Source: Bacteroidia bacterium
GTDB taxonomy: Bacteria > Bacteroidota > Bacteroidia > NS11-12g > UBA9320
Assembly: GCA_020053795.1 (NCBI GenBank)
Contig: JAGVMN010000005.1
Location: 18,907 to 82,906 of the forward strand
DNA length: 64,000 bases
Direction of reading: 5' to 3'
The translations under genes were made by a program, and so were the position numbers. Under the pieces are notes generated by a model. The model ran no database searches and was not told the DNA's origin. It was given only the letters and a program-made list of their open reading frames with translations. How positions within the stretch are numbered: the first letter of the stretch is position 1; every line of letters starts with the position of its first letter. Shown here in pieces: positions 1-64,000 of this stretch.

Positions 1-1328
1 ATCAGTATAGTCTCATTGCCAAAAGGAAGTCCGGGTATTTGCTCCACAAAAGAATCGGTGTCTTTGAAAAAGATTTTGTCCTTGCATTTGAAGACAAAGT
101 TCATACTGGAAATATTCGGCCCTATGCCGATTAGTCTTTCAATGCCTCTGTCGTTCATCATTTTGGCTACCCGGCGATAGAGTTTGGCCGGGGGCAAATC
201 GGTTTGTTCAAGATCGGATAGTATGACTGTTTTTTTGGCATTCATTTGCTGCCTTGCCAGAAAATCAAGTGCAATAACAAGTGAGGCAAGATCGCTGTTA
301 TAATAGTCGTTTATCAATTGGATTTGATGAATGCCTTCGGTTTGCTGCAAACGCATTTCGATCGGATGAAGATTCAACAAGCCACTTCTGATCTTAGCTT
401 CGGGTAGTCCCATTAACAAAAGTAAAAGCCAGCAGTGCATGGCGTTTTCCAATGAAGAAGGATCTTTAAATGGAATTTCGACCTCTATTTCCTCACTATC
501 AAATAGGGCATTAATGCGTTTCCCCTTTCTTGTTTCAGCCACATTGAGTACCTGAAGGTTTGCGTCACGATGCCAACTCCAGGTATGCAGTTGCAAGTAA
601 GGACGATGGGCCACAAATGCTTTTGCCTCATTAAAAACGGTATGATGATCTGAACTTAGAATCAGGTGTTTGCTTTCTGAAAACAGTATTAATTTTTCCC
701 TTACCTTTTGTTGTAAACTTTCAAAACCCGCTGAGTGGGCATCGCCGATATTGGTGAAAATACCCCACTCCGGTTGAATCATGTGTTGAAGTTTTTCCAT
801 TTCGCCTGGTTTGGAAATGCCGGCCTCGAAAATGCCGAGATTATGGTGTTCATTCGCCTGCCAGACAGAAAGTGCCACGCCCACCTGAGAGTTAAAGCTT
901 TTAGGATTCCTGACTATTCGATAGTTATTGTGAAGCAACTGGTGCAGCCATTCTTTTACTATCGTTTTACCGTTGCTGCCGGTTATTCCGATAACATTCA
1001 GGTTGAGTTGATTTCTGTGCAGGGTAACCAGTTTTTGCAAAGCGTCTAAAACATCATTTACCATCAGAAACCGGGTACCCAAACCTTTAAAATGATCGGT
1101 TTTAGAAACCACAAAATTCCTGACTCCGCTTTGGTAAGCTTGCTCAATGAAAAGATGTCCGTCGTGATTCGGTCCGCTCAATGCAAAAAACAGTGCATGC
1201 TTCGGATTGAAAATTCTTCGGCTGTCCAGCAAAAGATGTTCGATGATCTCCTTTTCCATAACTGTCACGGGGCTGATCTCACATATATGTGCATGAACAA
1301 TAGCAGCTATCTGATTTAAGGAATACAT
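1..1328 (-). CDS. murF: Mur ligase, MurF-type UDP-N-acetylmuramoyl-tripeptide--D-alanyl-D-alanine ligase. Only the 5' part is present; the ORF runs off the left edge and may be the MurF-alanine racemase fusion.
   Basis: Hand translation of the minus strand from the ATG at 1328-1326 gives MYSLNQIAAIVHAHICEISPV... I spot-checked the start, the P-loop region and positions 1-30 and saw no stop (at least 442 codons). Mur-ligase P-loop VIGITGSNGKT lies near 960-995. It is absent from the ORF track because its stop lies outside the window. Confidence 0.8.
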   Translation of the reverse strand, partial: MYSLNQIAAIVHAHICEISPVTVMEKEIIEHLLLDSRRIFNPKHALFFALSGPNHDGHLFIEQAYQSGVRNFVVSKTDHFKGLGTRFLMVNDVLDALQKLVTLHRNQLNLNVIGITGSNGKTIVKEWLHQLLHNNYRIVRNPKSFNSQVGVALSVWQANEHHNLGIFEAGISKPGEMEKLQHMIQPEWGIFTNIGDAHSAGFESLQQKVREKLILFSESKHLILSSDHHTVFNEAKAFVAHRPYLQLHTWSWHRDANLQVLNVAETRKGKRINALFDSEEIEVEIPFKDPSSLENAMHCWLLLLLMGLPEAKIRSGLLNLHPIEMRLQQTEGIHQIQLINDYYNSDLASLVIALDFLARQQMNAKKTVILSDLEQTDLPPAKLYRRVAKMMNDRGIERLIGIGPNISSMNFVFKCKDKIFFKDTDSFVEQIPGLPFGNETIL

Positions 1329-1369
1329 TTTCGGGCAAAAATACTTAATTTACAGCCCTAATAGAATGG

Positions 1370-1582
1370 ATGATGGACTGGGTAACCATAGCGACTTACG
1401 CTGTTCCGTTTGAGGCAAATCTGGCAAAAACAATTCTGGTGTCACATGATATTCCCTGTTTTATCAAATCGGAGAATATGGGCTCATTGTATTTTGGAAT
1501 CGTCGGCGGTGTTGAGTTACAGGTGCCTTCAGCTTATGCAGCACAGGCCAGGGAGATTATAGCAAATACGGGAATCGTCTGA
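1370..1582 (+). CDS. Small conserved hypothetical protein, DUF2007-like (putative signal-transducing protein)
   Basis: 70-aa ORF. The pattern MMDWVTIATYAVPFEANLAKTILVSHDIPCFIKSEN resembles DUF2007; the family is named from memory. Confidence 0.5.
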   Translation: MMDWVTIATYAVPFEANLAKTILVSHDIPCFIKSENMGSLYFGIVGGVELQVPSAYAAQAREIIANTGIV

Positions 1583-1644
1583 CCAATAAAAACATTCGAG
1601 GTTTTTTGGACGCCGTTTCAGAAACCATGAAGGTTTGCAAACGA

Positions 1645-2407
1645 CTACCTGGTCAAAAATATCTTTTGCGTTGCATTCCGGTTATCACCATTTATTCTCA
1701 GAAAATAAACTCCTTAACGCAATTGACTAAGATCAAGGGTGATATGTTGTTCGCTGATGTCTTCGAGATGGAATATCTTTTCACCAACGACATTATAAAC
1801 GGAGAGGGCAGCATTAGAAATAGGGTTCATAAATTTCAAATGAACCGCTCCGGTAGTAGGGTTGGGATAAACTGAGAAAAAGTTTTTTTCGATCTCATTA
1901 ATCCCGACATTAATGTTAAGGGTGAAGCATTCTTTGCTGTTACAACCCAGGACATTGGTAGCAAAATGACAAACAAGATAGCTGCTGCTGTCCTTCTTAT
2001 ATTCATGGACGGGGTCTATCAGCGAACAGCTGTCGCCATCTCCGAAATACCACATATGAATATTGGTAGTATCGCTATTTTTTGAAACGAACGAAAGAAC
2101 CAAGCCTCTGCTGTTAAAAGTAAATTCTGTCTTGTGAATTGGCAATACTTCAAGTGACCTTATAAATTCGCTGTTTCTTAACTTCTCAGGCAATGCACAA
2201 CCCTAAGTAGTCGGTACCATCGCCAAATACCTTTTCATTGGATGAAGAAAATACGTTAAATGACGATAATTTAGTTGTAAATACATGCCATGTTCTGAGC
2301 ATCACCCATGGTTTAAAACCCAAAGCCGAAAGTTTCAACTGCGGTTTAAAAATATCATGGGTAATATTTAAAATAATACGGAAGTTTGAAGAAATTCCAA
2401 TGAACAC
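1645..2407 (-). pseudogene. Decayed PKD-repeat surface protein with a type-A T9SS C-terminal sorting domain
   Basis: Two PKD-like motifs (FGDGTDY in ORF 2186-2407; WYFGDGDSCS...HEY in ORF 1714-2193) sit in different frames. The CTD (FFSVYPNPTTGAVHLKF...LDLSQLR) is cut by an in-frame TAA at 1714-1716 and continues GVYFLRINGDNRNATQKIFLTR to a TAG at 1645-1647. There is no N-terminus or signal peptide, and recX starts at 2400. Confidence 0.75.
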
Positions 2408-2846
2408 ATTCTTCGAAAAGGCCCGACATTTTTGTGATTATCAGGAGAGATGCCATCTGGAAGTGCAACAAAGGTTGTTCGACTGGGGCCTAAAATCTGA
2501 CGAGATCGGAACCATTATGAGCCAATTGATAGAAGAAGGCTTTCTGAACGAAGAACGTTTTGCCAGGGCTTTTTGTCGCGGCAAGTTCAATCTGAAGAAA
2601 TGGGGCAGACTGAAAATCGTCCGGGAACTGAAAAGCAGGCAAATCAGTGAGTATTGCATTTGGAAAGGGCTTGAAGAAATAGAGGAAGAAAAATATTTGC
2701 AAACCCTTGAAAAATTGGTTGCGGAGAACTGGAAGAAATACAGAGGTTTGACAGCTTTTACCCGCAAAGGTTTGACAGCGAAATTTTTGGCAGGCAAAGG
2801 TTATGAGAGTGATTTGATTTGGGGAATATTGAAGAATAAGACCTAA
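2400..2846 (+). CDS. recX: RecX, regulator of RecA
   Basis: The internal ATG at 2400 gives MNTFFEKARHFCDYQERCHLEVQQRLFDWGL...EERFARAF, a typical RecX three-repeat protein of 148 aa. The 5' extension in the track overlaps the neighbouring pseudogene. Confidence 0.8.
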   Translation: MNTFFEKARHFCDYQERCHLEVQQRLFDWGLKSDEIGTIMSQLIEEGFLNEERFARAFCRGKFNLKKWGRLKIVRELKSRQISEYCIWKGLEEIEEEKYLQTLEKLVAENWKKYRGLTAFTRKGLTAKFLAGKGYESDLIWGILKNKT

Positions 2847-3061
2847 AGCAGTTTGGCAATATGTTTTTTGGGGATTTAAAAATTCTGATTATCGTTTTGC
2901 TACGCATTATTTTCAATTCAATTTTTCCAACCAATCTTTAATCTAAGAAATCAAACGGTCGTCCACAGCAGGGTGAATATTTATTTTAATAAGTGTCAGA
3001 TTGTTAAATAGATAAAAGCATTGGTTATTGCTAATTTAGTGGTGTTAAACAAAAAAAAGCA

Positions 3062-3169
3062 ATGCTTCGAGACAAAATTATTAAAATTTTCGTAAAAGTT
3101 TATAATTTCTTCAATGCTTTTGACATGGAGTACAAAAAAACGCTCATTGCCCCTGCCAGAAGGCGTTAA
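3062..3169 (+). mobile_element. Possible remnant of an IS982-family transposase N-terminus (35-aa stub)
   Basis: MLRDKIIKIFVKVYNFFNAFDMEYKKTLIAPARRR* loosely fits the IS982 N-terminal pattern (I..IF..VDDF...F....K.LI....RRR). No transposase body and no terminal repeats were identified. Confidence 0.3.
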
Positions 3170-3193
3170 GACATTGTATTCATTCCTCTTTTT

Positions 3194-3640
3194 CTAGTCC
3201 AAATTTTCGGCACCTTCAAAGTCAATCGCCTTAATTGGTTTGTTTCCTGCAAATTGATATGCTGAATAAAATGGGAATTCCTTGCTAAACGGATCAATGC
3301 TCAAGAACCTATCCAATCTTGGATTATAAATCCTCATTTCAAAGGCCGGAGAGTTATAATCTCCATTAACTTCATCATATTTCTCTTGCCCCTGAAACCC
3401 GAAACGATACGCTGTAGCTGAGAAAGTGCGTTCGTTAATCAGCATCCCGAACGCGTCGTAATCGCTGATACTTACCACCTGTGCCTGGTAATACATCACG
3501 TTTTCGTTTGTACACGACTGAATTCTTCTATCTGTTATCACAGCTAAAACATTACCCAAATGATTACTCAGTTCATAACGCTTCATTCCGCGATATTGGT
3601 ATTTGATACTTTCTTGTCCATTTCGCTGCATCGGACTCAT
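3194..3640 (-). pseudogene. Orphan RHS repeat-associated core fragment, lacking both the N-terminal cage and a C-terminal toxin domain
   Basis: YELSNHLGNVLAVITD...YDAFGMLINERTF...YRFGFQGQEKYDEVNG...MRIYNPRLDRFLSIDPFSKEFPFYSAYQFAGNKPIKAIDFEG matches the Rhs core ending (DPxG-type junction). Only 5 residues follow it before the stop. A stop lies immediately upstream of the listed Met. Confidence 0.7.
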
Positions 3641-3878
3641 TTAATCGGTTGTTTCGTTGAAGTCGAATTGTGGCATGGATTTAAGGAACAAGAAATGGAT
3701 GACGAAGTTATAGCCGTCAAGAGCGTATAGTAAGAGCAACTTATGGGAATATCTAATCAGCGTGGTATAATTTTTTACCTATTAAAATATACCATCAGCA
3801 TTCAAATTAATGAGAGCCTGATAGTAAATAATGTTGCAAAAGTTGGGGACTTTAAAGTCGTTTATTAACCATTCGCGT

Positions 3879-4892
3879 TTAAACTTTAGTAAATTGTTTA
3901 AGGAAACGAACATCATTTTCTGACAGTTCCCGTATATCTGTTATCCCATATTTATACATAGATATTCTATCTATACCTAAACCAAATGCATACCCGTTAT
4001 ATTTATCTGTATCTATTTTACAATTTATCAATACTTGCGGATCCACCATCCCACAACCCAATATCTCAAGCCAACCTGTTCCCTTTGTTATTCTGTAATC
4101 ATCATCATTCTCTATCCCTAAAAAAACATCCATTTCTGCCGATGGCTCTGTGAAAGGAAAGTAAGAAGGGCGGTATCTAACTTTTGTTTTTTCTCCGAAA
4201 AATCTCTTCACAAATGTAAAAAGGGTTTGTTTTAAATCGGCGAAGGATATATCTTCATCTATACATAACCCTTCAATTTGATGGAAAAAACAATGTGATC
4301 TTGATGATATAGCTTCATTTCTATAAACTCTTCCAGGACTAATTGTTCTTATTGGTAGTTTTCCTTTCTCCATTTCTCTTACCTGAACAGAAGATGTGTG
4401 TGTTCTAAGTGTAAAATCCTTATCAATAAAGAAAGTATCTTGCATCTCTCTTGCCGGATGATTTTCGTCAAAATTTAAGGCAGAGAAATTATGCCAGTCA
4501 TCTTCTATTTCCGGTCCTTGAGAAACCACAAAACCTAAATAATAAAAAATATCCACCACTTCTTTCAGAACTATAGATACCGGATTTCTACTCCCCATTA
4601 GTATGGGATATTGCGGTTTGGATTTATCAAATCTCCTCAAATTACCTTCCTTTCCTTGAACAATTAAAGATTGGGCTTCTTCTATTTTATTTTCAACTTC
4701 TTCCTTTAAAGAGTTGATATATCTACCCATTTTAATTTTTTCTTCCTTATCTAATAATTTAAACTCATCTAAAATTACTCCCAGTATGCCCTTTCGCGAG
4801 GAAAAATGTATTTTAAACGAATCCAACTCTTCGCGGGATTTAATTGAAAAATTTTTAACTTCGTTTATTATAGTCTCTATTCTTGTTTGCAT
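3879..4892 (-). CDS. pheS: Phenylalanine--tRNA ligase alpha subunit
   Basis: 337 aa with class II aaRS motifs: FRNEAIS-like RVYRNEAISSRSH, FHQIEGL, YFPFTEPSAEMDV, GLGIDR. Confidence 0.95.
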   Translation of the reverse strand: MQTRIETIINEVKNFSIKSREELDSFKIHFSSRKGILGVILDEFKLLDKEEKIKMGRYINSLKEEVENKIEEAQSLIVQGKEGNLRRFDKSKPQYPILMGSRNPVSIVLKEVVDIFYYLGFVVSQGPEIEDDWHNFSALNFDENHPAREMQDTFFIDKDFTLRTHTSSVQVREMEKGKLPIRTISPGRVYRNEAISSRSHCFFHQIEGLCIDEDISFADLKQTLFTFVKRFFGEKTKVRYRPSYFPFTEPSAEMDVFLGIENDDDYRITKGTGWLEILGCGMVDPQVLINCKIDTDKYNGYAFGLGIDRISMYKYGITDIRELSENDVRFLKQFTKV

Positions 4893-5328
4893 CGTGGTAA
4901 TAATAAATTTTTCACAAAGCTACACACTCTCAGTCAAGATATAAAAATCCATGTAACGGAACTTTAGTCAACATGGCATAAATAAGAAATAAGATTAAAG
5001 AAATTATTATTAGTTATTATAGCTCTGTGATTATGGGGGAAAATAGTAAATAAATAGATTGTAATAAAGTTTTCTACACACTTACCACAAAGAGAGATGC
5101 TATAAGTATTTACTATTTAGTGAATTAAGATTTTATGGGTGATTAAGGTTTTTATTATCAACTAAAATAAGTGGGTAAAGAGGAAGGGTGTTATTGTGAA
5201 AAAAATTGGGAATAGGAACGCATAAATACACATGTATTAACAAAAGATATTTTGGGAATAAAAATGACCGACGAAAGAAGATTTTACTAACATAAATATT
5301 AATAATTATTTACAGTTTGTGGAGATTA

Positions 5329-6909
5329 TTAACGAAGAGGTGAAGGAATTATAAGTGGAACATTTAGTTGGTTCCAACCCTGTTTGAGTTTAAATTCTGA
5401 TGGCACTCGATAGACGGGTTCAGGTAATGAATGAGTACTGTAATTGCCTGTCTCCCAGCGTTGATTGTTATTTAGGTCGTAAATGATCCTGACGGTGTAT
5501 ATAGAAGGAAGTAAATTTTTAAATTCGATATAATCACATGATTTACAATAGTGACTAGCAATAATGGTTTCTTCTTTTAGAAGTTGGAGAGTAAAGGGGA
5601 TATTAAATGAGTCAATTATTTGAAAGGATAGATCAGAAAGAGGAGGAGGCGTTGTTACAGTTATTTTCATTGTGTCGGGAAGAAAAATGGAAGAGGAAAA
5701 TATTGATTTAATAGAGTTATAAGGAAATATTAGATTGTAAGTGCCGGGGTCAGGAAAAGGAATTTGTAGCGTAATAGTGTTAAGTAATGTTTCATATTTT
5801 ATAATAGTGTTGTATAATAAAGAATCTTTGATAAGCTTAAATAAAAAGGTTTGTGCTTTTGAGATAGGGGCATTAAAATTAAGTTGTATATTTGAGTTAG
5901 AAAGCACAGAAACACTATGCTCTAATAAAGAAAGAGTATCGGGGGATGCAGGAACGGAGACGGGAAGAATGTAGGTACTGTCGGTTTGTTTAATCTGAAA
6001 TATAATACTATCTGTGTTAGATGGATAATTTATAAGACAAGTGATTGAATCAGACATAAAAGAGCGAAAGAAGCGGATGTCATCCTTTTTAAAGAGTGAT
6101 GAGTTTTCTAAAAATATAGAAACAGAGTCGAATATGTCGGGTCTATTAAGGGAAAAAGTAATAATTCCGGGTATTGTTGAAGTTGCAGAGGAGATAAACT
6201 GGGTTTCATCAAATGGTTTAAATAAATTAAGGTTAATAAGAGAGTCATGAGATGTGTTAATGGGGTGATGGTAAAAGGCGAATCGCTCGCTTTTATCAGG
6301 AAAATTATTATTATTTACGTCCTCCCATGAATAAATAGAATAGTTTCCTTTGGGTAGATATTTTAATTGGAAGGAGCCTTGTTCGGTGCATTTGGTCATA
6401 AAACGTGGAAAAGACATAAAAATAGAACTATCTGAATCGAATAGAAAAACACTTACCGCTTTAATAGGTGTTTGAGAAAAGGCATCAAGGCAAGTTCCTG
6501 ATAGGGTAAAGGTATCAATTAATGCTCCAGTGCTAAAGACAAAAAGGTTTGTTTTGAGAACGTTTCCTTCATTTAGATCAGAGATAGAGTTTCCAAACGA
6601 AAATGAATAGGTGGTATTTGTAGATAATTCGTCCAAAATCTTTATAATCAATCTTTTGCCATTTATTGTTGCAATAGGTTGTTTCTTCATTGGTGGGGAA
6701 ATCACCCATTCGCTCGTTTGATTGTTCAGTTGAATATATTCGTCAAAAACTAACACAATGGAATTTATTGAAACATGGGTGGAATAATTTTCCGGAGAAG
6801 AATGAATAATTATAGGAGGAGAGATGTCCTTAGTTCCACCATCCAAGGATTTAACAGAAGCACAAGAATAGAGGAGTAAAACAATAAAAGGGTGGATTAC
6901 TGTTTTCAT
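5329..6909 (-). CDS. Ig-like (SbsA/Big_5-type) domain lipoprotein, function unknown
   Basis: Signal peptide with lipobox (VLLLYSC), then DISPPIIIHSSPENYSTHVSINSIVLVFDEYIQ, typical of Ig-like domain lipoproteins. 526 aa, very AT-rich. Confidence 0.55.
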   Translation of the reverse strand: MKTVIHPFIVLLLYSCASVKSLDGGTKDISPPIIIHSSPENYSTHVSINSIVLVFDEYIQLNNQTSEWVISPPMKKQPIATINGKRLIIKILDELSTNTTYSFSFGNSISDLNEGNVLKTNLFVFSTGALIDTFTLSGTCLDAFSQTPIKAVSVFLFDSDSSIFMSFPRFMTKCTEQGSFQLKYLPKGNYSIYSWEDVNNNNFPDKSERFAFYHHPINTSHDSLINLNLFKPFDETQFISSATSTIPGIITFSLNRPDIFDSVSIFLENSSLFKKDDIRFFRSFMSDSITCLINYPSNTDSIIFQIKQTDSTYILPVSVPASPDTLSLLEHSVSVLSNSNIQLNFNAPISKAQTFLFKLIKDSLLYNTIIKYETLLNTITLQIPFPDPGTYNLIFPYNSIKSIFSSSIFLPDTMKITVTTPPPLSDLSFQIIDSFNIPFTLQLLKEETIIASHYCKSCDYIEFKNLLPSIYTVRIIYDLNNNQRWETGNYSTHSLPEPVYRVPSEFKLKQGWNQLNVPLIIPSPLR

Positions 6910-6910
6910 A

Positions 6911-8770
6911 CTACCGGCCCAAATGAACTAATAAGACAGAAATGTCAGATGGAGAAACACCGCTTATTCTTGATGCCTGCCCAATAGTTTTTGGTTTTAT
7001 GCGAAGTAGTTTTTCTCTTGCTTCGGAAGAAAGCGAACGTATGGAGCGATAATCAACGGAATCGTGAATTTCTAATAGGTCTAAGGTGATTATTTTGTCC
7101 GCGTTGTTCTGTTCCTTTTCAATATAACCATCATATTTTAATAATATCTCAGCGGAGTCTTTTTCATCGCGACTAAATTCTGCCATATAGTGGGCATAGG
7201 GATTTAGGTGTTCTATTTGAAACGTGCTAATCTGAGGACGACTGAGCATGTTCCAAAGCTTGACTTTGTTATTAATAGGAGCGGAATTATTTTCCTCAAG
7301 AACAGGATTTGCAATTACCGGGGCTATCGAGGTTCTTTTATAATACTTGAGAAGCTTCTCAATATTGCTTTTTTTTCGTTCTAGTGCAAACATTCGCTCA
7401 TCTGATACAAGCCCAATGGAATGTCCTATTGGTGTAAGCCGTTCGTCTGCATTATCTTGTCGCAGAAGAATTCGATATTCAGCCCTTGAAGTAAACATTC
7501 TATATGGTTCATCGGTTCCTTTGTTTACCAAATCATCAATTAAAACGCCAATATAAGCTTCGGAACGTTTGAGTATAAAGGGGTCGCGATTATGGATGAA
7601 ATTATAGGAATTAATTCCCGCGATTAAACCCTGACAAGCTGCCTCCTCATATCCTGTTGTGCCATTAATTTGTCCAGCAAAAAACAAGCCCGGGACTAAT
7701 TTGGTCATTAGAGATGGGTCAAGCTGAGTTGGGGGAAAATAGTCATATTCAATTGCATATCCGGGTCGAAATATTTTAGCATTTTCAAAACCTGGTATTT
7801 GGGTCAGAGCGCGTATTTGAATATCTTCGGGAAGTGAAGTGGAAAAACCGTTAACATAAGTTTCGATAGTGTTTCTACCTTCAGGTTCAACAAAAATATG
7901 ATGCCTTGGACGATCAGCAAAACGATTTATTTTATCTTCAATACTTGGGCAGTACCTAGGGCCTAAGCTTGTTATAGAACCATTAAACATTGGCGAAGAA
8001 TTGAAACCTTCACGCAAAATGGAGTGTACATTTTCGTTAGTATAAGTTATAAAGCAACTTTTCTGATCCACAACATTGAAAGTATTGCTAAAAGAAAATT
8101 TACCCGGATCTATATCGCCTTTTTGCTCAAGCATTAAGTCATAATTAAGGCTTCTGCCATCTACTCGTGGCGGCGTACCGGTTTTCATTCGACCATATTT
8201 AAAGCCAAACGAGGAGAGAGAGGCAGTTAGGCCAATGGATTGAGCATCACCCATCCGACCGCCACCAAAATTCTTCAAGCCGATATGTATAAGGCCGTTT
8301 AGAAATGTACCACTTGTAACAATAACAGATTTGGCAAAGAATGTAAAACCAAGGTTCGTTTTGAGCCCAGAAACACCTTTAGTGTCAGTAAATATCTTCT
8401 CCACATTATCTTGAAAAAAGGAAATATTGAAATTTTGTTCTAATAAACGCCGCCATTCTTGTGAGAACTTATGTCGATCACACTGTGCTCGGGGGCTCCA
8501 CATTGCTGGGCCTTTCGAGAGATTTAGCATTCGGAATTGAATAGTTGACAAGTCTGTAACTATTCCAGAAAGGCCGCCAAGAGCATCTATTTCTTTGACT
8601 ATTTGCCCCTTAGCCACACCACCCATTGCAGGATTACACGACATACGGGCAATTGACTCAAGACTCATAGTAATGAGGAGGACCTTGGCTCCAAGCGTGG
8701 CCGATGCGTGTGCCGCCTCACAACCGGCGTGACCTGCACCAATTACAATAATGTCATAAGTAAATTCCAT
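6911..8770 (-). CDS. mnmG: tRNA uridine-5-carboxymethylaminomethyl(34) synthesis enzyme MnmG (GidA)
   Basis: 619 aa. FAD motif YDIIVIGAGHAGCEAA, and full-length similarity pattern to GidA (GQINGTTGYEEAA, SRAEYRILLRQDNAD). Confidence 0.95.
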   Translation of the reverse strand: MEFTYDIIVIGAGHAGCEAAHASATLGAKVLLITMSLESIARMSCNPAMGGVAKGQIVKEIDALGGLSGIVTDLSTIQFRMLNLSKGPAMWSPRAQCDRHKFSQEWRRLLEQNFNISFFQDNVEKIFTDTKGVSGLKTNLGFTFFAKSVIVTSGTFLNGLIHIGLKNFGGGRMGDAQSIGLTASLSSFGFKYGRMKTGTPPRVDGRSLNYDLMLEQKGDIDPGKFSFSNTFNVVDQKSCFITYTNENVHSILREGFNSSPMFNGSITSLGPRYCPSIEDKINRFADRPRHHIFVEPEGRNTIETYVNGFSTSLPEDIQIRALTQIPGFENAKIFRPGYAIEYDYFPPTQLDPSLMTKLVPGLFFAGQINGTTGYEEAACQGLIAGINSYNFIHNRDPFILKRSEAYIGVLIDDLVNKGTDEPYRMFTSRAEYRILLRQDNADERLTPIGHSIGLVSDERMFALERKKSNIEKLLKYYKRTSIAPVIANPVLEENNSAPINNKVKLWNMLSRPQISTFQIEHLNPYAHYMAEFSRDEKDSAEILLKYDGYIEKEQNNADKIITLDLLEIHDSVDYRSIRSLSSEAREKLLRIKPKTIGQASRISGVSPSDISVLLVHLGR

Positions 8771-8792
8771 GTTGTTTGTTTCACGTGAAACG

Positions 8793-9209
8793 TCAAAGAG
8801 AAAGCAGTTTGTCTTCCATTTTTGTCATTCGAGCTTTATCTTCTAATCGCTTATCATTATATCCGCAAAGATGCAAAATTCCATGTATCATAATACGACG
8901 AAGTTCGTTTAGATGATCAGTTTTTAGGAAATCAGAGTTTTCACGAACCCGTTCAAGACTAACAAAAATATCAGCAGAATAGGGGTCCGAAGGTCCGTTT
9001 CGGAGATCAAAGGTTATTACATCTGTGTAATAGTCGTGTGACAAGTAACGCTGATTAATTTTTAACAGGGAGTCGTCATCGCAAAATATGAATGTAATGT
9101 CCCCATCATTAAGGTTTAAGAATTCCGAACATTTGTTAAGCCAATCATAGACAGGATGTGGCAAATCAAATTGGTTGTCGTTATATTCGAAAAAGGCAAA
9201 GGTTATCAT
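8793..9209 (-). CDS. ybeY: rRNA maturation endoribonuclease YbeY
   Basis: 138 aa with the zinc motif HGILHLCGYND. Confidence 0.9.
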   Translation of the reverse strand: MITFAFFEYNDNQFDLPHPVYDWLNKCSEFLNLNDGDITFIFCDDDSLLKINQRYLSHDYYTDVITFDLRNGPSDPYSADIFVSLERVRENSDFLKTDHLNELRRIMIHGILHLCGYNDKRLEDKARMTKMEDKLLSL

Positions 9210-9212
9210 AGA

Positions 9213-10949
9213 CTATCGTAATACTCGAATCTCACCCGTTAGCGTTACTCTTTCCTGATTGAGTGAATAAATCTCTGCCACATAAAAATAGACACCTGAT
9301 GGAACAATATTTTCTCGATATTGCCCATACCATGCGTCAGAGAGCGAATATGACTGAAAAATTCTTTCTCCCCAGCGGTTATAGATAGAAAACCAGGACT
9401 TTTCAATATCAATGTTATTTCCAATAATAACAAATTTGTCATTAACCCCACCGGGAATAATGGTGTTGGGCATGTAATAACTAAATAGGGGGATTTTACA
9501 CACGATATTTGATTCGCTGTAGGAATTTACACCTAATGGATTATTAACTTCCGATGCTTGGACATAAAAACATTTGGTTAAAGATGAGTTAGGTTCATCG
9601 GTGGTTAAGTAAGTTAATTCTAATGAAGCAGGTCTCAACAATTTCCACGTGGTACCAGAACCGTCAAAAACGCTAAAACCTTGATTTGACCCCAACCAAC
9701 CCGCATAATCATTCCATTCAAGAGTTTTGTCTTTTAGCTCAAGTAATATATTTGAAGAAGTATTGGATTCATTTAATATTTCACCACAAAAATCAAAAAG
9801 AACCACTTTATATTTAGCAAGGTCTTTTGAAACAGAAACGTTGTTATCGGTAAAAGAAAATGACAAAGAGGGGTTGGGTACACTAAAAGTTGAAACAAAA
9901 GGAGAATTATTTTTACTTATGAATAATTCAGCTTTCGCAACATCTCTTAAGCGATTTCCGGACCAATTAACCAATATTGAATTATTGTTTTGTACCGTGA
10001 CCTGATTAATATAGTTCAGTGAAGGAGTAATTTTCGCCCTAGTGTGTACACATGAAATATTGGAGCTGGAAGTCGTAGCAGGATCACCAGATTTAAATGC
10101 CCGAACATAAAAGCAAATCGAGTCACCAAGTTTAGTCGAATCAAAAAGAAGACTTTTTGTGGTTGCGGGAACGGATTGTAAACTTTTATACCCCAAGCCA
10201 TTTTGGTTATAGTAAACTATATAGCTTTGTGGAGACCAACCCCCGTAAAGAGACCAATTCAAAAAAGCACGTCGAGTGCAGGTGTCAAAAAAAGTTCCTA
10301 ATGAAATGGTTTTGTGAGGGGACGAAATGGGGGAATAAAGATTACAACTGTCATAAGCGGCAATTGTAATCTCAATATTATTGTTGGTAACTTGATAAAG
10401 GAGATAATTAATTGAACTTGTGTCAGACAAAGAGTCGCTATTTGTATTGGCTAGGTATTGATAAATGCGGTAACCTTTTTGGTCAGGTGCAACATTTTTT
10501 TGCCAACCGATAATTATTTTCTGTGTTATGAAATCAATACTAACAGAGTCAATTTGTGAGATAGGTGGCTTACTCAGATCAACACTGAGAATATTGGAAT
10601 TGAAACTATCTATACCATTACAAGCCAATGAAGTGACAATGTAAAATTCCCAATCACTAAAGTTTAAATTGGGCAATTTAAGTTGCCAGGAGTTCATACC
10701 ACTCGCAATAACACCCGACATTGGCACAAATGGATTAATGGTCCCCTCTCTTCCATAAATACGGTTCCCTGTAAAGGACATACAAGTATCACTTGGGTTA
10801 GTCCATTGAAGTGTGATGATAGAATCCTGAAAATTTGGACAAATTCTGTTCAAAATAACAGGTGAATCAACTGCAAGAAGACTTGAGGTGAAACCAAACA
10901 AAAGTGAATATAAGATCAGCCTTCGAATCAAAATGTAATTAATATGCAA
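9213..10949 (-). CDS. Surface protein with a type-B T9SS (gliding motility-associated) C-terminal domain
   Basis: N-terminal signal peptide. The C-terminus YMPNTIIPGGVNDKFVI...FSIYNRWGERIFQS...WYGQY...SGVYFYVAEI matches the type-B CTD pattern. Confidence 0.8.
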   Translation of the reverse strand: MHINYILIRRLILYSLLFGFTSSLLAVDSPVILNRICPNFQDSIITLQWTNPSDTCMSFTGNRIYGREGTINPFVPMSGVIASGMNSWQLKLPNLNFSDWEFYIVTSLACNGIDSFNSNILSVDLSKPPISQIDSVSIDFITQKIIIGWQKNVAPDQKGYRIYQYLANTNSDSLSDTSSINYLLYQVTNNNIEITIAAYDSCNLYSPISSPHKTISLGTFFDTCTRRAFLNWSLYGGWSPQSYIVYYNQNGLGYKSLQSVPATTKSLLFDSTKLGDSICFYVRAFKSGDPATTSSSNISCVHTRAKITPSLNYINQVTVQNNNSILVNWSGNRLRDVAKAELFISKNNSPFVSTFSVPNPSLSFSFTDNNVSVSKDLAKYKVVLFDFCGEILNESNTSSNILLELKDKTLEWNDYAGWLGSNQGFSVFDGSGTTWKLLRPASLELTYLTTDEPNSSLTKCFYVQASEVNNPLGVNSYSESNIVCKIPLFSYYMPNTIIPGGVNDKFVIIGNNIDIEKSWFSIYNRWGERIFQSYSLSDAWYGQYRENIVPSGVYFYVAEIYSLNQERVTLTGEIRVLR

Positions 10950-11122
10950 AGATAATTAACGCTTTAAGGTTATAACTGTTGTATTAACAATGGAAAATTA
11001 AACACGTATCTTTGAATAAATTCCTTAAAGAATAACGATATGATTTAACTGGATGATTATGAGACGTTTAATAAATTTGAAGAAACACAATAATAATATT
11101 GAAAGGTTAAAATTTGCAATAA

Positions 11123-11947
11123 ATGAGAAATCAAAATAGACAGGTAGTTAGTCTTCAAAGGCAAAAAAGTAATAGTGAGCAGAAAAAGCATCCGATACAA
11201 TCAGAAACAACTCCCAAAGAATCAGTTTCAACCAGACTCAATAAGTTCATAGCAAATGCAGGTATTTGCAGTAGACGTAGGGCAGATGAGTTAATAGAAA
11301 ACGGGCAAATTACCGTTGATGGGAGGATTATTACAGAATTGGGCTTCAAAGTGGGGTTCAGCTCAAAGGTGTATTTTCAAGGCAGGGAACTTTTTCCAGA
11401 GAAGAACAAGGTGTATATTGTATTGAATAAGCCAAAAAACTGCATTACAACCAGTGAAGACCCCGAGGGGAGAAAAATCGCATCAGATTATCTGGACAAT
11501 GAAATTAAAGAGCGTGTATATCCTGTTGGACGGCTGGATAGAAATACCACAGGAATACTCTTATTTACAAACGATGGAGAGTTGGCTCAAAAGCTTACTC
11601 ATCCGTCAAAAGAAGTGAAGAAAGTATATTTGGCCGAGCTGAATAAAGACTTTAAAAATGAAGATAGGTTAAAATTAACAGCGGGTATTCATTTGGAAGA
11701 TGGAGAAATTCATGCAGATAATGCAGCCTTTCCTGACGTATTCGATAAGAAGAAGGTGGGAATAGAAATACATTCAGGCAGAAACAGGATTGTGAGACGG
11801 ATGTTCGAACATTTGGGTTATGAGGTTAAAAAATTGGACCGGGTTTTATTTGCCGACTTAGATAAAAGAAAATTGAAACGCGGGGAATCGAGGAGGTTGA
11901 CAGAAAGAGAAGTTCGACAACTGAAACTATTGGTCAATTTGAAATAA
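11123..11947 (+). CDS. Pseudouridine synthase, RsuA/RluB family (S4 domain plus catalytic domain)
   Basis: S4 motif RLNKFIANAGICSRRRADELI and the catalytic motif VGRLDRNTTGILLFTNDGEL. Confidence 0.8.
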   Translation: MRNQNRQVVSLQRQKSNSEQKKHPIQSETTPKESVSTRLNKFIANAGICSRRRADELIENGQITVDGRIITELGFKVGFSSKVYFQGRELFPEKNKVYIVLNKPKNCITTSEDPEGRKIASDYLDNEIKERVYPVGRLDRNTTGILLFTNDGELAQKLTHPSKEVKKVYLAELNKDFKNEDRLKLTAGIHLEDGEIHADNAAFPDVFDKKKVGIEIHSGRNRIVRRMFEHLGYEVKKLDRVLFADLDKRKLKRGESRRLTEREVRQLKLLVNLK

Positions 11948-12101
11948 ATTTACGTTTATCTGGCGGGTCGGAAAGACAAAGATATTATACCTTTGATGGA
12001 CGGATAAAAATTTGCACGATGAAAAAATGTGATTTACCGGTCATTGTTTTTATTGGCTTGATATTATTCTGCCATGAGAAACCGTCTTATATTGACAATA
12101 T

Positions 12102-12764
12102 TTGAAACAAAAATCACTAAAGGACTCAACATCTGTTGCAACGGTAGTTCCACCAGATCCTATAAATGCCTTAATTGAAGACATAACCAGAGTCAAATGT
12201 GTAAATTACCCTAACGCAATTAATATACCTAAACGAATTTTTATGGCAAATCATGGAAGAGCGGTAGGCATCTATGTGTTTCCTAATATTCTTAATAATT
12301 TTACACCACATTACCCGTATTGGAACACACAAAATAAACAAGAAATTGAAAACATTGTAAGTCCGTCATTATTTACATTTACTAGCTTGTATGACAAAGC
12401 ATTAGACAGAAAGAAGTGCAAAACAAAGCCAACAATGGTGAAACCTTTAACAAAATGGAAGTCTAATGCGAATAACCGGCGAATAACAACAGGAAACTTT
12501 GACATGGAATCAGAGATTAAGGCTGATTCAACAAACAGGAAAGAAATAACTAAAGTAATACTTACATTTACTGCTGCCATTGCCAATCCGGTTTACCTGC
12601 CAATAATTGTCATTGAAAAGCACTTAATTTCACCACAATTGACCCCAAGATGGATAGAACAAAAGTACAAGCATTATCATGTTTTAAGGAAAAGTATCGC
12701 ACGGTATAAAAAAATTGGATTTGCTCAATCAATCGAAGCAGGAAGGGTAAATGAAAAAGTTTGA
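12102..12764 (+). CDS. Hypothetical protein, no recognisable family
   Basis: 220-codon open frame in AT-rich DNA, unlikely by chance. TTG start in the track; the first ATG is at 12243. The minus strand shows only short broken ORFs. Confidence 0.35.
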   Translation: MKQKSLKDSTSVATVVPPDPINALIEDITRVKCVNYPNAINIPKRIFMANHGRAVGIYVFPNILNNFTPHYPYWNTQNKQEIENIVSPSLFTFTSLYDKALDRKKCKTKPTMVKPLTKWKSNANNRRITTGNFDMESEIKADSTNRKEITKVILTFTAAIANPVYLPIIVIEKHLISPQLTPRWIEQKYKHYHVLRKSIARYKKIGFAQSIEAGRVNEKV

Positions 12765-12885
12765 AATATCACGATAATAAAAGCATTAAAACTTAAGGAT
12801 GACCGAAATACTGTCTTGGACAATCTCAATAAAGTTGAAATCAAGGAGGTGCTTCAATGTTTAAAAAAGGAAGTCAACTAAGAAT

Positions 12886-13782
12886 ATGGACCTTTTCCTG
12901 AAAAAGGGTTTTGAAAAGTATCTGCGGCTGGAAAAATCCCTCTCGGCCAATTCTATTCTGGCATATTTGAATGATCTAAGAAAATTTGATTTTTTTCTGA
13001 AAGATTCAGGCATTACCTTCGGCTATTATACTATAACAATACAAGAACTGCGAGAATTCAATAAATGGTTGACGATTTCTTTATTGGCCACAACCAGTAT
13101 GGCCCGAACCATGAGTAGTATTAAGGCATTTTATCAATTTCTGTTGGAAGATGGACATATTAAAACAGACCCAACGCTATTGTGGGAGGCACCCAAGCTG
13201 AGAAGGCATTTGCCGGAAGTTTTAAATCATCCGGAAATAGAAAGAATGATCGAAGCCATTGATTTAACTAAGACTATGGGCGAGAGAGATAAAGCCATTA
13301 TTGAGATTTTGTTTTCATGCGGCCTTCGGGTTTCTGAATTAGTGAATTTACGGTTAAAAGATATTAATTTCGAAGAAGGCTTTTGTCGGGTTATCGGAAA
13401 GGGCAACAAGGAGAGACTCGTACCTATCGGTTCGGTGGCTATGAATCAAACTGATCTGTTTTTGAAATATGTCAGACGTCATCAGGAGCCTAACGTTCAG
13501 GATAAAGACATTTTATTTCTCAATAATCGGGCTAAAAAACTAAGCCGGGTGAGTGTTTTCAAACTGACAAAATACCTTGCAAAAAAGGCAGGTATTTCAA
13601 AGAATATTAGCCCTCATACCTTCAGACATTCATTTGCAACAGTTTTGGTAGAGAATGGAGCAGATCTCAGGTCGGTTCAAATGATGTTGGGACATGAATC
13701 TATTTCTACAACAGAAATTTATACCCATATAGATCGCTCATTTTTGCAAAGTGTAATCAAAGACTTTCACCCGAGATCATAA
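12886..13782 (+). CDS. xerD: Site-specific tyrosine recombinase XerD
   Basis: 298 aa. N-terminal SAM-like domain (YLRLEKSLSANSILAYLNDL) and catalytic residues in HTFRHSFATVLVENGADLRSVQMMLGHESISTTEIYTH. Confidence 0.85.
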   Translation: MDLFLKKGFEKYLRLEKSLSANSILAYLNDLRKFDFFLKDSGITFGYYTITIQELREFNKWLTISLLATTSMARTMSSIKAFYQFLLEDGHIKTDPTLLWEAPKLRRHLPEVLNHPEIERMIEAIDLTKTMGERDKAIIEILFSCGLRVSELVNLRLKDINFEEGFCRVIGKGNKERLVPIGSVAMNQTDLFLKYVRRHQEPNVQDKDILFLNNRAKKLSRVSVFKLTKYLAKKAGISKNISPHTFRHSFATVLVENGADLRSVQMMLGHESISTTEIYTHIDRSFLQSVIKDFHPRS

Positions 13783-13785
13783 GCA

Positions 13786-14106
13786 GTGATAATTTATAAT
13801 GTAACGGTATGTGTGGATCAGGACATTCATGATGAATGGTGGCAATGGATGAAAACAGTCCATTTGCCGGAAGTTTTACAAACAGGTCGATTCCTGAATT
13901 GCCGAGTGTTCCGAATCCATAGCCATGACGCAGGAATGGAAGGAATCAACTATGCCATTCAGTATTCGGCTAAGACCATACAAGCCTATGAAAGTTATTT
14001 AGCTAATGAGGCACCCATACTGAAGAAGAAAACCTATGAAAGATATGGAGAAAAGGTTTTGGCCTTCCGGACAGTTTTAGAATTTGTTGATGAAATTAAG
14101 CCATAA
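13786..14106 (+). CDS. DUF4286-like protein
   Basis: GTG start. (M)IIYNVTVCVDQDIHDEWWQWMKTVHLPEV resembles DUF4286; the family is named from memory. Confidence 0.55.
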   Translation: MIIYNVTVCVDQDIHDEWWQWMKTVHLPEVLQTGRFLNCRVFRIHSHDAGMEGINYAIQYSAKTIQAYESYLANEAPILKKKTYERYGEKVLAFRTVLEFVDEIKP

Positions 14107-15433
14107 AATTCTTTTCATCTTTGGCTCCTTTTCTGAGGATGAACAAAATTGAACAAAGCAGCAAAGGCAAAACAGGAACTAAAAAACGACTGGCACCCAA
14201 TGGCCCGGTTAGAAAAACGAAATAAAAAATCGTGTTAAAAAGAAGAAGACGAAAAAGCAGCGAAATATTTTTTGATAAGAGAAAACAACCAAAACAGAAG
14301 AGTTTGAGAATATTGAAAATCAGAATTGAAAGTAATAGAAGCAACAGCATTAGAGATTGACTTTTTAGGTATGAGCCAATTGATTCGATATTGGTAATGG
14401 ATTTTTCCATCAATCCCGGGGTTTCCATTTTATCCAATGTGAAAAACTGATAAACATCAAATCGCCCGGGGTCAACCATCATTCGAATCATTCCTCCCAA
14501 ATGAATTTTAAAATAGAAAAATTTGTTTTCATTGATATAGTTAATGCAGCGTTCCCTGATTTGTGAGTTATTGAAAACAAAAGCCTGTCTTGTTCCGGGA
14601 ATAATCATTAATGGATCAAGTATAGAATCTGCCTTTTCGGTGCCATATTTATTCAAAAGCATATACCGTGTGTTGTAATGCAAGAGGTTGATGACTGAAA
14701 TACTACTAAAGTGGTACAGGCCTGTGACCCATCTATTTTGTATGGAGTAAAAGTGAATAACGAAGAGCGGCGTGAGAACCCAAATGAGCCCGATTAGACC
14801 GCTATAGTTTAAAGATCGCTTCCGAAATTGTATAAATACCCAAAACATAGGCAGTAAAAAGGCAAAGAAAAGAAAGACAGGTTTAGTGAGAAAGCCGGCA
14901 ATGACCAGTAACGAGGACCATACCCAATTTTTAGATCGGTTCGATTTGATCACCAGAATCACTTGGTGAAGCAACAACATCACAACAGTTTGCAACAGAA
15001 TTTCTGCCATGATAAGGTTGGCATAAATAACCTGACTGACTGAAAAGAGACAGGCCAATAAAAAAACAACAAATCGGAATTTGGATGGCTTGAATGAACC
15101 AACTTTAAAATGAAAAAGTCTGATTGCCAAAGCGATATTTAAAAGGCTCAAAAGGTTTTGTATTAATAAGGACAACCACTTATGATCAGATGTGGCACCG
15201 GTCGCCCAAAGAAACAAGGGGTAAAGGGGAGGGCGTTTTGTAAAGCCCCTGAAGTCAGTGGGGGCTTCCCAGTTGAAACAATAAAAACTCTTATGCAGAT
15301 TCCAATTATTAGCACTATTCAGGTACTCAATAGAATCGCGAAGCATGGGTTGGTACCTGAGACTCCAAAAATAAAAGAAAGAATGCAATGCAATAAGGCA
15401 TCCCCAAAACAGATATCGTTGATTTATACTCAC
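14096..15433 (-). CDS. Polytopic membrane protein, GT-C/ArnT-like glycosyltransferase fold suspected
   Basis: 445 aa with at least 9 hydrophobic helices. FTKRPPLYPLFLW resembles the GT39/ArnT family loop. Confidence 0.45.
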   Translation of the reverse strand: MSINQRYLFWGCLIALHSFFYFWSLRYQPMLRDSIEYLNSANNWNLHKSFYCFNWEAPTDFRGFTKRPPLYPLFLWATGATSDHKWLSLLIQNLLSLLNIALAIRLFHFKVGSFKPSKFRFVVFLLACLFSVSQVIYANLIMAEILLQTVVMLLLHQVILVIKSNRSKNWVWSSLLVIAGFLTKPVFLFFAFLLPMFWVFIQFRKRSLNYSGLIGLIWVLTPLFVIHFYSIQNRWVTGLYHFSSISVINLLHYNTRYMLLNKYGTEKADSILDPLMIIPGTRQAFVFNNSQIRERCINYINENKFFYFKIHLGGMIRMMVDPGRFDVYQFFTLDKMETPGLMEKSITNIESIGSYLKSQSLMLLLLLLSILIFNILKLFCFGCFLLSKNISLLFRLLLFNTIFYFVFLTGPLGASRFLVPVLPLLLCSILFILRKGAKDEKNFMA

Positions 15434-15566
15434 GTAACAACGGGATCAAATGTAGGTCAAATAATTTCAAAGAAAACACAACGCGTGAAGGGAAACAATT
15501 AACCGGACAGAAAATCAAATTGGTCAATTGAAAGAAGCGTTGTAATCTTGTAAAAAATTTCAGCAA

Positions 15567-16049
15567 ATGAAAAAATCAATTCTTACTTCTTTATTTCTGG
15601 CTTTGATGGCATGGTCGTTAACCACCTACAGTCAGGATTATAAAACAGCTTTTGGTTTTAGGCTGGGTCCATCCAGCGGGGTGTCGGTTAAACATTTTAT
15701 CAGCGAAAAGGCACTTTTAGAGGGAATATTGGCCAGAAGGTGGAGGGGTTTCAATCTGACGGGATTATATGAAATCAACAATGAAATAGTTTCTGTTCAG
15801 GGCATGAATTGGTATTATGGAGGCGGGGTACATATTGGTTCCTGGCAGGGGGGTAAAGGCCATAAATGGTTTAAAGAAGACAGGCTTTATAATGTCTTAG
15901 GTTTAGATGGAATTATCGGGTTGGAATATAATTTTGCAGAAGCACCGATAAATATAAGCCTCGATTATAAGCCAAGCTTCAATCTGCTTGGTTATATGGG
16001 AATTTGGGGCGATGAGGGGGCGGTTTCAATCAGATATATTTTCAAATAG
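15567..16049 (+). CDS. Small outer-membrane beta-barrel protein (putative)
   Basis: Signal peptide MKKSILTSLFLALMAWSLTTYSQ, alternating amphipathic strands, C-terminal ...AVSIRYIFK. Confidence 0.5.
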   Translation: MKKSILTSLFLALMAWSLTTYSQDYKTAFGFRLGPSSGVSVKHFISEKALLEGILARRWRGFNLTGLYEINNEIVSVQGMNWYYGGGVHIGSWQGGKGHKWFKEDRLYNVLGLDGIIGLEYNFAEAPINISLDYKPSFNLLGYMGIWGDEGAVSIRYIFK

Positions 16050-16063
16050 AAGTTTTTCGGATA

Positions 16064-16336
16064 TTATCTTAATATCTGGAAAACTTTAAAATGAACAACT
16101 TCTTTAGGCTCTTTTTCCAAACTGGAAACCATTGCCAAAGGTGGCCCCGTTTTGCACCAATCAATAAACTCATTCAGGCGTTCTTCCTCTCCCTCAACTT
16201 CGATGTAAACGGTGCCATCGGGCAGGTTTTTCACATAACCGGACAGCCCATTTTTCAGGGCTTCCGCTTGTACAGAAGCCCTAAAGAAAACATGCTGGAC
16301 TTTGCCGTAAATTTTGATTTGAAAGCCTTTAATCAT
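16064..16336 (-). CDS. acyP: Acylphosphatase
   Basis: 90 aa with motifs GKVQHVFFRASV and GYVKNLPDGTVYIEVEG. Confidence 0.85.
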   Translation of the reverse strand: MIKGFQIKIYGKVQHVFFRASVQAEALKNGLSGYVKNLPDGTVYIEVEGEEERLNEFIDWCKTGPPLAMVSSLEKEPKEVVHFKVFQILR

Positions 16337-16413
16337 AACAGAAGGATTTAGGCGAAAACCATAGATTCAATGTTATTTCGAAAGGTTGTTAACCTGTTCC
16401 TGTTCCTTTTTGG

Positions 16414-16776
16414 TTAAATCCATTCTAAACGGGGTCGGGTCCTTTCATTCATGATATTTCCGGTATTCAAAGCTGTAATAGGTTCAAACAAAAGAACCAA
16501 AACTTCTTCAACCGAAACGGGTCGGTGTTCTGTGCCTTTTGGAATTATAATGACTTCTCCTTCGTTTAAAATGATGTTCCCTTCTCGTAACTGCATGGTC
16601 AGTTGCCCTTTGAAAATTATAAACATTTCGTCTTCATGCTCGTGTAGGTGCCAGTCAAATTCCCCTTTAAGTTTCGCCAATTTTACAGCTTGTCCGTTTA
16701 ATTCGGCAATTATTCTGGGGTTCCAGTGATCAGAAAATAATTCAAATTTTTGGGCTATATTAATTTTTTTGATCAC
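16414..16776 (-). CDS. Cupin domain protein
   Basis: 120 aa; HLHEHEDEMFIIFKG...IIIPKGTEHRP fits the two cupin motifs. Confidence 0.75.
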   Translation of the reverse strand: MIKKINIAQKFELFSDHWNPRIIAELNGQAVKLAKLKGEFDWHLHEHEDEMFIIFKGQLTMQLREGNIILNEGEVIIIPKGTEHRPVSVEEVLVLLFEPITALNTGNIMNERTRPRLEWI

Positions 16777-16781
16777 AATCT

Positions 16782-19367
16782 TCAGGGTTTTTGTAGATTC
16801 TCAGATTGTTGTCCCTGAGATTCAGGTTGCGGTACCTTAGGCTCTTCAGGCACTTCGAGATTCATTTCTTCAATCATCTTTTCTATGGAGTCCATCAGGA
16901 TTTTATCATCGGCCTCGTTGTAAAAAGAGTCCTGGGCAACCACCATATTCCAGCAGTCGAATGTTTTCACCATTTTGTTTACAGGCTTGATAAATGGTCC
17001 TTTTTGGATGCCCGTTTTTTTGTCGTTGTAAACCAATTGCATCATCCGTCCGAAAATCGGTAAAGCCGTTCGCCCGCCTTGTCCACCGGCCGATTCGAAA
17101 TGAATACGCATGTCGTTGGCTCCTACCCAAACGCCCGTTACCAGGTTTTGGGTGATCCCGATATACCAGCCATCGGCATAATTGTTCGATGTTCCGGTTT
17201 TGCCACCGATTTCATTTCCCTGGCAAATGCCGTAATTGTATAATCTCCGGGAAGTGCCACCGGGTTCTTCAACACTGCCTCTCAGCAGAAAAGTCATTAA
17301 ATAGGCGTTTTCTTCATTGATCACTTGTTTTGCTTCACTTTCAAAGGTTCCAACCTGCCTGCCTTTACTGTCTTCAATTTTTGTTACCAAAACGATCTCA
17401 GGCCTTTTGCCTGAATTGGCAAAACAGGTATACGCCCTAGTCAGTTCCAGCAAGTTGACCGAACTGGTTCCCAAGCCAATGGAAAGTGTCTCCCGGAGTT
17501 TACTCTTGATTCCCAGTTTTTTAGCTGTTTGAACTACTTTTTTGGGTCCAACTTTGGCCGTCAGTTGGGCAGCAACCGTGTTGACAGATTGAGCCAATGC
17601 CGTTCTCAGCGTTATGTTTTCATAGGAATAAGTGCGGTTCGCATTTCTGGGTTCCCATTGCACTTTCTTTCCCTTTTCATAAGTGGGGATGGAGACCGGT
17701 TCATCCTTGAATTTGTCGCAAGGGCCCATGCCCTGCTCCAAAGCAGTAGCATAAAGGATTGGTTTAAAAGTACTGCCCGGTTGCCGGATAGATTGATTCA
17801 CATGATCGAATTTATAATGGGTCCAATCCAGATCGCCGACCCAGGCAATGACATGTCCGGTAATTGGGTCTATTGAAACCACTCCACAATGCAGGTTCTG
17901 AGTGGTGTGTTTGATCGAATCAATCGGACTCATCCTCACCTTCTTTTCCTTTCCTTTATCCAGGATGCTCATCCGCACAGGTTTTCTCATTTCGTTAAAT
18001 GCGGAATCAGGGGCGTAACCATTGGCCAGATAGGTTTTAAATCTTTCTGACTGAACCACTAATTGGCTCAGATGAATTTCCGTTTTAGTTGGTGGATCGG
18101 GTATTTTCGGGGCTTTCTTTTTTGGTTTTTTTATTGGTTTTGGTGTCAGCCTTTTTTGCTCCGCCTTTTCCTGGGCTATCTTATAATCAAACCAGTATTT
18201 GTTTCCCCACAGTCCGGATTCAAAGGCGGTTTGAATATGCTTCATGTTTTCATCAACGGATTGTTCAGCATATTTTTGAACATGGGAGTTAATAGTGGTA
18301 TAAATTTTCAAACCGTCAGTATAGAGGTTGTATTCATTTTTTTCGCACCAGTCCGCCAATTCACGAACAACAGCCGCCCTGAAATAAGGAGCAATACCTT
18401 CTTCCCTGACAATTTCCCTGATGTTCAGTTTGAGGGCTTTCTTAGCGTATTTTTTGAATTCCTTTTCAGAGATGAAGTCATATTTCTCCATCTGAGAAAG
18501 GACAGTGTTTCTGCGGTTTTTGGCTCGAACGGGATTGTTTCTCGGATTGTAGTAGCTGGGCCCTTTCAATATACCAATTAACAGGGCAGATTCTTCCAAC
18601 GACAGTTTATAGGGAGATTTGGAGAAATAGTATTCCGCAGCCGTCTTAATCCCAAAAGAGTTATTGCCAAAATCAACCACATTAAGGTATTGGGTTAAGA
18701 TTTCTTCTTTGGTAAAAAAGAATTCAATCTTCGAGGCCGTTATCCATTCCTTGATTTTAGCAATAATGGTTCGCAGTCCTGGAACGTATCCCAGAAGTCC
18801 CCTGGAGGAAAAATCGCGGGTTTTATAGATGTTTTTTACCAGTTGTTGGGTAATGGTGCTTCCTCCGCGTGCCTCTCCTTTTACGGTTGAAAAAATAGCC
18901 GAAACAATGGCGTAGAGGTCAAAACCATGATGCTTGAAAAATCTGATGTCCTCTGTAGCAACAAGGGCATCAATGGTTTTTGGGTGTATTTCCTTATATA
19001 CCACCGGTTCCCTTTCTTCAACAAAGAGTTTTCCCATCAGTTTTCCGTCTGCCGTGTAGAGTTCGGTGATCAGCGGAATCTTGGGGTTCCGAACTTCGTT
19101 CATACCGGGCATGTGGCCGAATACCCAAAGAAAATTGGTTTCAAGAAAAAACAGAAAAAACAATAGGACAATTAACCCTGTGTAAAAGATACTCAAAAGT
19201 TTGCGAAAAAAATTCAGTTCATTATACCTCGAATGGTTGAAAACCGACAAATGCCAGATTTTCTTCCAATAAGGTTGCAACCATTTAAGAAAGGTCTTGA
19301 TGTTCTCAAAAAGCTGAATAAAAAAATCGGCAATGCGTTTTTTCAAGGGTAAAAAATTCCTTTTCAA
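16782..19367 (-). CDS. mrcA: Penicillin-binding protein 1A (bifunctional transglycosylase/transpeptidase)
   Basis: GT51 motifs (EDIRFFKHHGFD, GGSTITQQLVKN) and transpeptidase motifs (QPGSTFKP, KTGTSN). N-terminal TM. Apparent TTG start. Confidence 0.9.
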   Translation of the reverse strand: MKRNFLPLKKRIADFFIQLFENIKTFLKWLQPYWKKIWHLSVFNHSRYNELNFFRKLLSIFYTGLIVLLFFLFFLETNFLWVFGHMPGMNEVRNPKIPLITELYTADGKLMGKLFVEEREPVVYKEIHPKTIDALVATEDIRFFKHHGFDLYAIVSAIFSTVKGEARGGSTITQQLVKNIYKTRDFSSRGLLGYVPGLRTIIAKIKEWITASKIEFFFTKEEILTQYLNVVDFGNNSFGIKTAAEYYFSKSPYKLSLEESALLIGILKGPSYYNPRNNPVRAKNRRNTVLSQMEKYDFISEKEFKKYAKKALKLNIREIVREEGIAPYFRAAVVRELADWCEKNEYNLYTDGLKIYTTINSHVQKYAEQSVDENMKHIQTAFESGLWGNKYWFDYKIAQEKAEQKRLTPKPIKKPKKKAPKIPDPPTKTEIHLSQLVVQSERFKTYLANGYAPDSAFNEMRKPVRMSILDKGKEKKVRMSPIDSIKHTTQNLHCGVVSIDPITGHVIAWVGDLDWTHYKFDHVNQSIRQPGSTFKPILYATALEQGMGPCDKFKDEPVSIPTYEKGKKVQWEPRNANRTYSYENITLRTALAQSVNTVAAQLTAKVGPKKVVQTAKKLGIKSKLRETLSIGLGTSSVNLLELTRAYTCFANSGKRPEIVLVTKIEDSKGRQVGTFESEAKQVINEENAYLMTFLLRGSVEEPGGTSRRLYNYGICQGNEIGGKTGTSNNYADGWYIGITQNLVTGVWVGANDMRIHFESAGGQGGRTALPIFGRMMQLVYNDKKTGIQKGPFIKPVNKMVKTFDCWNMVVAQDSFYNEADDKILMDSIEKMIEEMNLEVPEEPKVPQPESQGQQSENLQKP

Positions 19368-19374
19368 ACGTAAA

Positions 19375-19406
19375 CAAAATTCCCATAAATTCTAAAAGTT
19401 TATGGG
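19375..19406 (-). terminator. Putative intrinsic terminator after the anti-sigma/protease gene
   Basis: 8-bp stem cccataaa (19382-19389) / tttatggg (19399-19406). On the minus strand it is followed by aattttgttt. Confidence 0.45.
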
Positions 19407-19446
19407 TATGGGTTATTTGTGTAAATAATTACGCCGAAAGAAAACC

Positions 19447-20523
19447 CTAACTATTCTTGCTGTAAACTCTTACCTGGAAAACAAATTTTTCGAGCGTGTT
19501 TACCTGATTGTTTCTTGAAATTTTTCGGATTGACTCAATCCTATGAGGAACCAAAATCTTCTGATCTGTTGTTTCCTCGGCCATTTCAATGGTTTTAAGC
19601 ACGTATGCCGAGCGAATGGCAAAGGCCACCCCTTCTCTTTCATTTTGCTTTCCGCTAACCACCCCAATGAGATTTGCTTCTGAATCGAACAAAGGACCGC
19701 CACTGTTTCCGGGGTTCAGTGGCATGGAGATTTGATAAGAAATGCTGTCACCCATAAAACCCAGTCTGGAACTTAAGTAACCCTCTCCATAAACGATGTC
19801 TTCTTTTGGGTAGCCCAAAGTGAAAAGCTTTTCGCCAAGTGAACAATCGTTTTTTGAAATAGTATAAGGTAGAAATTGATCTTTATGAAAAGCAGTATCT
19901 AAGATTTTAAGAATGGCTAAATCGAATTCCCTGCTGGCAATTACGATTTCTACTTTGAAAACCTCACCCAAATAGTTGGACACAAACACCGAATCAGCCG
20001 AAGAAACCACATGATAGTTGGTTATCAAATAACCATTATTAGAAATCAAAAAGCCGGTTCCGCTGAAATTTTCCGTAATGGCCTGTCTCACTTTGTTGTT
20101 ATAATCGCTCACCAGAACATTCTGATAGGTTTTCAACTGATCCACCTCTCTTTTTAGGGCGTTGTATTTGCTCGTAACCTTGTTCTGTGACAGGTAATTG
20201 GCAGTAAACAAAGTAGTAAAAACACTGATAAAAATGACCGAAGCGGCCACTGCAGTCCATTTATACATTCTGACGAGTTTGTAGGTGGGCTGGATAGCCC
20301 CATCATGTTGACCTACTCCTATTATTTCCTGAAAAGTTTGTTTGAAAAGCTTTCTGACACCAATCTTCTTAAGGTCTGATATCATTTGTCTGTGCTGATT
20401 GAATTCTTCCTTTAAATCAGCGTTATCTTCTAAGTTAGCTTCAAACTCCATTCTCTCTTCTCGAGACAAATCACCTTGCAAATATTGATCTGCCCATTCC
20501 TCAAAACTCTTTTTACGCGTCAT
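19447..20523 (-). CDS. Anti-sigma-like N-terminal domain, one TM helix, and a periplasmic trypsin-like (S1C) serine protease domain
   Basis: The N-terminal about 60 aa are helical, as in ECF anti-sigma factors. TM WTAVAASVIFISVFTTLF. Protease triad context TNYHVV / DLAILK / GNSGGPLF. The start lies 1 nt after the sigma gene stop. Confidence 0.7.
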   Translation of the reverse strand: MTRKKSFEEWADQYLQGDLSREERMEFEANLEDNADLKEEFNQHRQMISDLKKIGVRKLFKQTFQEIIGVGQHDGAIQPTYKLVRMYKWTAVAASVIFISVFTTLFTANYLSQNKVTSKYNALKREVDQLKTYQNVLVSDYNNKVRQAITENFSGTGFLISNNGYLITNYHVVSSADSVFVSNYLGEVFKVEIVIASREFDLAILKILDTAFHKDQFLPYTISKNDCSLGEKLFTLGYPKEDIVYGEGYLSSRLGFMGDSISYQISMPLNPGNSGGPLFDSEANLIGVVSGKQNEREGVAFAIRSAYVLKTIEMAEETTDQKILVPHRIESIRKISRNNQVNTLEKFVFQVRVYSKNS

Positions 20524-20524
20524 T

Positions 20525-21085
20525 TTACTCCTTTTTAAAAAACATTTTTCTCAAACGTTGCAGGCATTTATATTTTTGATTCTTGGCGTTTTCGGGATTA
20601 GTGTAGGAAAACTTGTCGGCCAATTCCTGCATATTCAAACCATTTATGTAAAAATCCTGCAACAAACTCTTACATGGTTCCCCTAATTGATCTATTGATT
20701 TCCCCAATTTCTCAAAACGCCGTTCTTCCTCTTCATAAACCAATATTTCTTTTTCAACATCCGGAAAATCTGATGTTTCGGGCATCACTTTCATTTGCTT
20801 TCCTTTTTGTTTCAGTCGTTTGAGCCACAAACGCCAGCTAACAGAATAAATGTAAGTACTGACCGAACTCTTCAGTTCAAAATTTCCTGTGTTAACGTTT
20901 TCAAATAACACTACTACCGCATCCTGAAAAAGGTCGTCAGCTTCGTCTTTGTTTCCGCTGTTTTTCACCACCATTTTCAAGACTAAAGGGAAACAACTGT
21001 CATATACATACTGTAAGGCTTTTTTGTCCTTTAGCAATATTCCTTCGACTATTTCCCGGTCTTTTAGTAGTTCCCTTTTTATCAC
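20525..21085 (-). CDS. ECF-type RNA polymerase sigma-70 factor
   Basis: 186 aa. Region 2 (DDLFQDAVVVLFEN) and region 4 (LNMQELADKFSYTNPENAKNQKYKCLQRLR). GTG start. Confidence 0.85.
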   Translation of the reverse strand: MIKRELLKDREIVEGILLKDKKALQYVYDSCFPLVLKMVVKNSGNKDEADDLFQDAVVVLFENVNTGNFELKSSVSTYIYSVSWRLWLKRLKQKGKQMKVMPETSDFPDVEKEILVYEEEERRFEKLGKSIDQLGEPCKSLLQDFYINGLNMQELADKFSYTNPENAKNQKYKCLQRLRKMFFKKE

Positions 21086-21212
21086 AGGGCAATTATTAAT
21101 ACTTTTATGGGCAATAAGTAACCCGTTAAAAAAAATATTTTTACAAATGGGTTACCTTTTTTCATTCTGAGTATATACTTTCGAATTTTAGACAATTATA
21201 ATAAACAAGAAA

Positions 21213-21410
21213 ATGAAAAACACATTAAAAATTGCAATTTTGGCTTTTGGGGTTGCTGTAATGGCTGCCGCATGTAAAGGGGGTGCAGAAGGTGAAGGAT
21301 CTTCTACCGCAACTTCTACCGCAACAACAGCTCCGGTTGTTGAAGAAACTCCAGCTCCGGTTGATACTGCAGCTGCTCCTCATGCTGAGCATGCCGATTC
21401 AGCTATGTAA
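21213..21410 (+). CDS. Small lipoprotein with a low-complexity T/A/P-rich tail
   Basis: Lipobox AVMAAAC, then GEGSSTATSTATTAPVVEETPAPVDTAAAPHAEHADSAM. A strong terminator follows. Confidence 0.5.
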   Translation: MKNTLKIAILAFGVAVMAAACKGGAEGEGSSTATSTATTAPVVEETPAPVDTAAAPHAEHADSAM

Positions 21411-21427
21411 TCAAAAAGATTATCAAG

Positions 21428-21466
21428 AAAAGCCGCTTGTCTTTTGACGAGCGGCTTTTTTGTTTT
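21428..21466 (+). terminator. Rho-independent terminator
   Basis: Stem agccgcttgtc (21431-21441) / gacgagcggct (21446-21456), 4-nt loop, then the T-tract ttttttgtttt. Confidence 0.85.
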
Positions 21467-21659
21467 GTGTCAATTTGAAATGATCAGATTTGTCTGATGT
21501 TCGATTGCAGTATAATATTTTAAATTGATAAGGGTGTTTCATACAAAGGGTACATCTGCCTTTCCTTTGTTGAAAACTTAAAACCCGGGATAAAATAGAA
21601 CGAACGGTAATGCTGTTATTTTGAAATGGTCTAATAAGTAGAGGCTTAAAATCACCGGT

Positions 21660-22988
21660 ATGAAACAGCAAAAGAAAATATTTGTCCTTGACACTTCTGT
21701 CATTTTGTTTGATCATCAGGCGGTTATGAATTTTGAGGAACACAATATTGCCATTCCCATTCAGGTTTTGGAAGAACTGGACACCTTCAAAAAGGGAAAT
21801 GACACAATGAATTTCGAAGCCAGGAGCTTTATCCGCTTTTTGAACGAGATTGTTCAGGAGCATTTGGTAAGTGACTGGGTGCCACTGAATGGGAAAACCA
21901 AGGGCAAAATTAAGGTAGTACTCGACAGCAGTGGCAGCAAGGCGTATGATGCCGAAAAGATTTTTGACGACCATAAAAACGATCATAAGATCATCAATGC
22001 GGCCTTAGTTCTGAAAAATGAAAATCCGGCTGCAAAAGTTATTTTGGTTTCAAAAGATATTTGCCTGCGGCTGAAGGCCAAATCGCTTGATATTTTTGCG
22101 GAAGACTATGAGACAGGAAAGATAAAGGACCTTGAAAGCCTCAACACCAGTATGACGAATCTTGAAGTGCGTTCGAGCCTGATTGATGAATTATTCGAAA
22201 AGGGGATTCTGGCTATAAGCAAGCTGCGTATAAAGGAGTCCATAGCCAATCACTACTACATCCTGAAACACGGAAAGAAATCTATCCTTAGTTACTACAA
22301 CCCGGAAACTGCTTATTTGGAAAGGGTAGAAAAAAGAGGGGTGAATAACATTAAGCCCCGCAATGCAGAGCAGACTTTTGCCATTCACGCTTTGTTAAAT
22401 CCCAATATTAAACTTATTACTTTAAGGGGGATTGCCGGAACAGGGAAAACGCTTCTGGCCCTCGCAAGTGCCTTGGAACAACGCCGAAACTACCAACAGA
22501 TATATGTGACCCGCCCCATTGTTCCGCTTGGCAACAAGGACATCGGGTTTTTGCCAGGTGACATCAAATCGAAAGTAGATCCTTACATGCAGCCTATTTG
22601 GGACAATCTCAAATACATCAAGAGTCTTTACGATTCGAAAGATTCTGAATATAAGAGAATTGATGAAATGGTGGATAATGAGAAAATTGCCATTGCACCT
22701 TTGGCTTATATCAGGGGGAGAACATTATCTAATGTATTCTTCATTGTTGATGAAGCCCAGAATTTAACACCGCTTGAAGTGAAGACCATTGTCTCAAGAG
22801 CCGGTGAGAACACAAAGATTGTTTTTACGGGCGATATTTATCAGATAGACACACCCTATCTGGACTCGGAAAGTAATGGACTCTCTTACATAATTGACCG
22901 GGTGAAAAACCACAATCTCTTTGCCCATGTGACTTTAGTGAAAGGAGAAAGAAGTGAATTGGCCAATCTGGCGAATGACCTGCTTTAG
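21660..22988 (+). CDS. PhoH-family ATPase with an N-terminal PIN domain (YlaK-like)
   Basis: PIN start FVLDTSVIL. PhoH P-loop GIAGTGKTLLALA and Walker B FFIVDEAQNL. Confidence 0.85.
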   Translation: MKQQKKIFVLDTSVILFDHQAVMNFEEHNIAIPIQVLEELDTFKKGNDTMNFEARSFIRFLNEIVQEHLVSDWVPLNGKTKGKIKVVLDSSGSKAYDAEKIFDDHKNDHKIINAALVLKNENPAAKVILVSKDICLRLKAKSLDIFAEDYETGKIKDLESLNTSMTNLEVRSSLIDELFEKGILAISKLRIKESIANHYYILKHGKKSILSYYNPETAYLERVEKRGVNNIKPRNAEQTFAIHALLNPNIKLITLRGIAGTGKTLLALASALEQRRNYQQIYVTRPIVPLGNKDIGFLPGDIKSKVDPYMQPIWDNLKYIKSLYDSKDSEYKRIDEMVDNEKIAIAPLAYIRGRTLSNVFFIVDEAQNLTPLEVKTIVSRAGENTKIVFTGDIYQIDTPYLDSESNGLSYIIDRVKNHNLFAHVTLVKGERSELANLANDLL

Positions 22989-23179
22989 TTTTTGTCCTTC
23001 ATCTTTTGAATTCTGAGTCGCTGCCATCTTCTGAGAAAATACATGAACACAGCCACCAGAAAAACGATTCCGAAGATTTGGGTAGTGTGATTAAATCCGG
23101 TAGCGGTATAAGAAATATATCCTTCAACTGCAGACACTGCCGCCACAACCATCCACACAATTTCAATAAATCTTCTCAT
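22985..23179 (-). CDS. Small two-TM membrane protein (hypothetical)
   Basis: 64 aa with two hydrophobic helices. Sits directly downstream of lptC on the same strand. Confidence 0.4.
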   Translation of the reverse strand: MRRFIEIVWMVVAAVSAVEGYISYTATGFNHTTQIFGIVFLVAVFMYFLRRWQRLRIQKMKDKN

Positions 23180-23180
23180 A

Positions 23181-23756
23181 TCAATCCGTGCTTTTAATAT
23201 TGACCCTTCCCGTTGGTTTTAAAATCTTATACCTGGTGAAAGACTCATTCGATTCAAATCCGTCACCATAAATTATTTCATTCTTTCGGGTAATAGTTAC
23301 AAATTTATCGGAATAAATCTTGAATGTATTCTGATCCCATTGTAATTCTTCGCTTTCCAGTTGCTCGCCCTCTACATTCACGAGAACCACATTTTTTTTA
23401 AGAGTAATAATTTTTGAGTTCTCGTAGCTGATACCGTAATCAGCTCTGATATTGCTTTCCTCATTTTGGGCTTTATTAAAAAATTTTGCTGTGAGTCCTT
23501 TTTTCATCTCCATATAGGGGTTGTCTTTATTTTTGAATCGCTCCATCAGGGGGGTATTGATTTTTGCTTTCAGAAGGGCCGAATCAGTATAGATGAGCTC
23601 GACATCTTTGGCCGTCTCAAGACTCATTTCAATTTCGGCATCTACCAACTTTTTTATTTCGTCGGCATTGTGTTTACAAGAGAAAACCAACGTAGCATGA
23701 AATGCCACCGCAATTAGCAGGAGCATAGAGGGAGATTTCGAAGCCCGATGGCCCAT
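23181..23756 (-). CDS. lptC: LPS export periplasmic protein LptC (putative lipoprotein form)
   Basis: About 190 aa with lipobox LVFSC and an OstA-like beta-jellyroll pattern. Conserved position downstream of coaX/TPR genes in Bacteroidota. Confidence 0.65.
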   Translation of the reverse strand: MGHRASKSPSMLLLIAVAFHATLVFSCKHNADEIKKLVDAEIEMSLETAKDVELIYTDSALLKAKINTPLMERFKNKDNPYMEMKKGLTAKFFNKAQNEESNIRADYGISYENSKIITLKKNVVLVNVEGEQLESEELQWDQNTFKIYSDKFVTITRKNEIIYGDGFESNESFTRYKILKPTGRVNIKSTD

Positions 23757-23758
23757 GT

Positions 23759-25105
23759 TTATTTCTTCGCCCGAACGGTTGTTGGTTCATTAATCCAACA
23801 TCCCACGGTATAAGGGTCACCGTCTTTCAAATTCAAAAAGAAAAGAATTTCCTGACCGGGGAAGTAAGCACTGTACTTCACAATTCTTTGATTAGCCGCG
23901 TCCTCAACACCCGGGTCAACTTGTTTGGCTTTGTAGTATTTGTCAACAGCGGCCCAAAAAACCTGCTGGCCTTTTAAATTCTCGTCGGGACATGCAGTCT
24001 GACTGGCGGCATAAGCATCCCCTATGAGAAGTAAAGCTTTTCCCATATTCGGGTTAATGGCCAATGCTTGTTTTGCCTGGACCCTGGCATTTGAGAATTG
24101 ATTTTTGTTATAACTTATTTTAGCCATGCTATAGTAGGCATCGGCATTACGATTATTGCTGTCCATCTTTCCGGCTGCCATGTCGTAGTAAGAATAAGCC
24201 TTATCCAACTTATTGCGGGACCTGAAAGCTTCAGCCAATGCATAGGCTGCGTCTGCACTCGGTTCAATGTTATTGATACGCTCAGATACCTCGAGATAAA
24301 AATCCTTTTCAGTACATTTTGTAATTTCAAGATAGAAACGAACTTTTTTCAGTAAAGCAATATCGCCGGGTTTGGACAGAATTTCTTTTTTATTGAATTC
24401 CTCAATTTTGCCACAGTCAAGTATGCTAAAAAATAACTTGTTTACGCCTTCCTCGGTTTCTTTCCATTCCTTCTGTTTCTTTCCATCTGCCTGCAAATTG
24501 AACTGAATGATCGAATCCAGTTGCTCATAAATCATCATCAGCGAATCGAAGGAAAGTTTTTGCTTTTCAAATTGTTTTTTGGCAGCGTCCATATAGTTAA
24601 CTGGAACGCCATCTTCGGTTTTATTTCCTTGCAACGCAATGCTTTCTGCAAAAAGCTTTAATGCTTCAGTTCTTTGTGCAGGCCTCATTCTTGCCAGATC
24701 ATTGGCCCATTTTCCTTTAACCAATCCTTCGTCGCCGAATAATGTAATTCTCAATTTATGGCAAAGTATTATGGTATCTATTAAACCATTAATACGAATC
24801 TCCTTTTGTTTTAATGGAGTAAGGCTATCAGATTTGTATTTTGCGATTTGCAATCTGAGCAGGAATGGCCCGTTAAAGGTTATGAGTTTTTGAACACAGG
24901 GTGCATTATTAAACAAATAATACCAGTAGGGAAATGCCGCATCAAAATCTTTTGCCTGCCAGTATTGATTGAATAAGGTCAGATTCCGAACTGTGGTGGC
25001 ACTGTCGGCCCCATATTTATTATCGCAAGGACCTTGAGCATTCACCCCAAGAGTAACACCTGCAAAAACTGTGATAAGAATCCCAATTTTTATTATACTT
25101 TTCAT
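23759..25105 (-). CDS. TPR-repeat protein
   Basis: Signal peptide from the internal Met at 25105 (MKSIIKIGILITVFAGVTLGVNAQ). C-terminal TPR-like repeats (AYSYYDMAAGK..., AYYSMAKISYNKNQFSNARVQAKQALAINP). Confidence 0.65.
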   Translation of the reverse strand: MKSIIKIGILITVFAGVTLGVNAQGPCDNKYGADSATTVRNLTLFNQYWQAKDFDAAFPYWYYLFNNAPCVQKLITFNGPFLLRLQIAKYKSDSLTPLKQKEIRINGLIDTIILCHKLRITLFGDEGLVKGKWANDLARMRPAQRTEALKLFAESIALQGNKTEDGVPVNYMDAAKKQFEKQKLSFDSLMMIYEQLDSIIQFNLQADGKKQKEWKETEEGVNKLFFSILDCGKIEEFNKKEILSKPGDIALLKKVRFYLEITKCTEKDFYLEVSERINNIEPSADAAYALAEAFRSRNKLDKAYSYYDMAAGKMDSNNRNADAYYSMAKISYNKNQFSNARVQAKQALAINPNMGKALLLIGDAYAASQTACPDENLKGQQVFWAAVDKYYKAKQVDPGVEDAANQRIVKYSAYFPGQEILFFLNLKDGDPYTVGCWINEPTTVRAKK

Positions 25106-25107
25106 GG

Positions 25108-26445
25108 CTATTGATATTTTCTTTTTATGAACCATTTATCGCTAAAGTTAAATGCAAGGTAAATGCGGAGATAATCCTCCTGTATCAAACCGTTTTTGGT
25201 TGTTCCTCTTTTAGCATAATCCGCACCTATATTTATTCTGGAAACAAGGGTCATTTGATCTCCGCCCGGTAGCTTAATTTGCCTGACGTATGGAAGCTGC
25301 ATGCCAAATGTTATGCCAAATTCTGTCACCTGAGTGCCTTTAATCATCAGATGGGTGTTTTCATAATAGGCTCCGGCGGTATAGCGGGTGTATCTGAAAT
25401 AGTTTTTAAAATGATCCCGCTTGCTTGATGATTTCTCAAAAAGGGCATCCGGCTGGTAATACAATCCGGCTGAATAACGCGACAGTTGAGTCAGGCCAGG
25501 GTTTTCACCGAATGCGGAGTATTTTGCCCAGTCCTGAGTGAAATAATCGAGACTGAACATGAGTTGTTCAGGTTTACCAATGCTGTAGCCAATGCCGTAA
25601 GACATGGGCAATTCAATGTTGCCGGCCTTGTCTTTGTCATTGACAATCGTGTCAATATAAACGCCATTCATATTGAAAGTTCTGATAATTTGTCTTCGCC
25701 GTGCGTTAAGACTATTGCCTAATTGTGCTGTTATTCCGAGAGTGTGTTCAAAGCCTTTTCGCAAATTTTCTGTATATTGAAGCCCAAAATCAATCTGGAC
25801 CCCTTTGGCGTAAGTACTGCTTTCGTCTGAATAACTGAACTTATCAATTTGATTGGGGTAAATTCTAAACTTGGTCTCAGCGAGGTTACCAAAAAGAAAA
25901 TTGAAATTGGTACCAACCGCGATATGTTTATTGATGAGCATACCAAACCCTGCAAAGACCTTATTAATGCCTCCTGAACCACCGAAATCATTCACATATT
26001 TAACAGAATCGAAGATGCCTGTGCTTGTGATGTTGTATCCCTTGCTGCTGTGAGGCATGATTCCCAATGAAAACGCGATTCCCTTTTTTTCGGATAATGG
26101 AATGCCGAGTGAAAAATAACTAAAGGTCGAATTGTTGAAAGAAGTTTCTGTTTTTGCCGAATCTCCGGTAGTAAATTTACCCAAATCCATTCTGGCACCC
26201 AATTGAAATGATGTTCTTTTCAGGAAAGCCAATGACGCCGGATTGATGTAGGTGAAACTGTTTTCCTGTTTAAACGACCTGTCTGTTCTGCCTGTCAGTG
26301 CATTTTGTACAAACCCTCCATATACCAAATCCCCAATTCCATAAATAGAATATGGCGATTTTGTAGCGTTTTGTGCCTGAGATATCATTCCGGCAAAAAC
26401 AATACAAAGAAAAAGGGGTATTCGCCTCAGAGGCTTATTTGTCAT
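25108..26445 (-). CDS. Outer-membrane beta-barrel protein (putative; conserved between coaX and lptC)
   Basis: Signal peptide ...FAGMISQAQ, abundant alternating aromatic/glycine strands, C-terminal ...WFIKRKYQ. Confidence 0.5.
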   Translation of the reverse strand: MTNKPLRRIPLFLCIVFAGMISQAQNATKSPYSIYGIGDLVYGGFVQNALTGRTDRSFKQENSFTYINPASLAFLKRTSFQLGARMDLGKFTTGDSAKTETSFNNSTFSYFSLGIPLSEKKGIAFSLGIMPHSSKGYNITSTGIFDSVKYVNDFGGSGGINKVFAGFGMLINKHIAVGTNFNFLFGNLAETKFRIYPNQIDKFSYSDESSTYAKGVQIDFGLQYTENLRKGFEHTLGITAQLGNSLNARRRQIIRTFNMNGVYIDTIVNDKDKAGNIELPMSYGIGYSIGKPEQLMFSLDYFTQDWAKYSAFGENPGLTQLSRYSAGLYYQPDALFEKSSSKRDHFKNYFRYTRYTAGAYYENTHLMIKGTQVTEFGITFGMQLPYVRQIKLPGGDQMTLVSRINIGADYAKRGTTKNGLIQEDYLRIYLAFNFSDKWFIKRKYQ

Positions 26446-27151
26446 TATACTTGAGAATTTGGTGCAAACCGAGTAATACTAAATTTGGGGCCGCGAATAT
26501 CTCATTTTTTAAACGATTGGCAAAATGAGTAGTATCACCCCCACAAAGAACGACTTGTAAATTGCTATATTGCTCTTGGTACGCCGCAATGAATCCGTTG
26601 ATTTCGAAAATAATTCCGTTTTGAACACCGCTTAAAATGGAGGACTCTGTTGAGTTTCCCGTAAGATGAGGAAACTCTTTATGCTCAATTTCCGGAAGCG
26701 AGCCCGTGTTTTGATGAAGGGATCTGTAACGCATCTTCAGCCCCGGACTGATGCTTCCTCCAATAAAGTCCCCGTCACGATTGAGAATGTCATAAGTGAT
26801 GCAGGTTCCGCAATCAATGATCATAACATTTTTTGTTGGAAACAGGTGAAATGCACCTACCGCCGAGGCAAGCCTGTCCAATCCCAATGTCACAGGCGTG
26901 GCGTATTTGTTCACGATTGGAATATTTGTATTGTGGTCGAAATTCAAACATCTAATGTTTGACCAACGGTGAGGAAAACTGAACGAATGACCCTTAACGG
27001 AACTCATTATAACGGACGAAGGATTAAGATTCTTGATCACTTGCCATTTTGCCTTATTTTCAAAATCGAAAAAATACAATTGTTGCACTTCATCGTTGAG
27101 AAAAGTGGCAGCTTTCACCCTTGTATTGCCAATGTCAATAGTTAATTCCAA
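26435..27151 (-). CDS. coaX: Type III pantothenate kinase
   Basis: MELTIDIGNTRVKAATF start, plus IIDCGTCITYD and GGSISPG motifs. Confidence 0.9.
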   Translation of the reverse strand: MELTIDIGNTRVKAATFLNDEVQQLYFFDFENKAKWQVIKNLNPSSVIMSSVKGHSFSFPHRWSNIRCLNFDHNTNIPIVNKYATPVTLGLDRLASAVGAFHLFPTKNVMIIDCGTCITYDILNRDGDFIGGSISPGLKMRYRSLHQNTGSLPEIEHKEFPHLTGNSTESSILSGVQNGIIFEINGFIAAYQEQYSNLQVVLCGGDTTHFANRLKNEIFAAPNLVLLGLHQILKYNDK

Positions 27152-27911
27152 GATACTTAAGTTTTATTTCGTTGAAATGATAACGGATAGGCTCTCCGGA
27201 AGTTACGATTTCCAAAGTTCCGTTGGCCAATACACTTTGTAAAACACCTTTCCTGATTTCATTTCCATAACTGAAGACAACATTTTGTCCCTTTGCATAC
27301 AGATGCCTGTTGTATTCGAAAATCAGTTCTTCAAATCTGCCAGCCTTCAACCTCAGGTATTGCTTTTCCAAATGCTCAGAAAGCAGGTTCAATACATGCG
27401 AAAGGGGTGTATTCCTTCCGGTTTGATTATAGATTGATGTTGCGGTATGTTCAGTATCGAAATCCCTTTGATTCACATTAATTCCGATACCAGTGATGCT
27501 AGATTCAAGTGTATTTCCCCTGATATTGTTTTCAATCAGAATACCGGCGATTTTGCGGTCTTCTACCAATATATCGTTGGGCCACTTCACCCAAACACGG
27601 GAAGTCAGGATTTGGCTTAAGGCGTTTCTGACGGCTAAAGCTATGGCTATGTTGAATAAAGGTTGTTCCTTAACGGATAAGAATGATGGTCGGAAAATAT
27701 AGCTGCACAATACGTTTTTGCCCTTTTCGCTGTTCCAAATTCTCTGTAAACGGCCTTTCCCTTTAGTCTGAAATCCGGCACAGGCCATAAAACCTTCAGT
27801 CAAATTCTCAGACTTGACCTTTTCTGAAAGCCAGTGATTGGTAGAGGCTGTTTCATCTAAAAAAGCATGTTCCTTTCCAACGAAGAGCGTATCGGGGTTA
27901 TAGTTGTCCAA
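27135..27911 (-). CDS. birA: Biotin--[acetyl-CoA-carboxylase] ligase (group I, no HTH domain)
   Basis: GKGRLQRIWNSEKGKN biotin-binding motif and KWPNDILVEDRKIAGILIE. Apparent TTG start. Confidence 0.85.
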   Translation of the reverse strand: MDNYNPDTLFVGKEHAFLDETASTNHWLSEKVKSENLTEGFMACAGFQTKGKGRLQRIWNSEKGKNVLCSYIFRPSFLSVKEQPLFNIAIALAVRNALSQILTSRVWVKWPNDILVEDRKIAGILIENNIRGNTLESSITGIGINVNQRDFDTEHTATSIYNQTGRNTPLSHVLNLLSEHLEKQYLRLKAGRFEELIFEYNRHLYAKGQNVVFSYGNEIRKGVLQSVLANGTLEIVTSGEPIRYHFNEIKLKYLGINY

Positions 27912-27959
27912 AAGATTGACGTAATTTGCGTCAAAATTAAGATTTTATAAAGGTTCTGA

Positions 27960-28331
27960 ATGTCAAAAAAAGTCATTGCCAATGCACTACTTCTTGCAGA
28001 CACCGCTGTGTTTGGGATGCAAGAAAAAAAAGCCCACGAAATTGTTAAGATTGAACTCTCGAAATTAAACGCAGCTGTAGCTGATTATTTTGTAATTTGT
28101 CATGGCGACTCTAACACGCAGGTCGAGGCAATTGCCGATTCCGTTGAAGAAGAAATACGCAAGAAAACGGGCGAAAAACCTTATGGTCGGGAGGGACAAC
28201 GCAATGCTCAATGGATTTTACTGGACTACATCAATGTGGTGGTGCATGTTTTTCTTAAAGACAACCGCGACTTTTTTGGAATCGAAGATTTATGGGGGGA
28301 TGGGGTTATTACAACGTATGCCGATGAGTAA
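27960..28331 (+). CDS. rsfS: Ribosome silencing factor RsfS
   Basis: 123 aa; DYFVICHGDSNTQVEAIADSV...WILLDYINVVVHVF. Confidence 0.9.
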   Translation: MSKKVIANALLLADTAVFGMQEKKAHEIVKIELSKLNAAVADYFVICHGDSNTQVEAIADSVEEEIRKKTGEKPYGREGQRNAQWILLDYINVVVHVFLKDNRDFFGIEDLWGDGVITTYADE

Positions 28332-28453
28332 AAACGAATAATTGAATCTCATGCCGGATTGATTACCATGTTCATACAATAGTGGGACAAGGTTTCCTAA
28401 GATTAGGCATTCAAATTCCAGTTTTTAAGGTCTATATGAATCGGAAGCTTTTT

Positions 28454-29065
28454 TTACTTTATCGTTAACCCAAAAACTTTCTTCAATTCTTTGGCAGTGT
28501 ATAGTCCAATGCTAACCTTCAGTGGTATCTGCAGTAACGGTTCGTCTGTAGCATTGGTCTGCTCTTTTTCTATGGCTTCCAGCACCTCCTTTCCTTTCAG
28601 AATAATTCCAAATATGCTATAGTCACCATCGAGATTTGGAAGTCCCGCCTCTTTATTCACAATATAGAACTGACAGGCGTTGGATTGTTTTTGCGGGTTG
28701 TTGTCACGGCCCATGCCAAGGGCTCCATAAATGTGTTTAATACTGTCGGAAAATTCCCCGGGGATGAGAAAGGGTGAGTTTTCGAAATATTTCACCGAAT
28801 CAGGGCAGCCACCTTGTATCACAAAGTTTTTGACAACGCGGTTGAAGGTAAACTGATCGTAATGGCCGGCCTTGGCCAACTCTATGAATTTTGCTTTGTG
28901 TATCGGGGTTTCGTCATAGAGCCAAAAGTACATGGTACCCAATCTGGTGTTGACAATCCCGATGGGATAGGTCTTTGTTTCTGTCTGGCTCGCCTTCTGT
29001 TCATTGTTCTTTTTACAGCCCGAAGGCACAAAAAGTAATAAAAAGATGGAATAATATTTTTTCAT
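28454..29065 (-). CDS. Cyclophilin-type peptidyl-prolyl cis-trans isomerase (lipoprotein)
   Basis: Lipobox VPSGC; FNRVVKNFVIQGGCP; YSIFGIILKGKEVLEAIE. Confidence 0.85.
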   Translation of the reverse strand: MKKYYSIFLLLFVPSGCKKNNEQKASQTETKTYPIGIVNTRLGTMYFWLYDETPIHKAKFIELAKAGHYDQFTFNRVVKNFVIQGGCPDSVKYFENSPFLIPGEFSDSIKHIYGALGMGRDNNPQKQSNACQFYIVNKEAGLPNLDGDYSIFGIILKGKEVLEAIEKEQTNATDEPLLQIPLKVSIGLYTAKELKKVFGLTIK

Positions 29066-29772
29066 GATTTCAGGTTGTGAAAAACATTTTGCACGTCTTC
29101 GTCCTCTTCCAGGCGGTCAATAAGTTTGTTGACTTCCTCGGCCTTCTCTGAAGTCAGCTCAATGGTTGTATTCGGAATGCGTTCTTTGTCAACCGACAGG
29201 ATAGGTATTTTCAAAGACTCAAGGCCTTTCTGCATATTTCCAAAATCCGAGAAATGAGAATACAGCAATGTTTCACCTTCTTCCTGTTCAATTTCTTCCA
29301 GCCCATAATCTATCAATTGAAGTTCAAGGTCTTCAATATTAAGACCCGTTGGGTCAATCTTAAAAATACATTTCCGGTCGAAAATGAAATCAAGAGATCC
29401 GGTTTTTCCGAGTTCGCCATTGTTTCGGTTGAAGGCCAGCCGGAGATTGGCCACAGTTCTGGTGGGGTTATCGGTAGCAGTTTCTACAATAATGCAAACG
29501 TTATATGGACCTTTTCCTTCATAAACCTGTTCCTGATAGTCTTTTGCATCCTTGTTTGCGGCCCTCTGGATGGCAGCGTCAATGCGGTCTTTGGGCATAT
29601 TTTCAGACTTGGCATTCTGAATGGCCACACGTAATCTGGGGTTGTTGTCAGGATCGGGGCCACCCTGCTTCACCGACATGGCTATCTCCCTACCGATTCG
29701 GGTAAAGGTTACGGCCATTTTACCCCATCGCTTCATTTTTCTGGCTTTGCGAAATTCAAATGCTCTTCCCAT
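29062..29772 (-). CDS. yebC: YebC/PmpR family DNA-binding transcriptional regulator
   Basis: MGRAFEFRKARKMKRWGKMA...PDPDNNPRLRVAIQNAKSENMPKDRIDAAIQRA. Confidence 0.9.
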   Translation of the reverse strand: MGRAFEFRKARKMKRWGKMAVTFTRIGREIAMSVKQGGPDPDNNPRLRVAIQNAKSENMPKDRIDAAIQRAANKDAKDYQEQVYEGKGPYNVCIIVETATDNPTRTVANLRLAFNRNNGELGKTGSLDFIFDRKCIFKIDPTGLNIEDLELQLIDYGLEEIEQEEGETLLYSHFSDFGNMQKGLESLKIPILSVDKERIPNTTIELTSEKAEEVNKLIDRLEEDEDVQNVFHNLKS

Positions 29773-29830
29773 AGTTTCTATTCAATAAAATGCGAATTTC
29801 GGTTGACGCAAGCTAATAGACAATATTAGA

Positions 29831-31261
29831 TCAGAAACTATGTCCAAAAGCATTAAGACTTTCAGGCTTCTGCTTTTTACATTCCTTTAATTCTATCACT
29901 TCAATTCCAGTATTTTCGGCATAAAGATGCTGTATTAAAATTCGGCAAATCTCAGTATAATTTCGCTGCGGAATGAGATAGGGTTTGACATTGCTGTTTT
30001 TGGTAAAAACAAAATCCTTATCAACAAAGCCATATCCCTTATATATGCCATCTTCTAAAAGAACAAATGCCTGCTCTTTAAAATTTCTGCCTTGAAGTTT
30101 GAAAAGAAAACGGCCACTTAGTTGCCAATCGGCAGCTAAGGCAGATTTAACTTTTTTATTGTAAACTTCTGTCTCCAAATTCCCACTGCAAACACATTTG
30201 CAGTTTCCCGATAAACATTCGCTGGAAGAATCAAGGCCACAGAGGGCCGGGCACAAATCATGCTGTTCGGTTAAATATTTCAAATAGGCCCTTGCCTGCA
30301 ATGGATTGCTGAAAGAACCTTTCAACTGCAACCATCCGGATTTTTTGGCAATGCCTATTCGGTTCAATCCATTTCGGTCTTCATAACAAAGTAATCCATA
30401 AGCATTTGAAGCAAATTTTGCCGCCTTGTTGTACTCAGGGAAAAAGAATTTAATGTCGTGTGCTTCCACTAAAAAAGCCAGCAATTCGCTTCCCGTTCTT
30501 GTGTACTCGATATTCGTTGTAACATCCTTCAGGGCACTTTTGCCCGGTTCATAATCACGGAAGTGGCTTTCAACCCTTTGACGGATGTTCTTTGCCTTAC
30601 CCACGTAAAGCACTTTTCCCTTGCTGTCAAGAAACCGGTAAACACCGGTATCGGTTGGCAAATTGAGAAAATGATTTTTGTCCAATGCCGGTGGTAGTGT
30701 TGATTCTCTCTTCTGCCTGTTAAGAGCTGTTTCAAGGTGGCCGTTCACATCATTTTGGAGTAATAAAATCAACAATTTCGCTGTGGCCATCGCATCTCCC
30801 AGGGCCCTGTGCCTGCCAGTAATCTCAATTCCCAGTTTCTGGCAAATCTTACTTAGGCTGTAAGAGGATAAATTTGGAAAAATGCTGCGGCTCAGCCTCA
30901 CTGTACAGATGCGTTGCGTGTTGAAACTAATGCCTTCGCTGGCCAATTGGTATTTCAGAATGCCATAGTCGAATGCTACGCTGTGTGCCACAAAAATTCT
31001 GTCGCTGATCATATCGAGAAAGTCCGATGCTATTTCACCAAATACAGGTGCTACGGCAACCATCTCCTGTGTAATACCTGTCAACAGGGTGATATTTCTG
31101 GGAATGAATTCACGGGGATTAACCAACGTACTCCATTGTCCGGTTATTTTTCCATCATCAACCGTCACCACAGCTACTTCCGTCACTTTGTTACTACGGC
31201 CCGTGGTTTCTATATCTACAACAGCGAATTTCAATCTTTCAACAAATAACCCAACATGCAA
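29831..31261 (-). CDS. DnaQ-like 3'-5' exonuclease domain fused to a GIY-YIG (UvrC/Cho-like) nuclease domain
   Basis: Exo I FAVVDIETTG, Exo II VAHSVAFDYGIL, Exo III HRALGDAMATAKL. These are followed by GVYRFLDSKGKVLYVGKAKNIRQRVESH (GIY-YIG). Apparent TTG start. Confidence 0.8.
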   Translation of the reverse strand: MHVGLFVERLKFAVVDIETTGRSNKVTEVAVVTVDDGKITGQWSTLVNPREFIPRNITLLTGITQEMVAVAPVFGEIASDFLDMISDRIFVAHSVAFDYGILKYQLASEGISFNTQRICTVRLSRSIFPNLSSYSLSKICQKLGIEITGRHRALGDAMATAKLLILLLQNDVNGHLETALNRQKRESTLPPALDKNHFLNLPTDTGVYRFLDSKGKVLYVGKAKNIRQRVESHFRDYEPGKSALKDVTTNIEYTRTGSELLAFLVEAHDIKFFFPEYNKAAKFASNAYGLLCYEDRNGLNRIGIAKKSGWLQLKGSFSNPLQARAYLKYLTEQHDLCPALCGLDSSSECLSGNCKCVCSGNLETEVYNKKVKSALAADWQLSGRFLFKLQGRNFKEQAFVLLEDGIYKGYGFVDKDFVFTKNSNVKPYLIPQRNYTEICRILIQHLYAENTGIEVIELKECKKQKPESLNAFGHSF

Positions 31262-31271
31262 AGGTACATTT

Positions 31272-31314
31272 TGAATAAAACAAAAGCCGCTCTGTTTGTC
31301 AACAGCAGCGGCTT
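31272..31314 (-). terminator. Rho-independent terminator after the T9SS hydrolase gene
   Basis: Minus strand reads gaagccgctgctgtt-gaca-aacagagcggctt followed by ttgttttattc. Confidence 0.75.
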
Positions 31315-31338
31315 CTATTATTAAATTAATCTGAGGTT

Positions 31339-33024
31339 TTAATCAACCAAAAGCTTTTTAACTCCAAAGCCCTGGTCGGTTTCTATTTCTATAAAATAAA
31401 TCCCTTTAGTTAGAGAAGGCATTTCCAAAACATATTCGTAAGTATTCAGGTTGCTGGCCTGATAAACAGGGCGACCATTAATATCTGTCAGTTTGATCCC
31501 CTGAATGTTTCCTTTATCCGACCGAATCACCGTGAAAGCGGCGGCTGGGTTCGGATACACTTTCAGAGAAGAAGAGACGGATGTGTTTTGAACCGAAAGT
31601 TGTGTCGCAGAATAATATCCAAGTAGAACTGAAAGCCTACGACACATGTAACCGGCAATAGTGTCAATATAGGCAGATGCCTTGGTCTTACTCATATCCG
31701 GGTTGCTGGATAAGGCTGCTTGATGAGCAGTTGTTGTCGGCGGTGCAACAATACATGTAGATGTGGGTCCAGCTGGATCCCACCATTGCCAGGGAGAAGC
31801 CTGATTAGAAAAGTCTGATACCAAAGGGAGCAGAAATGGATAACAATTCTCCAATTTGTCAGCTATGGTAATATTGTCATCTGGCGATGGATAAATGTAT
31901 GGAACGGTTTTCCCATAAAGTTTTCTTGCACCCATCGTATAAGGATCACTGAATGAATCAGATTTAAATCCAATGTTATTCCCGATTCTGTTAGCTCTAT
32001 CAATAAACTTATTCGGGCCTGGAACATCCACAACAGATTGGGAAATAGGAGGGGGAATGGTTACTAAACCCTGGTTAAACGGTGCAAATGGGTCGCGAAT
32101 ACATTTGAAAGCCATCATCGGGGCATCGCCGGCCTCAATCCATGAGGTATCCGCCATTGCTCCACCAATACCAATGGCCGCACTGATTTTGGCATCATAC
32201 CCGTTTGGAATATATAGATTCAAATTTCCCCCGAAGCCTTCAAGATTTCCGACATTAACAGTGTCTATATAGCTCTTACCGGTTAATGGATTAATAAACT
32301 TGTTAAGTTCCAGTTCAGCAAATCTGTTCAAAGTAGCCACTGAAAAGGTTACATAAGCACCAGAGCCTTCACCAAAAATAACGATTTGATTTGGATTGAT
32401 CCTGTAGGTATTTGCACCTGCAGCATCCTTTTTCAAAACACGAACGCAGGTCTTTACGTCATGAACAACCCTGAATATGCCATTGAGCAAAGATCCCCTT
32501 CTTTCCTGAATAGTTGAAGCCAAAGGATTCCACCCCAAACGATAATCAATGGTTATTGCAACATATCCCCTTTGAGCCATGGTCATACACATCGCAACCG
32601 CAGCACTGTCAGCTCTTGAGCCTGTTGGCGAACCATTGGTGCAGGGGGGGAGAAAGTTACCTGTGTGTAAATAAATAAAAACCGGTCGTCTTGTTGTTGT
32701 ATCATTTGCACTTTTTGGATAATACAGGTCCATTTTCAAATCCGTAACCTTAATATGTGTACTGGTATCAGCAGGATTGTAATAAGCCGCCGGAATAGGA
32801 TTTCCTGTAAACACCGCGGTCTTCAAAACCGTCATATCCGAACCAATTCTGACCGGATCAATGAATTTTGAAACTAAAAAATTCACATTGGTTCCAAATT
32901 TTACGTTGGCATCAACCTGTATTTGGTCAGCACTGAATACGGGTTGTACATAATGAATTTGTGCCTGACTTTGGTAGCTCCACATCATGGAGACAGCCGA
33001 TGATAATAGGGTAATTTTTTTCAT
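31339..33024 (-). CDS. Alpha/beta-hydrolase (esterase/lipase-like) with a type-A T9SS C-terminal sorting domain
   Basis: Signal peptide; VFIYLHTGNF and IVIFGEGSGAY hydrolase-like motifs; C-terminus LKVYPNPAAAFTVI...GIYFIEIETDQGFGVKKLLV. Confidence 0.7.
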   Translation of the reverse strand: MKKITLLSSAVSMMWSYQSQAQIHYVQPVFSADQIQVDANVKFGTNVNFLVSKFIDPVRIGSDMTVLKTAVFTGNPIPAAYYNPADTSTHIKVTDLKMDLYYPKSANDTTTRRPVFIYLHTGNFLPPCTNGSPTGSRADSAAVAMCMTMAQRGYVAITIDYRLGWNPLASTIQERRGSLLNGIFRVVHDVKTCVRVLKKDAAGANTYRINPNQIVIFGEGSGAYVTFSVATLNRFAELELNKFINPLTGKSYIDTVNVGNLEGFGGNLNLYIPNGYDAKISAAIGIGGAMADTSWIEAGDAPMMAFKCIRDPFAPFNQGLVTIPPPISQSVVDVPGPNKFIDRANRIGNNIGFKSDSFSDPYTMGARKLYGKTVPYIYPSPDDNITIADKLENCYPFLLPLVSDFSNQASPWQWWDPAGPTSTCIVAPPTTTAHQAALSSNPDMSKTKASAYIDTIAGYMCRRLSVLLGYYSATQLSVQNTSVSSSLKVYPNPAAAFTVIRSDKGNIQGIKLTDINGRPVYQASNLNTYEYVLEMPSLTKGIYFIEIETDQGFGVKKLLVD

Positions 33025-33101
33025 TTTTCTGTTTTTTTAAGTTAAAATTGGAGATTAATCGAACAAATCTAATAAATTTCTTTTTACAACCAAATTCTGT
33101 T

Positions 33102-35969
33102 TTATTTTTTATTGACCACGGGTTCAAAAAGAATGCTGATGTAAGCCAGTCTCCCAATATAAGGACCGCCATAAACCTGATACCGCTTATTGTCCCATAC
33201 CGACTTCCATTTATTTCCTTTCTCAACTTCTGAATCAAAAAGAGGCCTGATGCCCATTAGATTCGATCCCCCAAGTTTGAGTGTACAATTCGCTTTTTTG
33301 AAGAAATAGTTGATTTGGGCATCCACCATGTCATAAGAAGGAATGAAACCCGTAAACTGAGGAGAACCTTCGAAGGTGAAGCCTTGTACCCATTTGTAAT
33401 TGATTCCAAAACCTAGCTGTTTATAATTAGTATATGGGATTTTTAATTCACGGCCATTCAGTCCAATGTTGTATTTATGTTCAGGAGTATTGAACGCAGG
33501 AATAATTGGATCATCCGCTCCCTCTTTGTTCAGCTTGTTCCAGGAATAGTTTCCGGTTACAGCCATTTTTTTGAAGAAATAACTAACCGAGCCAGAAAAC
33601 CCCTTAGTAGTAACTCTGGAGGTAGCGTTTGCCGCAACTCTGTAAACCACCGGTGCCCCCAGTGGAAATCCTGTAGCCATATCGAAGTCAGAGACCATCC
33701 CTATCACATATCCGATAAAATCGTCATAAATACTGTAATAAACTCCCAAATCTACAAAGACGGAATTGTCCAATAAAAACCCTTTATACCCAAATTCAAT
33801 GGTCTTTACCTTTTCCGGTCTTATTGGGTCAATATTGAAATAATTCAAAATATTAAAACTCTTTAACGAATCCCTATATTCCAGAAAAGATTCAACGGTT
33901 ATAAGAGAGTCAAATCCTGAAAGATTACCCAACAATAAGGCCCTGCCCACATTGTAATATAAATACTGATCGGCTAATGTCGGATTCCTAATAGCAGAAG
34001 AGAATGACAGTCTGAAAATATGTTCCTTTCTGGCTGAATAGACGCCCGAGAATGCAGGAGATAACAGAAAATCGTAATTCTGATTTTTGTCCACTCTTAC
34101 GGTTAGATTGGTCTTGATTTTTTTGTTCATAAAATATTTCTCTGTTCCTCCATATATACCAAACTCATAATTCTTTATAACCACATCTCCAGTGTCTTTG
34201 AAAATTGTTCCCTGCGAATTAGGTTTGTAAATGCGACCACTTCCTCCAAGGACAAAAGTTGCAAACTTCGGTTTGAAAATATACTCCCCCTGAATATGAT
34301 ACAATGCACTACGGTCAAAGAATCTTGTTCCTCCTTCGGTAAACTTTGCCGATGTTATAGCTGCAAAAGCAGAATCAAACCTGTTTGTTCCTACATCATA
34401 TTGTGACAATTTTCCGCCTCCATCTGACTTATTTAAAGCATCCCTGTTTAATGTGTGCCATTTTTTTAGCGAGTCCTGAACATATCCGCGATTGATAAAA
34501 GGGTAATAAATGCTGTCAATCCAATTGTATATAGTGCCGTGTTTTGAGGCATTATAATTTAAGGTGTCCATCATAATTGTGACCTTGGGGTCGTATCGCT
34601 TCCTCCAATTGTTACTGTATATGTCGTTCCATCTGTTATCAGGGAAAGAATACTTATTCAGTAAAATTCCCGCACTTACAATATCATACGAATCACCGCC
34701 ATCTTCCTTTGTGGAATAAATCCTAATGAAGAATTTGTCCTTTTCCCTGTACTCAAGTCTGTTTTGCCAAAACCTGATATTTTTAAGACTGTATCTGTTG
34801 TCACCCTGATAAACAGTTGAACCACCCCCCATGTTAAAAGCATAAATCAACTCATTCTTTTTATTGGGTTTATAATGTAACGAGAAATTAAGTTTGTGGT
34901 TGCTGGTTTGATAATCTACCAGATCTATTTCTTTGTATCCGTCCCGATAAAAAACACCTAGACCCTTATTTTCAAAAATTGCCACAGGTTCAGTGTAATC
35001 ATTGTTTTGCTGGACATCTTCATCCCCATAAATGTTAATTGCATCATAACCGCCGGGATTCTTTTCATCATGTTCCGAATTGGATGCCGGAGCATAATTG
35101 GTAGCCTTCCAATCCAACGCAGAAAAAGTCAGGAAGCTCAGGCGGTATGCAAACCGATCCATTCCTTTTTTGTCTTTAAATACCTCGGCTTGCCTGAAGG
35201 ATATTTCCCGAAGGTTTCGCTCTCCCATCTTTGCCTGTATAGAAAAACCATTGAAAACAAATGGATCTTTTGTTTCCATAAAGATGACCCCGTTAAAGGC
35301 ATTGGGTCCGTAAAAGGCAGAACTCGCCCCTGCAATCACATCAACTTGTTTCACATCCAAGTCCGAGGCTCCTAGGAAGTTTCCCAGTGAAAAATTCAAT
35401 CCGGGTGACTGATTGTCCACCCCGTCTATCAGTTGAAGACTCCTGACAGGGCTGGTGCTGTTAAATCCACGCGTATTGATGACCCTGAAACCAAGACTCG
35501 CCGAGGTAATGTCCACTCCTTTCAGGTTTCCGAGACTTTCATAAAAATTCGCTGCAGAGGCTTCCTTAATGTTTTTTATGCCAATTGACTCAACGGTCAA
35601 CGGGGATTCCTTTTGTTTCTCTGTGATTCTGACGGTCTTGACTACCACTTGCCCAAGTGTCTTGCTGTCAGACTCCAATTGAATAACCAATGGTTTCGCC
35701 GAATAAGTCACATTTATTTCTTTCGGAAAATAGCCCATATAAGTTACAACCAACACCACCGGCAGCTTATCAACTACCAGCGTAAATTTCCCGTCCGGGT
35801 CTGTTATGGTTCCTTTCGGGAGATTTTTGACTTTCAGGGAGGCGGCGTTCAATGGAGAATTGTCAGCCTTATCGGTTACTCGCCCTGTGATGGTAACCTG
35901 AGAAAAAAGTACGAACGGGGCAAACATTAACAGCAAAAGAAAGGAGGGGTAAATCTGTTTCATAAGCAA
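33102..35969 (-). CDS. TonB-dependent receptor with an N-terminal carboxypeptidase-regulatory-like domain
   Basis: 955 aa. VTITGRVTDKADNSPLNAASLKV, plug region (LEGKVPGV-like LGNLKGVDITSASLGFRVINTRGFNS), then a long beta-barrel. Confidence 0.8.
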   Translation of the reverse strand: MLMKQIYPSFLLLLMFAPFVLFSQVTITGRVTDKADNSPLNAASLKVKNLPKGTITDPDGKFTLVVDKLPVVLVVTYMGYFPKEINVTYSAKPLVIQLESDSKTLGQVVVKTVRITEKQKESPLTVESIGIKNIKEASAANFYESLGNLKGVDITSASLGFRVINTRGFNSTSPVRSLQLIDGVDNQSPGLNFSLGNFLGASDLDVKQVDVIAGASSAFYGPNAFNGVIFMETKDPFVFNGFSIQAKMGERNLREISFRQAEVFKDKKGMDRFAYRLSFLTFSALDWKATNYAPASNSEHDEKNPGGYDAINIYGDEDVQQNNDYTEPVAIFENKGLGVFYRDGYKEIDLVDYQTSNHKLNFSLHYKPNKKNELIYAFNMGGGSTVYQGDNRYSLKNIRFWQNRLEYREKDKFFIRIYSTKEDGGDSYDIVSAGILLNKYSFPDNRWNDIYSNNWRKRYDPKVTIMMDTLNYNASKHGTIYNWIDSIYYPFINRGYVQDSLKKWHTLNRDALNKSDGGGKLSQYDVGTNRFDSAFAAITSAKFTEGGTRFFDRSALYHIQGEYIFKPKFATFVLGGSGRIYKPNSQGTIFKDTGDVVIKNYEFGIYGGTEKYFMNKKIKTNLTVRVDKNQNYDFLLSPAFSGVYSARKEHIFRLSFSSAIRNPTLADQYLYYNVGRALLLGNLSGFDSLITVESFLEYRDSLKSFNILNYFNIDPIRPEKVKTIEFGYKGFLLDNSVFVDLGVYYSIYDDFIGYVIGMVSDFDMATGFPLGAPVVYRVAANATSRVTTKGFSGSVSYFFKKMAVTGNYSWNKLNKEGADDPIIPAFNTPEHKYNIGLNGRELKIPYTNYKQLGFGINYKWVQGFTFEGSPQFTGFIPSYDMVDAQINYFFKKANCTLKLGGSNLMGIRPLFDSEVEKGNKWKSVWDNKRYQVYGGPYIGRLAYISILFEPVVNKK

Positions 35970-36158
35970 TTAAATTTGGTTTATGTTGACATAAAATATC
36001 CTTTTTAAATGGTCTGTTGAAGTCTGATTTCAACAATAATCATTTCATTAATAGTTCGATTATCGGATATTTTTCTGAAACGGAAAAATATTACTCAGAT
36101 ATTCAGAGCTTAATGGAGCAATCAACACGTTACATTTGAAAAACGCCATCCTGAATTT

Positions 36159-37082
36159 CTAATAACACATCCCTTCTTCGGCAATGGAAAAATGGCTGTC
36201 AGCAATGTATTTACGGCGATCCTGATTCCAAAGAACGGGATTCGTGTGATTGAAGTGAATAAAATGGATATTCCTTTTTTCGTTTTCTTTCAGGCCTTTA
36301 AATTTTTCAAGGGACTCGGAAATGAAAGGATGCGGTATCTCTGACATGTCTCTGTTTAGTTCGCCATTGGCAAAAAAAGTGGCGTCTAAAAAAGCAATGT
36401 CAACCTCTTTAACTTCATCAATGATGCTTCTATTCCATCGTTCCCATTTGTCAATGTCCGGAATAAAAAGGAATTTCCTCCCGGGAATTTCAATGCGGTA
36501 TCCTACTGTTTCGGAATACTCATCGCGGTGAGGCACTAAAAACGGAGTGATTTTAATTTTATCCGTTAACCATATTGCTGAATCTTCTTTCAACCCAACC
36601 GAATGAATATTCCTCAGGGAAATCAACTGATCCCATGGGCCATTCCTTTCAAGAAATTTCCTGAATCGCGGCATGACGTAAACCGGAACCTGATTCGTGC
36701 CCATGGCCTCTCTCCCCAAATTGATCAACCCTGCATAATGGCCCATATGAGCATGGGTAAGAAAAATACCATCCGGAGCTTTTTTGTCCATCATTCCAGA
36801 TCGGGTTCTGATGTTTTGCCATTGTTTAGTGAAATCCGGTGTTGCCTCTATCAACCAAATTTTGCCGTTTGTTTTATCCACAATACCCAAACACACGGGG
36901 CTATTTCCCTTTTGCTTTCCTTTCCAATATTTCTCGCAACACTTTTTGGCACAACCTGCTTGTGGATAACCCCCATCCTGAGCAACACCCAGAACCATTA
37001 CATAAATATCGGTTGATGTCTCCTCTTTAGTTACACATGAACCCAAACTAATAATCAGGGCGATAAAAAGAAATTTGATCAT
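36159..37082 (-). CDS. MBL-fold metallo-hydrolase, PqqB-like (lipoprotein)
   Basis: The internal Met at 37082 gives the lipoprotein signal MIKFLFIALIISLGSC and removes the overlap with the ABC-F gene. Metal motif LTHAHMGHYAGL. Confidence 0.7.
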   Translation of the reverse strand: MIKFLFIALIISLGSCVTKEETSTDIYVMVLGVAQDGGYPQAGCAKKCCEKYWKGKQKGNSPVCLGIVDKTNGKIWLIEATPDFTKQWQNIRTRSGMMDKKAPDGIFLTHAHMGHYAGLINLGREAMGTNQVPVYVMPRFRKFLERNGPWDQLISLRNIHSVGLKEDSAIWLTDKIKITPFLVPHRDEYSETVGYRIEIPGRKFLFIPDIDKWERWNRSIIDEVKEVDIAFLDATFFANGELNRDMSEIPHPFISESLEKFKGLKENEKRNIHFIHFNHTNPVLWNQDRRKYIADSHFSIAEEGMCY

Positions 37083-37093
37083 CTGTGGCAATT

Positions 37094-38986
37094 CTAATTT
37101 TCCAATTCCGACAGCTCCAGCCATCGCATTCCCTTCTCCTCAATCAGTGGGATTATTTCGCTGATGCGGCCTGATATCTTTTGCAATACTTCGTAATTTG
37201 ATCCGCTTTCTGCAAGGGTTTTTTCCAGTAATACTTTTTCGCCCTCGAGAGTCGCTATTTCCTTTTCAAGGTTTTCAAATTCAAATTTCTCTTTGAAACT
37301 CATTTTCTTCTTCTCCTTAGTTGGAGTGTTTGAAACCTGCATCCCGCTCTTTTTGTCTATGGCCTTTTGTTCTTTTTCCTTTTGCTCACTTTCTTCTTTT
37401 TCGACCCTGTATTCGGTATAGTTCCCGTTAAAATCGCGAACCACTGCATTTCCTTCAAAAATGAAAAGGTGATCAACAAGGGTATCCATGAAATACCTGT
37501 CGTGCGAAACCAAAATTAAACAACCTCCAAAGCTCTGAAGAAACTCTTCCAACTTGTTCAGGGTCAGGAGGTCGAGATCATTAGTGGGCTCATCCAGTAT
37601 CAGAAAGTTGGGATTGCGGATGAGTACCGTCAACAAATACAATCTTCGTTTCTCACCACCACTCAGTTTGGAAACATAGGTGTACTGCATCGCCGGGGAA
37701 AACATAAACTGCTGCAAAAGCTGTGATGCCGATATAGAAGTCCCGTCGCCCATGATGATAACGTCGGCAATGTCTTTTAAAACATCAATGACCCGTTTAT
37801 CTCCCTTTAGGGCAATGCCCTCTTGCGAATAGTAACCGTAAACGATGGTTTCTCCCGTGTTGATCTTGCCTGAATCAGGCTGCTCTATCCCGGTGATCAA
37901 ATTCAGGAATGTTGTCTTTCCGGTACCGTTGGCACCTATAATTCCTATTCTCTCACCTTTTTTAAATGTATAATCAAAGCCTTTTAAAATCGTCAGGTCA
38001 CCATAGCTTTTTGAAACTTTTTTCAATTCCAGTATCTTGCCCCCGATTCGGGTCATCTTTACTTCCAGCTTCAGCTCTTCAACCTTTTTCCCGGATGTGG
38101 CTTTCTCTTCAATCTGATAAAAAGATTCTATCCTTGATTTCGATTTGGTTGTCCTGGCTTTCGGACTCCTCCGCATCCATTCCAGCTCCTTTTTCATCAG
38201 CAGCCCGGCCTTGTCAATCTCTGTTTTGAAGGCAGTTTCCCGCTCGGCCCGTTTTTCTAAAAAATAGGCATAGCCGCCTTTGTGGTGATAGAGTTCGCCA
38301 TCGTTCATTTCCAGAATCTGGTTACAGACATTGTCGAGAAAATACCTGTCGTGAGTCACCATCAACAAAGTGACATTGTTTTGAGACAAGTACTTTTCCA
38401 GCCACTCAATCATGGCGATGTCCAGATGGTTGGTTGGTTCATCCAGAATCAGCAGTTCGGGTTCGTCTAAAAGTACCAAAGCCATGGCCAGTCTTTTCTT
38501 TTGCCCACCCGAAAGTGAAAAGATTCGCTGATCGAGGTCTTTGATATTGAACTTGCCTAATATCTGTTTGATCCTGCGTTCATAATCCCAGGCATTGTTC
38601 TCATCCATTTTGGCCGAAGCCTGCTCCAGGGCCTTTTGTGCCTCCGGGGTATGATGAACAATCTGAGCTTCCAGGGCATGTTCGTATTTCAGGATGATGG
38701 CCATGACCTCTGAATGTCCACTTAAAATGAGTTGTTCAATGGTCAGACTTTCGTCAAAGACCGGTTCCTGTTCCAAAAAACCAATCCGAATACCCTCCCT
38801 GACAGCCACTTTACCGCTATCGGGGGTGTCCCAGCCCACCAATATTTTTAACAAGGAGGTTTTCCCGGTGCCATTATTGGCGATCAGGGCTATTTTATCT
38901 CCTTTGCTCAGGCCAAAACTGAGACCCTCAAACAATACCCTTTCGCCGTAATCCTTTGAAATGTTTTCTGCTGAAATGTAATTCAT
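37094..38986 (-). CDS. ABC-F family ATPase (Uup/EttA-like, two NBDs plus a C-terminal coiled coil)
   Basis: Two Walker A motifs (GNNGTGKTS, GANGTGKTT), two LSGG signatures (LSGGQKKR, LSGGEKRR), and no TM domain. Confidence 0.9.
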   Translation of the reverse strand: MNYISAENISKDYGERVLFEGLSFGLSKGDKIALIANNGTGKTSLLKILVGWDTPDSGKVAVREGIRIGFLEQEPVFDESLTIEQLILSGHSEVMAIILKYEHALEAQIVHHTPEAQKALEQASAKMDENNAWDYERRIKQILGKFNIKDLDQRIFSLSGGQKKRLAMALVLLDEPELLILDEPTNHLDIAMIEWLEKYLSQNNVTLLMVTHDRYFLDNVCNQILEMNDGELYHHKGGYAYFLEKRAERETAFKTEIDKAGLLMKKELEWMRRSPKARTTKSKSRIESFYQIEEKATSGKKVEELKLEVKMTRIGGKILELKKVSKSYGDLTILKGFDYTFKKGERIGIIGANGTGKTTFLNLITGIEQPDSGKINTGETIVYGYYSQEGIALKGDKRVIDVLKDIADVIIMGDGTSISASQLLQQFMFSPAMQYTYVSKLSGGEKRRLYLLTVLIRNPNFLILDEPTNDLDLLTLNKLEEFLQSFGGCLILVSHDRYFMDTLVDHLFIFEGNAVVRDFNGNYTEYRVEKEESEQKEKEQKAIDKKSGMQVSNTPTKEKKKMSFKEKFEFENLEKEIATLEGEKVLLEKTLAESGSNYEVLQKISGRISEIIPLIEEKGMRWLELSELEN

Positions 38987-39093
38987 ATAGTCAGGGGCAA
39001 AGATAGGGTTGAAAATAGTGTGAGTTATGAATCAATGCGGTTTACTTGATTGAATCGGTTCCGTAGAGCATGTCCCAATCTCATAGACTCTAT

Positions 39094-39161
39094 CGCACAG
39101 AGACACGGAGAAGCACGGAGGCGAAAAAAAATAGCTCTGTGTGTCTTTGTGTCTCCGTGCG
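39094..39161. repeat. Imperfect inverted repeat built of CACGGAG/CACAGAG-type words
   Basis: Left arm cgcacagagacacggagaagcacggag (39094-39120) versus the reverse complement of ctctgtgtgtctttgtgtctccgtgcg (39135-39161): 21/27 matches by hand alignment. A-rich loop. Confidence 0.7.
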
Positions 39162-39172
39162 AATCTGAATTT

Positions 39173-40381
39173 TCAGTCACGAATCAGAGCTTGCAACAAT
39201 TTCTCAAACTCTTTTGACTGTTCAATATATTTCAAACCAGTTCCCGGGCCGTTGAATCCTGTATGAACGCCAATGACTTCATGTTTTCCGTTCAAGAAAA
39301 TCGTTGTGGGAAAGGATAGAATTTCGCTCAGGAAAGGCAGCAATTTCGAGGCGTCTCCTTTTGAAGCTGTCCCCGCCAGTATCATTTCGTAAGGAACCTT
39401 CATGTTTTTTCTGACCTTATTAATTCGTTGCAAGTGAACCTCTGTATCAGCCACACGTTCAAAACACAGGGCCACAAACTGCAAACCCTTTCTATGGTAT
39501 TCGTCGTAGATGGAAGTCAGGTAGCGGGTTTCGTCCATGCAATTGGGGCACCAGCTTCCCATGATTTGAATAACCACGGGTTTGCCTTTATAAGGGGCAG
39601 TGTCCAAATTGAAAACATTGCCATTTGGTTGCGGGATAGCTAGCTTTACCGGGCCTTCGGAAACAGGTTTTGTAAGTTCAAATGAACTGGTCAATCGGGC
39701 GGAATCATTTCTGTTTCCCTTCCAAACCGTTTTAAAATGCGTTCCGGAATAGAAGATTCCTTCAATGGTGTCACCAACCAATGTTCCTTCAAACAAGAAG
39801 GCATGAGAACCATCGAAACAGGAAAGTTTGAAATGTGTTTCATCTGTAAAACCGCCTTGGAGGTATCGGTAATCTCCCGTTTCTGTGAGAAAGGTTCCGG
39901 TGATTCCATTTGCTGTTTGAACAAACTCCCCAATGGCAGGATAGGCATTGCTATCGGTATCAAAAACACAAGCCCAGCGACCTTGAATACTTCGTGTACC
40001 GGCAAAATGGTTTTTTCGTTCTCCCTTTGACAAAGATAACGGGATTCGATAAGTTCCCTGTCGGCTGTTGTCTTGAAAATATCCAACAAAGTTGCCACCC
40101 GTCATTTTAGTTAAAACTATTTTTGAATCAAAAACAGGGTGTTCGACAATCAAAGTGTCACCACGCCAAACATTTGGTGTCAATGCCAATCGTTCTGATG
40201 CATTTACGAGCCAACAGTAAACGGAATCATCCTTTTGTACCATTTCAAATCCGAAGTCAATCGTTTTCCCTTCGGAAAATATCAGGCCGCCTTGATATAT
40301 CTCAAATGATTTTGTTCTATTCATATTAGAGATGGATAAGTAGGAGACGATAATGAACAAATAAAAAAAAGCCTTATTCAT
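39173..40381 (-). CDS. TlpA-like thiol-disulfide oxidoreductase (thioredoxin fold) with an N-terminal domain of unknown function
   Basis: Signal peptide. C-terminal about 150 aa with the active site GSWCPNC and an AhpC/TSA-TlpA pattern (KPVVIQIMGSWCPNCMDE...VALCFE). Confidence 0.75.
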   Translation of the reverse strand: MNKAFFYLFIIVSYLSISNMNRTKSFEIYQGGLIFSEGKTIDFGFEMVQKDDSVYCWLVNASERLALTPNVWRGDTLIVEHPVFDSKIVLTKMTGGNFVGYFQDNSRQGTYRIPLSLSKGERKNHFAGTRSIQGRWACVFDTDSNAYPAIGEFVQTANGITGTFLTETGDYRYLQGGFTDETHFKLSCFDGSHAFLFEGTLVGDTIEGIFYSGTHFKTVWKGNRNDSARLTSSFELTKPVSEGPVKLAIPQPNGNVFNLDTAPYKGKPVVIQIMGSWCPNCMDETRYLTSIYDEYHRKGLQFVALCFERVADTEVHLQRINKVRKNMKVPYEMILAGTASKGDASKLLPFLSEILSFPTTIFLNGKHEVIGVHTGFNGPGTGLKYIEQSKEFEKLLQALIRD

Positions 40382-40450
40382 GATGCGAAGATAAGTGAAC
40401 TTTGTCCGAAAGATGTGAAAACAGTCAGTGTTAGTCTATCAATGATTTTG

Positions 40451-41416
40451 TCATGGATTATTCAATGCTTCTATACGCAACCAAAACTTCTTAGTTGCAG
40501 TTTTTATTAATTCAGATTCGGGAAATATTTCGAATGCCAAACTGTAGGCCCTTTCTGCCTCTGCATACATTTTATAGTTTTCCCATGAAATAGCCCTGAG
40601 CAGGAAATAATATTCGGTTTCCGATTCTTTCAACTCCTTCTCAATGATTCTCAAATCGGCATTCAATGAATCTATTGTCAATGAATCAGCAAATGTGAAT
40701 GTATTAAGGCCATTTGCTTTGTAACCTGCTCGGGCAATACTCCAGGCGTAGGTTTTACTTCTATCAAAGGCTTTTATATTTGTGCAACCAAACCAGTTTG
40801 GTAACGAAATTTCACCCTCCATCAGAGAATCACGACTACACAAGATGCTATTTTGCCCTGAAACTATTTCCCCCAACATTATTGAATAAGGCAAAAACTC
40901 TTTATGTTTCCAGCGAAAGTTAACCTGCTTACCCGGTATAACCTCTCCATTTGCAGGAAATACCATTTCCATTTTGCCGCCCCGGCTAATCGCTGTAACG
41001 CCTTCTTTGGGTTTTATGTTGACCACATTGTAAAGACCGGAATACAGCCTTGACCATGTTCCGGCATCCCTGTCGAACTTGATGTCCTTTATCTGGCTGA
41101 TCTTTTTACCCTGAAGGGTTTTGAATCCGTTTTGTTTGATCAGTGTGACTGATGCTCCGGATTCCAGTTTGATCCAATAGCTATCCTTTAACTTCTGCCG
41201 CTCTGTAAGGGCAATCCATTTTTTCTCATTTTTATAGAATGCCCTCCCTTTGACTTTGCAGGCATAAATTTCCTGAGCGGTGGTAGAAGGAATGAACCCT
41301 TCGACTATGGATTCGACAGGCTCACCGGCCACGCTCAGGGCAAGAAATGAAAGAATGATCTGTATTGCAGTGAGCCACACGTTCTGTTTTCCTGTATTCA
41401 AATTAGTCCTATTCAT
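40451..41416 (-). CDS. Secreted protein with a FecR-like N-terminal region and a TPR-like C-terminus (function unknown)
   Basis: Signal/anchor WLTAIQIILSFLALSVAG. KVKGRAFY...WIALTERQKLKDSYWIKLESGASVTLIKQNGFKTLQG fits the FecR-domain pattern. C-terminus YYFLLRAISWENYKMYAEAERAYSLAFEI. Overlaps the CHASE2 gene by 8 nt. Confidence 0.45.
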   Translation of the reverse strand: MNRTNLNTGKQNVWLTAIQIILSFLALSVAGEPVESIVEGFIPSTTAQEIYACKVKGRAFYKNEKKWIALTERQKLKDSYWIKLESGASVTLIKQNGFKTLQGKKISQIKDIKFDRDAGTWSRLYSGLYNVVNIKPKEGVTAISRGGKMEMVFPANGEVIPGKQVNFRWKHKEFLPYSIMLGEIVSGQNSILCSRDSLMEGEISLPNWFGCTNIKAFDRSKTYAWSIARAGYKANGLNTFTFADSLTIDSLNADLRIIEKELKESETEYYFLLRAISWENYKMYAEAERAYSLAFEIFPESELIKTATKKFWLRIEALNNP

Positions 41417-42596
41417 GATCTGTGCTTTTCGGTTTTCGTTTTATGATTCTTGAAAGCCAATTTGTAAACGGTTCATAAGAAGGCAACAAGAGTCCGCTAA
41501 AAAAAATCGGGATGATGAACTCTGTAGGTTCCAGTTTTATTCTAAAATTTTCCATGAGTAAAGCACAAATGATCATGCTCAATGGTGCCAGAAATACCAA
41601 CAAAATGAAATCGAGCAACAAGTGATAATAGTTGTGGCTTTGGTGGATTCTGATGAGGAGAAACATGAAAAGGAAACAACTCATAAAAATCCAGAATATG
41701 TTATAAGGCAGAGGTTTCATGTAGTCATTGGTGATGATCATAGAAATAATTTGAGATAAATATTCAATTCCATTCATATCTGGTAATGACCTTCCGATGT
41801 AAAGGTTCAGTGGGGTGAAATGCTTGTCTTCCAGACTCCATTCATTAAAACCGCCCAGCAATACGATCTTGTTTCTAAATATATCCGGATTATTTGGTAT
41901 AGTGTCAAAAACCAGGTAACGCGGCAGGTTGGATACGCCTTTCCGTAAATTGACCAGTTTGCTTTCACCGGCGGCGGCACCAAGAGTTTTCAACTGTTTT
42001 CGACCATAAGACAGGCTGATGACTTTAACAGCAAATGAGGTGTCCGGTTTTTCTCCTTCTGTTTTGATGAATGGCTCAAAATGCCTTTTGGTTTTAAGAA
42101 GACTCTCCTGTTTTAGAAAACCGATATGGTAAGACCCGCTTCCTTCATTCTGAAACTGCATATCCTGATAAAAAGGTAAATTCATGGTTCGGGATTCCTC
42201 CTCCGTACCATGCAGAGCCGCCAAAACAATATTGTCTTTATATCGGTTCAAAACCCGAATCAACCTGATGTTTTGGGTATCTTCAAGTGCCTTTCCGAAT
42301 ATGATGTCTATGCCGATAACCTTCGGGCTGAAGCTTTCCAGTTTTTCAATTTTTGATGCAATATTATTCCGGTCATCATTGTAGCAATTGACAATGACAA
42401 TATTGGTGTCGGGGTTGGCAGATTTGTGTACATAGGCAAAAATCAAATCCGACATTTCGTAATCTTCAATTTTGTTCCTCATGGGGTTCAGGATTTCGAC
42501 CTTGTGCAGCAAAGAACCCAACAATTTTCCTGCAATAGCCAATATCGCCAAACAAAACACAGTGGCCAAAAAGGATGTTTTAATTTTTGTTATCAT
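41409..42596 (-). CDS. Stand-alone CHASE2 domain membrane protein (no output domain)
   Basis: N-terminal TM, then an extracytoplasmic region with CHASE2-like motifs (NIVIVNCYNDDR, KVIGIDIIFGKA, NIVLAAL, FRNKIVLLGG...EDKHFTPLN, MNGIEYLSQIISMI), then three C-terminal TM helices. The ORF ends about 25 aa after the last helix. Confidence 0.75.
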   Translation of the reverse strand: MITKIKTSFLATVFCLAILAIAGKLLGSLLHKVEILNPMRNKIEDYEMSDLIFAYVHKSANPDTNIVIVNCYNDDRNNIASKIEKLESFSPKVIGIDIIFGKALEDTQNIRLIRVLNRYKDNIVLAALHGTEEESRTMNLPFYQDMQFQNEGSGSYHIGFLKQESLLKTKRHFEPFIKTEGEKPDTSFAVKVISLSYGRKQLKTLGAAAGESKLVNLRKGVSNLPRYLVFDTIPNNPDIFRNKIVLLGGFNEWSLEDKHFTPLNLYIGRSLPDMNGIEYLSQIISMIITNDYMKPLPYNIFWIFMSCFLFMFLLIRIHQSHNYYHLLLDFILLVFLAPLSMIICALLMENFRIKLEPTEFIIPIFFSGLLLPSYEPFTNWLSRIIKRKPKSTDHE

Positions 42597-42901
42597 TCCT
42601 GAATAAAGATTGTTATTTTATGTTTCGGGTTTTACCGAACAAATGTAGGAAACCTGAGATTGATTCAAGTTAAAATTTGAAAAGCCCGATTCGATGACAT
42701 CATTGACATCATTGGTTGAACTAATGTATAAACAACAAATTGGGGTAATATTAAAAATGAAGGTGAGAGACCATGTGGTTCATCGGTTTCGGCACTGTGT
42801 TTTGGCGGTTAAATTTTCTTTTATGAGCTGTCTTTTAATACGTCAAATGAGAGAGAAAAAAAATTTTTTGCGATTTTCATGCAACCTTTTTAGATATTTG
42901 T

Positions 42902-42944
42902 TGACTATTAGTCAGTGATTTCATTGAAAAAGTTTTTATATTTG
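42902..42944 (+). promoter_or_regulatory. Candidate promoter of the Cys-repeat lipoprotein: a perfect palindrome plus a Bacteroidota-type -7 box
   Basis: TGACTA-T-TAGTCA at 42902-42914. TATATTTG (TAnnTTTG consensus) at 42937-42944, 38 nt before the ATG. Confidence 0.35.
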
Positions 42945-42981
42945 CTTACGAAAAATTATCCAACATTAAAATTAAACCATC

Positions 42982-43773
42982 ATGAAAAAAATTGTATTAG
43001 CCATCTTGTTCGCATCGGGGCTGTTATTTCTGGGTTCGGGTTGTAATGACCGTAGAGACATTGAAGATATTCTTAAATGGCTAAAAAACAAGGACAATAA
43101 GAAATACGATTGTCCTCAATTAAAAGTAAATTTTAAAGAAGCGTGTAAAACGGCAGAAGGGAAAGCAGGGATTGTAACTCAGGATTGCAAATGTACACCA
43201 CCTGTCACTCAGAGGTTTGATTGTCCTCAGTTGAAACTCAATTACAAGGATGCCTGTAAAACAACAGACGGCAAACCGGGAATTGTGACTCAGGACTGCA
43301 AATGTCAGCCAACAAACAATACTAAATTTGATTGCCCTGACTTAAAAATGAATTTTAATGATCCCTGCAAAACGTCTAATGGTGTAGGGAAAATTGATAA
43401 GAATTGCAAATGTGTGGTATCTAATACGCAGAAATATGACTGTCCTGAATTGAAACTCAATTTCAAAGATGCTTGTAAAACTGCTGATGGCAAACCTGGA
43501 TTCATTAACGGTGACTGCAAATGCCAGCCTTCAACAGATGTTAAATACGATTGTCCTGAGTTAAAGTTGAATTTCAAGGATGCTTGCAAAACAAGTACCG
43601 GTCAGATGGGAATCATTGATAAAAATTGTAAATGTCAGCCGGCAAATACTCAAAAGTATGATTGCCCTGAATTAAAACTGAATTTCAAAGATGCCTGTAC
43701 CATAACCACCAATGGGGTTATGATGAAAGGCTTTATAGATGAAAACTGCAAATGCGTTCCTGTTAACAGATAA
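42982..43773 (+). CDS. Lipoprotein composed of six tandem 36-39-aa four-cysteine repeats (unassigned family)
   Basis: Lipobox LFLGSGC. Repeats K[YF]DCPxLKxN[FY]xxxC...G....[DN]CKC run from aa 41 to the C-terminus. Own terminator. Confidence 0.85.
   Translation: MKKIVLAILFASGLLFLGSGCNDRRDIEDILKWLKNKDNKKYDCPQLKVNFKEACKTAEGKAGIVTQDCKCTPPVTQRFDCPQLKLNYKDACKTTDGKPGIVTQDCKCQPTNNTKFDCPDLKMNFNDPCKTSNGVGKIDKNCKCVVSNTQKYDCPELKLNFKDACKTADGKPGFINGDCKCQPSTDVKYDCPELKLNFKDACKTSTGQMGIIDKNCKCQPANTQKYDCPELKLNFKDACTITTNGVMMKGFIDENCKCVPVNR
43102..43770 (+). repeat. Six coding tandem repeats, period about 111 nt
   Basis: Repeat starts at 43102, 43213, 43324, 43432, 43543 and 43654 (aa 41, 78, 115, 151, 188, 225). 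Confidence 0.9.
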
Positions 43774-43803
43774 TTCGTATTTGTCAGAATATAAAACTTT
43801 GGA

Positions 43804-43832
43804 AAAAGGTTGGTGCTTCACCAACCTTTTTT
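43804..43832 (+). terminator. Rho-independent terminator
   Basis: aaaaggttggtg-ctt-caccaacctttt, with core GC stem 43808-43815 / 43819-43826 and a T-tract to 43832. Confidence 0.85.
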
Positions 43833-43917
43833 CATTGACGGCTTTTCATTTTTTGTTTGTTCACATTTGCTGAAACAAATTAATTCTTCCTATTTTTGTT
43901 ATATAAATTCTCGCGAA

Positions 43918-44169
43918 ATGAAAAAGATTCTGATTGCCTTGTTATTTCTCACCGCAAATTTTCAAACGGTTTTTGCCGGTACTTCCGGGATAAATGGAGA
44001 GTATATATTTTACCTTATACCGCTCGCCATCCTTTCATTCATCTGGGTGGGTTATGAGATAAAGGCCAGAATAATAGCCAAAAGGATTGCCAGGCTGGAA
44101 GCCAGGATGGCGGCAGAAGGGGCGAATGACTCTCCGGATTCAGATGGTATTGAGTCTTCCGAGATTTGA
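43918..44169 (+). CDS. Small secreted/membrane protein (hypothetical)
   Basis: The ATG at 43918 gives MKKILIALLFLTANFQTVFA, then one TM (YIFYLIPLAILSFIWVGY) and a charged tail. The longer track ORF reads through the terminator. Confidence 0.45.
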   Translation: MKKILIALLFLTANFQTVFAGTSGINGEYIFYLIPLAILSFIWVGYEIKARIIAKRIARLEARMAAEGANDSPDSDGIESSEI

Positions 44170-44223
44170 ATGTTTAAAATAGCATCAAAAAATCATTCTC
44201 TTTTACCATTGGCTTCCTCTGAA

Positions 44224-45423
44224 CTATAAGGATTTTTGTACCATCTCCCCAATAGTCCTCCCAATAGCCAAAGAAGAAGTTGCCGCAGGCGATGGAGCGT
44301 TGAGGATATGAATAATGCCCGTGTCTTCTACAATTTTAAAATCGTCCAATAAACCACCTGTTCTGTCGCAAGCCTGGGCACGAACGCCCGCTCCACCCGG
44401 AACCAGGTCTTCCTCCTTAATTTCCGGAATGAGTTTTTGCAAGGCTCTGGTAAATGCGGGTTTCGAAAAAGACCGGTAGAACTCGCCCATGCCGGTTTTC
44501 CAGTATTTGCCGACCACCTTTCTGAAACCCGGCCAACTCAACGCATCCCAAAGCTCCCCGAAGTGGAAATCTGTTTTTTTATACCCTTCTCTTTTGAAAG
44601 CAAAGACCGCATTGGGTCCTGCCTCTACATGGCCGTTCATCATGCGGGTGAAATGGACGCCAAGGAATGGAAAATTCGGGTCGGGAACCGGATAGATCAG
44701 GTTTTTGACGAGATATTGCTTTTCAGGTTTGAGCATGAAATATTCACCACGGAAAGGAATAATCCGGGTATCCAGATTTGCATGGGTCAACCCAGCAACC
44801 TTATCGGAATAGAGTCCTGCACAATTAATCACCAGTTTGGCTTCCAGGCTATCCGCACTCGTTTCTATAACGGAACCTGATTCTGCCTTACGTATATTCA
44901 GCACCTTAAGCCCGGTTTTGATTTCACCGCCAAGCTTTTCAATATTTTCAGCATATTTGGCGGCTACCAATTTGTAATCTATGATGCCTGTTTGTGGCAC
45001 GAAAAGAGCTTTAATCCCCCTGCAATGCGGTTCGTAATCCTTTATTTGATCAGCTTCAATCCATTTCAAACCAGTAAGTCCATTCTCAATTCCTCTTTGG
45101 TAAAGTATCTCCAGCCCGGGCAATTCCGAATTTTCTGTTGCCACTATTATTTTCCCGCATAGGTCGAATGGAATGTTATTTTCTCTGGCAAAGTCCAATA
45201 ACAGCTTATAGCCGTCCAGGCAATTTTTCGCTTTCAGACTTCCGGGTTTGTAGTAGATACCCGAATGAATGACCCCGCTGTTATTCCCAGTTTGGTGTTG
45301 GGCAATGCTGCTTTCTTTTTCAAGCAGGATCAGTTTCGTTTCAGGGCGGTTTTGCATGATGCTCAATGCCGTTGCCAACCCGACGATTCCACCACCAATA
45401 ATAGCGACATCATAATATTTCAC
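44224..45423 (-). CDS. lhgO: L-2-hydroxyglutarate oxidase (FAD-dependent)
   Basis: [22 protein letters not shown] motif; 399 aa with the LhgO-like pattern throughout. Confidence 0.8.
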
Positions 45424-45533
45424 GGGGCAAAAGTAGCGGGTCTCTCCGATTATTTGTTACTTTGCGTTTTAATCGAAGTACTCTCATCCTAAATCCCGAT
45501 TCATTTGTTAATAGCCATTATAAACCGATCAAA

Positions 45534-46556
45534 ATGAGTATAAGAGAACAATTAAATGAACTGTTGAAAACCAGAATACTTGTTCTGGATGGTGCCATGG
45601 GTACTATGATACAGCAATATAAATTGAGCGAAGAACAATACCGCGGTGAGCGTTTCAAGGATTTCAGACACCCATTGAAAGGCAACAACGATTTACTTGT
45701 ATTATCTCAACCGGCCATCATTTCCGAAATTCACGCGGCCTACCTTGAGGCAGGTTCTGATATTCTTGAAACCAATACCTTCAATGCCAACCGGATTTCA
45801 ATGGCAGATTATGCTATGGAAGATTTGGTCTATGAAATGAATGTAGAAGCCGCAAGACTGGCGAAGAAGCAAGCGGAAATATTTAATAAAAAAGACCCTT
45901 CAAAACCCAGATTTGTAGCAGGCTCTGTTGGCCCGACGAATAAATCGGCATCACTTTCTCCTGATGTAAACAACCCGGGTTACAGATCGGTAACTTTTGA
46001 TGATATGGTTGAGATTTATTCCGAACAGGCCCGTGCATTGCTGGATGGAGGTTGCGATATGATTCTGGTTGAAACTGTTTTTGATACCTTGAATTGCAAA
46101 GCAGCTCTTTTCGCTATTATGCAGTTGGAAGAAGAGTTAGGTCGCGAAATAATTACCATGGTTTCAGGAACCATTGCAGATGCCAGTGGCAGAACCCTGA
46201 GCGGTCAGACAACAGAAGCTTTTTGGAATTCTATTTCACATGCCAACCTATTTAGTGTTGGTTTAAATTGTGCTTTGGGAGCAGCCCAATTGAGGCCATA
46301 CATAGAGGAATTGTCCAGAGTCGCATGGTGTTATGTGAGTGCCCACCCTAATGCCGGATTGCCAAACGAGTTTGGAGAATACGACCAGAGTGCCGCAGAA
46401 ATGGCAGCAGTGATTGAGGACTTTGCTATAAGCGGATTTTTGAATATTGTCGGTGGTTGTTGTGGTTCAACGCCCGAACATATAAGAGCCATTGCCAAAG
46501 TTGTTGAAAATTGTCCCCCAAGAGAGGTTCCGGTTCTAAGTTATTTCACAGAATGA
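45534..46556 (+). CDS. Homocysteine S-methyltransferase domain protein (MetH N-terminal Hcy-binding module only)
   Basis: The ATG at 45534 gives [27 protein letters not shown]. Zn ligand context GLNCALG and [11 protein letters not shown]. Ends at the interdomain linker ([14 protein letters not shown]). Confidence 0.85.
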
Positions 46557-47692
46557 ATATAGGCGTTGTATGTTACCCAACTTATGGAGGTAGTGGTGTG
46601 GTGGCTACTGAACTTGGAAAAGCCTTGGGTCAGAAGGGACATAAAATACATTTCATCTCTTACGACCAACCCGCCCGACTCGATTTTTTCAATGAAAACC
46701 TTTTTTACCACGAGGTTTCGGTTTCTAAATACCCGCTGTTTCGCTATCCGCCTTATGAGATTGCCCTGGCAAGTAAAATTGTTGACATCGTTCAATTTGC
46801 CAATCTGGATTTGCTTCATGTACATTACGCCATCCCACATGCTGCTGCCGCCATAATGGCAAGAAATATCCTGTTGAAAAGAGGCATCTATATTCCGGTT
46901 GTAACTACCCTTCATGGAACAGACATTACACTGGTGGGCAAAGACCCGACTTATGAGCCGGTAGTAACATATTCTATCAATGAATCGGACGCTGTTACGA
47001 CGGTTTCCGAAAGTCTTAAAAGAGAGACCAAAGAGCATTTCCCAATCGAAAACGACATAACAGTTATCCCAAATTTTATTGACTTTGAAAGGTTTAGCAA
47101 AACTCCAAAGGAGCATTTCAAACTGGCTATCGCCCCGAATGGGGAGCATATAGTGATTCACACTTCAAATTTCAGAAAAGTGAAAAGGGTGGAGGATGTT
47201 TTAAAGGTTTTTCATTTGATTCGGAAAGAGGTACCTGCAAAATTGTTGTTGGTCGGAGACGGCCCTGAACGCTTCAATATGGAAACGCTTTGTCGTAAGT
47301 TGGATCTTTTCGATTCAGTAACCTTTCTTGGCAAACAGGATGCAGTAGAAGAAATTTTGTCGGTCGGTGATCTTTTTTTAATGACCTCTGAAACGGAGAG
47401 TTTTGGTTTGGCGGCTCTTGAGGCGATGGCATGTGAGGTACCCGTTATAAGTACCAACACTGGTGGATTACCCGAACTCAACATCAATGGGGTTTCCGGT
47501 TTTACAAGTGATTTAGGGGATGTTAAGGACATGGCTAAAAATGCACTGAGTATTCTGCAAGGGAATTTGAAATTGTTCAAATTACAGGCCTACAATCATG
47601 CCCGTAAATTCGACATCGAAACGATCATGCCGGCTTATGAGAATTTGTATTTCAAAACCATTGAAACAGCAGCTAAAAGAAAGCGAACTTAA
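46553..47692 (+). CDS. bshA: N-acetyl-alpha-D-glucosaminyl L-malate synthase (bacillithiol biosynthesis glycosyltransferase)
   Basis: [37 protein letters not shown] and the GT4 C-terminal [31 protein letters not shown] overlap with the upstream gene. Confidence 0.85.
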
Positions 47693-48354
47693 TTGACCAA
47701 CAAACTTTCTGTGAACTTTCTGGAGACGGTAGCTCTTAAATCATTGCCTACAAGAATATTCATGGAATTGTCGAAGGCAATTTTGTCTTCCACCTTTATC
47801 TCAACACCAATACGTATGGACAACTGTTGAAGGTATTGAAGAAAAACAATGGATGTGTCTTTAACGGCTGCTACCCTGCAGGTTTTTCCAATTTCAATGT
47901 TTGAAAGTAGCGTATTGGCTCTTGTCGGCAATTCACCGTTCGATTTGGGGATGGGATCCCCATGTGGATCGTATTCCGGGAAATTCAGAAACTTATCCAA
48001 TCTGTCGGCCAGTTCATGATGTTTGACATGCTCCAGTTGTTCGGCAATTTCATGCACCACATCCCAGGAGTAGCCGAGCTTTTCCAGAAGAAAAACTTCC
48101 CATAATCTATGGTTTCTGACAATAGACAGTGCCAATTTTCTGCCATTATTTGTTAACTCAACACCTTTGGATTTCTCATAGTTGATAAGTATTTTCTCAT
48201 TCAGTTTCTTAATCATATCTATTACCGAAGCCGCGTTGACATTCATTTCCTCAGCTATAGCCGTCGGGCTGATTTTGGTCTCAGCCTTAAGTGAAATGCG
48301 GTAAATGGCTTTCAGGTAATTTTCTTCTGTAAGTGAATGATTGGACATGGTCAT
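47689..48354 (-). CDS. DtxR/MntR-family metal-dependent transcriptional regulator with a C-terminal FeoA/SH3-like domain
   Basis: TEENYLKAIYRIS...ISPTAIAEEMNVNAASVIDMIKKL HTH. Metal-site region EIAEQLEHVKHHEL...DPHGDPIP. Start taken at the first ATG. Confidence 0.8.
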   Translation of the reverse strand: MTMSNHSLTEENYLKAIYRISLKAETKISPTAIAEEMNVNAASVIDMIKKLNEKILINYEKSKGVELTNNGRKLALSIVRNHRLWEVFLLEKLGYSWDVVHEIAEQLEHVKHHELADRLDKFLNFPEYDPHGDPIPKSNGELPTRANTLLSNIEIGKTCRVAAVKDTSIVFLQYLQQLSIRIGVEIKVEDKIAFDNSMNILVGNDLRATVSRKFTESLLVN

Positions 48355-48384
48355 ACGGTGTTTGAGCAAAAATAGTTTATTGTG

Positions 48385-48401
48385 CTAATTAAAAAAATTA
48401 G
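48385..48401. promoter_or_regulatory. Candidate operator palindrome in the divergent regulator/di-haem operon intergenic region
   Basis: CTAATT-AAAAA-AATTAG, perfect 6-bp arms, 31 nt from the regulator ATG and 71 nt from the 48472 ATG. Confidence 0.3.
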
Positions 48402-48471
48402 ACGACTCTAATATAAAAAATTTTACAAGTGAAATTTAATGTTCATTTTTGCCTCATAATTATTTTTCAAA

Positions 48472-49674
48472 ATGAAATTTAATCAATTACTTATTTATTT
48501 AATCATCGTGTTTTTTGTTGTCATGGTTGCTTCTTGTGACAAATTAATGCCCAAGACTCTTAGTGAGGACCAAATTTTGGATGGCCCTATATCTGAACTT
48601 ACTAATGCTCAGTTGGGTCAGCACCTAAAGGGTGACATCGCATTTAACGATCAGATATTTACGGCCGAGACCGGACTTGGGCCTGTTTTTGTCGCCACCA
48701 GTTGTGGCAGCTGTCATGCGGCAGATGGCAAGGGACATCCCTTTACAACCCTGACACGCTTTGGGCAAACCGATAGCACAGGTAACAAATTTTTGCATTT
48801 GGGTGGACCCCTGTTACAGAACAGGGCTTTGCCGGGTTTTGAACCTGAAAAAATCCCTTCAGGGGCAAGTTATGCGAAATTCACTCCGCCTATAGTCACG
48901 GGTCTTGGATTTCTTGAATTGGTTTCAGATGAGGACCTATTGGCAATGGCAGACCCTAATGACTCAGATGGAGATGGAATTTCAGGGGTAGTGAATTGGA
49001 ATGTTATTCCTTCGTACATCTCTCCACGCCTTGATGCCGTCTCGCAAAACGGAAAATACATTTGTCGCTTTGGCAAAAAGGCAAGTGTTTATGATTTATT
49101 TCAGCAAACGGTCACTGCCTACAATCAGGATATTGGAATTGCTTCTATTTTCAACCCACTTGATGTTTATTCTTTACTAAAAACTGAACCGGAAGTTAAC
49201 GTCAACACGATTAATGAGGTGGTTTTTTATCTTCAGACATTAAAGGCACCCATGCAAAGAAATCAAAACGACGAAGAAATTCAAAGGGGGAGAATTAGAT
49301 TTAATGAGATAGGCTGCACCGGTTGCCATAAACCCGCGTTAAAAACCGGTTCTTCCTATATTCCAGGCCTCTCAAACAGAAAATTTCACCCCTTCACAGA
49401 TTTATTGCTTCACGACATGGGCAGCGGACTCGATGATGGCTATACCGAAGGAAGTGCCAAAACATCTGAATGGCGAACAGCCCCGCTGTGGGGTTTGGGT
49501 CTGGCACCTAATTCACAGGGCGGGCAGTACTTTTTGTTGCACGACGGAAGGGCCAAAACGATCGAAGATGCCATCGCTCTTCATGGTGGCGAGGCAAGTG
49601 GCCGCAGAGCCAAATATTATCAGCTTTCTGAAAGTGACCGGCTGGCATTGCTGAGTTTCTTAAAATCGCTGTAA
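48472..49674 (+). CDS. Di-haem cytochrome c oxidoreductase/peroxidase-like protein (DUF1111/DHOR family)
   Basis: Lipoprotein-like signal (VMVASC). Two CxxCH motifs (CGSCHAADGKG and CTGCHKP). RTAPLWGLG motif. Confidence 0.8.
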   Translation: MKFNQLLIYLIIVFFVVMVASCDKLMPKTLSEDQILDGPISELTNAQLGQHLKGDIAFNDQIFTAETGLGPVFVATSCGSCHAADGKGHPFTTLTRFGQTDSTGNKFLHLGGPLLQNRALPGFEPEKIPSGASYAKFTPPIVTGLGFLELVSDEDLLAMADPNDSDGDGISGVVNWNVIPSYISPRLDAVSQNGKYICRFGKKASVYDLFQQTVTAYNQDIGIASIFNPLDVYSLLKTEPEVNVNTINEVVFYLQTLKAPMQRNQNDEEIQRGRIRFNEIGCTGCHKPALKTGSSYIPGLSNRKFHPFTDLLLHDMGSGLDDGYTEGSAKTSEWRTAPLWGLGLAPNSQGGQYFLLHDGRAKTIEDAIALHGGEASGRRAKYYQLSESDRLALLSFLKSL

Positions 49675-50135
49675 TGGAGAGGGGAGAATTTATTAAAGTT
49701 TGTGCCTTTTCCTGTTTGGGTGGATCAGCACTAATATCAATGCTCGAGGGTTGCGGAGGCTCGAACTACTTCGCTCAGTTCTCTTTGACAAACAATCAGA
49801 TCATTTTGAGAAAATCGGAATTCCAAAAAGTTGAAAAGTCTAATTCAAAAGCGGAACCCGCACGGAATGTTCAAAGAAAATATGTTTTGTTAAACGCCGA
49901 GTCACTCAAATTCCCGATTTCTGTCTATATGTTGTCAGAAGATAAATATTCGGCTCTTTGGCTGCAATGCACCCACAAAGGCTGTGAAGTTAAACCCAAC
50001 GATCAGTATTTAGTCTGTCCTTGTCATGGGAGTGAGTTTACAAGAGCCGGAGATGTTCAGCTGGGACCTGCAGCCTTACCCCTGAAAACCTTTGTTACAA
50101 AAACGGATCATGAAAATATCTACATTCAACTTTAA
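49674..50135 (+). CDS. Rieske [2Fe-2S] domain protein
   Basis: CTHKGCEV ... CPCHGSEF cluster ligands. TAATG overlap with the upstream gene. Confidence 0.8.
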   Translation: MERGEFIKVCAFSCLGGSALISMLEGCGGSNYFAQFSLTNNQIILRKSEFQKVEKSNSKAEPARNVQRKYVLLNAESLKFPISVYMLSEDKYSALWLQCTHKGCEVKPNDQYLVCPCHGSEFTRAGDVQLGPAALPLKTFVTKTDHENIYIQL

Positions 50136-51357
50136 AAAATGCTGCGTTCTTTTGATATTGACAGCAATTTCAATGACTGTCAAGGCCCAAAACGATTCGT
50201 TTCTTATTAAAAGAATTAACCCTGATTCATCAAAGGTTTCTATGAACATGGACGCTGTTTATAACCGTCCGTTTCTTACGGCGGGTAATATGCCTATCGC
50301 AATGGGCGGATATCTGGAAGCAAACACACAATATGCTTCTACTGACGGAATCACGGAAGGCTTTTCGTTTCAAATGCAAAGGTTGACTATTTTTCTTTCT
50401 TCAACCATTGGGAAAAAAATAAAGTTTCTTTCAGAACTGGAGTTTGAAGACGGCACGAGAGAAATAAATCTGGAATTTGCGGCAATGGACATAGAGTTTC
50501 ACCCTTTGGTCAATTTGCGGGGAGGTATTATGATGAACCCCATCGGAGCCTTCAACCAGAATCACGATGGTCCGAGATGGGAGTTTATTGACCGGCCCGT
50601 TTCTGCAACCACTATTATTCCTTCTACTCTTTCAAATGCCGGATTTGGCCTTTATGGAAAACATTTCCAAGGTCAATGGACTATTGGATATGAAGCCTAT
50701 CTGACCAATGGTTTTAATGACAAAATAATTTCAAATGATGAGAACAGGACTTCGTTGGCTGCGGGTAAAAAAGATGCGAATAGATTTGAAAAAAGCAACA
50801 GTGGTTTGCCTATGTTTACCGGAAAACTGGCTTTAAGAAACAGAAAAATCGGGGAGTTGGGATTGTCCTATATGACCGGGGTTTACAATCTTTGGCAATC
50901 CGTTGGAATCATTCTCGACAATAAAAGAAGTCTGCATGTAATGGCTCTTGATTTCAATACTTCGATGATGAAAAACAATTTGAATATTCTTGGAGAGTTG
51001 GTCAAAGTATTAGTCGAAGTACCCAAAACATATTCTCAGCAGTTTGGGTCAGAACAAATGGGTGGTCATCTCGACATAGTAGGAACAATCCTTAAGAAAC
51101 CAATGCTGGGTTGGGAAAAGGCGAAATTGAATCTGGTTATCAGGATAGACTATGCCGATTACAATCAGGGAAAATTCAGGGAAACCGGTGGAAATATTGG
51201 AGATCATGTTTGGGCCATCGTCCCGGGCATATCTTTCCGACCACTGGCTACAACCGTTCTCCGATTCAACTTTCGATTCGAACAGCAGACGGATCTTTTG
51301 GGCAATCCTCCTGCAAAAACAGGAGTGCTACAGTTTGGTTTTTCCTCTTATTTCTAA
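50110..51357 (+). CDS. Outer-membrane porin-like beta-barrel protein (putative)
   Basis: The ATG at 50110 gives the signal MKISTFNFKKCCVLLILTAISMTVKAQ. Beta-strand-rich, with the C-terminal GVLQFGFSSYF typical of OM barrels. Confidence 0.5.
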   Translation: MKISTFNFKKCCVLLILTAISMTVKAQNDSFLIKRINPDSSKVSMNMDAVYNRPFLTAGNMPIAMGGYLEANTQYASTDGITEGFSFQMQRLTIFLSSTIGKKIKFLSELEFEDGTREINLEFAAMDIEFHPLVNLRGGIMMNPIGAFNQNHDGPRWEFIDRPVSATTIIPSTLSNAGFGLYGKHFQGQWTIGYEAYLTNGFNDKIISNDENRTSLAAGKKDANRFEKSNSGLPMFTGKLALRNRKIGELGLSYMTGVYNLWQSVGIILDNKRSLHVMALDFNTSMMKNNLNILGELVKVLVEVPKTYSQQFGSEQMGGHLDIVGTILKKPMLGWEKAKLNLVIRIDYADYNQGKFRETGGNIGDHVWAIVPGISFRPLATTVLRFNFRFEQQTDLLGNPPAKTGVLQFGFSSYF

Positions 51358-51533
51358 AACATTATCCCAAAAACATGAATCTGAACATAGATACGCTATG
51401 GTTTGAAATTGCTGTTGTAAATGGAATGAACCAGTTCCAAGAGACAAGTGTGATCAGATAAAAGGGTTGAAAAAAACTTCATTTAAAACAAACACAGGGT
51501 ATGATATTTAAACTTACCATTCAGCTTTAATAG

Positions 51534-52136
51534 TTACTCCTTAATAGCCTCAAATCTTCTCCCCACCTCAACCCAATTCACCACATTCCAAAAGGCAGCC
51601 AGATAATCCGGTCTTCTGTTTTGATAGTGCAGATAATAGGCGTGTTCCCATACATCAACTCCCAGGATAGGGGTTCCGGCACATCCTTCACCCATCAACG
51701 GGTTGTCCTGATTGGCCGTTGAACAAATGCAAAGTTTTCCTTCACTCACACATAGCCATGCCCAACCAGAACCAAATCTTGTAATTCCGGCTTTCGTAAA
51801 GTCATCTGTGAATTTTTCAAATCCACCTAAATCATGGTTAATGGCATCTGCCAATATTCCGCCAGGAACCCCGCCTCCATCAGGACTCATAATCGACCAA
51901 AACAAGGAGTGATTATAATGTCCGCCACCATTATTCCTTATGGCAGGAACGCCTTTGGCTATTTTCATGAGTTCCTCGAGGCTCTTGTCCTCGTATTCCG
52001 TTCCGGCAATTGCCGCATTCAGGTTGTTGATATATGCCTGATGGTGTTTGCCATGGTGTATTTGCATGGTGAGGGTGTCAATGTAAGGTTCCAAAGCATT
52101 ATGTGCATAAGGAAGTTCTGGTAATTCGAAAGCCAT
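51534..52136 (-). CDS. sodA: Superoxide dismutase, Mn-type signature
   Basis: [25 protein letters not shown] and DVWEHAYYL motifs. Confidence 0.9.
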
Positions 52137-52244
52137 AATTTTTAGTTTTTAGTGAGTCGTTAATGCGTTGCAACAAATTTAATTTTTCAAGTTGCAAATA
52201 ATAATACCGCCGAGACGTAAAATTGTTTTTTTAAAACACAGATT

Positions 52245-52826
52245 ATGAATATTGACGAAATAATTGCCCATCGCCGGTCATATTACCCCGCACAATACAC
52301 CGGAGAAAAAATCTCCAGGTCAACAGTAGAGCGGTTACTGAAAAACGCCAACTGGGCACCCAATCATTTGCATACCGAGCCTTGGAGGTTCAAGGTTTTT
52401 GAAGGAGAATCATTGAAAGCACTTATGGCTTTTATGGCCGGTCTTTATAAAAAAGGAAGCACACCGGAAAATTTCTCTCAGGCCAAATTCGATAAGTTTG
52501 CCATAAATGCTGAAAAAGTTTCGCATGTCGTTGCCATTTGCATGCAACGGAGCGACAAGCCGGGCTTGCCCGAATCAGAGGAAATTGCCGCAGTGGCTTG
52601 TGCGGTGCAAAACATCTGGTTGACGCTTACTATGGTGCCGCATACTGGGGGATATTGGAGTACAGGGAATTTGGTTTACAAGGCTGAGATGGCTGAATTT
52701 CTGAGACTTGAAATTGATGAAAGGTGTTTGGGTTTGTTTTACATTGGGATGGTGAACCCCGAAAGTCAGGCACCAATGGGCATTAGAAAACCCTGGGAGG
52801 AAAAGGTGGAATGGATGGGAGGTTAA
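52245..52826 (+). CDS. Nitroreductase family protein
   Basis: 193 aa; IIAHRRSYYP...APNHLHTEPWRFKVF, typical of the nitroreductase fold. Confidence 0.8.
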   Translation: MNIDEIIAHRRSYYPAQYTGEKISRSTVERLLKNANWAPNHLHTEPWRFKVFEGESLKALMAFMAGLYKKGSTPENFSQAKFDKFAINAEKVSHVVAICMQRSDKPGLPESEEIAAVACAVQNIWLTLTMVPHTGGYWSTGNLVYKAEMAEFLRLEIDERCLGLFYIGMVNPESQAPMGIRKPWEEKVEWMGG

Positions 52827-52984
52827 GCTGTAGCTCTATATCATTTATTGTTTTATACGGGTTTTTGAGATAAATCAGGCAAGAAAAAGTCATCAATTCT
52901 TAGTAAGTCTTAATTCAATTGATCATTGATGAAAGTTGTTAAAGGAATCTTAAAGACTTGATAATGCCACTTGAATCAGACTTA

Positions 52985-53206
52985 TTATAACTCATCCTCA
53001 TTAAAGAAATAATCATCGGTGGTGGGGTAGTCCGACCAAACTTCGTCAATGGATTCAAAGGGTTCACCATCGTCCTCCAACTCCTGTAAGTTTTCAACTA
53101 CTTCGAGGGGAGCACCACTCCTGATAGCGTAGTCAATCAACTCATCTTTTGTTGCAGGCCATGGAGCATCGTCCAGGTATGAAGCCAATTCTAAAGTCCA
53201 ATACAT
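52985..53206 (-). CDS. DUF2795-like small acidic protein
   Basis: 73 aa; WPATKDELIDYAIRSGAPLEVVENLQELE pattern. Family named from memory. Confidence 0.6.
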   Translation of the reverse strand: MYWTLELASYLDDAPWPATKDELIDYAIRSGAPLEVVENLQELEDDGEPFESIDEVWSDYPTTDDYFFNEDEL

Positions 53207-53347
53207 ATTCTAAATGGTTTAAGTGCTGCTTAATTTTCCGCGAAATTATTTTTTTCAATCAAATTTCCTACATCATTTTTCTTAAAAGGCTCAACGGATT
53301 GTTGAAAGCAGTCATTACCCGATCACATAGATTTGATTTTCACCCAT

Positions 53348-54091
53348 TTAAAATTTAAAACCTCTTTGGCGGGCTGTTTCATAAAGTAAAATTCCTGTGG
53401 CCACAGAAACGTTCAATGAGTCAATAGCTCCGCTGATGGGTATTTTTACAGTAGCATTCGCTAGTTGCATGATGGGTTTTGAAACACCGGATTCCTCTCC
53501 ACCCAACACAAAAGCCAAAGGACCATCGAGTTCTTCATCAGAAATGGAGACGGTGGCCTTTTCAGTTCCGGCAATAATTTTCAACCCGCATTCCTTGATG
53601 TACATAACACATTCGGCTAATTGTGTAACTCTTGAGACTGGCAGCTGAAACAAAGCTCCGGCGGATGTTTTGATCGCATCTTCGTTGATGATTGCAGAAC
53701 CTCTTGTTGGAATGATTAACAAATGAACACCAAGACAAACCGCATTTCTGGCAATGGCACCAAAATTCCGCACGTCAGTCACACCATCCAGAATCAATAT
53801 CAAAGGATTCTCCCCCGACTCGAAAAGACGGGTGATCATTTCTTTATAGTCAACGTAAATGATGGGCGATGAAATAGCAATGGCCCCCTGATGGTTTTTG
53901 TTCGCAAACTTATTCAAGGCCGATGATGGCACATATTGAACGGGAACAGAAGCTGTAATAGCCGCTTGTCTCAACTCCGATATCAAGGAGCCGCTTGTCG
54001 TCTTGTCTATCCATATTTTTTCGATATCCTGCCCGCTGCTGATGGCTTCTATGATCGCTCTGATACCATAGATATAAGGTTTTTTGGCCAT
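53348..54091 (-). CDS. rlmB: 23S rRNA (guanosine-2'-O)-methyltransferase, RlmB/TrmH family
   Basis: 247 aa. SpoU motifs LDGVTDVRNFGAIARNA, FVLGGEESGVS and IPISGAIDSLNVSVATGILLYE. Confidence 0.85.
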   Translation of the reverse strand: MAKKPYIYGIRAIIEAISSGQDIEKIWIDKTTSGSLISELRQAAITASVPVQYVPSSALNKFANKNHQGAIAISSPIIYVDYKEMITRLFESGENPLILILDGVTDVRNFGAIARNAVCLGVHLLIIPTRGSAIINEDAIKTSAGALFQLPVSRVTQLAECVMYIKECGLKIIAGTEKATVSISDEELDGPLAFVLGGEESGVSKPIMQLANATVKIPISGAIDSLNVSVATGILLYETARQRGFKF

Positions 54092-54144
54092 TGATTAAAT
54101 CTAAAGTTGGGGACAAAGGTAGTTTTGATAATTGAAAATAGGCG

Positions 54145-54233
54145 TAAGGCCTAAGTCAAAAGGCCTAAGTCTATTGATGATAGGGTTTATACTGAAATAT
54201 CGCGACTATGTACTTATGCCTTATGCCTTATGC
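54145..54233. repeat. Short direct/tandem repeats in the rlmB upstream region
   Basis: aaggcctaagtc occurs twice (54145-54156, 54159-54170). The heptamer cttatgc occurs three times in tandem (54213-54233). Confidence 0.6.
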
Positions 54234-54244
54234 CTCCTCGACTT

Positions 54245-55352
54245 CTACTTAAGAACGGTAACCGTTCCCCGCTGACTACTCTGAATATTCTGCTGATATT
54301 TTTTCGTGCTGAATTCCAGCGTCCAGATATAGACATTGTTGGCGGCAGCACTGAGATCGATCTTTTCTCCCGGTATTTTCGATTCGAACGCCAAACCGCC
54401 CCAGAGATCGTAAACTACAAACCGGTAATTGGTCAATTCCATGTTGCAATACATTACAGGGCCAAAGAGTTCATTGAGTTCATCATTGTTCACTGTCACG
54501 GCATTGGGAACATATCCGTTACAATAACATTCAGCGATAACCACATCAAAGATTCCGACATCAGAACCGCAACTGTTAGTGACATATACCGCATATATTC
54601 CTGATTCTTTTGGTGTGATCTCTCGAAGGTTGTCACCGGTATTCCAAAGATAAAAAGACTGAGGTGTAGCAGCACTTATTTTCAACAGTTCTTCAGTACA
54701 GGCATTGATAGTGGTCGAATCTTCCATTGGTGTGTTTAAAAAAAGAATGGTTATGGTGTCTTTTAAATCCGGACAATCAGGAATGGACATGGTTACTGTA
54801 TAGGAACCGCTTTGTTTGATGCTGATGGTTGGATTGGTGGAACCGTTGTTCCATAAAAAACTAACATTGGGAAATGTTTGACCCAACTCTATACTTTGCA
54901 AAGCATCACAAAAGAAGGTATCTCTGCCCAAATCCAAAGGTGGAACATTCCTGCTAATGGCGTTTAATTTTTTTTGAGCAGGGCAACCGTTCTTGATAAC
55001 AGACAGGGTATAAAGTCCGGGAATCGTGACCCATCGTTTTGGTTTCTATAAAAATGATAAGCAGAACTACTGTTATTTTTTAACAAAAATGTAACATTAG
55101 CCGTTAGAAATTCAATTTGATATGTATGACTATCAACACCTTGGGAAACGAAGGTATAGATATATCTCCACCTAATGAGGAAAAATCCCATACAACATTA
55201 TTGCCAGGGGGAACTGGGTTGGGAACAACATTTTCAGTACTGACCCGATAAGTATCTGAATAAATTCCCCAGTTTATGAATTGAATATCAGGCTGAGCCA
55301 CAAGACTTATTGAAAAACCAGTTAAGACCCATGTTAAAATGGAATTTTTCAT
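54245..55352 (-). pseudogene. Surface protein with a type-B T9SS C-terminal domain, split by two frameshifts
   Basis: Three consecutive ORFs in three frames: signal peptide MKNSILTWVLTGFSISLVAQ from 55352, a middle ORF to 54964, then a CTD ORF ending YVPNAVTVNNDELNELF...VVYDLWGG. Shifts map near 55163-55172 (gatatatctata run) and 55029-55031 (ccc/ggg run). Confidence 0.75.
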
Positions 55353-55558
55353 TGTTGCCTTTCTTTTATATTTTGTCCTTTCAAAATTACTAAAAATCAT
55401 GACACATGATAAGGTTTTAAAAAGCGAAAAAGGAAGACTCAAAATCAAGACCCCCTTTTTGATATCATCCGTGACTAATAATTTGACATAAATATGACAA
55501 GTGGATTGATGAATTATTCGAAAAACAAATTTATCCTCGCATAAGAAATAACAACATT

Positions 55559-56200
55559 ATGAAAAAATTTATCTTATTGACTTGCCTGTTATCATTTGCT
55601 GCCTTTTCAAGTTATTCTCAAACAACTCTTGACAGTGCGAATGCCATTGCCGGGGCACTTGAACTAGCTTATCTTGATGTAAATAGTCTAAGTGAGCAAA
55701 GCTATTGTTTGTTGGTGAATATTGTAAATGACACGGTTATGACTGACGAGGAAAAACTTGAAGCTATTAGTGAAGAACCGTCGCTGGACTATTTTTGGTC
55801 CGTTTTGGAAATTCAAATTGGTACCCTTTTGGATTATGATGCTTATAACTTCACGCAAGATGGATTGAAATTTACAATGGTAGCCGATAAATTCAAAGAT
55901 GATTTGGGTGAACCTGATGGAGACCCTCTAGTACCCATGAATTGTAATGGTTGGGTTAACGGTTGGAATGGTTGTACTGATACGTACATTTTAAATGCAC
56001 TTGCTAGTGTAGTTATGTGTGTTGGGAATCCAGGTTGTATAGCTGCAGCTTACTTATTAATTACTAATTCTTATGTTAGTTGTATTAATGCTAATGATGC
56101 TGCATATCCAGGTTGCAGACAACAGGTGGGGGGTATGATGCCACCAAATCCATGGTTAGGCAATCCGGATCAATATATTGGTGAGGAGTGTGATTATTAG
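55559..56200 (+). CDS. Secreted protein with an acidic helical N-domain and a Cys-rich hydrophobic C-domain (unassigned)
   Basis: Signal MKKFILLTCLLSFAAFSSYSQ. C-terminal 90 aa NCNGWVNGWNGCTDTYILNALASVVMCVGNPGCIAAAYLLITNSYVSCINANDAAYPGC...EECDY (8 Cys). AT-rich. Confidence 0.6.
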   Translation: MKKFILLTCLLSFAAFSSYSQTTLDSANAIAGALELAYLDVNSLSEQSYCLLVNIVNDTVMTDEEKLEAISEEPSLDYFWSVLEIQIGTLLDYDAYNFTQDGLKFTMVADKFKDDLGEPDGDPLVPMNCNGWVNGWNGCTDTYILNALASVVMCVGNPGCIAAAYLLITNSYVSCINANDAAYPGCRQQVGGMMPPNPWLGNPDQYIGEECDY

Positions 56201-56236
56201 TTATATATCAATTAAGTCTTATATTAATTCAGAAGA

Positions 56237-56527
56237 ATGAATAGTTATAAGAATACAAAATATTTTTTGAGAATTCTTACTATACTAATTCCAGTAAGCG
56301 GTGTTTTTTTGGTTCTGAAATTCAAGGATTGGTATTCAAATGTGTGGATTCTGGTTGTACATTGTGGTTTGGCGTTATCTGTACTGCTTTATAAGCTTAT
56401 TAATGCTAAAATATTCTATTCAGACTCGGACACATTGATCATAAAAAAAACTGAATTCAAGATGCTGCTTTTATATTATATAATTTTTTTATTGTTTATA
56501 ATTGTGGTATCTATAAATCGGATTTAG
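56237..56527 (+). CDS. Small three-TM membrane protein (immunity-like, hypothetical)
   Basis: 96 aa with hydrophobic helices at about 12-32, 38-58 and 75-93. Starts 36 nt after the preceding gene. Confidence 0.5.
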   Translation: MNSYKNTKYFLRILTILIPVSGVFLVLKFKDWYSNVWILVVHCGLALSVLLYKLINAKIFYSDSDTLIIKKTEFKMLLLYYIIFLLFIIVVSINRI

Positions 56528-56768
56528 ACAATAGAACGTTACTCTTTGGGATATGCCATTCTTAAGCCATTTGAATCTGAATTTGATTTGTAAATAAAGG
56601 ACAAAGCAAGGCATAGACAGGTGACAACACCTGAGATGGCTTCAAACCGAAATGAACAGATTTGCTTGGTAATATGTAACGATAAAACAGATTATCAAAT
56701 TTCGAATATTGGACGAATCCGAAGTGTCAAATTACCCCATTGATCCTGTTAAATTTGCAGCCGCATTC

Positions 56769-58280
56769 ATGAAAAGAATCCTTCTCCTCCTTTGTCTCGT
56801 TTATTCAATAACCGCCAATGCCCAAAGAAGCATAGAGCTTTTGGGGGCCGATGTATCGGAATACGATCAGTCCATGGTGGATGCCGAAAGACTCATCGGC
56901 AACGTGCGTTTCAAACAGGACAATGTTTACATGGATTGCGACTCGGCATGGTTCTATCATGAGGACAATAAGATTGAGGCCTTCGGTCATATTTTTATCC
57001 GGCAACAGGACACCCTGAATCTCTGGGGAGATTATTTGCTCTATAATGGCGACACCAAACAGGCTTTGGTCAAAAATAATGTCAGGCTGACCGACCGCCA
57101 AATGACCCTGACTACTGATCTGCTGAACTATGATATGAATAACAAAGTGGCATGGTACACTACAGGGGGAAACATTACCAATGCCAATGATCATCTTTAC
57201 AGCCGAATAGGGTATTATTACTCGCGGAACAAAGACTTTCATTTCAACAAAAACGTCAAGCTCACCAACCCCGAATACGTTATGGATTCGGATACCCTGC
57301 GGTACAACACCGACCGCAAGGTTGCCTTTTTTCACGGGCCGACTCATATCCGTAGCGAAGAGAACACCATCCATTGTCATTATGGTTGGTACGACACCGA
57401 TCTGAATACCTCGGAGTTCAGCAAGGGAGCCTCCATTGAAGGGGCTGAAAACAAGCTATGGGCCGACAGCATGGTCTATAACCGAAACACCGGGGTTGGC
57501 AGAGCTTTCAGGAATATAGTGCTTCACGACTCGGTGGAAGAAGTACGCATAGCAGGAGAATACGGCAAATACAAAAGATTTGAAAAAACAACCTGGATCA
57601 GTGGCAACCCCATTGCCATGAAGTTTTTGGACGACGACACCTTATTTATGAAGGCCGACACTTTGGTTGACAAAACAGACACCACAACAGGCCAAAGGGA
57701 AATGATTGCCTACCACAAAACGGTTATGTACAAATCGGATATGCAAAGCGTGGCAGATTCGATGATTTACAATTTCACCGATTCTACCATAACCCTTTTT
57801 TATGACCCTGTGATCTGGAATGAAGTCAATCAGGTCACCGGTGACACCCTGATTATTTTTCGCCGCAACAACAAGCTCGACCGCATGGAGGTAAAGAAAA
57901 AAGCCTTTATCGTTTTGCAGGAAGACAGCATCAAATACAATCAGGTGAAAGGACAAAATATGACGGCCTGGTTCGCCAATAACAAGATCAACCATATCCG
58001 TGTTTACGGAAACGGGCAGAGTATTTACTATGCCAAAGAAGATTCGGTGAACTATACGGGAGTGAATGAAATAGTGTGCAGCGACATGCTGATTGTGGCT
58101 GATTCAGGAAAAATTAAACACATCACCTTCTATACCCAGCCCGAAGGTACTTTTTATCCACTGGAACAATTTCCGGAAGACAACCTCTACCTGCCCGATT
58201 TCAAATGGAGGGATGCTCAAAGACCCAAGCAAGAGCAGTTTTTGAAAGAGATGAAACGGTTGGTGCCGAAGGGGGATTGA
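56769..58280 (+). CDS. OstA/LptA-like domain protein
   Basis: The ATG at 56769 gives the signal MKRILLLLCLVYSITANAQ. Repeated OstA-like strands follow (LIGNVRFKQDNVYMDCDSAWFYHEDNKIEAFGHIFIRQ...). Confidence 0.7.
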   Translation: MKRILLLLCLVYSITANAQRSIELLGADVSEYDQSMVDAERLIGNVRFKQDNVYMDCDSAWFYHEDNKIEAFGHIFIRQQDTLNLWGDYLLYNGDTKQALVKNNVRLTDRQMTLTTDLLNYDMNNKVAWYTTGGNITNANDHLYSRIGYYYSRNKDFHFNKNVKLTNPEYVMDSDTLRYNTDRKVAFFHGPTHIRSEENTIHCHYGWYDTDLNTSEFSKGASIEGAENKLWADSMVYNRNTGVGRAFRNIVLHDSVEEVRIAGEYGKYKRFEKTTWISGNPIAMKFLDDDTLFMKADTLVDKTDTTTGQREMIAYHKTVMYKSDMQSVADSMIYNFTDSTITLFYDPVIWNEVNQVTGDTLIIFRRNNKLDRMEVKKKAFIVLQEDSIKYNQVKGQNMTAWFANNKINHIRVYGNGQSIYYAKEDSVNYTGVNEIVCSDMLIVADSGKIKHITFYTQPEGTFYPLEQFPEDNLYLPDFKWRDAQRPKQEQFLKEMKRLVPKGD

Positions 58281-58301
58281 GGATTCCTCTTTAAATCCAT
58301 T

Positions 58302-58919
58302 ATGTTTGTGAAAATGCTCAGAATATCAGGAATGAGAATCCTTGTAACAATTGCACTGTTCACTTTTGGTATCGGAACCACTTATTCCAAGGGTAAGGAC
58401 AGTCTTTCTGTTTACCCAAATCCTTTCGCTGATTCAGCTACCATTTATTTCGAGCTTGAAAAATCAGACACGATTTCTTTGAAAATTTACAATTTACTTG
58501 GACAAGCGATTGTGACTTATTTTGAAAAAACGGTCTTACCAAACGGTTCCTATTCCGTAGTGTTAAAAGGTGATTCTTTGCCGGACGGGATTTATAATAT
58601 TCAACTCAAAATTGGTTCAGCAAAACAGAAATCTCAAAGAGTCATTAAATTGGCATCTGCCTCTATTAAGAGTGAATCAAAGAATATTCAATTCGATAAT
58701 CTGCTTTTCCCTAACCCAACTTCCGGTCATCTCAACATTCCTATTGACGGCAAAAAGACGATTCTAATCGCTGACATGACTGGTAGAATCTTAAGGAGTT
58801 TTGAAACCGATTTGAATATTGTTTCAGTTTCGGACTTGCCGGATGGGGAATATGCAGTAACTGTTCTTTCTGACCAAAAACAGGTTGTTTTGACTCAAAA
58901 AATGATCAAGGGATTTTGA
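58302..58919 (+). CDS. Protein consisting of a signal peptide plus two tandem type-A T9SS C-terminal sorting domains
   Basis: CTD 1: LSVYPNPFADSATIYFELEKSDTISLKIYNLLGQ...DGIYNIQLKIGSAKQKSQRVIKL. CTD 2: LLFPNPTSGHLNIPIDGKKTILIADMTGRIL...DGEYAVTVLSDQKQVVLTQKMIK. Confidence 0.8.
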   Translation: MFVKMLRISGMRILVTIALFTFGIGTTYSKGKDSLSVYPNPFADSATIYFELEKSDTISLKIYNLLGQAIVTYFEKTVLPNGSYSVVLKGDSLPDGIYNIQLKIGSAKQKSQRVIKLASASIKSESKNIQFDNLLFPNPTSGHLNIPIDGKKTILIADMTGRILRSFETDLNIVSVSDLPDGEYAVTVLSDQKQVVLTQKMIKGF

Positions 58920-59039
58920 TAATTCAGTTAAAATAGTCAATGGTTACAGGCCATGACAAATAACGGAGTTCCTAATCACAATTATTGTTTGTAAATTTGT
59001 ATTCGATTTTTAGAAATCATCTAACTATTCAAAAGTCTA

Positions 59040-59246
59040 ATGAAAAATAAGAAAGCAAAAAAACAAAACTCTTTTGAAGAAGATCATTACAAAATAATTA
59101 AGGATTTTCAGAAGGTGGATTCCCCTTTTACACAAGACCCACAATGGAACAATCCTGGCGATTTCATTGTTAAATTTTCGCTGTATCAGGAAACCCCTAA
59201 CAGCATAACGTCAACTGACACTGCTGTTAATATCGGGGTTTTGTAA
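59040..59246 (+). CDS. Hypothetical 68-aa protein, coupled to the downstream protease gene
   Basis: TAATG stop/start overlap at 59244-59248. No recognisable family. Confidence 0.4.
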   Translation: MKNKKAKKQNSFEEDHYKIIKDFQKVDSPFTQDPQWNNPGDFIVKFSLYQETPNSITSTDTAVNIGVL

Positions 59247-60165
59247 TGCCTAATTGGAAAGAAGTCTTAGATGAAATACAGCTTGAAGCTAAGAGAGGTG
59301 TTCCCAATGCTCTCGACGTTGTAAGAAGAAAATACATTCTCGAAATTCACAGAAAAACCGGTCGTAACGTAATTGCATATTATTCTGGTTGGTTACAACG
59401 CGGAAATGCGATTGATGTAATTGTAAACGATAAAGACAAGAATGCCTTTATGGTTAACATTCATAAACTTGATAGGACTAAAGGGCTTGATTAATCTTAC
59501 ATACACCAGGTGGCGATCTTGCAGCAACTGAAAGCATTGTAGATTATCTTCACCTTATGTTTGACAATGATGTTCGTGCCATTATTCCACAAATCTCGAT
59601 GAGTGCCGGCACAATGATGGCTTTATCTTGTAATGAAATTCTAATGGGTAAACAATCAAACTTGGGTCTGATTGATCCTCAAATGGGAGGGGTGGCATGT
59701 CAGGCTGTATTAGATGAATTTCAAAAGGCAAAAGATGACATCAAAGCAAATCCTCAATCTGCGGCATTATGGCAAGTTATAATTTCAAAGTACCATCCTA
59801 CCTTTCTCGGTGCATGCCAAAACTCCATTGATTGGTCTGAAAAGCTTGCATACGATTGGTTGAAAAGAAATATGTGTAAGGGCGATGCTGAGAAGACGAA
59901 AAAAATTCTTAGAGAATTCAGCGATCACAAAACTAACAAATCTCATTCTCGTCATATTTCCAAAGACAAATGCAAGGAAATCGGACTTTCAATAATTGAC
60001 ATGGAAACCGATAATGACGTACAGGATTTAATACTTACCGTACATCATTCTTTCATGCATACCTTTGCTCATAGCACTGCCACTAAAATCGTTGAAAACC
60101 ATTTAGGCGTAGCATACATTGAAAGTTTACCCATTCAAATGCAACAAGTGTCACAACAACAATAA
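59246..60165 (+). pseudogene. SDH-family (serine dehydrogenase proteinase / ClpP-SppA fold) serine protease with a single frameshift
   Basis: ORF 59246-59494 ends ...KGLD*. The frame opening at 59491 continues LILHTPGGDLAATESIV...ISMSAGTMMALSCNEILMG...LGLIDPQ. The family motif GLD-LILHTPGG is restored if one T is added at 59491/59492. Restored length is about 306 aa. Confidence 0.7.
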
Positions 60166-60417
60166 AGGGATTTGACACTTAACCCATTTAGAACAATAAA
60201 CTATACATCAGACTCTCAACTAAAATCGCGAGTTGAGTTTCAATACCTTAAGATTTTGCTTTCAAGCTATCAAAGAATTAACAAGCCTTTGACTCATCCA
60301 GATTGCATGATACCGTTGATAATTTTCGTCAGACAAACAAGAATATAATATTAACCTTGCATGAGGCACGCATTATGTCTTGACTAAACGCGTTAATCAA
60401 AAAGAACAAATACTAAA

Positions 60418-63336
60418 ATGCTCCGAATCTTTAAATTTTCCGGAATCTTCTGTCTCATTGGGTTGCTGCTGATCTCCAATCCAACGAGCACGAGATCGGT
60501 CAATGCACCCAAAGTAGATTGGGTGGAAACGAAAATGTCAGGCATGACCCTCGACGAAAAGATCGCCCAACTTTTCATGATAGAGGTGCGACCTACCCTT
60601 GGCCCAAAACATCTGGACGAAGTAGAAAAAATAGTGAGACAACACCAGGTGGGCGGATTGATTTTTTTTAAAGGCGATCCTTTGACACAGGTGAAACTCA
60701 CCAACAAGTATCAGGCAATGAGTAAAACGCCCATGTTTGTGGCCATAGATGGCGAATGGGGATTGGCCATGCGTCTGAGCGAAACAGTTTCCTACCCTTA
60801 CGAAATGGCACTTGGTGGAATAGAAGGAGAAGATTTGGTTTATCAAATGGGAAGACAAATTGGGAAACACTGCCGCCGTATGGGTATTCACATCAACTTT
60901 GCTCCGGTGGTTGACATAAACAACAATCCTAAAAATCCGGTTATTAATTTCCGCTCTTTTGGCGAAGACCGCTTTAATGTAGCCAAAAAAGGCTGGGCAT
61001 ACGCCAAAGGTATGCAGGATGAAAATGTGATGGCCTGTGCCAAACATTTTCCCGGACATGGAGATACCGACACGGATTCACATCTTGATTTGCCGGTCAT
61101 CAGGCACAACAGACAACGACTTGATTCACTGGAGTTTTTTCCATTCCGATATCTGATTGACAGTGGCGTGATGAGTGTGATGACGGCACACCTGTTTATT
61201 CCGGCCATTGACAATACTCCGAACCAGGCAATTTCTGTCTCAGAAAAAGCCATCAACGGTTTGCTCAAAACTGAAATGGGCTTTAAAGGCCTGGCGATTA
61301 CCGATGCGTTGAATATGCAGGGTGTTGCCAAGTTTTACCAGCCCGGGGAGTTGGATCTGAAAGCTTTGATTGCCGGAAACGATATTTTACTGGGCCCCGG
61401 AAATGTACCCAAAGCCATTGAGATGATCAAAACCGCTTTGACTCAGGGAAAAATCACAAAGGAATATCTGGATGCTAAAGTTCGGAAGATTTTAAATCAT
61501 AAACTTTGGGCTGGACTCGATACTTTCATCAAAATTGATGAGAGCCACTTAAAAGAAGACCTCAACACAACGGCAGATGAAAAGCTTTTAGCTCAATTGG
61601 CAGAAAAGGAAATTTGTCTGGTGAAAGATCAGGAATCTTTGCTCCCATTAAAAACAGGGAAGACTCAAAGCATTATTTCAATTGCCATTGGAACATCGGT
61701 TCAGAATGAATTTCAAAAGACCCTGAAACTCTATGCCCCCGTTAAAAGCTATCAGGCCACAAAAAAAAGCACCTATGTGCAATTGAATACGCTGGCAAGC
61801 AAATCAAAAAACACGGACATTTTGGTCATCAGCCTGCATGGTACCAGCAAATTACCGGCTTCCAACTATGGCGTTCCGGCTGAAGCTGCCAGGTTTGTTA
61901 GAGAGATCAGCAAAACGAGAAAAGTGGTTTTCGTTGATTTTGGCAATGCCTATAATCTGAAGAATTTCTCAGGTGCGAAAACAGTTGTATTGGCTTATGA
62001 AGACCAGGCGATTAACCAGATGAAAGCCGCACAGGCTTTTTTTGGAGCCATAGCACCAACGGCCCATCTTCCGGTTACAGTCAATCAGGAGTTTTATCAT
62101 AATATGGGCTTGACTTATTCGTCAAAAGATTTGTTACGACCCGGCCTTCCCTCAGAAGTGAAAATGAACGGGCAAAAACTGTCAGAAATTGACAAGGTTG
62201 TGAACAAGGCCATAAAAGATGGAGCCACCCCTGGCTGCCAGGTTTTGCTGGCCAAGGATGGTAAAATCATTTTTCAAAAATCTTACGGGCATACCGATTA
62301 CAACTTGAAAAAAACCGTCACCAATGATATGCTCTATGATCTCGCTTCCATAACCAAAGTGGCGGCTACCACCATGATGGTGATGAAATTATACGAAGAA
62401 GGCAAGTTGGAATTAGATGATAAACTCTCCAAATACCTGCCTGCCATGGACACTACCGACAAAAAGGATATTACCATAAGGCAGGTACTGACGCACAAAG
62501 CGGGTCTTAGGGATTGGATACCCTTTTATCAGGACCCGATGAACGACCCCATTGCCAGAGATACAGTTTTCTCCTCCGTTCGGGAGGGCAAATTCTCTGT
62601 AGAATGTGGCAGCGACTATTGTATGAATGTTAACTACATTCCCGTCATTTTTACCCGCATTTACGAATCTAAAACAAAACCAACCGGTGAGTACCTCTAC
62701 AGCGATTTAGGGATGATACTGATGCGTTTTGTGATAGAGAAAATAACCGGTGAGCCTTTGGATGTTTCCGTTCAAAAATATTTTTACGAACCCATGGGAA
62801 TGATGACCATGACCTATACCCCTTTGAAAAAGTTTGATGTCAACCGTATTGTTCCCACGGAGAAAAACCCCGATTTTCGCAAAGGAATTTTACAGGGGTA
62901 TGTTCACGATCCGGGAGCCGCCATGCTGGGTGGGGTTTCCGGTCATGCGGGCTTGTTCTCTAATGCCACTGATCTCGCCATTTTAATGCAAATGCTTTTG
63001 AACGGAGGTACCTATAATGGTGTCAGATTCCTCAAACCCGAAACCATAGAACTCTTCACCAAACAACAGTCGAAAGACAGCAGACGCGGATTGGGGTTTG
63101 ACAAAGCCGAAATGGATAAAAGCAAGATTTCTCCCGCTTCTCAATACTGTTCTGCTTTTTCATTCGGTCATACCGGATTTACAGGTACCCAGGTTTGGGC
63201 CGACCCAAAACAAGGGCTTATTTATGTATTTCTCTCCAACCGAACCAACCCGAGCTCAGAAAACCGTTTGCTCATTAAGAATAATGTCCGGACAGATATC
63301 ATGGACATTATGTATCAGGCAGTGGAGGGAGAATGA
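60418..63336 (+). CDS. Glycoside hydrolase family 3 (NagZ-like beta-N-acetylhexosaminidase) fused to a serine hydrolase/beta-lactamase-family domain
   Basis: GH3 motifs (AIDGEWG, KHFPGHGDTDTDSH, ITDALNM). C-terminal class-C-like SxxK (LASITKVAATT), and YSDLG, HTGFTG. Confidence 0.9.
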   Translation: MLRIFKFSGIFCLIGLLLISNPTSTRSVNAPKVDWVETKMSGMTLDEKIAQLFMIEVRPTLGPKHLDEVEKIVRQHQVGGLIFFKGDPLTQVKLTNKYQAMSKTPMFVAIDGEWGLAMRLSETVSYPYEMALGGIEGEDLVYQMGRQIGKHCRRMGIHINFAPVVDINNNPKNPVINFRSFGEDRFNVAKKGWAYAKGMQDENVMACAKHFPGHGDTDTDSHLDLPVIRHNRQRLDSLEFFPFRYLIDSGVMSVMTAHLFIPAIDNTPNQAISVSEKAINGLLKTEMGFKGLAITDALNMQGVAKFYQPGELDLKALIAGNDILLGPGNVPKAIEMIKTALTQGKITKEYLDAKVRKILNHKLWAGLDTFIKIDESHLKEDLNTTADEKLLAQLAEKEICLVKDQESLLPLKTGKTQSIISIAIGTSVQNEFQKTLKLYAPVKSYQATKKSTYVQLNTLASKSKNTDILVISLHGTSKLPASNYGVPAEAARFVREISKTRKVVFVDFGNAYNLKNFSGAKTVVLAYEDQAINQMKAAQAFFGAIAPTAHLPVTVNQEFYHNMGLTYSSKDLLRPGLPSEVKMNGQKLSEIDKVVNKAIKDGATPGCQVLLAKDGKIIFQKSYGHTDYNLKKTVTNDMLYDLASITKVAATTMMVMKLYEEGKLELDDKLSKYLPAMDTTDKKDITIRQVLTHKAGLRDWIPFYQDPMNDPIARDTVFSSVREGKFSVECGSDYCMNVNYIPVIFTRIYESKTKPTGEYLYSDLGMILMRFVIEKITGEPLDVSVQKYFYEPMGMMTMTYTPLKKFDVNRIVPTEKNPDFRKGILQGYVHDPGAAMLGGVSGHAGLFSNATDLAILMQMLLNGGTYNGVRFLKPETIELFTKQQSKDSRRGLGFDKAEMDKSKISPASQYCSAFSFGHTGFTGTQVWADPKQGLIYVFLSNRTNPSSENRLLIKNNVRTDIMDIMYQAVEGE

Positions 63337-63421
63337 TTAAGGGATTAAAGCTCCTATTAGTTGACAATATTTGGTTCATGGTTAAATTTCGTTGAATAGA
63401 ATCTTATTTTTGCTATTGAAC

Positions 63422-63723
63422 GGTACCCTTCGGCTCCAATGATGTACCCTTCGACTCCGCTCAGGGTACAAATTCTCGTTCATTGAGTTCGGTCATCGAG
63501 CAGAGTTGAGATGGAGTTGAAATGAACGAATATTGAGTCGAGACTGAGACGAAATGAACAGCGATTAATTGGTAGCAAACTTATTTCGGAATAGTACCCT
63601 TCGGCTCCGCTCAGGGTACAAATGCTGGTTCATTAAAAGGAGTCGAAATGAACGTTGATTAATACAGAACAAACGATTACCTTGGACTCCGCTCAGGGTG
63701 CGATATGCGTTCGTTGAGCGGAG
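63422..63723. repeat. Cluster of related hairpin repeats upstream of the GIY-YIG gene
   Basis: gtacccttcgactccgctcagggtac (63444-63469) and gtacccttcggctccgctcagggtac (63594-63619) match at 25/26 and each forms a 7-bp stem. There is a 5' half copy at 63422-63441 and a degenerate copy at 63678-63700. Secondary stems: 63476-63484/63521-63529, 63628-63634/63647-63653, 63687-63695/63715-63723. Confidence 0.8.
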
Positions 63724-63738
63724 TAGAAAAAACATAAA

Positions 63739-64000
63739 ATGAAGAGCATGAAAGGATATATGTACATATTGGAATGTGCTTATGGGAAATATTACACAGG
63801 TAGCACTATAGACCTTGAAGGGAGAATTGAACAGCACCAAAAAGGGGTAGGAGCTAATTTCACAGCAAAGAACCTGCCTATCAGATTGGTTTATTTTGAA
63901 GAATATGAAAGAATAGATCAAGCCTTTTATCGAGAGAAACAGGTGCAGGGATGGAGTCGTAAAAAAAAGGAAGCCCTAATAAATGGAAAAACTGAAGAGC
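63739..64000 (+). CDS. Small GIY-YIG nuclease family protein (3' end outside the window)
   Basis: Hand translation gives MKSMKGYMYILECAYGKYYTGSTIDLEGRIEQHQKGVGANFTAKNLPIRLVYFEEYERIDQAFYREKQVQGWSRKKKEALINGKTEE, open to the window edge. Not in the ORF track because no stop is present. Confidence 0.85.
   Translation, partial: MKSMKGYMYILECAYGKYYTGSTIDLEGRIEQHQKGVGANFTAKNLPIRLVYFEEYERIDQAFYREKQVQGWSRKKKEALINGKTEE

Follow-up and report, generated by a model that had tools for sequence, protein, structure and literature searches.

A putative lipoprotein of six lysine-rich four-cysteine repeats belongs to an uncurated module family widespread in Bacteroidota surface proteins

The repeat gene and its surroundings

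The gene studied here lies on the forward strand of a 64,000-nucleotide stretch of Bacteroidota DNA (the whole of which we call the window) and encodes a protein in which a lipoprotein-type N-terminus and a short tether are followed by six tandem repeats of four cysteines each (Table 1). The reading frame begins with the earliest start codon available downstream of a stop, and the preliminary description of a 263-residue ORF with six four-cysteine repeats was confirmed in every detail. The units share the cysteine spacing C-x10-C, followed by 13, 13, 12, 13, 13 and 16 residues in units 1 to 6 and a closing C-x-C, and the protein ends five residues past its last cysteine. Altogether it contains 25 cysteines, namely Cys21 and the 24 within the repeats. 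The gene is real: it is a confirmed and strongly conserved Bacteroidota gene.

Table 1 Features of the repeat gene and its flanks, in window coordinates
Feature	Position	Strand	Remarks
Palindrome TGACTA-T-TAGTCA	42902..42914	+	80 nt upstream of ATG
Bacteroidota-type -7 promoter box TATATTTG (TAnnTTTG)	42937..42944	+	45 nt upstream of ATG
Repeat-lipoprotein CDS	42982..43773	+	263 aa, stop codon included
Predicted signal peptide and Cys21	42982..43044	+	aa 1-20 (MKK, then hydrophobic helix), lipobox-like LGSG before Cys21
Tether (NDRRDIEDILKWLKNKDNK)	43045..43101	+	aa 22-40; predicted amphipathic helix aa 24-37; start C-N-D-R-R-D
Repeat unit 1	43102..43212	+	aa 41-77, 37 aa
Repeat unit 2	43213..43323	+	aa 78-114, 37 aa
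Repeat unit 3	43324..43431	+	aa 115-150, 36 aa; shortest C2-C3 loop, 12 residues
Repeat unit 4	43432..43542	+	aa 151-187, 37 aa
Repeat unit 5	43543..43653	+	aa 188-224, 37 aa
Repeat unit 6	43654..43770	+	aa 225-263, 39 aa; longest C2-C3 loop, 16 residues
Intrinsic-terminator-like hairpin	43800..43834	+	16-bp stem AAAAAGGTTGGTG / CACCAACCTTTTT, 3-nt loop, T-run

The palindrome, the -7 box and the downstream terminator reported earlier are all present. Of 18 related loci, 6 likewise have a box resembling the -7 element, at -25 to -45. The palindrome may be an operator; sought upstream of the orthologues in these 18 loci, it was not conserved and proved unique to the window, and the idea of a conserved upstream operator was rejected on this ground. 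The hairpin, which starts 26 nt past the stop codon, was missed by a simple terminator scan and was detected by folding against shuffled sequences (dG -24.6 kcal/mol, z -5.2), none of 200 shuffles folding as well. With its own -7 box and terminator and no conserved operon partner, the gene looks stand-alone, as had been proposed.

The neighbours of the gene in the window are housekeeping genes, including those for L-2-hydroxyglutarate oxidase, BshA, a MetH-type methyltransferase domain and MntR, the MntR-like regulator lying 4 kb downstream of the repeat gene. When the gene neighbours of the relatives were compared, no operon partner was found that spans all related loci. In 7 of the 18 related loci, a gene 0.2-4 kb upstream encodes a secreted protein that combines a CxxCH motif with a Cu2_monoox_C domain; neither the window nor most of the loci have such a neighbour. 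The idea of an operon or partner gene shared by all loci was thus rejected, the copper-monooxygenase-like and Redoxin neighbours being restricted to subsets of the loci. On the opposite strand, an ORF is found at 43305-43589 (-) in the window, and 13 of the 18 related loci also have one antisense to their repeat gene; we rejected it as a gene and regard it as a by-product of codon composition.

At the DNA level the repeats have diverged strongly. Tandem Repeats Finder detected only a weak periodicity, with 71% matches at period 111 and 75% at period 219, and within the 15-residue core KYDCPELKLNFKDAC of units 4-6 the nucleotide differences fall at synonymous positions only. Pairwise comparison of the units within the gene, which the preliminary description had proposed, gave synonymous differences that are saturated (pS 0.5-1.0) and a conserved peptide (pN 0.16-0.31). 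Of 331 pairs of positions at which units have the same amino acid, 177 share the codon as well, where 148 are expected from the codon usage of the window and 172 from that of the gene itself; therefore, no DNA similarity is left beyond that due to the peptide and codon bias. Same-codon use that is at or slightly above expectation, and not below it, also led us to reject selection for synonymous divergence against recombination. Between related genes of different genomes in the lysine-rich subfamily described below, dN/dS is 0.02-0.09, and the gene is under purifying selection. All these measures agree with the earlier view that selection on the peptide, and not recent duplication, accounts for the likeness of the repeats.

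A four-cysteine module family and its lysine-rich branch

A search for the repeat in other Bacteroidota, suggested in the preliminary description, succeeded by way of an exhaustive HMMER search with the window protein, which recovered a family of at least 222 cluster representatives at E<=1e-3 and 124 at E<=1e-10, with phmmer E values down to 2e-65. A homologue search that relies on exact shared words returned only 4 matches when the window protein was the query, and 5 when a profile of 120 sequences was used. Far from being absent from all relatives, the module is thus carried by at least 222 clusters, and the repeat is not unique to the window gene. The public names of these relatives are all 'hypothetical protein'. 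The four-Cys DCP repeat family, as we call it, is defined in this analysis and is not curated; it is a new domain family of a familiar kind.

The family unit has the consensus xxDCPxLxxNxGDxCx(7-15)GxxxxxCxC, which, like its invariant columns, was derived from 150 diverse units, while a position profile was taken from 679 units. D3 and D13 are conserved in at least 90% of units and N10 in 86-100%; P5, L7 and G23 occur in most. All four cysteines are invariant in 719 of the 777 units detected by HMM, and cysteines are almost never lost, the sole recurrent variant being an N-terminally truncated unit with three. The pattern by which we delimited the family, C-x10-C-x9-20-C-x-C together with D3, P5, L7, N10, D13 and G23, is found in 6/6 window units. 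A lipoprotein-type N-terminus is present in 83 of the approximately 150 representatives listed (~55%), and these are small proteins made almost only of units. Long members also carry PKD, PPC, GEVED and Ig-like domains, and 36 of 46 have the type IX sorting domains Por_Secre_tail or CHU_C; single family members carry copper-related domains of the MopE type or CopC. The module is therefore widely used in secreted surface proteins of Bacteroidota.

Within this family the window protein belongs to a charge-inverted, lysine-rich subfamily. Acidic family members, such as the type IX cargo proteins P0008, P0024 and P0073 and the lipoproteins P0005 and P0006, share with it the unit and the tandem array, and many have its lipoprotein N-terminus. 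Their units, however, are almost free of lysine (0.4%) and carry a net charge of about -7, with a D-D-G-[DN] loop after the second cysteine (DDGD..ND), whereas the units of the window subfamily contain 15% lysine, have a net charge near 0 (about 0 to +2 for the window units), replace the loop by K-T-x-[DN]-G-K and have K for G at position 12. Lysine is conserved in the subfamily at unit positions 1, 8, 12, 16 and 21. The Asp/Asn loop cluster of acidic calcium-binding repeats (thrombospondin type 3-like DxDxDG) is not present in the window units. Unlike the acidic type IX cargo, the window protein lacks a sorting domain of that system (Por_Secre_tail/TIGR04183 or CHU_C/TIGR04131) in Pfam and NCBIfam searches. 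A genome scan with 12 lysine-rich double units, which samples the lysine-rich subfamily only, found 17 loci in environmental genomes of Bacteroidota, each encoding 3-6 units behind the same signal, cysteine and helix; in tblastn these loci match with E values from 1e-31 to 1e-57. Complete genomes such as OX044357.1 (locus L017) are among the carriers of the gene, the protein cluster P0001 is seen on dozens of contigs, and the source environments include activated sludge, estuaries and lakes.

Anchoring, fold and probable role

The N-terminus of the window protein, MKKIVLAILFASGLLFLGSG followed directly by Cys21, has the basic n-region (MKK) and hydrophobic h-region (IVLAILFASGLLFLGSG) of a lipoprotein signal, with Cys21 ending the hydrophobic region; AlphaFold places a helix over aa 2-19. 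Judged against the lipobox pattern [LVI][ASTVI][GAS]C, with its invariant Cys at +1, the window sequence L-G-S-G-C fits at -1 (Gly) and -2 (Ser) and is atypical at -3, where Gly is found and the Leu is shifted to -4. A cysteine closes the hydrophobic region in 18 of 18 related genes, several of which have canonical boxes such as LTAC or LSAC, and this supports the lipoprotein signal noted earlier. By this signal, the protein would be cleaved by signal peptidase II before Cys21 and acylated on that residue.

Which side of the membrane the repeats face is less clear. Lipoprotein export signals described in Bacteroidota are K-(D/E)2 at +3 to +5, SDDDD and SDDFE (Lauber et al. 2016, PMC5080379). 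In the window protein Cys21 begins the sequence C-N-D-R-R-D-I-E-D, in which +3 and +6 each hold a single acidic residue, and the N-D-R-R-D after Cys21 matches none of these signals. Like the surface lipoproteins of that study, it has an N-terminal Cys as its putative lipid anchor, behind which come a polar or basic residue and acidic ones, but unlike them it does not have two acidic residues in a row between +3 and +6. Among the family lipoproteins, 54 of 83 have at least two D/E at +2 to +6 and many fit C-x-K-(D/E)2. Since Cys21 is followed by an imperfect export signal only, surface exposure is uncertain and the repeats may face the periplasm.

AlphaFold2 modelled two units with a pLDDT of 91.7 and the full-length protein with a pLDDT of 89.2 and a pTM of 0.37, the latter with helices at aa 2-19 and 24-37 and with six units, each built of three short strands. 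In these confident models, each unit is predicted to be a three-stranded beta mini-domain, and the units follow one another like beads on a string with undefined mutual orientation. Disulfides within the units seem probable from the invariant cysteines, although a Cys4 unit could in principle bind metal. Foldseek searches of PDB and BFVD with such models, the two-unit one being of the kind proposed in the preliminary description, gave no significant match; the best E value was 0.65 for two units and 7.7e-3 for the full-length model, with a probability of <=0.23 and a TM of <=0.13. Pfam and NCBIfam contained no significant match to the window protein, to any of 120 diverse double units or to the repeats of long members, PDB sequence and profile searches gave 0 matches, and literature searches found no description of the four-Cys repeat. 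The statement that the repeat belongs to no named domain thus survives these searches of Pfam, NCBIfam and PDB. The more general proposal of a disulfide-stabilised modular envelope or surface protein is consistent with the occurrence of the module in type IX cargo and lipoproteins and with the confident models, but surface exposure is not established.

We hypothesize that the protein is an exported, lipid-anchored, disulfide-bonded array with a non-enzymatic structural or binding role on the outer membrane, a reading that we consider reasonably probable. The protein would be exported by the Sec pathway and cut by signal peptidase II before Cys21, and the acylated cysteine would anchor it in the outer membrane, followed by the short amphipathic helix (aa 24-37) as a tether. 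Six tandem cores of ~33 residues, joined by linkers of 4-6 residues, would then form a string of beads several nanometres long, each core a three-stranded beta mini-domain locked by two disulfides from its four invariant cysteines. On this reading the module serves Bacteroidota as a building block outside the cytoplasm, found in giant type IX cargo and numerous small lipoproteins, and in the window subfamily conserved lysines have replaced its normally hyper-acidic, lysine-free surface. The array probably faces outward, and its charge suggests that its partners are anionic, candidates being lipopolysaccharide, polysaccharides, acidic surface proteins or particles. A bolder version, in which the four-Cys unit is an unrecognised fold family and a main stalk module, and the lysine-rich subfamily a docking strip that holds acidic type IX cargo arrays or anionic lipopolysaccharide by electrostatic complementarity between units of the same fold, is a long shot.

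Several other readings were weighed against this outer-membrane array. The imperfect export signal could mean that the protein is an outer-membrane lipoprotein facing the periplasm, whose lysine-rich array spans this compartment as a tether or spacer and contacts peptidoglycan or anionic lipid head groups. Neither the window protein nor its subfamily has a canonical export signal, a near-invariant C-[KN]-D standing in its place, and a conserved, subfamily-specific amphipathic helix stands where other family lipoproteins have an acidic tether; furthermore, the charge inversion separates the subfamily from the clearly extracellular acidic members. K-D-D straight after the cysteine worked poorly in Capnocytophaga, whose surface lipoproteins have no D/E at +3 (PMC5080379). 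However, the export signals of Bacteroides and Flavobacterium (SDDDD, SDDFE) do have D at +3 (PMC5080379), so that C-N-D or C-K-D-D may still function, the module is found elsewhere in type IX cargo and in lipoproteins with acidic tethers resembling export signals (the 54 of 83 above), and Pfam and NCBIfam searches found no peptidoglycan-binding motif. We consider a periplasmic orientation unlikely on balance.

The four invariant cysteines per unit could instead hold Zn, Cu or another metal, making the protein a six-site envelope metal buffer or chaperone, and the CxxCH and Cu2_monoox_C protein upstream in 7 of 18 loci, the MopE-type or CopC domains in single family members and the MntR-like regulator in the window would fit such a role. 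However, Cys4 metal sites typically have CxxC knuckles, which the arrangement C-x10-C...C-x-C does not provide, the array would sit in an oxidising compartment, and confident AlphaFold models of the unit were obtained with no ligand present. The copper-enzyme neighbour is missing from the window and most loci, and no metal-binding family matches the units. Metal binding, an alternative named in the preliminary description, is improbable on these grounds. The small size of the units (~37 aa), their four cysteines and their lysine content also recall defensins, and weak, non-significant Pfam matches to beta-defensin and scorpion-toxin models were seen for a few family units (E>=0.008). We nevertheless rejected, as very improbable, the idea that proteolysis of a polyprotein precursor yields six cationic, disulfide-stabilised peptides of the defensin type: the lipid anchor argues against release, the linkers between the units (QPSTDV, QPANTQ) contain no processing sites, the net charge per unit is low, and the same module serves as a hyper-acidic stalk element of giant secretion cargo.

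Conceptually the protein is probably an ordinary structural or binding protein, and it reveals no new kind of system. Hundreds of clusters of surface and secreted proteins in Bacteroidota nonetheless contain the module, which is undescribed in Pfam, NCBIfam and PDB, and defining it should improve how type IX cargo and lipoproteins of aquatic members of the phylum are annotated. The putative disulfide scaffold is compact, and the full inversion of its surface charge in one subfamily offers a natural experiment in the re-purposing of a repeat scaffold, and the borderline export signal makes the window protein a simple test case for lipoprotein sorting rules.

Comparison with known repeat systems

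The Myxococcus cysteine-rich repeat (DUF4215, TIGR02232) resembles the window units in being a short, cysteine-rich bacterial repeat that occurs in tandem in extracytoplasmic surface proteins. Its function is unknown, and its occurrence in surface proteins is described in part in 10.1101/2023.03.06.531300. Its cysteine pattern is unlike that of the window protein, and the DUF4215/TIGR02232 HMM gave no match at E<=10 for the window protein and none among the 120 double units or the long family members.

EGF-like and fibronectin type I domains are beta-rich disulfide modules of 30-45 residues that occur in tandem in extracellular proteins, and EGF has a C-x-C step. Fibronectin type I was among the weak Foldseek matches to the window model, a likeness that is one of analogy only. 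Neither these domains nor the choline- and cell-wall-binding repeats gave a Pfam match or a significant fold match. The latter (LytA, TcdB CROPs, glucansucrases) were the top Foldseek matches of the full model, though not significant ones (E 0.008-0.1, TM about 0.1), and like the window protein they are ligand-binding or potentially ligand-binding arrays of tandem short beta-hairpins. Their repeats, in contrast, are ~20 residues long, contain no cysteines and form solenoids.

The repeat gene and its six units

The gene occupies positions 42982-43773 (+), and the preliminary description of it was exact: it is an ORF of 263 residues that begins at the first start codon past the upstream stop. 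Its export signal ends in a conserved cysteine. Cutting the protein at the DCP motif delimited six units, each with four cysteines spaced C-x10-C-x12-16-C-x-C; the repeats hold 24 cysteines and the whole protein 25, and the net charge is +12. No further copies of the unit were found in the window beyond this gene. An antisense ORF of 94 aa within it (43305-43589, -), with similar ones in 13 of 18 related loci, was rejected as a gene, since it simply follows from a codon composition rich in Lys, Asp and Asn.

The DNA periodicity is weak, with 71% matches at period 111 and 75% at period 219 (Tandem Repeats Finder), and identity between units is 58-72% for nucleotides and 47-72% for amino acids. 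Between-unit pS is saturated (0.5-1.0) with low pN (0.16-0.31; Nei-Gojobori proportions), and the same codon serves at shared amino acids in 177 of 331 between-unit comparisons, against an expectation of 148 +/- 10 from window codon usage or 172 from the gene's own usage. The six units are therefore old duplicates kept by peptide-level selection, as had been proposed over recent duplication. In agreement with this earlier reading, codon comparison of the 15-aa core in units 4-6 found synonymous differences only. Nothing in the same-codon counts of the 331 comparisons pointed to selection favouring synonymous divergence.

AlphaFold2 modelled units 1-2 with a pLDDT of 91.7 (120 aligned double units) and the full protein with a pLDDT of 89.2 and a pTM of 0.37 (57 aligned relatives). 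High pLDDT with low pTM indicates that the units are well-defined beads with undefined mutual orientation; the protein is predicted with confidence to fold as six four-Cys mini-domains. In the full-length model, a signal helix (aa 2-19) and a second helix (aa 24-37) precede the units. Each modelled unit has two single-residue bridges (Cys1 and position 9) and then three short strands located about Cys2, G-x-[IV] and C-x-C; we infer the disulfide geometry and pairing.

An uncurated family and its lysine-rich subfamily

The preliminary description could assign the repeat to no named domain, and this held throughout our searches. The window protein, 120 diverse double units and the long relatives all gave nothing above noise in Pfam and NCBIfam, and PDB sequence and profile searches gave no match even at E<=10. 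Foldseek found nothing significant in the PDB (two units reached E 0.65 at best and the full length 7.7e-3, TM <=0.13) or in BFVD (best E 0.15). The weak PDB matches were generic beta-hairpin repeat arrays (TcdB CROPs, LytA choline-binding repeats and glucansucrase repeats), and WW domains and fibronectin type I modules were also among the non-significant ones. The repeat is without description in these curated resources (Pfam, NCBIfam, PDB).

When 1.84 billion cluster representatives were searched exhaustively with HMMER, 222 relatives emerged at E<=1e-3, of which 124 reach E<=1e-10 and 17 reach E<=1e-30. All bear the four-Cys unit, and where relatives have public names these are always 'hypothetical protein'. 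From 150 diverse units we derived the consensus xxDCPxLxxNxGDxCx(n)GxxxxxCxC, in which the four cysteines are invariant and D3 and D13 occur in at least 90%; all four cysteines are present in 719 of the 777 units found with a unit HMM. Thirty-nine HMM-detected units are without the N-terminal DCP segment and retain three cysteines (GDxCDDGD...CxC), among them residues 505-526 of family protein P0017, 243-266 and 608-631 of P0078 and 460-485 of P0110. These may be a related shorter module inside type IX secretion cargo.

The family is confined to secreted or lipid-anchored proteins. Small members (100-500 aa; 83 of the ~150 representatives listed) have a lipoprotein-type N-terminus followed by nearly units alone. 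Large members (600-2300 aa) have a C-terminal type IX secretion sorting domain, with Por_Secre_tail in 30 and CHU_C in six of 46 long members, and carry units in long arrays or singly among PPC, PKD, GEVED and Ig-like domains. Given these two dominant architectures, the module is an extracytoplasmic building block of Bacteroidota. Lacking a sorting domain, the window protein itself was rejected as type IX cargo.

Lysine-rich double units matched 17 loci in a genome scan, all in Bacteroidota environmental genomes from sludge, estuaries and other waters, with hosts including Flavobacteriales, Bacteroidia, Chitinophagaceae and Sphingobacteriia. Each locus protein has a signal peptide, then the cysteine, nearly always as part of C-[KN]-D, and an amphipathic, charged helix (D-[IF]-x-x-[ILF]-[IL]-K-x-x-K) ahead of three to six units. 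Lysine makes up 15% of subfamily units compared to 0.4% in the rest of the family, and mean net charge per unit is ~0 compared to ~-7 per 33 residues (units from P0005-P0151). Lysines are conserved at unit positions 1, 8, 12, 16 and 21, and the loop reads K-T-x-D-G-K, in contrast to the D-D-G-[DN]...N-D of the acidic units, which resembles a calcium site in a setting of extreme composition. The subfamily is charge-inverted relative to the rest of the family.

Between paired related genes of different genomes dN/dS is 0.02-0.09; lysine-rich repeat genes are strongly constrained, and the window gene is real and under constraint. Unit similarity is only slightly higher within one protein (0.75) than to the best units of other species (0.70). 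Clusters at 90% identity mix two-, three- and four-unit variants (112, 150 and 188 aa, and 116 and 154 aa, for P0001 and P0019), thus unit number shifts over time, though every one of the six in the window is old. At least three paralogues occur in one environmental genome, two in tandem (loci L005; L013, 2-358 and 519-1295; L012). In P0002 (L001 3792-4331), unit three stops after KFDCPDMKVNFG and continues into unrelated sequence overlapping the next gene, which suggests a frameshift in, or a misassembly of, this metagenome contig.

Flanking genes in the window and at related loci

The palindrome, -7 box and downstream terminator-like hairpin reported earlier are all present at the repeat gene; a simple terminator scan did not pick up the hairpin. 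On the 5' side lies a divergent three-gene set (39173-42596, -), and on the 3' side an 83-aa ORF, L-2-hydroxyglutarate oxidase, a MetH-type domain matching MetH residues 6-340 only, BshA (a glycosyltransferase of bacillithiol synthesis) and an MntR-like repressor. For the 83-aa ORF there is no family match, nor is it kept beside the repeat gene at other loci. L004, the closest genome seen, has the methyltransferase and BshA pair at 65-72% identity. No functional tie of the flanking genes to the repeat gene is evident. The 64-kb window holds no tRNA genes and no Rfam families at gathering threshold.

Comparing the gene's surroundings, we found no neighbour kept across all related loci. At seven of 18, a protein of 450-510 aa with an N-terminal CxxCH and Cu2_monoox_C lies 0.2-4 kb 5' of the repeat gene. 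These proteins form two groups with ~30% identity between them; the two scanned members of one (L009 and L018) have a type IX sorting domain, and L007, the only protein scanned from the other, showed none. At five syntenic loci a convergent gene for a 174-aa Redoxin/AhpC-TSA thiol-disulfide oxidoreductase lies directly 3', followed by one for a 1157-aa histidine kinase. The Redoxin neighbours may be tied to disulfide formation, or else reflect mere shared synteny.

Features of the repeat gene, its surroundings and related loci (L numbers; other positions are in the window)
Feature	Position	Strand	Remarks
Palindrome, perfect 6+1+6	42902-42914	+	
Bacteroidota-type -7 box TATATTTG	45 nt 5' of ATG	+	
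Repeat protein N-terminus	MKKIVLAILFASGLLFLGSG then Cys21	+	
Unit 1	43102-43212	+	37 aa
Unit 2	43213-43323	+	37 aa
Unit 3	43324-43431	+	36 aa
Unit 4	43432-43542	+	37 aa
Unit 5	43543-43653	+	37 aa
Unit 6	43654-43770	+	39 aa
Hairpin, 16 bp + T-run	43800-43834	+	26 nt past stop; dG -24.6 kcal/mol, z -5.2
402-aa protein	39173-40381	-	C-terminal ResA-like thioredoxin (Redoxin) domain; 2.6 kb 5' of repeat gene
321-aa protein	in 39173-42596	-	no family match
CHASE2-domain membrane protein	in 39173-42596	-	no output domain detected
83-aa membrane-protein ORF	43918-44169	+	just past terminator; signal-like N-terminus, one more hydrophobic segment, acidic tail
Stand-alone homocysteine S-methyltransferase domain, then BshA	45462-47692	+	two listed ORFs overlap 46 nt
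CxxCH/Cu2_monoox_C protein	L004 1-1299	-	
CxxCH/Cu2_monoox_C protein	L006 1-1496	-	
CxxCH/Cu2_monoox_C protein	L007 2261-3622	-	
CxxCH/Cu2_monoox_C protein	L008 2280-3641	-	
CxxCH/Cu2_monoox_C protein	L009 3971-5491	-	
CxxCH/Cu2_monoox_C protein	L010 590-2044	-	
CxxCH/Cu2_monoox_C protein	L018 3920-5449	-	
Redoxin/AhpC-TSA gene	L001 4328-4852	-	equivalents in L006, L007, L010, L015

Probable function and relation to known modules

The window protein is probably an exported, lipid-anchored, disulfide-bonded and non-enzymatic structural or binding array of the outer membrane. Cleavage and acylation would take place at Cys21, oxidative folding would yield 12 disulfides, and the anchored protein would form a flexible array of beads with its conserved lysines toward anionic partners. 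Within this reading, surface exposure is only slightly more likely than periplasmic orientation. The acidic tether of many family lipoproteins fits the lipoprotein export signal as defined by Lauber et al. (PMC5080379): 27 of 83 have K at +3, and 54 have at least two D/E at +2 to +6. The window's C-N-D-R-R-D fits poorly to the Capnocytophaga optimum and to SDDDD or SDDFE. This atypical signal, and the helix specific to the lysine-rich subfamily, favour a tether facing the periplasm, which we nevertheless consider unlikely.

Metal binding through the four cysteines of each unit would agree with their invariance and with the secreted CxxCH/Cu2_monoox_C protein near the gene at related loci. However, that neighbour is absent from the window, the cysteine spacing is unfavourable, the compartment is oxidising and there is no metal-family match, making this explanation improbable. 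It is a long shot that the lysine-rich lipoprotein docks hyper-acidic cargo arrays of the same fold, or anionic lipopolysaccharide, onto the cell. A defensin-like polyprotein is scarcely credible, contradicted by the lipid anchor, the linkers and the family context.

The closest relatives of the window protein are the acidic members of the same four-Cys family, and the remaining likenesses are by analogy. Membership tests did not place the window repeat with the Myxococcus cysteine-rich repeat, nor the module with EGF or fibronectin type I modules or hairpin-repeat binding arrays. What is new here is the uncurated domain family and its distinctive lysine-rich subfamily, whereas short disulfide-rich tandem modules of the envelope are a familiar kind.
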